Assembly (NCBI GenBank): GCA_000934665.2
Contig: KZ538111.1
Location: forward strand, 62,001 to 123,954
Source of the DNA: Catajapyx aquilonaris
Taxonomy: Eukaryota
Direction of reading: 5' to 3'
Length of the DNA stretch: 61,954 nucleotides
The notes under the pieces are model-generated. The model made no database searches and had not been told where the DNA came from. It was given only the letters and a program-made list of their open reading frames with translations. Shown here piece after piece: positions 1 through 61,954 of this stretch; position 1 is the first letter of the stretch; the number at the start of each line of letters is the position of its first letter. The translations under genes and the position numbers were made by a program.

Positions 1-2178
1 GTATGACACGGCCCGGTATTAGCTAGGTGCGAATGGATATTTTGGGGGGTTTTATCGCGAATAAAACCCGTTCCTGTTGCTTATCTAGATGTATGTGGGC
101 ACGATGTACCTACATGAAGTGCGTATGTGAAGCACGTCATTTTTAATAGGTAACTGTGGGAGGTACCATTAATGACAGTAATGAATGCGTACAGATAGTA
201 ATTGGTGTGATGGAAATAGTACTATTGGAGTAAAATGCGCTACTCGACCTAGCATGCTAGGGCCTGAAGGCAAAAGGCACAAATTGGCCCAATGCTGTGT
301 GCAATTGATTTTTGCACAGTAATTCGCAATTGTATGGGTGTCGATTCTTTAAAGTTATTCACAAATATGAACTTAGCAAAACCCGTGTCGACACATCTAG
401 CACTGTCGCATTAAAATGTTAGAAACCTAAATCCGTATTTATAATTTTGCCAGTATTTGCGTGTGGCTTAACACAATTTTAGCAAAACCAGGGCATGTAT
501 TAAAAGACCAGCCCTAGGGCTTGCTTTCTCCATTTTTAAAGCCCAGCGCTTGCAAAATAAATACATGGCACACTGCACTTTTCCCCGACCTTTACTCTCA
601 GCACGCAAACATGAAACCTGGTCATAAGGACAGTTGGCAACCGGGTAATTGTGATTGGTGGCATACACGAGTAGGTGGAGCCTAATAGTGTGACGGAGCT
701 GGTATATCAAAAGGTGGTTCTCGTGCCAAGAAGTCATGAAGACGAGGTCACCCCCTTCTAGATCCAACCTGGCACCAATCGCCCTTATTGAACCCTGACG
801 TATATTTCTGCTCCGGAAAAAAAAACTGAAGTGCACTTTGCCATGTAATTACATGGTAACAATACCCCTCGTTTTAAGGAGTCATTTTAAGAGACGTCTA
901 AGAGAGTGCAGACGGGACTGGGAGCCAGACATGTATAGTAAATTTTTTACAGGGTTTGTCAGAGCTCCGGAAGAAAAAAAAAAGTCAATGGAAACCAGAT
1001 TAGTCTGGAGTGAGCTGGTTTCAATGGGATTTTCCGTTTTCGGGCTCCTTTTCCGTAATGAAATCGTGCACTTGTGCCGTTTTAATGAAGTATTTTGAAG
1101 TTTCTTCCCGGTGCTCCAGGGAACTGCGTCTTAAAGCGGATTAATTAGACGATCAAGTTGTTGATCTTACTGGAACCCAAGTGGGAGGTGGGGACATACT
1201 TTATGAAAAAAAATAGCGTAACTTGCCAGTGGCCAATTACTAGCCGGATGCACATAAAAAGATAAATATATTTTCAATGGAAAGGTTCCATTTGAGTGGC
1301 GGTTTCATGGAATTAAATTTAGCTCGTACTCTTGGCATGAGCCGAAATGAGCCCGTCAAGGTGGGGGTTTCATATATATATTTTTTTTTACTCACCATTA
1401 TTTTGTGGGTGATGGGTTAACATCTGCATGCAGCAGGAGGGGGATTAAAATTCTGTCACGACCTTCCAGTGTCACATAATTTATGCTCACATGGCTGAAA
1501 TCATATGTTTGAGCAAGATTTTTTTTTTTTGCAATTTTTTTGGTAAAATTTCTTTTTTTTTTGGTGGGGGGCGGTGTGACTGGCGTGACATTAGGATTAG
1601 TCTGGCAAAGTGCAGGACCTGGCGAAGTTCCATTTCGGCGGGGGCCGTCACTCTTCACTAACAGCTCGCTAATCGTTACAGAAACTCCGGAGTGGGTTGT
1701 GGAGAGGTGCGGGGCTTGGGTGTTGAAACTTGACGCAGGGCACCTGTTCTGTGTTTTTGGCTCTGTTTCTCTCAACTCCACGGGGAGTCCACCTAGCTTG
1801 GGGGTGAGGTTTCACAGGGGATGCCATAGCATCGCTTGATAAATCTAGCCTATTTGGTTTGGGATGGCGGCAGATGGGCAGTGTCGTGTTTCCCCTCTGA
1901 TGGGGCATGTGTTGTTTGTTCTAAGTTTTGGACAGTTTGGGGACACTGGTCGGTTGTAATTAAATAAGTCTGGTTCTTTCGGACTGTCCGGTTTCATTAC
2001 ACACGGCGTGTGTTTGTATAGAAAGATTATGCAGGATCATTGGATTTGCAATAACAATGGTTTTTTGTTGTTGTTCGAAGCGGATAGAATAAACAAGATA
2101 AACTCGGGGATGATCCGGCAAAATATGTTTTGATTCATTATCTGTGAGTTATATTTGTGGCTGATTTCATGTGACGTA

Positions 2179-2729
2179 CAGTGCTGGACATTATTTCCGT
2201 CACACTGCTAGCGACATTTTCCGATGCGGCAGACGTGCAAATCGAATCATTGCGAGTAAGAAATGGTAGCTCTTGGGTGACATCACTACCCTTTGGACAC
2301 TCTCACTTACCGCCTGCCGGGGCGTTTTGCATGATGTGCTCATATCACCTGAGAGCGCCATGAGACCTTTCATTGTGCTATTATGTCGCGACCCTACCGG
2401 ACTACGCCGAAATTTATAGGTACAAAAGGGAAGCGCTACATGCGGGCCCAACATGGCCGCCGGCGACCATGTTGGGTCCCCCAATGTAGCGCTTCCCTTT
2501 TGTACCTATGAAGTTCAGCGTAGTCCGGTAGGGTCGCCACATAATTGCTCCGTGAAAAGCCTCATGGCGCTCTCAGGTGAGCACCTCATGCAAAACGCCC
2601 CGGCAGGCGATAAGATAAGATTAGAGGGGTAGTGTCCAGGGGCTGGCTCACACTCTATCACTTCGATGTGCACTTCTGCCGCATCGGAATATGTCGCTAG
2701 CAGTATGACGCGATTAATGTCCAACACTG
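2179..2729. mobile_element. Tc1-type foldback MITE (551 bp, palindromic along almost its full length)
   Basis: TA|CAGTGCTGGACATTA ... TAATGTCCAACACTG|TA; arms pair inward to a centre near 2458. Confidence 0.85.
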
Positions 2730-3527
2730 TACGGCATGTCTCGATTTCCAGTGGAGCAAAGTAGGTGGCGCAAATTGAGATAACAAGCTAGGTCATAGCT
2801 CATTCCAGAAAATACAACTACGATGCCAGGAATAGACACGAAACGAATCAGGAGTCCCTCCAGGACGTATCCGTACCGGGGGTAATTTAATTGAACGCGG
2901 ACAAAGTACACCGACGAGACCCGTCGCTTTGAGATATCCATCCACTTCACAGCACCCAAGCCGAGGCTTTTCATCTTGGATCCCCCTCCGTCTTGAATAA
3001 TTCTCACTGACCTGTTCCAACCACGTCTTCCTACGTCCTCAGCATCCTCTTCATAGGCTCAAAGGCTGGTTCTTGTATACTCAAACCCACTCGTCACACT
3101 TCTCACTTGACCCTTGAAGGTTGCAATTGAGCTGCATCTGAGACGGGTTTCATCGGGTTACAGGACCTTGGACTGGGTTGATCCAGCTTTACAATGTCTC
3201 ACAAGTATTGGTTGCAACGGGGAAAGGACCGGAATGTGACATTTTCTAGAAGTGTCTAGGACAGTTGAAACTTCAGGGTCTCTGGTTAGCCTTTCGCCAA
3301 TATGTCCCAAGGTGAAGCAATCGGGTTTTACACAACTTGGGGTTTGTAGCAGTCATACCTATACATCTAGAGCTCGAATTACACTCCCGTGAGTATCCAG
3401 GGAGACGGTGGCGTTATCTTATCTCAAGCCACCGGAACTACTTCTGCAGGTGATTAATAGCGCTATATATTGTGTGATTACGTGACGCGACTGTTGTTAA
3501 AGCAAGCTTCAAATCTAGGGCTTTGTA

Positions 3528-3797
3528 CAGTGCTGGAGATTAATTCCGTCATACTGCTAGCGACATCTTTCGATGCGGCAGACGTGCAAATCGAAGTGAT
3601 AGAGTAAGAAGAGGTAGGCCTTGTGTGACGTCACCGGCTGGGGGGGGCAATGGAGGAAAGGCTTGTCCCCAGCCAGTGACGTAACCCAAGGGCTACCATT
3701 TCTTACTCGCACGGCTCGCACCCTATCACTTCGATTTGCACGCTTGCCGCGCCGGAAAATGTCGCAAGCCGTATGACGCGATTAATGTCCAACACTG
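3528..3797. mobile_element. Second, shorter copy of the same MITE family
   Basis: TA|CAGTGCTGGAGATTAA ... TTAATGTCCAACACTG|TA; arms match those of 2179-2729. Confidence 0.85.
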
Positions 3798-3872
3798 TAC
3801 ATTACATATAGGAGGGTTACACTGTTTGTTTCTCACATGATCTGATCATATTTACAATTTGTGTGTTTCTAG

Positions 3873-13436
<9,564 letters not shown>

Positions 13437-16400
13437 TCTCCCCAAACCTGACCTGATGTACCTCCCCCCAATTCCTCCAATTCCTCCAATTCCTCCACAT
13501 CCCTCTCTTCCTCCTCCTGATGACACCCCCAGTTGAATCCTCTCGGTTTGGCCGTACGTCCGGTTCTCCCACTACTACTGCCACCTTCTCGGGCGGTACT
13601 GTCGAGCAGCCATTTTGTTTTTTGAAATAAGTGACGCCATTTTGAAAGCAGTGACGCGAAGGAGGAGTAAGAGTGGGACATGTGCTGGACTCATATTTGT
13701 CGACACCACTTGATATATTTATTCATTTCTTTATGTGTCTGTAGCTGAACATACTTAAGTCAGGGTGGAGGCCCGGGACTTAACCACTCGTTTCCCTCTC
13801 CCAGACAAGAGAAGAGAAAGAAAAGAGAGAAAAAAAATGAGAAAGTAATATGGAAACGGGACTTAAGAGAGGCTTAGTGATGGGAAGCCATTTTGTGGGG
13901 CCCCAAGTCGTTTCGTAAGCTCAGAGTGTTGTTGAGCTATTGATCTCAAAAGGGGGGTCACGGGGAGAGGTTTGAGAAAGTATTTATGTACTTATTTATT
14001 TAACTTATTCATCCATCCAATCCCTGTTGCAAGGACATTTGTACTTAAACAAAACAAGCCAAAGGAGCAAAGTGACCCCCCTTGACCTTCCCCTCTCCAG
14101 GCCCGGCCTCCGAACCTCCACCCGTTTCTTTGACTCTAAGTTTAAGGTATTAAGCTAGTCAGTTGTGTATTTACACCGAAATTAGTGCAAGTCTCAAAAA
14201 CGGGGATTTATGTACACAAGAAGAAGGTTATTATAATATTATAAATGTTAATATGGATATGACACCCCATCATGGCGCTGCTACTACCACCAATCACCGT
14301 GAGTAGTAGTAGTGATAGTAGCGACTGGACTATCTCTCGGACCTCATCACATTTGACACGGGGGTTGAGTATTATGAGAAAAATTTAGCAGGGAAGCAGA
14401 ACATGGCGGCAACCCGCGACTTTGCGTTTTGACTGCCGCCATTTCAATCATATTCATAACTGACGCATTGTAGGTGAGAAAGGACTGTGTGGCCAGTTTG
14501 GAGAAAGTGACATGTAATCCCCCCACCTCACCCCCCCCCNTACCCCCCCCCCCCCCACCGAAAAATAACCGTGTTCCTTACAATATGGAAAATAGGTTGG
14601 TTATATCCTAATTCCCCCCCTTGAAAAATCCGTTTTGGCTGCTTGTGGTACAGAGTGTGTGTGTGTGAATGAGAAATGAAAAAAAAAAATCATTATATCT
14701 TTATATACACATAGTATATATAGGAGACGTACGGGGATCTATACCAAAAAAAATATACTGAATAACACAGCTAGTCAACCGAGCTAGTCGAACGGGGGTG
14801 AACACTTTTTTGTCCCTGTTCCCAGCCAACCGTCCCACCCAACATCCTTGTGACGTCACGATCCAGTCCTGTGAGGTACATATCAAATTATTGCAATTAG
14901 TATCCAATACTATTCAAAAGAGAACGTGGCCAAATTTATTATCAGTGTGACGTCACAAGCGGACTCCTCCCCAACACGTTTCAGTTTGGTTATTTTTGTG
15001 TTCTTACTATGATTATAATTATTAGAGAGTTAAGTTCAGTACTTAATGTTACTGTGGGTCCACTTTTTTCGCCGCTTTATTTTGGAGCAATTTCCTTTAG
15101 TTAGAGTATCCCTACTTGTGTTTCTTTGGGACCACCGAATCAAATTCGGGGGCTCATACGTTTAGTGATTTGGTTTTTTCTTTTATGATTTAAAAAAAAA
15201 AAATGCCCAGCTGAAAAATATGTGTGAAAATACCCTGGGCATAACCTATTTGGTTTTGTTTCTCCCTGTTACAAAAGTTATATTAAAAACCTGAGTTGTG
15301 GACCTCCAATTCCAACCTTTTTGTTTGATTTATTCGTTTATCCTGTCCTTTATTAATGGTTTGTCCCTATATTTGGTGGTTTTACCCGATTCTTTGATGG
15401 TTTTACCTACCTTTCATGATGTTGTTTTTTTCACTCCCTACCTACCCTTGTTGGGGGGAGACAAAAGATATACTCGAGCCCCATGTATTTATTTCCCCCC
15501 AAAAATGGGGCCTGAAACTTGCAAAAAAGTACATGCGTGAATGATGCAGACGGTTCATGTCTGTAATGAGTGCATGTCGTATGTGAGTGTTTGGAAATGA
15601 CGCGCGTCGCCATTTGGCATTCCAGTCCCGCCACAACAACGCAGTTTATTATTTATATTCACGGTAATGGAGATTATTGACAAACACACATCTGATGTAT
15701 TTATTTATCACTCTCAAACGGATGTTGCTTATGTGTAGGGACACCCGACTCATTCCCGTCATATGTGTGATGCATAAGTTGTCCTCCCCCCAACCCACCC
15801 TGAAATGTCCTGGTATAAGTATTAACCTTCCCGATTTTCCCCCCCAGATTTTAAATGCCGTAATTATCGTACGTGTTTTAGATTTTTTCATACCCATTCC
15901 CCCCCCACAATCCACTTGCGTTCGTTGATCGTAGCCATTTTTCCTCACGCTTTTATCTTCCTTCTTAACCACTTTTCCAACTATCTATCTATTTACGTAA
16001 CTTCTAAGTGTGTGTAGGTCTGTCGCTATGTTTGTTTTGAGCGCCACGAGCAAGTTTTTATGTAGTTGAAGTAATACCAAAATCCCAGTTTTTAAACCAA
16101 AAAAAAAAAGATATAATAATGAAAGTTGTAGTTGGGGAAGCCCCGCAGTCTTTAGTACATATATAGAGATAAATATATGTATAAAACAAGAACCAAGCCA
16201 CCCTCTTCCGTGTAATATTCATTAATATTATTGTTGTTTCAGATCGTGATTGTGGTTGGCTTCCCCAACGTACTCTCCCTTTGATCCTGTTTCCAACATT
16301 ATTCCACCCCTCCTGTACCCTCAACCCATCTTCATCCCCAGCACCTTTTCCTCCCCCCTCCCCCCCAAATCGCAATTACATTGCTTGGTGTAATTAATTA

Positions 16401-19400
16401 ATTCACTTGGTTGCCGCTGTGTTGGTTCTTGTGGCTGCAAAACACACAGACACACATTCACACAGCCCACATATATACACACAGACACACGTACACATGG
16501 AATAATGTAAACTTGGCAACGCCGACTTGTACGCGTAAGTTGTAATAATAATAATGATGATAATATATTTTTAAAATAGACTTCCTCCGAGGAGGCCGAA
16601 GAAAAATATACAAATGCAACTTGAGTGCAATGAATTTTGAGATATAAAAAAAACGGGGACGCGCGAAGTTTTTGAAAAACAGAAATAATAATGATAATAA
16701 AGAAAGTCAAAGCTGCCGAAATTACGAGAAAAAAGTGAAGAGTACTTAATATTGCTACTAATACTATTACTACTACTGCTATAATAATAATAATAATACT
16801 GAGTTAAGCCACAACTTCCATGAAGATAAATAAGAGTTAATGAAAAGAGAGGGAAAAAGCTCTATTTTTGTAAGGACAAAGCAGAAACGAAGCTAACAAA
16901 ATGCTCTCAGAGTCATCATTTTTTTCAAATGATGCGATTGTGACGCAGGGGCGCTCCAAGACATGGAGGATTCGTCCAATTTTTCCAGCCCCCTCCACCT
17001 CCTCCCTTCACCCTCCCCCCCCTAAGAAAAAACCCCCCCACCCCACCCCCTCTAAAGAAAAATGTCCAAATAAAATCCCGAATTTTTTTCTAACAAAAAA
17101 AAATTCTTCCCAACCAAAAGACTCGAAATCTAACCCTTTAAAAAACTGCCCAGGCCAACCTAAGATACAAGGAAAGTGGCGGAACTGACTCTGTGGGCTT
17201 TAAAATAGTAGTGGATACAGTAATTATTAATAGTTACTTTTAACATTCGTGGTATTTACAAAAAAAAAAGGAAGAAACCGGTAATTTCGTCGGTCCGGAT
17301 TTGTGAAACTGGCCAGTAGTTGTCATGATAATTCGCTTATCCCGTTCTCTCAGCTTGGACGGTTGATCTGCGCCCTGTTCTGTCCAATGGCGATCGAGCC
17401 TTGGCGCCTGCGCTGTCACACTGATTGGCGCTGACCTAACCCTTGCCAAGAAAATGGGATTCTGAACCATTTTATAGCCTGACATCCCCCTAAAAAATGA
17501 ATGTTCAGTCACGATTTTAAAAAATAAACACACACATCATGAAGTGTTACGCACAATACGGGTCGTACCCCTTACCGGATTTTTTGCCCACTTTTTTGGG
17601 GCAGAATTTTTTGGAACAGTTGCGAACTTCATTGTCCGCCATTCCTTCCTTTCGTAGGTTGGTTCCTATATGAAACCTAAGAAAAAAAAAAGCAATCCCA
17701 AAGCAATTTTTTTTTGTCAGCTGCGAAAGATAGTGAGATAGGGAGTGTGAATGTGTGGGAGTGAGAGAGAGCGAGATACCACCCCCCACTCCCCCCCATC
17801 CCCCCTGTTCTTCCAAACTAATCCCGCTCTTATCCTGAGAGTAAAACTCTGATGCAGATTTTCCCAGGGCTAAAAATACACGAAATATTACAAAAAAAAA
17901 AAGACAGAAAAATAATGTGTATAGAAAAAAAAATGTCACTCCCCACCCCCTCCATGGGGATTTTAGTGCTCTACTCACTACTCTGTTACTATTACTATAC
18001 TTAACTATTATTATTATTATCATCATCATATAGTCCTGCGCCGTCAGGTGACACTTGCAATATTATTATTATTATCAGTCGAAACTGTTTGCTTTTTTCG
18101 TGGGATGATATTTGGGGAGGGAAGGGATAGTGCTTTCTTTTCATTCCTGTGGGAGGGGGTTTAGAGGTAGTGTAGGGCTTGAAATAGTTTCTTACTATTT
18201 GTTATTTACTGAGCGTATTTGATTTTTTTGAGGCGGATGCAGCGAATATTTCCTTGTCGACGATGGGGAGAGAAAGGGCCGCAATTTTTCTACCCATAAT
18301 GAGTGAGAAGACGGCATTCCAATTTTGTATCGTGCACAAGTGTGGCATACATTCCATTTTTCGCATTTATATTAAAACTCCGCCAAGTCGAATCGCTCAG
18401 TAAAGAGAGAGAGAAAAAAAAATGTCCATCCTGAGAATGCACATCGAATTTTGCATTAAAATATATAGTACCCCCCCAAAAAAGTAAGGAGCACTCACTG
18501 TACGGGAACTTTTCCCTTATTAATTTCTCGGGAAAAGTTTTCGTCGCAATTTTTTTTTTGGACATGTTCATTTCAAGCCCTGACCACCTGACCTCCGACC
18601 CCCTCTTTTCTCCCTTCCTGCCTCCCCAAATAAAGAATAACCTCCCTATGTGATAGGGCATTCCTTGATTAATTGCGATTTAAATGTTGAATTAAAAACC
18701 ATTGATTGTGGTTGGTGCGTAAGTATTAAGGTCGGCCTCCGAGATTTATTATGTGCAATGTAATATCTGTGGTAAACTCAGATATGACCTACTTCTTATT
18801 AACACTGATGAGTACTTAAATGAATTAATTAATTAATTTCCAAGGCCCGGAAAAGCCTTTCCAACATAACCTACCCCCCACCCCGCCCCCTGTACTGCCA
18901 ATGTATCCCGCCTGAAGAAAAATAATAATAATTGTAGTTAACATTATGACGTCATTGTGTACCTTGAGTGATAACTACGATTTGATCTTTAAGTTTCGCG
19001 GGTTTAAATACGAGCGAGGCGTTTACTAGTCATTCCTCCCAAACCTGTGTGCATTGTCGTCGTCACCTTTCACCCTTGACCCTTCTTTATGTGACCCCAC
19101 CCCCCCTCCCCCAGCCCCCAACTCGAACCTCAGTCTTTACGAATCAACGAACGACCTTTTCACTCCTTTTTAAGGAAAAAAACAAAACATTCCTAGCAAA
19201 GGATCAGTATGGGTGAGTGAGAAATATAAATATATATTATTAATAATTATATGGTTTTTCATATATAATATATAAATATAAATATATATTATAATTGCTC
19301 CCGAGGTTTATTCCCCCCACCTTTCCCTGTTTTCCAAGAAAGCGTGATTGGTGGGGGGAAGAATTGTAACGAGGTACCCGTAGCGCACTATTTGCTAGTG

Positions 19401-22400
19401 TCTTGTGTCGATAACTATTTACAAACAAAAAAAATGGACAAAAAAAATTAGCATTAATTTGTTCTTGTTTTTTCTTCCTATGATGCTGTAGTTTGGTCGT
19501 GTTGGTTCTTCCTCCCTATTCCCTCCCTCCTTCCTCCTCCTGATCCTAAAATCCCTGGAACCAAGGCAATTAGTTCAGGCCTGTTTTTTTTATTTCATTA
19601 TAAATGGATAAAAATTACAAGTCCGGCCTTGTGCCCTCCGCTCGTGTTTTTTTTGTGTTTCCTATACGTCATTTCCGCCCGTGACGTCACCAGCCAATAT
19701 GGCGACCGTTGTTTCCTTGGGACAGCCACGTGTGGATTTTGTTATATACTTTTTTTTCGATAAAAAGGAGTAGACAATTCCCCACCCCCCTAATGTGGAT
19801 GGCAGCCCCCCCCCCCAACCCACCCCACATCCTGACCTTTCACACCTAACCTTCCCCACTAAACCTTATCTTAGAGGAGGAAGAGAGATTTATTCCAAAA
19901 AGAAAAAAATAGTTTTTTGAGAAAAAAAAGCCAAGTTATAAAATGGAGGGAAACAAAAGAAAAAATAACACAAGTGGGTGTCACGTGACGAGCACCGTGC
20001 GGGACTGACACAACAAGGGAATAAAAAACAACATACACACCAAAAAATATAAAAAACGCAAGTGTTTTTGTCTCGCAGGCATTCCATAGATTTTTATATA
20101 GACAAGTTTTAAAGAGGGAAAAGCCTAGAAAAATCTATATATAATTATATATTATAAGATAATAAGGGGTTTTTTGATATCTCGTCTGTACTGTCATTGA
20201 TGCAATAACTCATTACAGTGGTGACGAAAGCTGGGATAAGTGATTCACTAAGGAGGGCTGCAAAGTGCAAATAGGGAAGAATGGAAATCGCAAAGGGATG
20301 GAATAGATGACCGTAGAGGATTTTTTAATCATTCTTTTTTTTTCTTTTTTTTTTGGGAATGGAGTACGTTGCGAGGGACCGGATTGGACGCCCCTGAATG
20401 CGTTGTTTCCAGGAGTGTCCAACCGCCTGGTATCCCTGCCACTTTTGTGCTCTTTTAATGCTCACCAAAGTAACACAAAAAAACAACTTACAAGATAAAG
20501 CGAGAAAAGTTTGAAAAAAAAAGAGAAATATATACTGTCTAACTTTTATCTGTATCATAATTATATTATGTGGTTTAGAGAATCTCATCATTTTTTGAGC
20601 GTCTTTCTTGTCTGTTGGTTGTATACTTGCGCACATTTTTGTCCCCATGAAAAAAAATAATCCCTAACCGCAAAGGGCCATTCTTGTTTCTTGGGAATGA
20701 ACCTTTTTGACAGTCCTCGTAGCCCCCCTTTCCAAAAATCCCCCCAATCTGCATATACCCGAAAAGGATTAAAAAAAAGAAAAACTTAATAATGTTGAGT
20801 CCTGCTGTATAAAAGGAAGTGGTTATGACTGAGAAGTATAATTATATTTGGACATGAACATATAAGTAATAAAAAGGAAAGGGAAAATATTTTCAAACTG
20901 AAAGGGATGTGCAATCTAGTACTTAACGTCCAAAAATATATATATATGGGTATATATTACAGCATCGACAGGTCCAAAAATTCCTCAAACTCTTTGTACA
21001 GTATACGGGTTAAAGACTTGAAGAAGTATAAAAAAAAATACTCAGTGGTATTTTTGGACTCTGCCCACCCTCCCCAACACCCAAAAACAAAAGGCTCATA
21101 ACTTCTACTTAAGTGGTGCTTAGGTGCCATTGTGTGTACTCATTTGTTTTCTACTTATTATTCAAAGCATGCGCAGGAATGGTGGGGGAAAAAAAACCCA
21201 GATGTTTTTTGCTCAAATTTCATTTATGACTAACCCTTTCGAAACTTTTTGAACATGTCTCAAAGCAGGTTTTTACTTTGCACCATTGATTTGTTTCTTT
21301 TTTGAAAGCACTTGGGGTGATTTTTGGGACTTGACAAATCCCGAAATCCTCTGTAATCCCGCATAAACAACCCTTATATTCCCCCCCAATTTGCCTTTTC
21401 GTACGTGATGTTGCATGAAGCGTCTTTTAGTGTCAGTTCACATTTGGGATTCGTTGTAGAGTATTTATTAGGAAAGTGAGAGACAACAAAAAAAAAAGAT
21501 AATTACTCTTGCGGTACGTAGTTTGATTCCCCAATTTCACTGCAGCAGTTAATTATATATTTGCATTAGTCGTCTTAGTTATTCTTTTCTCCCCTCCATC
21601 TATCTATTATCTATTCCTCTCGCTATTCGTATCTGTCTGTCTATGCATCTGAATACCCTCCCTCCCCCTCCTTTTTTAACAGGCGAGGGCGGAGGGGGGG
21701 AGAGAAAGAGAAAAATTATCATTATTAATTATCATAAATAATAATAAAGCTCTGATTGTTAGTGTGGTAGTGTCTTTTCTATCTTAGTTGGATTTTTCTA
21801 TTATAATTCGAGCAGCTGTTGGGTTGGCTTTTTGGTTTCTCCTCTCATGTTGCGTGTTCCCCCCCGAGAGAGAGAGAGAAAAAAAAGTGCATAACACCCC
21901 CCAAAAAAATATTTAAAGGGTGCTGGCAAAATTTGTTGAACACGCTGGATATTTGACAACAATGTGATCCACCGAATTTTTAATTTTTTTAATATTAAAA
22001 AAGCGAACTGGAATGGCCAAAAACAGCCCCTCGACTTGTGTTTTGTCGTCCTATTTTGTGTGTGAAGCGCAATTTTTTCCTGGTCGTCGTGTGTTCGTTT
22101 ACCTTCCCAAAAGTCACCAATTTCCGCCAAAAAAAATATATTCCCCCCCCCCCACCCCCCTTAGACCCCACCCCCCACAATTTTTCCTTCCTATTTTGGT
22201 GTTTGTCTCTTAGGCTTTGTTCTACTTAAAAATCAGAAGAGAGTGAGAGAGAGTGAGAGTGAGAGGGAGAGAGAGAGAGAGTTATAGAGAAAGAGAGAGA
22301 GAAAAAATATAATATACATAAACATGAACAACTGAAGCGATCGGGGCTTATTTTGCACAAAGAGTCCCCTTCCCCAAACTGATACATTACAACCAACTGC

Positions 22401-23430
22401 AAATCCACAATAACCACCAGAATTTTTTTTAGGAAGAGGAAGAGCGAGAAAGAGTTTTAAAAATCTACAAAAAAAAAACGTATAAAAAAAAGAGAGAAAT
22501 GAAAAAAAAGGAATAAAGTTTGACCCCCGGCGCTGGCGGCTGGATAATTATTTTTATGATCACCCATATGCCCAGGTGTGATTGGGAGGTTCTTCTAGGT
22601 TGACCCCCTTGGCCGTGACCTGCCCCTCAACAATGCACAAGTGTGTACAGTACACTGGAAACCCCCCCCCCCCCTTTTCTTCACAAATGTGCTCAAAGTG
22701 TAAACGTGGCCTCGCGAATCAGGGCTACTTTTTAACTTGACCCCTGACCCCCTTGACCTCTCTACTGTTTTTTAATCCTTCCATCAACTATCCTGGGAAT
22801 ATGTTAAGTGGGAGATATAAAGGACTGGTTTGGTAAAAAAAAAAAAAAGAATATATAACAAAGAACCTTGGTGCACCCGCCAGCGCCGCCGGTCGTATTG
22901 TTTTTGCCGGGAAAAAATATATAAAAAATATAAAAAACTCAGTTTGGTTGTATGCGCAATTTGTACTTTTCCATGTTGACGAGCTCTCCACAATAAACCC
23001 ATTTGAAAAAGAGGCTTTTCCGGGGGACCGGCTCTGATTTTTTATTTACTGAGAGGTTTCTACAAAATGGTGCGATTTGTTCTTTTTTTGGTTTTTTTTT
23101 TTAAAAAAAACAACATGAATTGGTGATTGCATAAGGTTAGGAAATTTTTTTGACAAGCCCTTCAGGGCATTACGTACCTTATGAAATCATTATTTTCATT
23201 TATTGGTTTCCTTCCCCGCCGCAATTTTTTTAAAAAAAGAGTATGTACAGTAGTGTGGATTATCCGATTAGTTTGGCAGCACTGACAGTAGGTATATGCT
23301 TCATTTACTAGTAGCTTAAGTTAATTTTCTGTTATGGCCAATTTTCCTATGAGCAGTTAAGATGAAAGAACTGACAATCCCTCTTATGGCTGTTATAAAT
23401 TTTAAAAATATATATATATACTAAAATATA
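13437..23430 (+). other. Probable extended 3' UTR of the ELAV gene (up to about 10 kb)
   Basis: No credible ORF or recognisable transposon between the ELAV stop and the BAP1 promoter. A/U-rich with homopolymer tracts, several AATAAA and repeated miRNA seed matches. The 3' end is approximate. Confidence 0.6.
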
Positions 23431-24150
23431 CAGGAAGTTGTATATCACCTGAGAATATTTATTAGCTCCCTGGCTACAATTAATAAGAAAAGGAAGGCAG
23501 TTGTACACACGAGCCTATATTTTTGTATCCATTTAAAAAAAATAAACGTTTGTGTATAACAGGCCGGACAACCAGGATGCTGCAAACCCCTGCCAAGAAC
23601 TAGTTTTAAGCCCATATCCAGACGACATTGGCTCATTTTTCAAGGTAAAGGTTGCAGACATATATATGACTCCCTTTGAGTACAAACTAGGCCAATGCAT
23701 ACACAATGGTCCAAGACCGTGTCCTATATAGACCGTATCAAGAGAGTACAAATGGTGTCACACTCCCCCGATTTTAACCCCCCCCCCCTACCCAGTACCC
23801 ATCCAATCCCGAAAATTTAACCCCCCTGGGACCGCATTGCGCTTGGAAGTGACGTCACAGCTCCAACTAGTCGATAAGAAGGGGGTGGCTAGTGCAGAGA
23901 TTACACTTGTCCCAATGAAAAGGTCGATCTGGATTCTTGCCCCATTTACTGGGGGTTAAAAGTGAACCCGGGTGGCAGGTAATTAATTAAACCCTACCCC
24001 CCATCGGCCCCATGCACTCTAATCTGGATTTGGCAATCGGCAATGAGGCAATTAATTCGATCGTGGTACTCGCCAGATAAGAAGTTTGGCTTAATTAGTA
24101 GCCTGAAATTAACGGTAAATAACGGTTAAAAAATCCGCCGGTTGGTGGTG

Positions 24151-24231
24151 CCGACAGATGGCGCTGGGGTGGCGTTGTCTTGTGCTGCCATCTGGCGGGC
24201 ATGATTTGAAGCGATTCTGCGCAAAATGGCG
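24151..24231. promoter_or_regulatory. BAP1 promoter region: two opposed CTCF-like sites and a YY1-like motif
   Basis: CCGACAGATGGCGC (+, 24151-24164), CCGCCAGATGGCAGC (-, 24184-24198), CAAAATGGCG (24222-24231). Confidence 0.45.
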
Positions 24232-24348
24232 TCCGTTGCCAGCTGCAGGTAGGTCTGGTCTTGAGGGAACAGGAAGGGAAAAGGCAGAGATGTTCTGTCT
24301 GTGGGAGGACCCAGCTGGCTTCAGCGGCGATCCGAGGAAGAACTGAGG

Positions 24349-27300
24349 ATGCCGGTGGACATCAACAAGCTGACCGAGGGCTGGCTGGAGCTGGAGAGCG
24401 ACCCAGGTAAAGTGACACCGTTGCTTCCATCCGTACGACACTGACTGTGCTGTTCGATTTCAGGCCTGTTCACGTTGTTGTTGGAGGATTTTGGGGTGAA
24501 GGGTGTGCAGGTTGAGGAGATCTATGATTTGCAGAAGCCGTTGGAAGGACCCATTTATGGATTCATCTTCCTGTTTCGGTGGATTGAAGAGAGGAGGTCC
24601 AGGAGGAAGTTTTTTGATGAGAATGAGAGCTTCGTACGGGATGAGAACATTGTCAATAATATCTTTTTTGCACAGCAGGTTGGTATGACGGTTAGCGTAG
24701 TGTCCACAGCTTGGTGACGATGTGGATCGTTTCAGATGGTTCCAAACAGTTGCGCCACGCATGCCCTCCTGTCCGTCCTGCTCAACTGCCCCGACCTGCA
24801 TCTGGGAAGCACTCTCAGTCGACTCAAAATGCACACTACAGGAATGAGCCCAGAAAACAAGGTTTGTCAGCAGGATTTACAATAATTGTTCTGTAGTCTA
24901 ATTTTACAACATTAAAACATAACATAAAGTGCGGAAAACCAAACGACGATCTGACATCATCGTTTCTTACATTGTTGCTTTTTGTTGCTACTGTTGACTC
25001 ATATTGTTCCATGGAAACCTTGATGATGTCAGATCGCCGTTTAGTTTTCCACACTATAGGAGACATAACTAGTCTAGTTCGTTTGCTTTTCACTTAGGGC
25101 TGGGCAATAGGCAACACACCTGAACTAGCGTGTGCACACAATTCTCACGCCATGCCTCAGGCTCGTCGCCGCCGTGACAAGGGTGTTGGTGTGAGCACTG
25201 GCCGTTACTTGGGCGAGGCTTTCCACTTCGTGAGTTATGTCCCAATACGAGGACGTCTGTTTGAGTTGGATGGCCTGAAGCCTTACCCAATAGACCATGG
25301 CACGTACGGAGAAAAGGAGGATTGGACGGAGAAGTTCCGTCGGGTCATGACAGAACGACTTGGGATGGCAACAGGTGGAGAGCCCTATCACGACATCAGG
25401 TTCAACCTAATGGCAGTGGTTCCAGACCGGAGGATTGCCCTTAATCACAAGCTCAAGATATTGAGGACTAACCGGCAGATTGTGTTGGAGGCACTGCAGC
25501 AACTTGTCAAGCTGAGCCACACTGAAATGGCGCAGAGGTGTGAGGAGCTAAAGGCAGAGAAGGGTGGGAGATCTGATTTGCCCCCACCTGACGCATCGTC
25601 CTCACCATTGCCAGCACCATACATGCCAGTGCTTGAAACCCACAACTACTGCAAGAACCCACTGGTGGTGGGGGGAAGCAGTGGGGACGGCAGTGCCACT
25701 CCTGTTGCAGATCTTAACGTCAGCACAAGGTAAACATCCACGTTTATCATTGATGTAGCTGAACCTACACTCCGAATCACATTAGTGTGAACCTTATTGG
25801 ATACCCATGCGCCCAAGGGGTTGGTGAGCCAATGCTCCGCAAAATTAGTCCCCAGTATCTCTGGCTTTCTCGAAGAAACAGTGCTGGTACATGTAATTCG
25901 AATGCCTAATTATTATGGGCAGCCCATGGTGTAGCTGCAGCGCTACACAAACTTCACATTTTGTTGTGAAGAGCGGTAGGGCCTGGCATGTTGGGCACTA
26001 CTTTCGGGCAGTTCACCGAGCCCTTGGGCATATCCATATAGAAAAAGGTTAACTCTTATGTGAATCGAAGAGTAATGTACAGAAAACGAGAGAACGATCT
26101 GACGTCATCGTTTCTTCCATTATTGCTTTTTGTTGACACTTTACTGATATTGTTCTGTGAGGGTGTATTTCCATGGAAACCTTTAGGCGTCAGATCGTTC
26201 TCTCATTTTCCGCAGTCTACTTACTGCTGTTGTGTTTTAGTACGAAATACAAAGTGATACATTTGCAGCTCAACTGAAACTATGAGTGAAGAAGAGCCTC
26301 CAATGCCAGAGGGGATGAAAAAACCAACTGCGGAGGCCCGAGATGCGTCTGCTCCCCCTCCCCCTCCCCCCACCTCCCAAGCGTCTTCCCTCCACCCGGA
26401 CTACTCCCTCCCCCTGACCATCCAAACCTCTCCTGCCCCCAGCAGTTCCAGTACAGACACCTCCTCTGAGGTTGGGTCAGCGTTCAACTCCCCAACACAA
26501 GGATGCGGGTGGAGCTCTTGCCAGACCAGCCCTCTGTCTACAAAAGACATCAAGAAATTTGTGGTCATACGTGTGGCAGGGGAGGTTGGGAGAGGGGTTG
26601 AGGAAGCCAAGGCTGGAGATTCATCGGCCCAGTGCTCTCCAGTTGGTGAGAAGAGGGGCCATGCAGATGCGGAGGGGGCTGAGGCAGGAGTTGGAGGAAA
26701 GAGGCCTTGTGGGGAGACCAATGCAACAGAATCGGATGCAACTGTCAAGGTGGAGCCAGGTGTTGAAGGTTGGTGTCTCCCATTTCTGTCAGTTCACATT
26801 TGAATCAGAGTTTAAATTGTTTCCTCCTCATAGGCAAGGAACCACCTGCACTCTCAGAAGAGAAACCTGCCCCATCTTCATCCTCCTCATCCCCAACGGA
26901 GATGAGCATGGGGGCCGACTCTCACTGGATATCAAAGTATCCAGAGCTGTTCCAGCCGCACAACTTTGCCCCAAAAGACCTTCTGGCTCTGCTGAAAAAC
27001 CTGGAGGGGGAGATTGGGGCATGTGAGATGGGTGTTAGAGATGAGAATGACAAGCGCAAGAAGTACAAGGTGGATGACAGCCGCAGGACCCACAACTATG
27101 ACGAGTTTGTCTGCACCTTCCTGTCCATGCTGGCCCAGCAGGGGAAGCTGGCTGACCTGGTTAAGCAACACCTGCTGCTGCACAAGCGCCCAGGAGGACA
27201 GACCCAAGCTGCTGGAGGTGGGGGAGGCGGTGCTGCAGAGGGAGGCGGGCAGGGGGAGAGAGTTGGACCAGGGATTTCACCCAGGATTGGGGCCAGGTAA

Positions 27301-27497
27301 ATTGTTATCTAAACAAATGATGCAGGATGTATCGCATAGCTGCTGTCAGGAGCGCTAAGTCGTTGATAAGTAATTGCCGTAGGATCTGTTACATCCAGTC
27401 ACACATGCCCTCATTCAACAGGTCAGCAAAGGCAGATGGACGCAATACAACTCGGCGAAAGCGAGGACGCCCAGCAAAATACAGGCGCAGGAAGTAA
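24349..27497 (+). CDS. BAP1: Ubiquitin C-terminal hydrolase BAP1/calypso (PR-DUB catalytic subunit), about 689 aa
   Basis: Exons 24349-24406, 24464-24678, 24736-24861, 25098-25729, 26269-26768, 26834-27296, 27422-27497 (2070 nt). Motifs [15 protein letters not shown], catalytic [21 protein letters not shown]...LFELDGLK, C-terminal [13 protein letters not shown] and basic tail [14 protein letters not shown]. Confidence 0.96.
24928..25055. mobile_element. Short hairpin MITE in BAP1 intron 3; related copy at about 26080-26215 in intron 4
   Basis: AGTGCGGAAAACCAAACGACGATCTGACATCATC ... GATGATGTCAGATCGCCGTTTAGTTTTCCACACT; the internal TTCCATGGAAACCTT is shared by both copies. Confidence 0.7.
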
Positions 27498-29056
27498 ACA
27501 GCAAGGTGCCGTGACAAGAGGAGCTGCGCAAAGCAATGCGAAGCTGCAATAACACCTTGCTGTGTATGCAATTTTTTTTTTCTTTTGCAAATTTTTCCAC
27601 CAGGCTGACATGTCAAAATTATAGCATGTGTCTAGCACTAGGATAAGTGTATGCTCAGTACCCGTGGTTAATCATAGTTGGCTGTTAGAGAAGAAGGGAA
27701 AAAAAGAGAAAAGAAAAAAACGGATTTTCAATGGTATTGAAAGAGATGCTTCTGCCAATGGCAGAGATATTTTGAGTGATTAACGAAGGCTGCTGACATT
27801 AATTTCAGTTAGTCCTTTTTGCAGGCACTGACGGAAACTGGCTGTGAGAATTAACTTCCATAGGAAGCTGCGTGGATAAATTCATTATTGTTAACACTAG
27901 ATGACAGTATTTTTTTGCGGGTGGGGGGAACGCTCTCTCTGTTAATTAATTTTTTTTGGTCGGAGGTGTAGCTGTACGTGGGTAGGTGTTGGGAGGTAGG
28001 CCTGCTAATCTATGACAACTTCTCTACCAGTAGGATGGGGAAATCTCAATTTCGGAAAGAAATGTACATTTAACAGTGTGAGGTTTTCAGCAGAAGATAC
28101 TCAGCTCTGTAGATGTGTACAGTATTGTCCACTCTTGTTGATTTTTCATTTCTTCTCGAGTATTATTTTTTTAACCTCTCTATGTATTGACAATGTGTAA
28201 ATATTGGAAATAGGTTGTTCTAGTTAGGAGGTAACGTGCTTATTGTCCCATCCGCAGGTATATTTCAGTTTTTATTTGTTTGTCGTGGTATGTTGCGCCA
28301 GATCCTCCTCCTGCAGACGTCGCCAAATATCCTGTGAAACCAAGAGCTCCCAGGGTGTTATAAAATAAGGGATTTTAAATGTTAAAATTTATTTGAAGGA
28401 AATGCAGCAGTGAAGTATTGCAGGTGCAGCTATTTAAAATGCCAACAATGCACTGGCTTTACACTTGCCGCGACTAAAAGCCTGCGGACAATCTGATTGG
28501 TTGGGCTTCTTCAGCCAATGAGAACGTAGGCTTCCCAGGCGCAATTGCGCAGTGTAAATGTGGCGCGCTCAAAATAACGGGAATTTTTTGTTTAATCAAT
28601 TCTCGGCACATATTTTAAGGCCGTATTATTATTAATCGTAATTGCGTGAGAAAATGAATGGGTGAGAGAACTTTTTCTTTTTGTTTTGCGTAGGTGAGTT
28701 TGAGTGATCCAAGATGGCGTCGGCTTTCTTCCTGTGCACGGTTCCTGCTGTGCCCTGCTTGGTGCGATTCTTACGGTAGTAGTCTCCGCTTGAGCGAGGC
28801 CAACCAAGGAGGAGGAAACGGCGGTGGTGGTCACCGCACAGTAACCTGCCGAAAGGGGACGCACCAGCCGAGGGGGACAGCACGTGTGGAGCAGGTAGGC
28901 TGTTGTTATGGTGCCTCACACACCGCCAGCTAGATTGGCAGTGCTTCATTGCAACAAGTCTTTTTTAACTCCGTGTTGTGTTGCCTGGAAGGGCCCGCTG
29001 GAAGGGGCCTGGAGGAGGAGGAGCAGCCGCCAAGTACAACGTCCACACCTGGTGCA

Positions 29057-32000
29057 ATGGCCGAGAAGAATCAACGGTAAGGCTGGGCTGCGTCGGACCT
29101 GAACTCACTCTGGTTTGAGACGCTGGAATGCGTGTTTGGCTCGCGTTGGAGTTCACTGGGGCCAGTATGGCAACAGGTTGCATATTGGCTTCGTCTTAGC
29201 ACGTGGTGCATACCATGTGATTCGCTTAAACCAGCAGTTGTCAACCAGTGTTCTGCATGGTTTTATTGTGCGGGTTCAGCCGAAGTTGTCCACTACTTCT
29301 GGGGCGGCATGGTGGTCTAGTGGTTATGCCACTGGCCAGCCAAGCGGGAGGCCGGGGTTCAAATCCCGTCCCCGTCACCTCTGCTTGGCCGGGTCTTCTT
29401 CCGCTTTTCACCCGAGATGCCGGAGCGGAATTGCACTCCCTTCTCTGCTCGGGGCCAGGAGAAAAGGCCTGGTGTTAAAGAATGTCAAAAGTGGCTATCA
29501 CACGGCACCCTCCCTTGGGAATTTCCCCTTCCCCCCTAAGAGGGCCACGAGCTCTATCACGGGGTAACCAAAAAAGAAAAAAAGAAGGAAAAAGTCCGCT
29601 GCTTCTATGATTCACACAAAATCATTTTAAATGGGGAAACAATTTCAAAGTCTACAGCAGCCCCCTGTCACTCCTATGGTACACTCCTATGACACACACA
29701 GGAATATATCGGATATCGGTGGCAGCCACCTGAATCCTAGTCTGCAAACGCCCTCCAAGGAAAGGACAATTTGGGTTGGTTCCGAAGGTGGCCAACCCAA
29801 ACGACTCCCCCAGTAGATTCCTGTGGGGGGTGCCAGCGCCACGTTCCCCGCATGGCGGAGACTTTTATATTAACCTACCGCCAACACAGGGCTAGGCTGG
29901 AAGAGACGGGGCTGTCCCTGACAAGTGGATCATTCAGCAGCATTATTTGTAAGGTTGAGTTTGTAGGCCTATCAGATACTTATCAATGTGTGCAGATGGG
30001 ACTTCTTTCAAAGTGATGGCAGCACCCACATGTGGCAGCAGGGCAAGTCTTGTGGTAGTGACAAGTGACATTTTAAAGCATAAACTTGGTCAAACCTGTG
30101 CAAATTAGAGATAGGCTTCATAGCATTAATTTTTTTCCAGTACAACCAGTGTCGTATAACTTCCCAGTTCATGCACGTAGTTTTGCTTTCCAAAGATGAT
30201 GCCACCAATAAACTATTTCTGCAATAATATGACGGGTTTGATACTAGGCCACCACTGTAAACTGAATCACAAGGTTTTATCCGAGGTTTTATCACTCTGT
30301 AGTGCACGTAAAAGCTGCAAAACATGTTTACACTATCACAGATTAATTGCGAAATATCTTGAGGCGGAAAGAAAACAAAAATGTTACAGCCATGCATTAA
30401 AAAATGGCACAGGTTGACGCACTCAATTTAGCTCAAATTCAGCTGGTGTGTGCATGCACTGCAAGAGCAAGGGAAGTCCAGAAATTAATAGAAATTATTA
30501 TGATTGCAAAGTGTCTTATTAGTGAAGCACCATAAAGCGAAGTACTCAATCTAGTGAACATGGATTATCCTCCCTGTGGACCTGAAATGTCGTCACCTGC
30601 AAGCAACAAAGTGCCTGTCTTTTATACTAATGCAATGTGATATGATCTGTTGCAAGGTTGGGAAGTCCATCTGAAGATGTTGACAAGCTGAAGGAAAAGA
30701 CGGAAGAGCAGGAAGAGGAGAAAGATGAAGATCTGAAGCTTGTTATCAACGAAAGTGATACTGAAGAAGACGAGGCTAAGAAGAAAGCAAAACCAAAAAG
30801 GAAGCCGTCGCCTGAGAAAAAGGAGCTCCCAAGCAGTGGTAAATTTGTGACATAGCAGCTCGGATTATGATAAAATGGTAGTGTCTGGAAAGCGCAATGT
30901 ATTCGTGCTTTCTTTTTTCTTATGTAGAGGAGCCGATGTTTGTTGATCCTAGACTCCCAAAAGGATGGTACCGGAAGGTAATCCAAAGGCAGGGGGGTGC
31001 AACTGCTGGAAAATGGGACGTTTACATCCATAGGTAAGAGTAAATGGATGCAGAATTTTTTCTTCATTTTCAACACATAATAAATCAAAAAGTTTGTCAT
31101 TTCCAATTGAACATCTTGACACTGGTGAGGAATTATATTGTTGTAATTTCAGCCCCGAGGGGAAGAAGTTTCGCTCTCGTAATGAGCTCCGTGCCTTCTT
31201 TGACACGAGTGGATCCGACCTAGCCGCGGATGATTTTGACTTTAGTGTCACCGGCAAAGGTGCAGCAACACGCAAAGCTGGACGAAAGCCAGGTATGTAA
31301 CTGCATGAAACAAAGTGATTTTACTGCATTTCTAGGTGAGAAATTGAAAATATTTTTGGACACATGGATATTTATGCACTCGGGGTGGGGAGCAGCAAAC
31401 TCCGTAAAACATCCACCCTGATGGCACTTGTTCTTACGGGTGATGTCACCAGCATTAAATAACAAGCACAGTCAAGCCAGGTTTTTTTACTTGTTAGTTT
31501 GGTGCTCTCTGTACTAGTTTGTTTTTTACACATTTTCTTGACAAAAATGGAATGAAACTAAACATAAGGTGCGTTTACATGTGAATGATGTCCTCGCCAG
31601 TGGTAACATCATGGCGTAACCAAAGTAACCAGTATTGTGTGATCCGAAAATCGATTGTTACTTTCACCTCAAACAATTGGATTCATTGCTCGGCAATGAC
31701 ATCGCTCAAATTAATGTAAACGCCGCTTTACTTAATAATACTAATAGTAAAAACTGGTAAACACATAATAGTGTAACCTGATTGATGTCCTTTCTTGGCG
31801 TCAGCGGGAAAACCTGTCACACTCAACCCTTTGTCGTGCAGGAATAGACCAAGAATTTAAACTGACACAGGTTTTTGCCTGCAAGAGTTTTATTATAGTG
31901 GTTGTAGAGTAATGTTAATTTGTAGTCTAACAGCCCTATATTGATATTTTCATATTGATTTTAAGAAAAAGAACAGCCTCATGCCGGCCTGAAGGTGAAA

Positions 32001-35000
32001 TTGCCTCTCCGCACGGCTCGTAGTGCTGCCGCCGAAGCCAACTCAGATTCTGCTAAGGATTCTGGAGAGCCTGTGCGGAAGAAGGGGAAAAAGGCTCGTG
32101 CTCGAAGGAGGAAGTAAATTCCTGGCTCCTCATCCACTCTCCACCCATCATCATCCTCTCATATTGTTTTTAATTACCCTCACTGTTTTGTATTCACTGA
32201 AGTATGTGATTCACTAGCTCAAATGAAATCTGACGTGGTGGGAACGCAGTTCGGAATTAAAGGGGTACAGTATTCGGATTTGAACTCTAGCTTTGTGGTG
32301 GGAAAAGGGATGGGAACAGGAACACTATCACCGTTAGTTGGCGCCTTAATGACAGCCCAAGTGCACCGTTGTTTTAAACAGTGATTATTTTTCTTATTGG
32401 ATATGTGGACAAAAATAAAAATAACACTCGATGACGTGTAATCTTTAATTTGAAGACCCGTTAGCTTTTCCGAGCTGCGTAGCCTTCCCTGCAACTTCAT
32501 ATTGGATCAGATTGTCCAATAAGACTCCCGAGGCAACGGAGATTCACCTTGGCTACTTTTGCAGCTAAGTAAAATTGCTCTATTAGCTACTAAAGCTGCA
32601 TTCACATACCTGTGGGAAGCGATGAAGGGACATGAAAGAGCTGTTGATTGATGGTGTTACTTGCGGAACAAATACTTCAGGTACAGAAAAGCCTCTCAGT
32701 GTCCCACATTGCCAGTATGTGAATGCACTGTAAAAATGTAACCATGAGGGGAAAGAAAGAGAAGAATAGGCACTGTTGCCCCATAACTTATGTTAGATCT
32801 TCGCTGCCTTGGGCCATCAATAATAATAGGTGATGGGAAAATACCTGCTGTCCACTCCTCACCTTCCTCAACCAACTTCTGCCATCCTCGAAAGAAAATG
32901 GTAACTGCAATGACTGTGTACTGAAGTTGTTTTGTTGCTCGAGTGTACGTTGCAGTTATAGCTCTCTTTCATAGGATGGCAGATTGAACCTCCATGTATT
33001 GTTGCAAAGACAGGCACAGCTCTTCTCCTCTTTCTTTCGATTTCGTGTAATTTCTTAGTGGAATTAGCATAGCAGATATTTCATACAGTGAGAAGATTCA
33101 TAATAATGTTTCACAACAATAATATGAAACTGTCTCAATGGTGCTATCAAAGAGTTCTGCTATAACATATACGGGGTGTTTCAACTTTTTTGTCCGAATA
33201 GTTATCGGAAATATTGCACTATAAGCTGCTACTTTGTAAGCAGTGACTTGCAATCAGTTTGTCGGAGGAATGGGGAACATTCCCTGCGAATCTTAGGTTG
33301 AAGTGGCATACACTGCGTGCAAAGTAGCAGCTTAGTGCAATATTTCCGATAACTGTTCGAACAAAAAAATTGAAACACCCTGTATAATACCTCGAGAGAT
33401 CACTCGAGGTGAAATGTGAGGCAGGTTAACAATATGACCCAAGTGAAGATGGCGGCTTCCTCAGCCTGGCTAATGGGAAAGTATAGGGAGTACTTCCTCT
33501 AGGTATATATAGTATATATATTATAGCAGAACTCTTTGGGTGCTATACACAACGTCATGGCATCTTGCTGTTGTCACACTATTACGAATCATCTGTGATT
33601 TTTTATTATTATTATTTTAATTCGTGGCATTATACTTGAATAAATTATGAGAGGGTAAAACTAGAGAGGCAATCTCACATGTGTAAAAGAAAGCACCCTT
33701 ACAACTTGGCTAAATCTGCAGCTCAGAGCTTTTTGCATCCAGCGTTGGTTACTTTTTCTTGACTGGTTTGGCCACAGATTATTGCTATTACTGTAAATAC
33801 TTTTATTCAGAAATTTTGTGCATTGTTAATGCTTATTGGAAAGAGGAACTCTGTAGCAAGGTTACAAGGTAGCAATCGTAGCATGCATGCAGTGAACGTA
33901 TTGTTGCTTGGGAGCATGGGCATTCACTGGATTGACAAAGCGTCAAAAATGGAGTGCACAACGTATCGTAAATCTACAGCAGCACCTTATAGTAAGGCCA
34001 GAGTGCACAAGTGAAGAATGTCGACTGAGGGTTTGGCTTATGCGACAGGCTCTCCGGTCCAAGATTGTAGTGGTCGCTTGGTAATTTACCTGGTAGCACT
34101 GATCAGATGGGAGAATTTGAATGGCCCGTGGATTTGTACAGCCAGTATGTCAGTCATCTTGGATTCGACAGCAATGCCAGTCAAAATTCAATCTTCCTCC
34201 CACTCTGAGCCATTCTCTTGATATGAGTTCACATTTACGTGTCTAACCTGCAACCCCCACCCTCTCTGTGCACTATTGTAGATATTCAGTAGCAGTTAAA
34301 ATTAAAATATCTGGAACATTTTCCAAGGGATGGAGGAAGTCACAAAATTGGCGTCACTTTATGCCAAGAGGTTGGCTACAACTGTGGTTGGGTACTCTGT
34401 GGATTGTCAGTCCTGCCCTGCATGGCAACTGTAAACAACCCCCCCATGGCAACCTGGCTTGCTGTTCCAAGACTGGAGGCATACTGAGCATAGTCACACG
34501 TGTTGGCACCAGATAGTACTCCTCTTTTTGCTTCTTTTTTTCCCTGCTCAATCCACATGTGCAGTTACTTTTGCAAGCATTTGCATGCAAATGAGTGCTG
34601 GTACTGCAGCCCTCCCAACGGAACGTTTGTGCTAGTCGTGAAAGGGGGGAGAGTTGCTATCTCTTTCAGTTTACCCAGTGTTGTTCAAACAGACTGGGTG
34701 GAGTTATCAGTACCTAATTCCTCCCACTTTGGTGATAACCCTTACCACAAGTAGTGTGTAGCCTTGACTGCCAGTTATCCACTGTGTTTAGCCTGGTAAC
34801 ACAGCCATTTGACATGTTATAGGCATTTCCTGGAAGTCCCCGGGGCAGGAATTCATACCGTTGGGAAAACGGGCAAACATGGAGCCCAAGAAGCGTGGCC
34901 GCAAGCGCAAGGTTGTGGCGTCACAGGTGGACTCTGAAGACCCTGCTCCAAGCCCTGCAAAGATACGGAAGGTAGCTGAGGGAGGTGCTGCCAAAAAGAG

Positions 35001-36321
35001 GCTGCAGCAGCGCATCGTGCAGCAGCGCATAAGAAGGAGAAGGCTCAACTACTGCATACGGAATGTGTCTCCAATCAAGCTGAAGATCAAGACGGCAATG
35101 CTGGCAGAGGAAGACAAGAGCAGCAGTGAAGAGCTGGAGGAGGAAATGGAGCAGGAGGAGGGGAAGAGTAAGAAGCCAGGCGGCCGCAGCCACTATTTCA
35201 AGAAGGTAGCTGGGGAGAGTGAAGTGGAACCACCCAAGTCGCTTAATAAGGACGTGTGGGTGCCACCAAAGTCTCCATTTCACCTGGTGCAGGAGAAGCT
35301 CTATGATAATCCTTGGAAGCTGCTGGTGGCCACCATGTTTCTTAACCGGACTGCAGGTCAGTTTTGAATTTCCCTTGGTAGTTCCCCCCTGACTACAGAT
35401 TGAGCCTTGTTTGTGGGACATATCACGCATAACTGAAGAAACAGTCTAGACGCAAACATATTAGAAGGAATCCAAGCATCAGTATGTTTCAAAGGGAATT
35501 TCACATGGCATCTTGGGGTGGTGTGCTGAACATTTTTTCCCTATTTTTTCTGCAGCAGCTGTGTTTGTTTTTCCTAGTCTGACATTTTTTCTTACTTTTT
35601 GCCGGTTTTGTCGTCTATGATATTGTGACAAGACTGCTCGTTGTTGAAGAGTAAGATACATTTATGTCAATAACAACATACTACACACTATATTATGTAC
35701 TCTAATGTGCTTTATTACAGTAGGCCTACACTAGTAGCTGTCTTAATGTGCATGAATTTGACGTTAAACTGTACATATTACATAGCGTTTGGTATTATCA
35801 ACAGTTTCAAACATTCGTGGGTTGGTTTGGAACCTATCCCCTGTAGACAAATCGGGGGGAATTCTGCAATACATTCTGAAAGCTGTGTATTAATTTGTGT
35901 GTGTCTACAGGAAAGGAGGCAATTCCCATACTCTGGAAGTTTTTTGAGCAATGGCCTACTCCCGAGTCTGTGGTGGAGGCAAACTGGGTGGACATAGCAG
36001 CCCTGATGGCACCTCTGGGCCTCAATGAGAAGAGAGCAAAGACTATGAAACGTTTTTCAGGTACTTTTTCTTGGCTCCACTTTTTATGACCAAACAAATG
36101 TAACTATTGTGAGCGCAAGATTAACTCTACTTCATTGCACAGATGAGTTCCTGACCAAGAAGTGGAAGTATCCCAATGAGCTGTTTGGGATAGGGAAGTA
36201 TGGGAACGATTCCTACCGCATGTTCTGCGTGAACGAGTGGCGCCAGGTGCATCCAGACGACGTCATGCTCAGCATCTACCACAGTTGGCTCGCCACCAAC
36301 TGCATCTACATGGGCATATAG
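29057..36321 (+). CDS. MBD4: MBD4/MeCP2-family protein: MBD plus HhH-GPD glycosylase domain, long isoform about 436 aa
   Basis: Exons 29057-29076, 30657-30838, 30928-31033, 31153-31292, 34823-35356, 35911-36060, 36143-36321 (1311 nt). [42 protein letters not shown]...FDFSVTG. Glycosylase: [32 protein letters not shown]...[16 protein letters not shown]. The start exon is inferred from phase only. Confidence 0.93.
29301..29593 (+). mobile_element. tRNA-derived SINE
   Basis: A box TGGTCTAGTGG, B box GGTTCAAATCC, A-rich tail; homologous to the copy starting at 56806. Confidence 0.8.
31568..31726. mobile_element. PIF/Harbinger-like MITE; a similar element lies at about 32594-32730
   Basis: TAA|GGTGCGTTTACAT ... 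ATGTAAACGCCGC|TTTA; second element GCTGCATTCACATAC ... GTATGTGAATGCA. Confidence 0.5.
31966..32117 (+). CDS. Alternative terminal exon of MBD4/MeCP2 giving an MBD-only isoform of about 199 aa
   Basis: Acceptor attgattttaag| is phase 1, matching the donor at 31292. Encodes [56 protein letters not shown] at 32256 and AATAAA at 32414 follow. Confidence 0.7.
33172..33382. mobile_element. mariner-type MITE
   Basis: TA|CGGGGTGTTTCAA ... TTGAAACACCCTG|TA with arms of about 65 bp. Confidence 0.8.
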
Positions 36322-37399
36322 TGGTGGTGTTCTGTGTTTTTAGCCATTTGTTTTGGACCCTACCTGAGAACCATTTTTATACAGATAGGACAGTATTTGT
36401 TGGGCTTTCAAGGGAGAGAGACAATCATGTCTTTTCCTTGGGGTCGATGTCAGACTATCATTCTTTTTGCCTTGGGGCGAATCGTGTCAAAATAAATTTT
36501 GTAGGTTGATATTTGGAATAATTTGGAATTTTAGGATTGTAACGTACTTGCCCCAAACATGGAGAGGTCTGTGATTACCTTATTACCTCACTTAAAGCAG
36601 CATGCCGCAATAACCATCATTTTGAACATTGTCAGTTTTTTTTGGAATGCTTCAGGTGCTGTACTCAAATAATGTTATATGGTGAAAAATGGGCGAGTGT
36701 ACAGGGCTGTGAAAATAATTATGCAAGTTCTGATGCACAGTGCATAGACTGTGACCAATCCCATTGTCAGCCTGCTTTGGGAGGGGAACCTCCTCCTACC
36801 TACTCGCAAAGGATCAAGACAAACTCCTCAAGTCCGCTTTTCTCAATGCAGCTTGATGGTTGCAGGTCTCATACAAGTAGGTTCTACATAGTTCAGGCAT
36901 ACTGGCATCAGTATCAGTATCAGTAATATTAATAAATGAAAGGGCTAATTTAAAAAAAAGTATCTCCCCAAAAAATCAGCAAATTAAGAATAAGGAAAGT
37001 ATTAAGCAGTCCCCACGGTACATCAAAAAAAGCTGCACTTATGGTGCACTTGTTCCTTAGACCCATTTGGTTGATTTGACCCTTAGTTCCTTTCATTTCA
37101 TCCCTTAGGACCCCCAAAATTGGGGGTGGAGGTGCAGATTAACAAATTTGGAAAAAAAAAAATCCAAAAATCTCCCTCAAATTATCTTGAAGACGATTAC
37201 ACATGAATCAGACCTGCTGAATATGATGATGCTGTTTAGGATGTCATCTGAGCGATGGAAGTGACATAATAGAGGCCATATTTAAAAAGGGCAGCCCAAT
37301 ATGACCATTGCATTCAAAGTGACCATACCTATATGTAGGGTATCGTTTCGTTGGTATTTCTTGTTCGATCACCAGAACTGCGCCAGGAAGGAAGGTTGG

Positions 37400-37750
37400 C
37401 AAGGGAGGTCCCATGTTCTGAGGCACTGTCTGAATTTCTTGGCTGGTGTTTTCTTTCAAGGTGTTGATGGATTGTGGTTTGTTTCGGTACACCTACCCAT
37501 AAGAAGTAATCAAGCGGCGTAAGATCGGGCGAAAGTAGTGGCCAAAGTCCCTTCGACATGAATCGGTCATGATGGCATGTGACGTGTGGCATGTGTACCG
37601 AAACAAACCACAATCCATCTTGAAAGAAAATATCATTCAAGAAATTCAGGCAGTGCCTCAGGACATGCTGGCCAGGACCTTCCAAAATATGGAGCGTCGT
37701 GTTCAGCTGACCTGGACACAAATGGTGGCCATTTCCAGCACATGTTGTGA
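37400..37750. mobile_element. Degenerate Tc1/mariner transposase 3' remnants, two copies in inverted orientation
   Basis: Minus strand WPLLSPDLTPLDYFLW then VYRNKPQSINTLKENTSQEIQ; plus strand VYRNKPQSILKENIIQEIQAVPQDMLARTFQNMERRVQL. Confidence 0.8.
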
Positions 37751-37828
37751 GGCCATTTCCTTTCTCACATAATAAGGCAAGTTCAATTCAAATTTCATTG
37801 GGATATTTTCATTCATGTTACAGTTCAA

Positions 37829-38248
37829 GAAACCATTTACGGGATTGGTTTCTCGCCGGAGAGAAACCCTTCGACTGGATTAGCTTCTTTCCGGGGAGAA
37901 ATCCATTAGTGAAATGGCTGCTCTCCGGAGGGAAACCATTTACGTGAATGGTTTCTCGCCGGAGAGAAATGCTTCGACTGCATTGGCTTCTCTCCGGGGA
38001 GAAACCCATGTAGTGAAATGGTTGCTCTCCGGAGGGGTCCTATTTCCGTCATTGGCTTCTCTCCGGGGAGAAACCCATGTAGTGAAATGGTTGCTCTCCG
38101 GAGGGGTCCTATTTCCGTCATTGGCTTCTCGCCGGAGAGAAACCCATTTATTGACATGGCTGCTCTCCGGAGGGAAACCATTTATGTAATTGGTTTCTCG
38201 CCGGAGAGAAACCCATCAACTGAATCGGCTTCTCTCCGGAGAGAACCC
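37829..38248. repeat. Tandem array of 12 palindromic 22-bp units (GGTTTCTCTCCGGAGAGAAACC-like) with 12-13 bp linkers
   Basis: Period 34-35 bp; an exact 69-bp dimer is repeated at 38001 and 38070. Confidence 0.9.
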
Positions 38249-39179
38249 CCTAATTTCAGATTACTCGCTTATATGTAGTGGCTCATGGAAAATTAATGGG
38301 TGGCATTTTCGTCATACGATACTAGTTTATTTAAAACTTTCGACTCTGGGGAATCTTTTTTCTTTTGTTGTAATGTTATTCAGGGATGATAGATATTAAG
38401 TTACGTCTTTTTATACCACAAATTTATTGTGTTTGTACCCATAGGGGAAGGGGAGGCAACGTAGCTTACATTGCCCAGGGGCCCCCATCCATCAAAGCCT
38501 CTCCCTGGCCATCAGTAGGCGGAGGGAGGAGAGGAAACGACACTATTTATTTCTTACACTGTACAAAAATAGCAATAAAGATATGTCCACACAAATATAA
38601 CTGTTCTTCTGACTGCTGCTCTTTTCCAGGATCTTCAAAGTAACTTGTGTTCCTCCTTGCATACTTTCCAGGATGATGACAATCTAGAAAGAAAAGGAAA
38701 CTAGAGAAACTTGGACAGAGAATTAAAATGAGCAAGTGGGAAATTTTAAAGCATGGAACTTTTGACCTAGATTTGACCTTGAAAGACATAATTTCAGCCA
38801 GCAGAACTAAAATGACTTGCAGATGATTAAAAAAAAAAAACAATCATCATGAAGGGTCTTCATACTGCAAATTTTAATCAACAACATACTTGGAATTAAA
38901 TGTTATCATTGGCACAAGCACTGTTGGACGCCAGCTGTGGTGTACAGGCCTACACAACAATATCATAAAAAGAGGAATCGTATAAATCTGCAGAGTCAAA
39001 AGCGTTGAGAAGTATTGGCCAATTAGTCACATGGCTAAATGACTATTTCAGTCATCAAGTTTTGAATTGCAGCCTGATATGACACATTTATTAATGAAAA
39101 TTACCATTTTGATATCTCTTAATCTGATCAGTTTCAAACAATAATCTTCCTCCACTTTGCAACAGTTCTCTGCCTTTTT

Positions 39180-39462
39180 CATGTCTCATCACACCGCCAA
39201 TGGATTTCAATTGATTTGACATTTTGGTCATGGTACTTAGCAAAATCCAGTGAATTTCATCTTGGGGTTTATCCACTTTTATGCCGCTCCAAGGAGAATC
39301 ACCCGATTCACCTTAGAGCGGCATAAAACCATAAAAGTGTATAAACCCCAAGATGAAATTCACTCGATTTTGCTCAGTACCAGTACTTGTAGGAGTATCC
39401 ATGACCAAAATTTGTCAAACTGGTCTCGGGAATCGGCCGATTCATCTTGGGGCAGACATGAA
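39180..39462. mobile_element. Foldback element / MITE
   Basis: GCAAAATCCAGTGAATTTCATCTTGGGGTTTAT ... ATAAACCCCAAGATGAAATTCACTCGATTTTGC, centred near 39302. Confidence 0.7.
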
Positions 39463-39699
39463 TAGTGCCGCCATAAAGTACAGAATTATTTTCACACACG
39501 TCAAAATTTTATCGAGGAGAAAATTATTTTGAGTCTCGGGCGGCAAATTTTAGGGCGCGGCAAAATTTGCCGCCCCCTAAAATTTGCCGCCCTAGGCATG
39601 TGCCTACTCGGCCTATTGGGTAATGTGGGTAATACACCCCTGCCTGTACCTCTTCCTCATATGATGGCGGAATATGACACGAATGACACGTACTCTCCA

Positions 39700-40560
39700 T
39701 TTGTCTTAGGGGTGGTCGAATTACGTGAAAAAGACATAAAAACCGAAATAATCCATCAGTTGACATATTTTCAAATATTTCAATAAGCACACCCCTGATC
39801 TTAATTGACACCTCCTCCTCAGGGATGGAATATATTTCGTGTGCTGTGGACGAAAACCTTTCTTTGAGTCCAGGGATAATTTCCCCAAAGTGGCTTGCTT
39901 CTAACATCATTATTTTCCAGTTATTTCCCTGCTTATCGCTGAGTATTATGGTCGTCCACGTCACTCACTCGATTTGTAAACACTGCAACAATGGAAAGAA
40001 CACTATAAGCACTCTCTACAGTCTACATGCTGATGTTTGAATTGACCCACCGGTCGGGGTTGCCAGGTCGCGCGCGCCGTCGCCGACGGAAAAAACATTT
40101 AGAGACGGCTAATGTGTCTAGCACTGTACAGTACTGTACAAGTGTAAATGCTTACCATGTTCATGTCTGGTCTACCAGGTTAGTAGATGGCAGGTTTGAG
40201 GCATCTGATGTTGATAGCACCTCGCATCGCTTGATTGCATAAGTTGATTTGGATGAGGTCATAGTGGTTGTTGGGTTGGCATAATCAGACAGGTGTCACG
40301 TGCAGGTGTGATGTCCAGAGTCCAACCAGACACATCGTCTGCAAAGTGTAATGAGCATATAGGTCACATGAGCGTAATACTTCAGCCGTCATTGAGGGTA
40401 CTTATCGACTCTTTGTGGCACTTGTATGGTTTACCAAGCAGTGACTCTTGCCTATCTTTAGCGATGCCCAATGCAACTTAATGATTAGGAATACTTACTG
40501 GTTGTTTCGAATTCCATCGCTACAATCCAATCCCGCTCAAACCGACGCCATCATTTTCCT
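39700..40560 (-). ncRNA. Candidate spliced non-coding or micropeptide transcript divergent from HSPA14
   Basis: Minus-strand exon 1 ends at 40499 (CCA|GTAAGT), exon 2 spans 40338-40156 (ctttgcag| ... ATG|GTAAGC), exon 3 starts at 39982 (ttctttccattgttgcag|). Only short spliced ORFs. Both ends are approximate. Confidence 0.4.
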
Positions 40561-40686
40561 GCCCAATCGTCACCAATCAGCAGCTACGCTATGGATGGGT
40601 CCGACAGGGTAGCCACCTGCATTGCGCCGTTGCTAACAGGATGATGCAAGCCGGCTACGCAATTCATTGCATGCAATCCAGCAAAG

Positions 40687-42622
40687 ATGGCCTGCTTTGG
40701 AGTTCACGTGGGATCCAGCTCCGTGTGCCTGGCCGTCTGCAAGGTGAGGAGAGCTCTCCGCCGGTGGCCGGCCGGCCCCCCCGAGTAACATTACTTGCTT
40801 GTTTTGCAGGAGGGCAAGACGGGCGTGGTGACCAATGACGCCGGAGAGAGAGTCACCCCGGCCATCGTCGCCTTCACGGAGGACGAAAAGGTAGGTGGTT
40901 GCATACACTGTTCCAAAGGCATCCTCGCATCATCAAGACCATGCCTTGCAGCTCGTTGGAGTGGCCGCCAACCAGCAGTTGGTCCGCAGCGGAGCCAATG
41001 TGGTAGTGCGCAATAAGCACTTCATGGGGAAGGGGAAGGCGGATGTGCAGCCAGAAGACCTGGGGAAAGGGCACCCATGCAAGCTGGTCCCATTGGACGA
41101 CAGCGTTGAGTATGAGGTCGCCTTCCAGGGGAAGCAGGCCCGATTCAACACCCAGGACATTGCCACGCTCCTGTATCGGAAGATGCACGGTACGTACTTG
41201 CCCTAGGCACACGTCTTTGCTTGTTTGCAGCTGACATTGTCTTGCCTTACAGAAACAGCGTGCAGTTACAGTCACAGCCAATCTGGAGAGACCTTGCAGG
41301 CAGTAATCACGGTGCCTCCGTCATTCATGGAGAAAGAGCGTCGACAGGTAAAGGCTGCTGCGGAATTGGCCGGATTCCAGGTGTTGCAGGTCGTTTCTGA
41401 ACCTGTGGCTGCTGTCCTGGCTTATGGAGTGGGACAAGGTGACGTGGAACAAGACTGGTAAGGACTGGTGTACTGTCTGCTTAGAATGCCCAAGTATTCC
41501 TGGGAAACATAACCTGTCTGGGTTGTGATGAGCATATTTGCAACTTGGGAAGGGATTGATATGGTTGGGGCTCTTATGCATGATGCCACAGCATTACTTT
41601 GAAATAGAAATTCCCTGTTTTTAGTACCTGCCTGGTGTATCGTGCTGGAGGCACATCTGTGGACGCCACCCTGGTCCATGTCCGTGGTGGAATGTACTTT
41701 GTTGAAGGGTATGAGAGGGACGAGGGATCTGGGGGGCAGCTGGCAACCACAGATCTGGCCTCTTATCTGTCAGAGGAGTTCTACCGCCGCACACGCTTGA
41801 GGCCGGAAGAAGAAAGCATGCGTTCAGTGCGCCGACTGCGGGCTGCTGCAGAAGAAGGCAAGCGAGTGCTCTCCACTGGAAGCTCTGCACAGTGCCTGGT
41901 GGAGAGCCTCTGCCAGGGGGCTGACCTGGCCGCCACTGCTTCTCGGGCCAGGTTTGACAACCTTGTGGCCACACTGCTGCCCCGTTTCTTGGCTCCTGTT
42001 ACCAGACTGTTGGAGAAGACAGGTGCAAGTGTGGACAAGGTGATCCTGGCAGGGGGTGCAACCAAGACTCCTCGCTTGCAGCAGGCCTTGGTGGAGAAGT
42101 TTCCAAGTGCTGTTGTGATGTCATCCATTCCACCTGACGAAGTTATTGCAACAGGGGCAGCCTACCAGGCAGGATTGGTCACAGATCCATGGGATCATGG
42201 GGATGAGTTCAAACTTACTGCTGATATTCAGGCAAGTGCACACGTTCCTGTGCAATGTATATTTTTAAATAAAAGCTCACTTACAATAAATGTCTCCATT
42301 GCAGGTGGTACCAATGGAGCTTGCATTTGCCACCGATGACAGCTGTGATCTACAGTGCATCGTGCCTACTGGCTCACCTATCCCAGCTAAAAGGACTATG
42401 AAGGTACCTGTCGGGGACACTGGAGACGTGGTGGTACATGTTTATGAGGTGGGCAGTAATGAACGCAAGCTGTTGGCGGACCTGGAAATGAAAGAGCTTG
42501 GAGAAAAACCGCAGGTCAACCTTACCTGTCACGTTAGGCTGGACGGCACAGTTCATCTGGCACTTACCAATCAAGCCAGTGGGCGAGTAATTAGCGTGGA
42601 TGTAGATGGCGAGGAGGAGTAA
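40687..42622 (+). CDS. HSPA14: Heat shock 70 kDa protein 14 (Hsp70L1, ribosome-associated complex subunit), about 501 aa
   Basis: Exons 40687-40743, 40810-40890, 40952-41189, 41253-41457, 41625-42231, 42305-42622 (1506 nt). [78 protein letters not shown]; short substrate-binding domain without a lid. Confidence 0.93.
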
Positions 42623-42680
42623 TCTTTTTGTACTGGAGGAATTAATTTTGCACATTAAAGAGAGCTTTGTAAACCTACTT

Positions 42681-45600
42681 TTAATTACCCATTATTTTCC
42701 CCCACAATTCATCATCACTGTCTGGTTCCTCTTCAACCTCTTGGACGGGTTGTTCTTGGACCGTTTCCTCTGGAGGGACTACTTTCTTGCCAAAGATTCG
42801 TTCATACTCTTCAATGGTGCCAATCATTGATGGGATTTGTTCCTCCTCCTCTGGTGCAGCTTCCTTTGGGCTGTCCTCAGACTTGCTGGTGTTCTGGAGT
42901 GACTTAAGTTTATTGCGAACTTTCCCATACATCTTGCTGGCTGACACCACTTTTTGAACTTTTTGGCTTTTGTACCAACGCTGGTACCATGTGGTGGTAC
43001 TACCCTTTGCAGACATCTCATCACTTTCTGCATCCTTTTTAGTCACTTCCGATTCTTCCATAGCACATTCTCCTTCAATCACATTACTTGCTTCTTCTTT
43101 GTTGCCTCCTACTTCTTCACTGTCCTTTTCAGTCACTTCTGATTCTTCAATGGTATCCTGTCCTTCAATCACGTGAGTCTCTTCTTTGGGGCCTTCTAGT
43201 TCTTCACTGCTGTCTTCAGCAGTCTGGCCAACAGCCTCTTCCTCCCTCTTGTCCTGCATGTCACCATTCACACTACCATCTACAGTTTCACATGTTTCCC
43301 TAATTTTATTACCTTCACTTTCCTTGCACTCAGAATTTCCACTCGGCATGTCATGGTGCACATCCGCTGGCTGCACTACACTACTACTTGGATTCAACTG
43401 AGGAGAAGGTGAGTTACTAGACACGGGAAGTTGAACCTCTGCTTCGGATTTGTCCTTGTCGAATTGTGACACTTCAGTTTGTTTGGAAGTTTGTGGATCC
43501 TGCTCAGTTGGCACACATCTGTTTTTCTCCCCTTCCTTTCGCTGCTCATTTTCTTGTATATTGCTATCAGCTGCTTCACTGACTTGTATATGGCCGCTTT
43601 CTGCTTCAGCACTGATTGGTACTTCGGTAGAATCTGGCTTTCTGTTCCTTTTTGTCTCGTTTGGAGAGTCTTTGTCACTGAAAGCCGTGTCTCTTTCCGT
43701 TAATAATTGCTTGCGGAGAGAAAAAGGCTTAATTACAAGTGGCTTCCAAGCAGTGGCAGAGCTGGGAGAACCTGGAGACCTTGAGCCTGACCTGGACCCT
43801 TCTTCCATGTCTGCATCTATCTCACCTTCCTCCATATCCTCAGTCCTTGCTTGAACCTGGGAAGTCTCCTCGTCACTGTCATTCTTGGACCTCTTTCGGT
43901 ACTGCCTTGGGACCTTTTCTTTCTCTCTTGTCTTTCTGTCATGCTTCCTTCGTTCTCTGGACTCCGGCACTATTTTTTCTCGTTGGCTTCGCCACACTGC
44001 CTCTGCTTCATTGCTGCTTCTCTTACTTCGGTAAACTACTTCTGCTTCAGGTCGCCTCTTGCTTTTGGAGACGTGTGTTTCCGCCGTTTTCCATTTGCTT
44101 TGACCAATAGCGTCTGCTTCACATTTGCTTTTCTTCCTTCTGTGGCCCATTTTTTCTTTGTGTCTCCTTTTGCTTTCAGACACTTTGGCTTCGGTACATT
44201 TCCACTTGCTTCGACGGACTGCTTCTGCTTCACTGCTGGGTCGCTTCCTTGAAATATGAGCTTCTATCTGGTTGCTACCCTTCTTGCTCTGACTGGCTGT
44301 TTCTGCTTCAGAAATGCACTTCTTGTTTCGTACTTCAGTGCTGCTTGGCTGAAATTCCTCCTTTTCACCTGCTGCTTCTTCCCCTTCTTCAGATGACACA
44401 TTTTCCAGTTCGCACGAATTGTATTCAACTTTTTCGGATGTCTCATGCCTTTGCAGTAGAGCTTTGATGGCCCTGGCTCGCATTTCCAGCTCCAAGAGTT
44501 CCATAAGAGTTTTGCCCTGCACTTCCTTCTTTGCCTCTTCCTTCTTCTTCTTCTTCTTTGGCTTTTTCTTCTTCTTGTCTGACTCTGGTGTCTTTTTGGC
44601 TTTCTCTTTCTTTCGAGACCCTTCTTTCTGCCGAGACGTGCTGGGTTGTGGTTCCTCTTCCCGTTTCTCTTCCTCCTTTGGCTCAGGAGATTTGTTCTTC
44701 TCTCCCTTCTTCTTTGGCTCAGGAGATTTGTTCTTCTTCTCTTCTTTCTTCTTTGGATCAGGAGATTTGTTCTTCGCTTCCTTCTCCTTTGGACCAGGAG
44801 ATTTGGTCCTCTCTTCCTTCTTCTCTAGCTTAGGAGACTTGTCCTTCTTCGCTCCTTCCTCAACCACATCCTTCACTGAGCTTTCAACAGGTTCCTGTGT
44901 CACTTTTTGCTTCACCCGACTACTCGATGAATCTAAAATGAAATTTTAGAAATACATATTTAAAATAATTTAAACCAACAAAATAAAAATAATTCAACTG
45001 TGTGAATCTACAATATGTAAGGTGTTCAGCTATACATGAAGGTCCATTTCTCTGTCCACTTGAAACAATTTATATTTGCATTTTTGGAATTGGTATGTAA
45101 CAGCATGTGTTTTGAGTCACATATTGCTAACTAAGCTCATTAAATTTTAGTGAAGAATATATCTCGAAAAATTGAGCATCACCTTTCAATGCCATAAAAA
45201 GTCGCAAAGCATTGTTGCCGCTGCAGCAACAATCCCAATGGAGTAGACACTCCTCAAAAAAGTGTCACCGTCTCTTGAATTGTGGCTCTCCACGGCTCTT
45301 CCCAGCATCGGTGAGCCAGTAAGACCATGGGTGAGCCAGTGTATACTCACTGATGAGCATGTTGGTGAGCCGGGAGAGCCAGGGTGGGCCGCAGAAGGCA
45401 AACTATGTCATATGATGAGGAATGATGAGGAACAAAGGCATGTTTTGACCCGGCTCTCCACGGCCCACCCCGGCCCTCCTCGGCTCACCAGTGAGGGTGT
45501 ACACTGCCTCTCCGAAGTGACTACCCCCTTGAACAAACCCACTCGGCTGAGGATTGCGTAAGTCTTGCCTCAAACTGGTTTAAAGTTTGCTTTATTACAA

Positions 45601-48600
45601 TAAAGTGCAATATAGAAAGTGTCATGACATTAAATTAATTAAAACTCTATTGCTACTCAAAGTGAGACTTTGCACTATAGTACATCCATTAACCCTTTGA
45701 GGGCTGATACTTGCCTCATATCAGCTCCTGCGGGTTTTTGAACTGGGCGCGCTAGAGTTTAGACTGACATGTCACAGTTTGAGGCTCAAACTGCTCCTAC
45801 CACCTCGTGGAAGGGGGCTCAACTACCACGATGTGTGCTAATCAGTTTTTCCTCCTCCCAGCGTGAGCTAAAAAATACCCCCTCCCGCGGCGTCAGAACA
45901 GAGTCTCCCATGAGTCTGGACTCTTTGGAATATATTTCTCATAGTACAGTGTTTTAGTATTACAGTCAAACTTCTATAAGTCAAACTTCCCTAAGTCGAA
46001 GTTCTCTATAAGTCGAAAAAAATTATGAGCTTGGTTGGTCACAATGTAAAATAATCGGAAATAAACTTCCCTAATTCGAATTTCTACAACTCGAAGTACT
46101 CCATAACTCGAAGTGCAGGCAGGGCCTTACGATGGGATATCAATGCATTTTCAGTCTCCCTAAGTCCAAGTTCATGTTGGCGAGTACGGAAACTTTTCTC
46201 ATTTCCCAGCGGAAGGGTCGAGAGCAAGTCGAACGTACAGAAAGGCTCAACTTCCTGATCTCCGTCTATGAGACTTACGGAATGAAGTGTTTGACTCGAT
46301 TGTGACAACTGAATCCTTGAATCTAAGAGTAGGCATATGTCCATGACGGAGATTTTTCACACCAAACCAACGAGGAACATTGTAAGTGTGGTAGTGACAG
46401 TTATTTTAAAGTTTTGAACACCTTTCGTCGCTGGATATAAAGGTAGGCTTCCTTTTATCGAATTCTGTGCTTATGAAAAGCCAAACTTCTCTAACTCGAA
46501 TCTTCTATAACTCATAGTTTTTTTTCTGGTCCCATAGAAGTTTTACTGCATTTTGTAACTATATAACAATTTTATAGTGACTTTAAAATTTTAAATTAAT
46601 TTAATTGCATTTAAAGTTAATTGCACTTTAAATTTTGTCTGAAACACCCTGTAGATGATTTTTTTTTTGCATTTAACACTCAAAAGGACCACCACGAGTT
46701 ATAGTGATAAATATTGGAGCATATTGTTTTTCATTAATATCACGCCTATGAATTTTCATCATATATACATATCAAGAAAAGAAAAAAAAATGGCCGAAAA
46801 ACCCTGTTGTCAAAGGGTTAAACTAAGGCATGTCAAGTCTGTTTTGTTGAAACATTCGTTATGCATGTGCTCTAATCATGACCAAATCATTCTGCAGATT
46901 TGATAGAGCAATAAGCCTACATGCTGTTTTTGTTTTTCGATTCTACACAATAAGTTTTATTATTCAATACTCCTCACTTGGCCTTGCTCAGTTTATTACT
47001 TTATTTGCATGCAGCTGTAACTGCTCCCACATGCCACCAATCCATGAAATCAAATTGAACACTGGCATGCAGGTTCAGCTTTTACTTCACTCAGTTCTGC
47101 ACCACATGTGTACAAGTAGGGAGCTGGAAAACAATAGACATTCGAAAGCCCCCATGAATCACATGCCAGGCGCAGCACATCCTTTCTGCCTCATGCGTGT
47201 CCTAATTGCACACGGTAGTTCAAACTAAATCAAGCATTGTCAGTTGTCCGCAGGTCCTCTTGGTTTTGCAATAACTTTTAGTTCCTGTTTCAATGCTTAG
47301 TCATAACATATTACAAATAGGCCTGCACCATTGGCAGCACATCTGGCAATAATCTGATAATAAGTGGATGCAAATCTTGGTGAAACTGATACGACTACAA
47401 CAATGTTTAAGATTTTCACACCCTAACTCTCCAAAAAGTTGCTATATTTTAGCCATTACGCTGAATAATTTTAATTTTAATTGAAGTTTGTAATATTATC
47501 TATCAGATAAACATTAGGAATTTAAAATTAAAATTAGGATTATACATTAGGAATCCAGTAATTGTAGTTATCCAGTGTCCATATGCAACTTCCTAAATAT
47601 CTTCAGATAACCTCCACACGAAGGCCACAAAAACAACCTGCCTCATTTGCTTCGACATGTGACAACACTGCAGTCAAAATTGTGTATGCCATAACATGAT
47701 GGTAATGTGGCTTGGTAATGCCACGAGATCCTTTCAATGCATCACTATGTGGATACAAATACTCATTCTGACATATCAATACCTATCATGAAATAATTGG
47801 GATGTTTGGACAGGATCTGGCCGACCCCAAACCACATTATTCAACATGACAGAACAAAAGATATTCTATTAGGATTCAGCATGCAGGTCTCTCTCAGTAT
47901 TTTAAGGCAATGTAAGATTCAAATGGACTCAATCGAATCACGCAGATTGCAGAATTTGTTGGTACCGAATGTACTTAAACACCAATTCAAAAAATCCAAA
48001 GTAAGGTAATGACCAAAGTTATGACTAACATTTTTGAAACGTCACTCTTGAGTTATGTAATGATATCCACATAACAGTTTATCACAATGTGCTACTGTAG
48101 GCAATAAGATCAACCCAACGGTCTCGGAAAATGATGCAGTTTGCCACCCTGTGAGACTGCCCATACCTTGTAAAATGTCACCCATCTCATTTTGGTCAAT
48201 TCCAATCTCCAGTAGGTCCAAGTCACCATCAGATTCCCAGGCTTGCCCAGACTCTGGGGCTTCTCCATCATCCCAACTGTTATCTACTTTCAGTGTTGCT
48301 GGTGGTTGTGACCTGAAATGTATGACACTCATTAGCGGAGCTGTTAGCAGCATATTCATCGCACAACAAATTTCTTGTATCTGTTACCATCTACGCTTGT
48401 GAGTTTGCGCCTGGTGAGTTGCATGTGTCAACTGATACAACAAGAGGTAGAACTAGGGTAGTTCAGGTGGTTCAGCCAAACTAGGGGGCCATTTGATGAA
48501 TGACATGGTTAAGAAAAAATTAGACACACCATATCCCAAGAATTTGCTCCTACAGCAAGTGCATATGACTACGCCATTTTCGATTATTTCAGTTGTTTCT

Positions 48601-50344
48601 GAGGGAAAAAGCAGCTTTCATCTCCCTTCACTCACATATTTGCAGGATATCATGTTACAATTTGAATTATAGCACTTAAACATAATTTGTGCAACTGTGG
48701 GTGCATGGGGAACGCACACCAAGCCCTTCACGGCTAATTCTGCCACAGGATACAACATTACGCAGGAACTCACAGCCAATAAACAGCATTGGACACATAA
48801 ATTGTCCTATGCAGCCATAAAGATTTTAATCAATAACACTGACATGCCAGAGTAATTTAATCATCATATGCCCAACATGCAATAATAAAATACCACGTTT
48901 ACCCACACTATTGAGCAACAACTGAAAGCCTCACAGCATGCCATTGCTATTGTATGTTAGATGCTGTCACACAAAGCAGAAATTGGCAGAAAGATCTGAG
49001 TCAGTGATTTAAATACTCTTGCTAAGTGGCTGAAAAACCTAAAATTTTCTGTTGCTTTGAGTACACACTAACTTTCTATAATTTCCAGTGAAATGCATGA
49101 AGGGTACGGCGATATCTATAGAATCAGTTGAACATTTTAAACAGATCCTAACAAATCGATGTTTAACTCCAATACTTAGCTTTTAGGCACAGTACATGTT
49201 TTTTCCCCCTCATTCATTTTGTCAGTCGAAGAATTCTTTGCTTTTGAGACACCCTTTTATGATTCATTCAGCTGGCTCTCATCAACTCATTACACTTACT
49301 TTTGAACAACCTTCTTCTTCTGCAGTTGCTTCTTTGACACAGTTTCAGGTTCTGCAGATGTTGAGTCGGCTGGCTGACTTGATGGATTTTCTGCAATAAA
49401 ACAGCAACAATGTTCTCTCTTATTTTTCTCGACTTCATTCCATTCTCATGCCTCACACTCATTTGTGATGTTAATATCCAGTAATTGCCCTTCCCCACCC
49501 CTGTGGTTAGCACAGACAGAGGAATTGTTTTCCGGTGACACCCTGCAGCCTTCTGGGGAGAAAAGGGTAACTAATGCTTCCCCCCCTGTCCCTGACCATT
49601 TGTCACATTTTGCACATAGATCAATGGACTTGGGGACAGAATGAGACCTTTCCTCCACGTCCCAATCCCCCCTTCCTCCTCCCCAATCCCCCACTGGTTC
49701 CATATTGACAAATCCAGTGACATGGCACAGAAAAGGGTGCTACTACATATATTTCAAAACCCCTTGCAATGATCCCCCTCTCCCCTTCATCTCATGCATT
49801 TTAATTTCAGCCAAAGTCTCTCATATTGACTGAGCTGCACACCCTTCAATATAATGAAGCCATGTAAAGAATATCTCCTAGCCTTAGTTGCCACTGTTCC
49901 TCTAATGCAGTATATTGAAGCAAACCCGCCGCCATACCAGATATAAGGTACTAATGCTGGATTATTTACCTTCCACTTTCTTTCTGTAAGTTCCATTCAG
50001 GACTGCCTTCAGATCCTTCTTGCTCATGGCTTCCAGATGCTGGAGGCACTTGGTCTTAATTATGGCCGGAGGCATGTCTTGCAACTCGGCTGGCAGCATG
50101 GACTTCAGCTTACGTCGACCAAGGACGGCCAGGGCAACGCACAGCATCTTGCGACGGCTGTTGACATAATGCGACAACGGATGGACTTCTTTGCCTACAT
50201 CCTCCTCACTACTGTTCCAGCCATCATTCTTGGGCCCCTCCTGGTACAACAACCACACTTGTAGCATTCTTTTAAAAGCTTTGAAGATTATTCCCTTACC
50301 TCACTCTTTTTGTGTTTGTGCTTTCTCTTCTTCTCCTTTCCCAT
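42681..50344 (-). CDS. CAAP1: Caspase activity and apoptosis inhibitor 1-like protein, about 934 aa
   Basis: Exons 50344-50300, 50240-49970, 49390-49300, 48312-48167, 44932-42681 (2805 nt, phases 0, 1, 2, 1). HPLSHYVNSRRKML...KLKSMLPAELQ...KCLQHLEAMSKKDLKAVLNG and LLELEMRARAIKALL match the two conserved CAAP1 blocks as recalled. Confidence 0.85.
45338..45506. repeat. Degenerate inverted repeat (MITE-like)
   Basis: CAGTGTATACTCACTG..GGTGAGCCGGGAGAGCCAGGGTGGGCCG versus CGGCCCACCCCGGCCCTCCTCGGCTCACCAGTGAGGGTGTACACTG. Confidence 0.55.
45963..46548. mobile_element. pogo/Tigger-like non-autonomous element
   Basis: TA|CAGTCAAACTTCTAT ... ATAGAAGTTTTACTG, with subterminal (C/A)TAA(C/G)TCGAA repeats. 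Confidence 0.7.
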
Positions 50345-53188
50345 ATCTGAAAGGCAAGAAAAACATGCATATCACCACCAGAAACCTCTGGAAATTCGGC
50401 TCCCTTTTTTTTATACTTCTGATCAACGATAAGTGCATTTCCATAAAGTACATAAATGACTGATGAATTTGCGATGTTCTAGTGACGTCAAGATTACGTC
50501 GTCTGATACAGTGTTTTGATGTTGGGCATAGACGTCACCTGTTTTGCACTGAACTCATTATTACTATTACATGATATATCCAAGGTTCCCTACTGCCTCA
50601 ATATTTTGTCCAACTGCGCAGTTACATCGTGCTAATGATGCTTCTTATTTCCAGACTCCCCTTGTTGTCATGGAGACATCGAAGATTCCGAGGACATGGC
50701 TTTGCTTCTCTACAACATTTGAGACGATCCATTTGGCACAAACTGCGACAAATTACCACCCGGTTGAACAATGGCACCAGATGACATGTGAATAGGACCT
50801 CGTTTACAAGCGCATTATATGCAAATAATGGAAACCTTGATCAAAACAATCCGCTGGAAATGGACACGCACGCAGAAATACAGACAGAGAAAAAAAACTG
50901 CTAAAAATAAACTAAATGGCAGATGTGAGTTCCGGCTTCTTTGGACATTTTTTTTGTGTGTGTGATTACCGTGGGAGTGCCATATGGGAAGGGTTTTTGC
51001 AGTTTTTTGGGGACAAAAAGGGTGGATTTGTCCCCATTTCCACGCCCGTTTTGAGTCCCGATTGGAAGCCAATTTGGAAGCTAAGGGGAGGTTCCAAGCC
51101 CCTGTTTTTTTGACCTCCCCCCTTTATGTCACCCACAGATGTTTGTCCTCGGAATGGTCCAAACCACCCCTCTTCTCATCTTTCTTCAACCCTTCATAAC
51201 AAGCGCTTTTCGATACAAAAGGACACGTTTTTGGCGCGTGTCGGCTTCGGACCCCGAAGAGGGTGAAAATACCTTTTTTTTTGACAACAAATGTTTTTTT
51301 CCCTAACGGTTGGACCAACCGGAGCAGAATCAAGCCCAAAAAGTTTGCAATCTGGGGCAAAATCGAAAAGTTTAAAATATTCCAACTTTTTCGGAAATCG
51401 AAATAGGATCGGGATTTCAAAATGGCGGCTTTTCATCACCTCGCGACTTCAAGACTCGATTAAAACTTTTTGGAGTGCATAATTGCATGGTTAGATGCAA
51501 AAGAAGTCGTAACTCGAGTGAGCAATGATCAAGGTGTGGAATTTATGCCGATAAATCTAACTTTCTTCCACAATTAGGCGACTACATTATTAGCACTAGG
51601 ATGGCCCACGTGTATCAACACCAATTTTGTTAAAATTAATTTGAAGTCCAGTTTAATCACATTAACATATCAGCATATACCACTGAGGTACACTGCACCC
51701 CCAACCCTTTTCCAAACAGGTCATTCACACGCCAAAGAACAATGGAGAAGACTAACAATTCAAATCGACTATTTGCACTTCCATGTGCCAAAATCGCATA
51801 TTGTTCCCTCGTATTTGTAGTGAATTTTGCTTGAGGGGGGACACAAGTCCGGCGCCTCCTCTCCTCGTAATAAACTCCTATTGGTCCAATCAATAACTCA
51901 AGAGTACCATATAGGTAATTATTCTCCTTGCTTAATACGTCATGAAGGGAGTATAGTACCGTCTCCTGTCCGAAATTTCTTGGAAACGACTGTTTTATAG
52001 CAGCTCAAATTGAAGTGGGCAAGGTCGTGTTTAAAGGTCGGTTTTGAATCGCTTGCTAATTGAGATAATGCATATGCGTAATTGCAAGCTTGGCATCTGC
52101 ATATTTGTAACCCTGGCCCACGGAATGGTGGTGGTAAATTACAGCGTATGGGGAGGAAGGGAGTTGTAAACTATATGGTGGTGCACCTGTCGATATTTCA
52201 CAATGGACACTGTCATATAAATCATATAAAACAGCATATAAAAGAAAAATGCTACGAATTTCAAATCCATTACAGCAACACTGGGACTAGTACTACATGC
52301 AAGAAAAAGTTTAAAATATATTATTTTAGTGGTCCACCCTGTCATTACCCAGTCCACCCATTGCATTATACGGTGTACCTAAATTCTATAACAAAATACC
52401 TCCTCACATATTAACAGCATTGTCAGATTCATGCTGGTTTAGAAAGTTGGGGGGGGGGNGGGATGGCAGAAACTTCTGGCTCACTCTGTACCGCTTGTAA
52501 AGTGCAACGAACCGTCCGCACTCTACAGTGTGCAAGACAAAGTTGTTACTTGGCCCTAACTTGGAAGAATCATGGAGCCCTGAACAGGCACAAATTGCGC
52601 TCCTAATTGACCAATTTGGAGTGCCATACAGACCCTGTAGCCAACTACTTCATGCCTAATTATCGGGGGCCAGCTTAAATAAAGTTGTACTTCAGGGTTA
52701 ACCATGCCATAAACCTCTCTCGTGAACGCAAATTAGCCTGTTCCTTGTAATAATTACTATCGATCTTCTTCAAAAACATGACGAGAGGCAATAATGATTT
52801 TCTGCTGTCGCTTTGAGAGCGGTATGAATTCAACCTGTTTTGAAATGCACTTCAATTTGCTTTGGCAATTTGTCCTAGCGATGTGATGATTGGACATCAG
52901 CATATTACACTGTTAGCTGGATTTTGGGGCAAGCAGATACACAAAGCAGTCCAACAGGTAATGCATGAAGAAATGAAGTGTATTTAATAGACCAAAACAT
53001 TTATTTTCAGTAATGTGGTACTTCAGGTAATGTACATTGTTGGCAAGCTGGGCATACCTCCACAATAGCCTATCATTAACCACCAATATGTAGCCAGTAG
53101 CCCAGTACCCAAACAAAGGTGAAGGTACATGTCAACCACATTAAACCTTGCATAATGTTCCATAAGTCCATAAGTTGATCAGAAAGGA

Positions 53189-54028
53189 TCAATTAGGTTT
53201 CTCCTGCTTGGATGCAAATGCCTCGTAATAGTGAGAGTCAGGTTCTGACAGTGGCACTGCACAAGCCACTAGGTTGTCAAATGAATGAAATGTGAACAGT
53301 TTCACGCTTCCCTTCTGGTTACACAACTTTGAATTCTTCAGCGCGACAGTCACACAGTGATCATCATCAAGTAGTGTCTCCTCAAACACCCAATCATTCT
53401 GCAATTCCCCATCAATATATAAACATGAATCGGTAATAACAGACCCCTTTTGAACAGCAGACTTTGTCATGAAACTCAATGTCTGCAGGTCACTGTAAAT
53501 ACCCGTCCCTACAGCTTTCACGTAGCTCTCTTTTAGACACCAGTTCCGCATGAACATGTTCAACTGTAATTTCTCTGTGCCTAAAGATTTAATGGCATTC
53601 CACTCAGTGGGTGAGAACTGACGGTTCATAACTCGAAAGAACTCTCCAATGCTTTTACCCCCACTGTACTCAAACTTCATCACATCTATGCCCACTGGAC
53701 AATTCTCAGCAGCAAGCACCACAAAATCACCCGAGTGCGACACATTAAAATCCAGCTCTGAGCAAGGGTTGGGCAGTTTCTGGCTCAAACATGGCTTTCC
53801 CTTGTCAGTTCTTGTCAGCTGGACACTGTCGTATGGCATTCCCACCTCCTCACAGAGTAGTTTCCTAAGAAGCAAGCGTCCCACTATGGCACACTTGGCA
53901 TCCTTCTGAAACACATATCGTCCGATTCGTTCTTTTTCCTCGGACTGGATACACCTTGCAGCAAGAGTCCATTCAGCCCGAGTAGGAAGCCATTTGCCAC
54001 AGTTGAATGCCCACCGCACACTTTCCAT
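53189..54028 (-). CDS. AASDHPPT: L-aminoadipate-semialdehyde dehydrogenase-phosphopantetheinyl transferase (Sfp-type PPTase), 279 aa, intronless CDS
   Basis: MESVRWAFN...EEKERIGRYVFQKDAK...RTDKGKP...FNVSHSGDFVVLA...VGIDVMK...WCLKESYVKAVGTG. Probable 5' UTR exon about 58050-57829 (YY1-like motif 58036-58046, GAG|GTAATT donor) spliced to an acceptor at 54132. Confidence 0.96.
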   Translation of the reverse strand: MESVRWAFNCGKWLPTRAEWTLAARCIQSEEKERIGRYVFQKDAKCAIVGRLLLRKLLCEEVGMPYDSVQLTRTDKGKPCLSQKLPNPCSELDFNVSHSGDFVVLAAENCPVGIDVMKFEYSGGKSIGEFFRVMNRQFSPTEWNAIKSLGTEKLQLNMFMRNWCLKESYVKAVGTGIYSDLQTLSFMTKSAVQKGSVITDSCLYIDGELQNDWVFEETLLDDDHCVTVALKNSKLCNQKGSVKLFTFHSFDNLVACAVPLSEPDSHYYEAFASKQEKPN

Positions 54029-55559
54029 TATTGCATAATCACCAATACACTTAGGTATTATCTTGACTCCTTGCCTGTTGCATGCGAAGCTGAGCTAACA
54101 GTAGGACTCGGCCAGCAGCTTGCCCATCAAATCTAACAAAATAATAAATTATAATTAATTTATCATGATGATACTGATACCAGTTTCATGCTCATACCTC
54201 CTGGTCTAAGGGCAATATGAATATTCAAGCTCATTTCAATAAATTAAGGCAGGTAAATATTTATACGGAAGTCAGATGGCAGTAATCTGCAACATCAGGA
54301 TGCAGAGTACAGTTGGCAAATGGGTCATTCCATGTCAGTTCATCCAGCAGAAACTAAAAATGTCACCCACCATCTCAGATTTTCTTGAAATGCTAAATGT
54401 GTCAAGTGTGTACTGAGAAACTACGTAATTACCTGAAAATTTCAGCTTCCTAGTTATTATAGTTCTTGAGTTATGGCTAGGCAACATTTTTTGGGTGAAT
54501 ATGGCTATGGAAGAGTTGCAAAAGCACGACTCTTGTTTTTCAAAATAATTTATTGTAATATAACTAATAGTTATTAAATATACTACAATAAAATATTTTG
54601 AAAAACAAGAGTCATGCGATTTGGGAGCATTCTTCATGTTATTTCCAAATTATGTTGTTATGGATTTTCAACAATAGCAAAATATTTCAAACAAGGGCAC
54701 CAACCTGATTTGTAACTTTTAAACAGGAAACATCAAGTTTCAAGTTCTGCTGTTACTTAGAGCCCAGGCATTGCTGTCATACAGTGTGTACTGTACCAGT
54801 AATAATTGAAAAATTATACTTGGTAGATTTGAGTGACACACAAAATGTGTTGATCCAGCACTATAATTAATGAGCACATCTTGCTTTTCAATGGTCCTCC
54901 TCTCTCAAGTAATGCCAAGGTGCAACTCCCTCTAGCTATGCCAGAAAAGCACTTACCACCTTTTCATTTTAACACACCAACATGAAAATGACTAAAATTT
55001 TCATGACACTGTAAACCTATCTTTCTTGTAGCCATAAAAATTGGCCAGCTCAATCAATAGCAGGGAATACACATGTTCCTAAATTTTTCTATGCTCTGTT
55101 TCGCTCGTTATGTTATAAATATATTACATCTAGGCCATGTGCAGCATATTTAGAAAATGATGCCTCATAATAATACCATATAGATGTCCCCTTTAATATC
55201 TATGAATAATTGCTCAGTATCTGCTGTCATAAACCCTGCTAAGAAGACTTACAATGCACAGGAGCAAATGAAGAACCTCCATGTATGGTAAAATACTACA
55301 ATAAATTCAAGCCCCTCGATAAATAACAAAAAAAATTAAGGATCTTGATATTATAAGTAAATTATGTTCTCTACCAAATATTTCTGTATAATTTAACAGT
55401 GAAAGTGGTCAATATTAAAATACAAAATGATTTTCAAGTGTAGCAGGAAATCACAAAATTTGCACCTGTTATACATGCTAGCTGGCTCTCCCGGGATATA
55501 CTGCGGCCCCCTGGACAACTTAATTTTATATTGGTATGTTGCAATATAGAGGGTAATAT

Positions 55560-56039
55560 GGGGAAGTGCGGTGGCCGAGATGGTAACATCGATCTGCTTG
55601 CTGAGTGAAAGGTCCCAGGTTCAATCCCCACCTGAGAGCTCCCTTTCACCTGCATCAGGAGGGTCTCTGACCCTCACCTTGGAGGTGTCTGGCAACCTAA
55701 TCTCCTGGGGGACTGCACATGGCCCAATTTGAGACAACACACTTGCACCCGTGTCCCCCCCCCCAAAAAATCCCTATCCTTATCCAATGTCCTTGTTTCC
55801 CTGTATCAACAGTGCAAAAAGAACTGTCCCAGTCATCCTGACGTGTGGGCTGGCCGCTCGACACACACCATGTAAGTCACATGGTGTGTGTCGAGCGGGC
55901 AACACACACATCAGGATGACTGGGACAGTTCTTTTTGAACTGATGATACCAGAGTTCGAAGAAAAAATAGAAAATAATACAGAAAATATGGTGGTGTTTC
56001 ACACCCCTAAGAGAGCCAATGGCTCTAGCACAGGGTAGC
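55560..56039 (+). mobile_element. tRNA-derived SINE interrupted by a hairpin element
   Basis: GTGGCCGAGATGG (A box) and GGTTCAATCCC (B box); 3' end CCTAAGAGAGCCAATGGCTCTAGCACAGGGTAGC resembles the tail of the SINE at 29301. Confidence 0.65.
55803..55949. repeat. Near-perfect 147-bp hairpin (stem about 71 bp, 5-nt loop)
   Basis: CAAAAAGAACTGTCCCAGTCATCCTGA...CCGCTCGACACACACCATGT-aagtc-ACATGGTGTGTGTCGAGCGG...TCAGGATGACTGGGACAGTTCTTTTTG. Confidence 0.9.
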
Positions 56040-56805
56040 ATTTTTTTTTTTAAAAAAAAAGAGGGTAATGTGGTAACTCAAAATTATACTTTCGGTGTCA
56101 CATTTCCTTAAAATGTCTCAAATTTCTGTCAGTAACTGAATGAAAAGCAATTATTATTACCTTACAATTTTTTATAATACAAATATGCAAGGACAAGTTT
56201 ACAATACAGTACCTCCATTTATTTGCAACAAAACTGCTGGTCAACATATTGGGGAGGGGTGGGGGGAATGCACAAAGTAATTATTCATGAGGGGTGCTCT
56301 TCCAGAGTTGTTTGAAAAGTTAAATAAGTCACAGTTCATGGCCACAAATGGGAAAGAAGATATTTGGCACACTGCAGCTAAGAGAATTCCCTAATTTGTG
56401 TTGTTCTCCAATATATTAAGATATTCATGCCACACCAGTTTTCTTAAATGTGCCCCTTGCTGTCCCCTACTCCTTCTATTGTCACTCTTGACAAACTCAA
56501 TATTTTCGTACATTGTTCCTCATGCAAATATGCAGTAAGTCAGCAGATTATAAGGTTTGACATGAAAAAGGGTGCAATAAAGTTCATGCAACCAAAGAAT
56601 GGTAGTGGCATCACAATGGGCAACAACAATAATAATTCTCAATAATTAAAGGTCTATGACGTCAGGACAATTATCTGGCAGAATAAATTTTAGGTGAAAA
56701 TGCAGTGATATCAATTTTTAATGCAATCGTAACCATCGCTCCTTGACTGTGCCAATCACAGTTTGCATTTTTTTTAAAAAAATCCAACCTATTATTTCTA
56801 CCCAA

Positions 56806-57055
56806 GGGGAGCACAGTGGTCTAGCAGCTAGGCCACTGGCCAGTCGAAGTCCAGGGTTCAAATCCCATCCCCATCACCTTCTCTTGCTTGCGTCTTTTCC
56901 CTCAGTTTTACTCACGTGTCTGGACAGAATAGCACTTCCTTCTCTGCCCAGACCATGGCCCAGACCAAGAGAAAATGTCTGGATTTTAAGACTAAGGTCC
57001 AGAATGAGTCACAAACTACCCAGATGACTGTGTCCTCCTTTGGGAACTTTTCACC
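56806..57055 (+). mobile_element. tRNA-derived SINE, diverged copy of the 29301 family
   Basis: GTGGTCTAGCAGCTAGGCCACTGGCCAG...GGGTTCAAATCCCATCCCCATCACC aligns with the 29301 copy. Confidence 0.75.
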
Positions 57056-58145
57056 TATTTGAGTATGTTGCATGTAAATGATTTAAAAAAGGGCACTGTG
57101 ATATACCCTACTGGGGTGAAAGTACTACTGGATGATATTTTCTACTCTTGTCCTCCTAGTAACATAGTTTATGGTGTCATCCATGTCAACCTTACAGTGT
57201 GATGACTCTAGCCTCACAGAAACAACTGCACATGTTGAAGGTGGAAGTATAATAAATCTTATCATCACCTCCAATGACTAGCTTCAGACTTTCACTATAT
57301 GCTTGCTATATGTAACCACCACAGTCAATCCTACCTACAACACCCGAACTTTGACCAGCTTTGACCTTGTAACTCTTGCTTGAGTGAGAGAAGTACAATG
57401 TGTCAAAAGTCATTCCGTATTTATTTTTTAAATCCATGAGCAGCAGACATTCGTGTGAGCATCGGACTATGCCACTATCAACATTTCGAACATGAGGCAG
57501 CATCTGGATGTGAATTTCTCTCTCGCACAGGCAAGACATTGGATCGGAGAGTACACTGCTTCATGCACAGCAACAAGTAGTTATTATGATTAGTTCCTTG
57601 TTTCCTTTGTTGCCATAACAAGAAGCTTTTAAGCAGGGTTTCCCCAGAAACGGCCTAAGGTCAGGACAACCTGGAGGTACATCCTACAATAGGTACTCCG
57701 GTACCACTTGTAGTCCAGTCAATGCAGGTGCCCACAAAATACGTGAATCGACTCTCGCTTCCTCCCAGACTGCATGCTACACAAACATGAAAATCGAAGC
57801 AATGTCGCCACCACAGGAGTGCAATTACCTCAAAAGTCACGTTGGAAGCTGCCAGTAAGAATCCGCCCTCGCACTCCCAAACACCGGTGTCAGCGCCGTT
57901 ACTCCGTCGTCCGAAGCCCTGAACATCAACACAGACAGCCTTCGCCTCAGAACTGGTAACGATCACCCATGAAAAGCCACACAAACGGGGAAGAAACGGT
58001 TGTTTTTGGTCCACGAAAAAATCCAAGCACAAGAAGCCGCCATCTTTCAAGGTTGCCAATAGAAGCGGAAAAAACTGGCAGTCGACAGTGTAGCCAATGA
58101 CAGGAATACGATACTGTATACAGACTGCGCGCGAAATTGAACACT

Positions 58146-58158
58146 AATGATGATGATG

Positions 58159-58229
<71 letters not shown>
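58146..58229. repeat. (GAT)n(AAT)n microsatellite
   Basis: Read directly. Confidence 0.95.
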
Positions 58230-58230
<1 letters not shown>

Positions 58231-58278
58231 GGTAAATGATTGGGGCAGATTACTTGATTACATGATCACATATAATTA

Positions 58279-58451
58279 TGCCGTCAGATGTAAGAAGACC
58301 GTAGCTCAAACACTACTACACTAGTAAGGGTGAAAGTCCCATGCATGTCCTACACTAATCCCCCATGACTCAGATGGGTTTAGTGCAGGGCATGCATGCG
58401 ACTTTCACCCTTACTGGTTTTTGAGTTACGGTCTTCTTACATCTGACGGCA
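58279..58451. repeat. Foldback hairpin element (about 173 bp)
   Basis: TGCCGTCAGATGTAAGAAGACCGTAGCTCAAA ... TTTGAGTTACGGTCTTCTTACATCTGACGGCA, with a paired inner stem. Confidence 0.85.
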
Positions 58452-61400
58452 GTTATGGGAATCTTAACGGAATATTTTCGCTCTAAACAGGTTTTCCTGC
58501 CGTACTTGTACTTGATTAATGCGGCGGGTATGCGCGCGCACAGTGGCATGTCATACACCCGACCATTTATGATGGGCGGCATCTGCCGGATGCGAGTAGG
58601 GTCCGTCTCCATGACAATGTCTCGGGCGATTGTCCTCAAAATATCTTGGTGTGTCCGAAGTGGCAACGCGGCCGTCCATATATCTGAAGAGGAAGAACAT
58701 CTAGAGGGCAGCACAAGCGGCGCAAAAGTGGAATGAAGCAGGCGGGGGGATCGCCGCGCTGTAAGTATACCCCTCCTATTTTGGCCTCATTATACTACAC
58801 GGTACAGGTGCGCCACCTACACCTGTTCCAAGGTCATCCGTAACCATCCCCTACGAGTCTACTCGTACATACGAACATTTAGATATTTTTCAACCAATTT
58901 GACGCCTAAATCCAGCATGCTTCTTCATTATATGAGCAATCTAATGGTTTAATTGGGCCCATTTGCATACGGGCTAGGCCTAGGTTTATGGTATAAGTGT
59001 AAGGAATAGGGAGTGTACTATAGGCGGAGGGGATGCGGGGGTGGATATATAGAATGAAGGAGGAGGGATGATGGCGAGGGGGGATGAGGATGGATCGATG
59101 ACTGGAGTCAACCCAAAAACAAGATGAAAAGCTCATAGAATTTTCACCTGTTATAACACATATTGGGTGGGTGGACACAAAGAGCAGGATTACTTCGGCT
59201 ACAATGTGGCAGTGTGCGGAGGGTGTTTGGCATGGTTGTATAATGGGAAGGGACGCGGGGTTTACTGTGCTTTCTCGCTTCATAATTATGTGATGGTGAA
59301 TTTATGACAAAATTTTGCTCGATTTTGTGAGAAGAGTTATTATTTTGCAGGAAATTCATTGAATATTGGTGTTAAGAATGTGATTTTGAACACCTTTAAT
59401 ATGATACAAAGTCTGAATGGACATACATGCCTGAACAACAATTTGGCACAAGTAATTTACACCAAGTCGTGAAATCAGACTATTTCAGCTGCCTACGAAA
59501 TATGTGTAGGCCCTATATCATTATTTTTGATGGCTCAGTATAAGACTAGCCCGGCAACTTTATTATTATCACGAGATATTGATATGTCATAATTGTCTGA
59601 TGTTTCACACGCAATATTGACTAAGAATGCAATAACATCTATACATCACGTAACTACCTGTATACTTCACTCACCAAACAGCCTAGCTATTCATAATTAT
59701 CTCGGCTACATGCCCGGTTTTTATATGGAAATTCTACAAACAGAAACGGTTGCGAATTCTGCATGCATTTTATTAGCCTCACTGGAACCACAGCTGCACT
59801 ACGATACAGTGGTAGTCAGTAGACAGATCGTAGTTTAAATGAGACTGTATGTCTGTAATAATAATCAAGTGTCATTGTGCTACTAAACTGGTGAAAATTC
59901 TTATTCATCATCCTATGTGCTGTTTTATAAAATGCATATTTCAATTTATAAATTAAATAAATTCGCCTAAGCTCCTCCAATCTATTATTAAAAGCCGACT
60001 GTTCCCATAATCCTTCCCCGCACCGGACGGCCTATAGCGTTGGCATTGGTGTCAACATTTTTCCTGCGTTTTTAATGATTTGCAAACCACTTTTTAAACA
60101 AGAAACAGTGCCCAGGGACTTTGTAAAACTCAAAAAACGCAAAATAAAAGGCGACCGCGACCGTTCACGGAATTCCCATTTCCGCCGTTCTGCGCGCCAG
60201 GGCGCCACCTCCTGTGTGGCGACTCGCTTGCTTCTGCACTTCACCGTCGGATGTCGCTTCGATGCCAAACTTTGTGCCAAATTTTGGCAAGTTGGTGCCT
60301 AGTAAGCCAATAATCTGAAACAGTCTTCCAAATATTTTTACTAGTCATGCTTCGGCCCTTCGTACTATACTGTATGGGCCTACCGTACAGGCCATTTTCG
60401 CATTGTCTTTTTCCAAGCCCGCTCCCGCATCACACGCTCACCCAGCCCATTGTGGACACCCAAATACCTCTTTCCAGGTATTTTCATCTACAAACTTGGC
60501 CGCATCAAAAAATGGGTAAACACATACCCAGAAAATGAAACGCCACATGTTTTTTTTTCCACCACCACCCACCGTGATTATAACCCCCTCCGAAAAAAAA
60601 CAACAACAACGGAATTTACACCAGCATTATTGCACCGGTGCCTAAGACTTAATTCGAGCCTCCATATACAGGCGGTTTAACTTTCATCCCGCCCCTGAAT
60701 TGTGAACAAGTGGAGCGCACGACATATGAAAAAGCTGCACAACTGGCACCGAACAATGGGAAGGGACAATAAAAAAACATAAAAGCCGCAGATGCAAAAC
60801 ACAAGTGCAATAGTCAACATTTCTACCACCCCATCCTCCCACCTCCAACCCTCATCAAGGCGACCCCTACTGTATAGTGACAGTTTCAAAATTGCTATTG
60901 TTCCGCACAGTCGGGGTATATATACTATAGTCTACATGCAGAAACCACCTGTGGGATTTGGCAAGCGAATAAAACCAGGTTTCGCGGAGACCTCTACGAA
61001 AAAATAAAATAGAATGTAAACGCCCCCCAGATCATCCGGGTTCGGGGATTTAAACTTTAATTAGCGCAGGCCCCCACTCCGTTCCTAATCTCGTTAATTA
61101 CGGATTAATTATGGAAACAAATGCTAATGGATTCCTAATGCCGCCCGTTATTAAGGGAGAGATTTTGGGATCACATTTCTTTGATGTGTTTATATTATTA
61201 TTCCGAGCAGAGTTGTGACACTGCAGCCTGAGGGAGGCGAAGATTTTGAGAGAAATATGAAAATATTTCTGTATCAAAGATCGATGAATATCGAATTTCA
61301 TTCGATGTACCGGTATCGAAACTTAAAATGCTATAGTCCGCCAAATCATGTGTGTAACACACATAAACCAGATAACATTAGAAAAATTATCATAATGTCA

Positions 61401-61453
61401 CTTAATTCTGTTAATATTAATTATTATTTTTATGAATATATTATTATAATTAT

Positions 61454-61482
61454 CACTAGCAGGTTACCCGGCGTTGCCCGGG
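61454..61482 (+). mobile_element. Helitron/Helentron-type terminal motif
   Basis: ACTAGCAGGTTACCCGGCGTTGCCCGGG, a short GC hairpin next to ACTAG. Confidence 0.5.
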
Positions 61483-61789
61483 TATGTTGGGGTGCTGGTA
61501 AAGATAGGGGTACATATCTGTGATAGATTACCTGCTTGTCTTATAGTGTACAGTCACCACGGATATTCTGATTGGATGTGTAAAAGGAGGAATGCGGATG
61601 GAGTTGGCCCAGGAAAAGACTGCACAGCCATGTGTTTTTTCCCCTGCATTTTTGACCCCTTGACCCCCCCCCCTCCCCCCCAACCCCACTTCACACCCCC
61701 ACCTCGTTCCATATGTTTGCTCTGGATAACTTTAGAAATGTACGTACAGATGTATGATGGGAAATTTTGTTTTCAACACGGAGTAATAT

Positions 61790-61954
61790 AAAGTGGTGCT
61801 GCGGGAACGTCGGGTTCGATTCCAGCCCAGGGTTCCCTCCTTCATCCCGTGCAGAGTTGGGTCGTCTCTGGCTTCGTTTCGGGTGGAATCTCCTCAGACT
61901 AATCTACCCGGGGGAGTTCACAAAACATACCGTTTGAGAATTGCACTTGCAGCT
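61790..61954 (+). mobile_element. Probable tRNA-derived SINE fragment at the window end
   Basis: B box GGGTTCGATTCC at about 61812-61823. Confidence 0.4.

Follow-up and report, generated by a model that had tools for sequence, protein, structure and literature searches.

The reading that we favor, with a probability of roughly 60%, is that a single gene in the genome of Catajapyx aquilonaris is an undivided, non-vertebrate gene of the MBD4/MeCP2 type with two alternative 3' ends, one of which would give a 199-aa MBD protein and the other a 436-aa enzyme. The alternative last exon is joined to the common exons in an RNA-like contig that runs unspliced past its stop codon, its composition is coding-like, and a second lineage has the same choice of two outputs in another layout. 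The window, by which we mean the whole stretch of DNA analyzed, comprises 61,954 nt of GCA_000934665.2 (contig KZ538111.1, positions 62,001-123,954, forward strand).

Gene layout and the two products

The exons of the gene are listed in Table 1. Exon 31153-31292 ends ...AAGCCAG|gtatgt with one base left over, so the donor at 31292 is phase 1, and both the acceptor ttttaag|AAAAAG (31966) and the acceptor ttatag|GCATTT (34823) preserve the frame with it. From 31966 the frame is open for 50 codons, including the split codon, up to a TAA at 32115-32117. When joined by coordinates, the products are 199 aa (short) and 436 aa (long), and both start at the same ATG (29057, gcaATGg), which is the first after an upstream in-frame stop. 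An earlier note on this DNA had described the donor, the two acceptors, their phases and the two product lengths, and all were re-derived from the sequence exactly as claimed; the TAA, the ATTAAA and the AATAAA were also found where it had placed them.

The 50-aa tail of the short form is basic and contains the motif GLKVKLPL and a K/R cluster, and the alternative exon is unique within the window. A second motif, PKKRGRK, lies in exon 34823-35356 and would be part of the long form. The start of exon 1 at 28710 is an estimate from the length of the 1143-nt contig described below; exon 1 also contains an upstream ORF of 21 codons (ATG 28714 to TAG 28777-28779).

Table 1. Features of the MBD-glycosylase gene in the window.
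Feature	Positions	Strand	Evidence
Exon 1, 5' UTR	28710..28894	+	joint 28892>28990 in 1143-nt contig
Exon 2, start codon and first 7 codons	28992..29076	+	joints 28892>28990, 29075>30656
Exon 3, charged N-terminal region including acidic stretch	30657..30838	+	contig joints 29075>30656, 30837>30927; translation
Exon 4, MBD part	30928..31033	+	Pfam MBD E 2.5e-6; joints 30837>30927, 31031>31151
Exon 5, second MBD half and phase-1 donor CAG|gtatgt	31153..31292	+	Pfam MBD E 2.4e-4; joints 31031>31151, 31290>31964
Alternative last exon, coding part	31966..32117	+	joint 31290>31964 (GT..AG, cut +2); coding-like codon usage in this frame alone
Short-form 3' UTR to end of RNA-like contig, including ATTAAA 32256	32118..32410	+	unspliced piece 31964-32410
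AATAAA, candidate poly(A) signal, 4 nt past contig end	32414..32419	+	hexamer in sequence; use presumed
First long-form-specific exon, linker and glycosylase start	34823..35356	+	second contig from 34821; joint 35353>35908
Glycosylase exon, helix-hairpin-helix part	35911..36060	+	joints 35353>35908, 36057>36140
Last glycosylase exon, coding part, TAG 36319-36321	36143..36321	+	85 bits to human MBD4 chains; piece 36140-36694

RNA evidence for the alternative last exon

The junction is supported by one public run (X1) of unrecorded kind, which is kept as assembled contigs that give no isoform ratios, strand or true ends and from which rare variants are dropped. A 1143-nt contig of this run is RNA-like, matches the window with 0 mismatches and joins five common exons to the 31966 exon by the five joints given in Table 1, the last of which (31290>31964) fits a GT..AG intron at 31292/31966. 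Beyond that joint the contig is unspliced from 31964 to 32410, through the TAA, and depth is 0 in the bin 32505-32871. The use of the alternative last exon in RNA, as proposed in the earlier note, was thereby confirmed: a shared donor leads to an exon that precedes the distal exons and provides a stop codon, a 3' end and a putative poly(A) site. The AATAAA at 32414 is given here as a candidate signal because no poly(A) tail was seen on the contigs of the run. Since its stop sits in the last exon, the short form would be no obvious target of nonsense-mediated decay.

The glycosylase exons were assembled in a second contig of the same run, which begins at the 34823 acceptor (34821) and continues past the TAG to 36694 as the long-form 3' UTR. 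The junction 31292>34823, which the long form would use, was absent among the 8 of 111 contig pieces listed for the run.

The same contigs bear on an alternative in which the exon would serve chiefly as an internal cassette or poison exon, its first 29 nt (31966-31994) being spliced onward so as to adjust how much enzyme is made or what linker it has, and not to give an MBD-only protein. A donor-like AAG|gtgaaa does occur at 31994/31995, a check by hand found that the 29 nt restore the frame with an acceptor at 34849 (34823 being out of frame), and a rare variant of this kind could have dropped out of the contigs. However, the sole contig covering the exon is unspliced at 31994 and continues for another 416 nt, and no onward joint from 31994 was present among the 8 of 111 contig pieces listed, which makes this explanation highly improbable. 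In particular, the case in which the exon is always spliced onward at 31994, which the earlier note had set against its own proposal, is contradicted by the contig.

Coding character of the alternative exon

Read in frame, the alternative exon has codon-usage log-odds of 0.41-0.52 bits per codon, whereas the two remaining frames give -0.12 to -0.42. Among 11551 stop-free 49-codon stretches of non-coding DNA in the window, 48, 38 or 1 (depending on the training set) reach the score of the exon, placing its in-frame codon usage in the top 0.4% or better. The open frame by itself says little, as (61/64)^50 gives ~0.09 by arithmetic.

MBD and glycosylase domains

Both half-domain exons passed the Pfam cut-off of 21 bits for the MBD (PF01429), with 27.5 and 21.1 bits. 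The best matches of exon 4 among solved structures were MeCP2 chains (38 bits), compared to 20-23 bits for MBD4 chains, and exon 5 scored 29-35 bits with MeCP2 chains versus 15-19 bits with MBD4 chains; MBD2 and MBD3 chains scored ~21 bits. In the MeCP2-chain alignments the window's QRQ..GKWDVY and KFRS stand opposite QRK..GKYDVY and AFRS, so that the contact residues Arg, Asp, Tyr and Arg are kept; we take these to be R111, D121, Y123 and R133 of MeCP2, which contact 5mC. The description of the short form as MeCP2-like therefore holds for its MBD (29-38 bits to MeCP2 versus 15-23 to MBD4), whereas it does not extend to the 50-aa tail, for which no relative was found in any search.

At the other end of the gene, the last glycosylase exon matched human MBD4 glycosylase chains with 85 bits (E 1.6e-23), including an identical GNDSYR in which the catalytic Asp is retained. 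Exon 35911-36060 alone scored 22.2 bits with Pfam HhH-GPD, which is under the cut-off of 26.2, and in exon 34823-35356 the C-terminal 18% alone matched relatives (the MBD4-type proteins P0001 and P0002), the linker having no detectable similarity. Judged by its sequence, the gene thus combines an MBD with an MBD4-type glycosylase end. Invertebrate genes of this kind are placed in one MBD4/MeCP2 clade, duplicated in vertebrates, in the cited portions of PMC8330077, PMC6673714 and PMC7826176, in agreement with the common ancestry that the earlier note had stated.

Search for relatives of the 50-aa tail

No relative of the tail peptide was found in any search: 0 of 29 candidates passed in a word-sharing search, there were 0 matches at E<=0.001 among 1.84 billion representatives and 0 at E<=10 in the PDB, and BLASTP against L015, L002 and P0002 gave nothing significant. 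When a profile of the second lineage's tail was run against the window, the alternative exon ranked 26 of 2599 ORFs (E 48). Selection on the tail is consequently unsupported.

The resemblance of the tail to MeCP2 that the earlier note had pointed out did not stand as homology to the transcriptional repression domain (TRD). No link to an MeCP2-type TRD with its NCoR/SMRT interaction region was found in the PDB, representatives or word searches, no NID-like or AT-hook 1-like element was detectable in the 50 residues, and the likeness to GKLLVKMPF is marginal. It is distinctly unlikely that the tail is a true, shortened start of the TRD, with GLKVKLPL corresponding to SPGKLLVKMPF and the short form acting as an adaptor that recruits partners to methylated DNA. 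What speaks for such an origin begins with the function of that segment, since a passage of PMC9798253 gives SPGKLLVKMPF as residues 216-226 of MeCP2 and reports that K219, K223 and F226 are needed for DNMT3A ADD binding. Further, AGLKVKLPL and GKLLVKMPF score 18 by BLOSUM62, a value equaled or bettered at 16 of 79875 six-frame positions of the window (~0.009 for 43 positions), and comparable patches follow the MBD in clade members (KLVVKMNF in P0002, KLVIKMNF in L013 and LVVSLPLKRTRK in L015), the 14-mer of L015 having its best window match in the alternative exon (rank 1 of 66844). The MeCP2-like character of the window MBD itself is also consistent with it. However, the comparison motifs were chosen by eye once the exon was known, and with a set pattern made without L015 the exon matches 4 of 8 positions, as 156 of 82680 window positions do or exceed. 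Scored with the motifs of P0002 and L013, the exon does not stand out (p 0.47 and 0.74), the K219 and F226 positions are not retained, and the proposed homology is invisible to BLASTP and profile searches. In addition, the conserved KLKVKV block of the second lineage is closer to the window's long-form exon (IKLKIKTAM) than to the tail.

The other likeness to MeCP2 stood in part, in that PKKRGRK occurs unchanged, over all 7 residues, in AT-hook 2 of MeCP2 as printed in PMC5028900, but it belongs to the enzyme-bearing long form and not to the short form. The AT-hook character of that element of MeCP2 is itself barely detectable (PMC5028900), and the Pfam AT-hook search gave no match at E<=1.

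A second lineage with the same two outputs

An MBD-plus-tail family in unrelated public contigs (L001-L006 and P0003) represents a sister gene with the same two outputs. In the genomic loci L003 and L006, MBD exon 1 is followed by an MBD exon 2 that stays open for ~340 aa to its stop, with glycosylase-linker exons 0.8 kb beyond. Inside exon 2 lies a phase-1 donor (AAAG|GTAAGAG) that fits an in-frame acceptor. The nucleotides of this donor are the same in all 4 distinct sequences, in contrast to the synonymous sites on either side, which vary. Exon 2 is thus either spliced from the embedded donor to the glycosylase exons or read through into a conserved tail. Four spliced mRNA-like contigs (L001, L002, L004 and L005) read through the donor and encode MBD plus tail, Pfam finding the MBD alone, and blocks of the tail are invariant among 5 distinct sequences. 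L001 ends in 11 A, and the ~50 nt ahead of this run align, with 82-87% identity, to the stretch of L003 and L006 that separates the tail stop from the following exon.

The second lineage resembles the window gene in having ~70% identity over the second MBD exon, a phase-1 donor after the MBD, and one locus with a choice of a glycosylase or a glycosylase-less end. It differs in that its tail is continuous with the MBD exon as a composite terminal exon and strongly conserved, whereas the window has a 50-aa tail in a separate exon 673 nt downstream, without detectable similarity. In exon 4 of MECP2, the MBD half and the tail likewise lie together in a composite terminal exon. In a third lineage (L007, L008, L009 and L012), the MBD exon and the glycosylase exon are separated by 1.7-2 kb in which no tail exon was seen.

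These comparisons also bear on the possibility that the short transcript is a by-product. In that case, cleavage and polyadenylation would occur too early, within a long intron, and capture a chance acceptor, the 50-codon frame would be open by luck, and the product would have no selected function, at most leaving less enzyme. The lack of a tail homologue, the ~0.09 chance of such an open frame, the related lineage without the exon and the dependence of the junction on one run all fit this view. Against it, the assembly placed all common exons and the 31966 exon in one contig free of mismatches, the enzyme exons being assembled apart, the codon usage is coding-like in frame and negative in the other two frames, and the second lineage retains a glycosylase-less form under clear constraint. 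We regard a by-product as unlikely.

Proposed mechanism and evolutionary meaning

In the favored reading of one gene with two ends, the transcript would follow one of two routes. By the first, donor 31292 would be joined to the terminal exon at 31966 and the RNA would end near 32410-32440, giving a basic protein with the N-terminal charged region, the complete MBD and the tail. By the second, the alternative exon would be skipped in favor of 34823, giving the MBD-glycosylase. The choice would most likely reflect competition between the 31966 acceptor, with its downstream putative poly(A) site, and the use of the distal acceptor. The short product would be expected to bind methylated CpG as the long form does and to be incapable of base excision, and may therefore be a pure reader or compete with the enzyme by occupying its sites.

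MeCP2 has long been regarded as a vertebrate invention. A review states, in the passage cited, that among MBD proteins MBD2 and MBD3 alone are conserved in invertebrates (PMC3438687); later surveys, in the portions cited above, assign invertebrate genes to a clade shared by MBD4 and MeCP2 and yet describe them as MBD4 (PMC8330077, PMC6673714, PMC7826176). A natural glycosylase-less reader form now occurs in two lineages and two constructions, one of them in a MECP2-like last exon under clear constraint, which suggests a route from one gene with two isoforms to the two vertebrate genes. An MBD-only isoform has reportedly been described in amphioxus. Speculatively, and with a low probability in our estimation, the ancestral bilaterian MBD4/MeCP2 gene may already have had two outputs, the duplicates keeping the reader (MECP2-like) or the enzyme (MBD4), and the post-MBD patch L-x-V-K-[LM]-P-[LF] may be the ancient counterpart of the DNMT3A ADD-binding segment. 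In this scenario, transcripts for the reader would have terminated within the second MBD exon or immediately downstream of it, and MECP2 would keep the read-through form, in which a single last exon encodes the MBD half together with a long tail. Counts of MBD4 as present in invertebrate methylation toolkits may conceal a reader with a different job. No description of such an isoform was found in the literature searched; automatic genome annotations may already list it.

Comparison with known systems

Like the long form predicted for the window gene, vertebrate MBD4 (MED1, a methyl-CpG-binding thymine/uracil glycosylase) has a linker between the MBD at its N terminus and the HhH glycosylase at its C terminus, although the window MBD scores far higher against MeCP2 chains. 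An excerpt of PMC6651865 describes splice forms of human MBD4 that terminate prematurely and are missing portions of the catalytic domain. Those forms arise through skipped exons or the use of other donors toward the end of the gene, whereas the short form of the window has a dedicated terminal exon directly after the MBD.

Vertebrate MeCP2 resembles the window gene in being the best solved-structure match for both MBD exons, and resembles the short form in that the last exon adds to the MBD a tail that is basic and probably disordered; an 8-9 residue patch in the tail of the short form resembles GKLLVKMPF (p ~0.01). However, the tail of MeCP2 is ~320 aa long compared to 50 aa in the short form, in which neither an NCoR/SMRT interaction region nor an AT-hook 1 could be detected, and MeCP2 is a separate gene, whereas the short form of the window is an isoform of a glycosylase gene.

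Cancer-associated truncated human MBD4, which arises by frameshifts in coding A-tracts, also keeps the MBD and loses the glycosylase. In the cited part of PMC4767479 it is proposed to be a dominant-negative inhibitor of the wild-type enzyme, and this offers a model for how the short form might act. The truncation in human MBD4 is a somatic mutation, whereas that in the window is the outcome of normal RNA processing.

Gene structure and use of the alternative last exon

A single gene on the forward strand was resolved into exons from the GT..AG joints of contigs together with the sequence itself (see table). The Pfam MBD family was matched by exon 4 and by exon 5, each separately, and the last coding exon matched human MBD4 glycosylase chains at 85 bits, with an identical GNDSYR stretch. 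The search with the linker exon returned only two matches, each over the beginning of the glycosylase. At 31292 the donor leaves a single base over, and the frame is kept by both the acceptor at 31966 and that at 34823. Joining the coordinates reproduced exactly the products of 199 and 436 aa that an earlier note on this DNA had predicted, as well as its 50-codon alternative exon, which ends in TAA at 32115-32117 and is followed by ATTAAA at 32256 and AATAAA at 32414.

Coordinates of the features discussed in the text
Feature	Sequence	Position	Strand	Content
Whole gene	window	28710-36694	+	MBD4/MeCP2-type
Exon 1	window	28710-28894	+	5' UTR
Upstream ORF	window	28714-28779		21 codons (MASAFF...)
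Exon 2	window	28992-29076	+	ATG at 29057
Exon 3	window	30657-30838	+	N-terminal region, charged
Exon 4	window	30928-31033	+	MBD, first half
Exon 5	window	31153-31292	+	MBD, second half
Alternative last exon	window	31966-32410 or beyond	+	tail, stop, 3' UTR
Long form 1	window	34823-35356	+	linker and start of glycosylase
Long form 2	window	35911-36060	+	glycosylase
Long form 3	window	36143-36694	+	end of glycosylase and 3' UTR
Intronic stretch	window	31404-31770		probably a repeated element
MITE-like element	window	33168-33386		inverted arms
Neighbouring gene	window	8873-13436	+	by eye, presumed ELAV/Hu-type RRM protein
Neighbouring gene	window	25098-28040	+	by eye, presumed BAP1-type ubiquitin hydrolase
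Neighbouring gene	window	41608-42622	+	by eye, presumed Hsp70-family protein
Open frame	window	42684-44945	-	754 aa, very high content of K, E and S; KSPEPKKK-like repeat units
Open frame	window	53192-54028	-	279 aa, AASDHPPT-like
Linker/glycosylase-matching exons	L006	5089-5442, 5682-5750, 5828-6065		
Linker/glycosylase-matching exon	L003	2290-2649		
Second MBD exon with tail	L015	634-894		MBD, basic tail, stop

Evidence of the use of the alternative exon came from one public run, the only one listed for 30500-36500, where it covers 29% of the words sampled; its contigs were aligned to window 27000-38000. The kind of run is not on record, and we read its contigs as derived from spliced RNA because they contain eight GT..AG joints. 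A 1143-nt contig with no mismatch to the window joins the five common exons and then crosses 31292>31966. It reads past the stop codon with no further splicing and terminates at 32410, four bases short of AATAAA, and there is no depth in the following bin. The alternative last exon is therefore used in this run, and we consider the finding real. Onward splicing at 31994, which the earlier note had given as a case that would refute its reading, was not seen, as the contig reads through that site unspliced. No poly(A) tail was seen in the contigs of the run, which by their nature cannot give transcript ends.

A second contig of 1238 nt starts at 34821, equivalent within alignment ambiguity to the acceptor at 34823, and connects the three glycosylase exons. 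None of the eight pieces listed, besides which the alignment has 103 more, crosses 31292>34823. The basis for the long form is therefore the continuity of the frame, the contig start exactly at the acceptor and the two-domain relatives P0001 and P0002, MBD4-type proteins that carry both MBD and glycosylase domains. Contig depth was 42.1 for the short-form contig versus 7.9 for the glycosylase contig, values that cannot rank the isoforms or give their ratio, and stretches of the window lacking contig cover are proof of nothing.

The coding character of the alternative exon was assessed separately. An open frame of 50 codons has by arithmetic a chance of ~0.09, making openness alone weak evidence. 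With a codon log-odds score trained on coding sequence from elsewhere in the window, the predicted frame reached 0.41-0.52 bits per codon, compared to -0.12 to -0.42 for the other two frames. Among 11551 stop-free 49-codon windows of non-coding window DNA, the exon's score was reached by 48 when this gene and its K/E-rich neighbour were left out of the training, by 38 once this gene's other exons joined it, and by one with all included. That the exon is a fragment of a repeat or transposon was rejected since its sequence is unique in the window.

Several other features were noted in and around the gene. The 5' UTR holds a short upstream ORF that lies within an RNA-like contig, 5' of the main ATG. 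The long intron contains a MITE-like element whose 54-nt inverted arms show 93% complementarity and are separated by 111 nt; the RNA-like contigs aligned to it carry base differences and gaps of one base, and it is therefore probably multi-copy. Another intronic stretch has a summed contig depth of 136 with loose ends on both sides and is probably a repeated element expressed from another locus. Outside this gene, two exons of the presumed BAP1-type gene are joined by RNA-like contigs. An Rfam search gave no families. The 279-aa ORF, apparently single-exon, matched human AASDHPPT (4'-phosphopantetheinyl transferase) over 278 residues with 272 bits and an E-value of 4e-80, a match that does not fix the phylum, and this gene may be intronless in the window.

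Relationship of the short form to MeCP2

The short form had been described in the earlier note as an MeCP2-like reader, a label that suits its MBD and fails for its tail. Among solved structures, both half-domain exons matched MeCP2 chains best (38 and 29-35 bits, versus 20-23 and 15-19 bits against vertebrate MBD4 chains), and the residues that we take to be 5mC contacts are kept in the MeCP2-chain alignments. The tail has no relative in any search undertaken: among longer proteins, a word-index search gave 29 candidates of which none passed; a library of 1.84 billion representatives gave no match at E<=0.001, and the PDB none at E<=10; and BLASTP of the tail against the three most suggestive relatives (the loci L015 and L002, and P0002) found nothing. 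A profile of the tails of the L-family, the MBD-plus-tail proteins discussed below, placed the alternative exon at only rank 26 of 2599 window ORFs (E 48). By every standard test used, the tail thus appears to have no relation to anything. According to a review, the MBDs of vertebrate MBD4 are more diverged than those of MeCP2 (PMC3757391).

Both MeCP2 motifs given in the earlier note were borne out by two papers, in which MeCP2 residues 216-226 are SPGKLLVKMPF and bind the ADD domain of DNMT3A through K219, K223 and F226 (PMC9798253), and AT-hook 2 is AEADPQAIPKKRGRKP (PMC5028900). The exon's AGLKVKLPL scores 18 against GKLLVKMPF, a score equalled at 16 of 79875 six-frame window positions, or ~0.009 per 43-position segment. 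Similar patches also follow the MBD elsewhere in the clade, as KLVVKMNF in P0002, KLVIKMNF in the metagenome locus L013, and LVVSLPLKRTRK closing a basic tail of 50 aa in L015, whose 14-mer has the alternative exon as its best match across the entire window. We regard homology of the tail to the transcriptional repression domain (TRD) of MeCP2 as a minority possibility. This is because the patches compared were picked by eye, the exon matches only four of eight positions of the pattern set without L015, its fit to the two mollusc-type motifs is unremarkable (p 0.47 and 0.74), and it does not conserve the K219 and F226 positions. In addition, the KLKVKV block of the L-family is a better match to IKLKIKTAM of a long-form exon (tied top among 79875 positions) than to the tail, and PKKRGRK, which shares its seven residues with AT-hook 2, sits in the enzyme form and not in the short form.

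A second lineage with a probable two-output locus

A pattern search of metagenome contigs, based on the alignment of the second MBD exon, yielded 15 loci from 391 pattern matches. Six of these (L001-L006), with the protein P0003, constitute the L-family. Four of the six (L001, L002, L004 and L005) are mRNA-like, with the MBD intron removed, a full frame running from Met through the MBD and a ~340-aa tail to a stop, and 3' UTRs of 320-470 nt, that of L001 terminating in a run of 11 A. Pfam identified the MBD alone in these four proteins, and no other Pfam domain was found in the family. The tails have long invariant blocks over five distinct sequences, comprising SNVKLKVKVGYTATGAMIRP, RKKKRRF, EPVAGPSGLQK, a run of D/E residues with LDY after it and, at the C terminus, MQVVVIGD..H.YAKPH. 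The remaining two loci, L003 and L006, are on genomic contigs and come from related species. In both, the second MBD exon reads without interruption into the tail as a single open frame, and exons that match the linker and glycosylase exons of the window occur ~0.8 kb further 3'.

Within the L-family MBD exon, five residues past GKG, is a consensus donor (AAAG/GTAAGAG) that is in phase 1, as is the window's donor, and compatible with an in-frame acceptor. Its eleven nucleotides are invariant in all four distinct sequences, with variable synonymous sites adjacent to them. The final ~50 nt of the L001 and L004 3' UTRs match L003 and L006 at 82-87%, at a site 3' of the tail stop and 5' of the exon that follows. 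The transcript of the tail form therefore ends within a stretch that is intronic for the enzyme form. On this evidence, one L-family locus yields an MBD protein that is under constraint and lacks the glycosylase and, very probably, the enzyme as well. The L002 tail had a single chance match in the PDB (E 1.1) and no usable match when searched alone in the ESM Atlas. The nearest matches there of the whole L002 protein were chordate MeCP2 clusters (0.84, 0.81 and 0.78), a nearness probably driven by the MBD and treated here as a lead only. What recurs between the window gene and the L-family is the two-output logic and not the tail sequence.

This feature is not universal, as in a third group (L007, L008, L009 and L012) the MBD exon stops directly after GKG and no tail exon was found in the 1.7-2 kb 5' of the glycosylase exon. 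The unrelated contig L015 has a second MBD exon that continues into its basic tail and then a stop; this tail equals the window's in size and resembles it in ending style, but a donor may be hidden at the stop. The mollusc MBD4-type protein P0002 (Haliotis rufescens, 1046 aa) has two tandem MBDs (two Pfam stretches) ahead of its glycosylase, with its patch after the second.

Proposed mechanism and comparison with known systems

The window gene is best read as having an alternative last exon that is linked to an intronic poly(A) site. The message would end when the acceptor at 31966 and the downstream signal are used, whereas skipping both would leave the distal acceptor usable. The short protein would retain the whole MBD and several basic clusters without the enzyme, and is predicted to occupy methylated CpG without repair. 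Human MBD4 that has lost its glycosylase by truncation may act as a dominant negative on the wild-type enzyme (PMC4767479), which provides a model for competition of the short form with the enzyme. The short form may equally well act as a reader or adaptor.

In three papers, invertebrate genes of this kind form a single MBD4/MeCP2 clade that was duplicated in vertebrates (PMC8330077, PMC6673714, PMC7826176). No natural glycosylase-less form of an invertebrate MBD4 was found in the literature searched, which did not include Albalat 2008 and 2012 or genome annotations. Spliced forms without parts of the catalytic domain are described for human MBD4 (PMC6651865). The value of our finding is that it opens the origin of MeCP2 to testing. 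The tail form of the L-family has a composite terminal exon, which is the layout of vertebrate MECP2, whose exon 4 encodes the second half of the MBD and all of the remaining protein.
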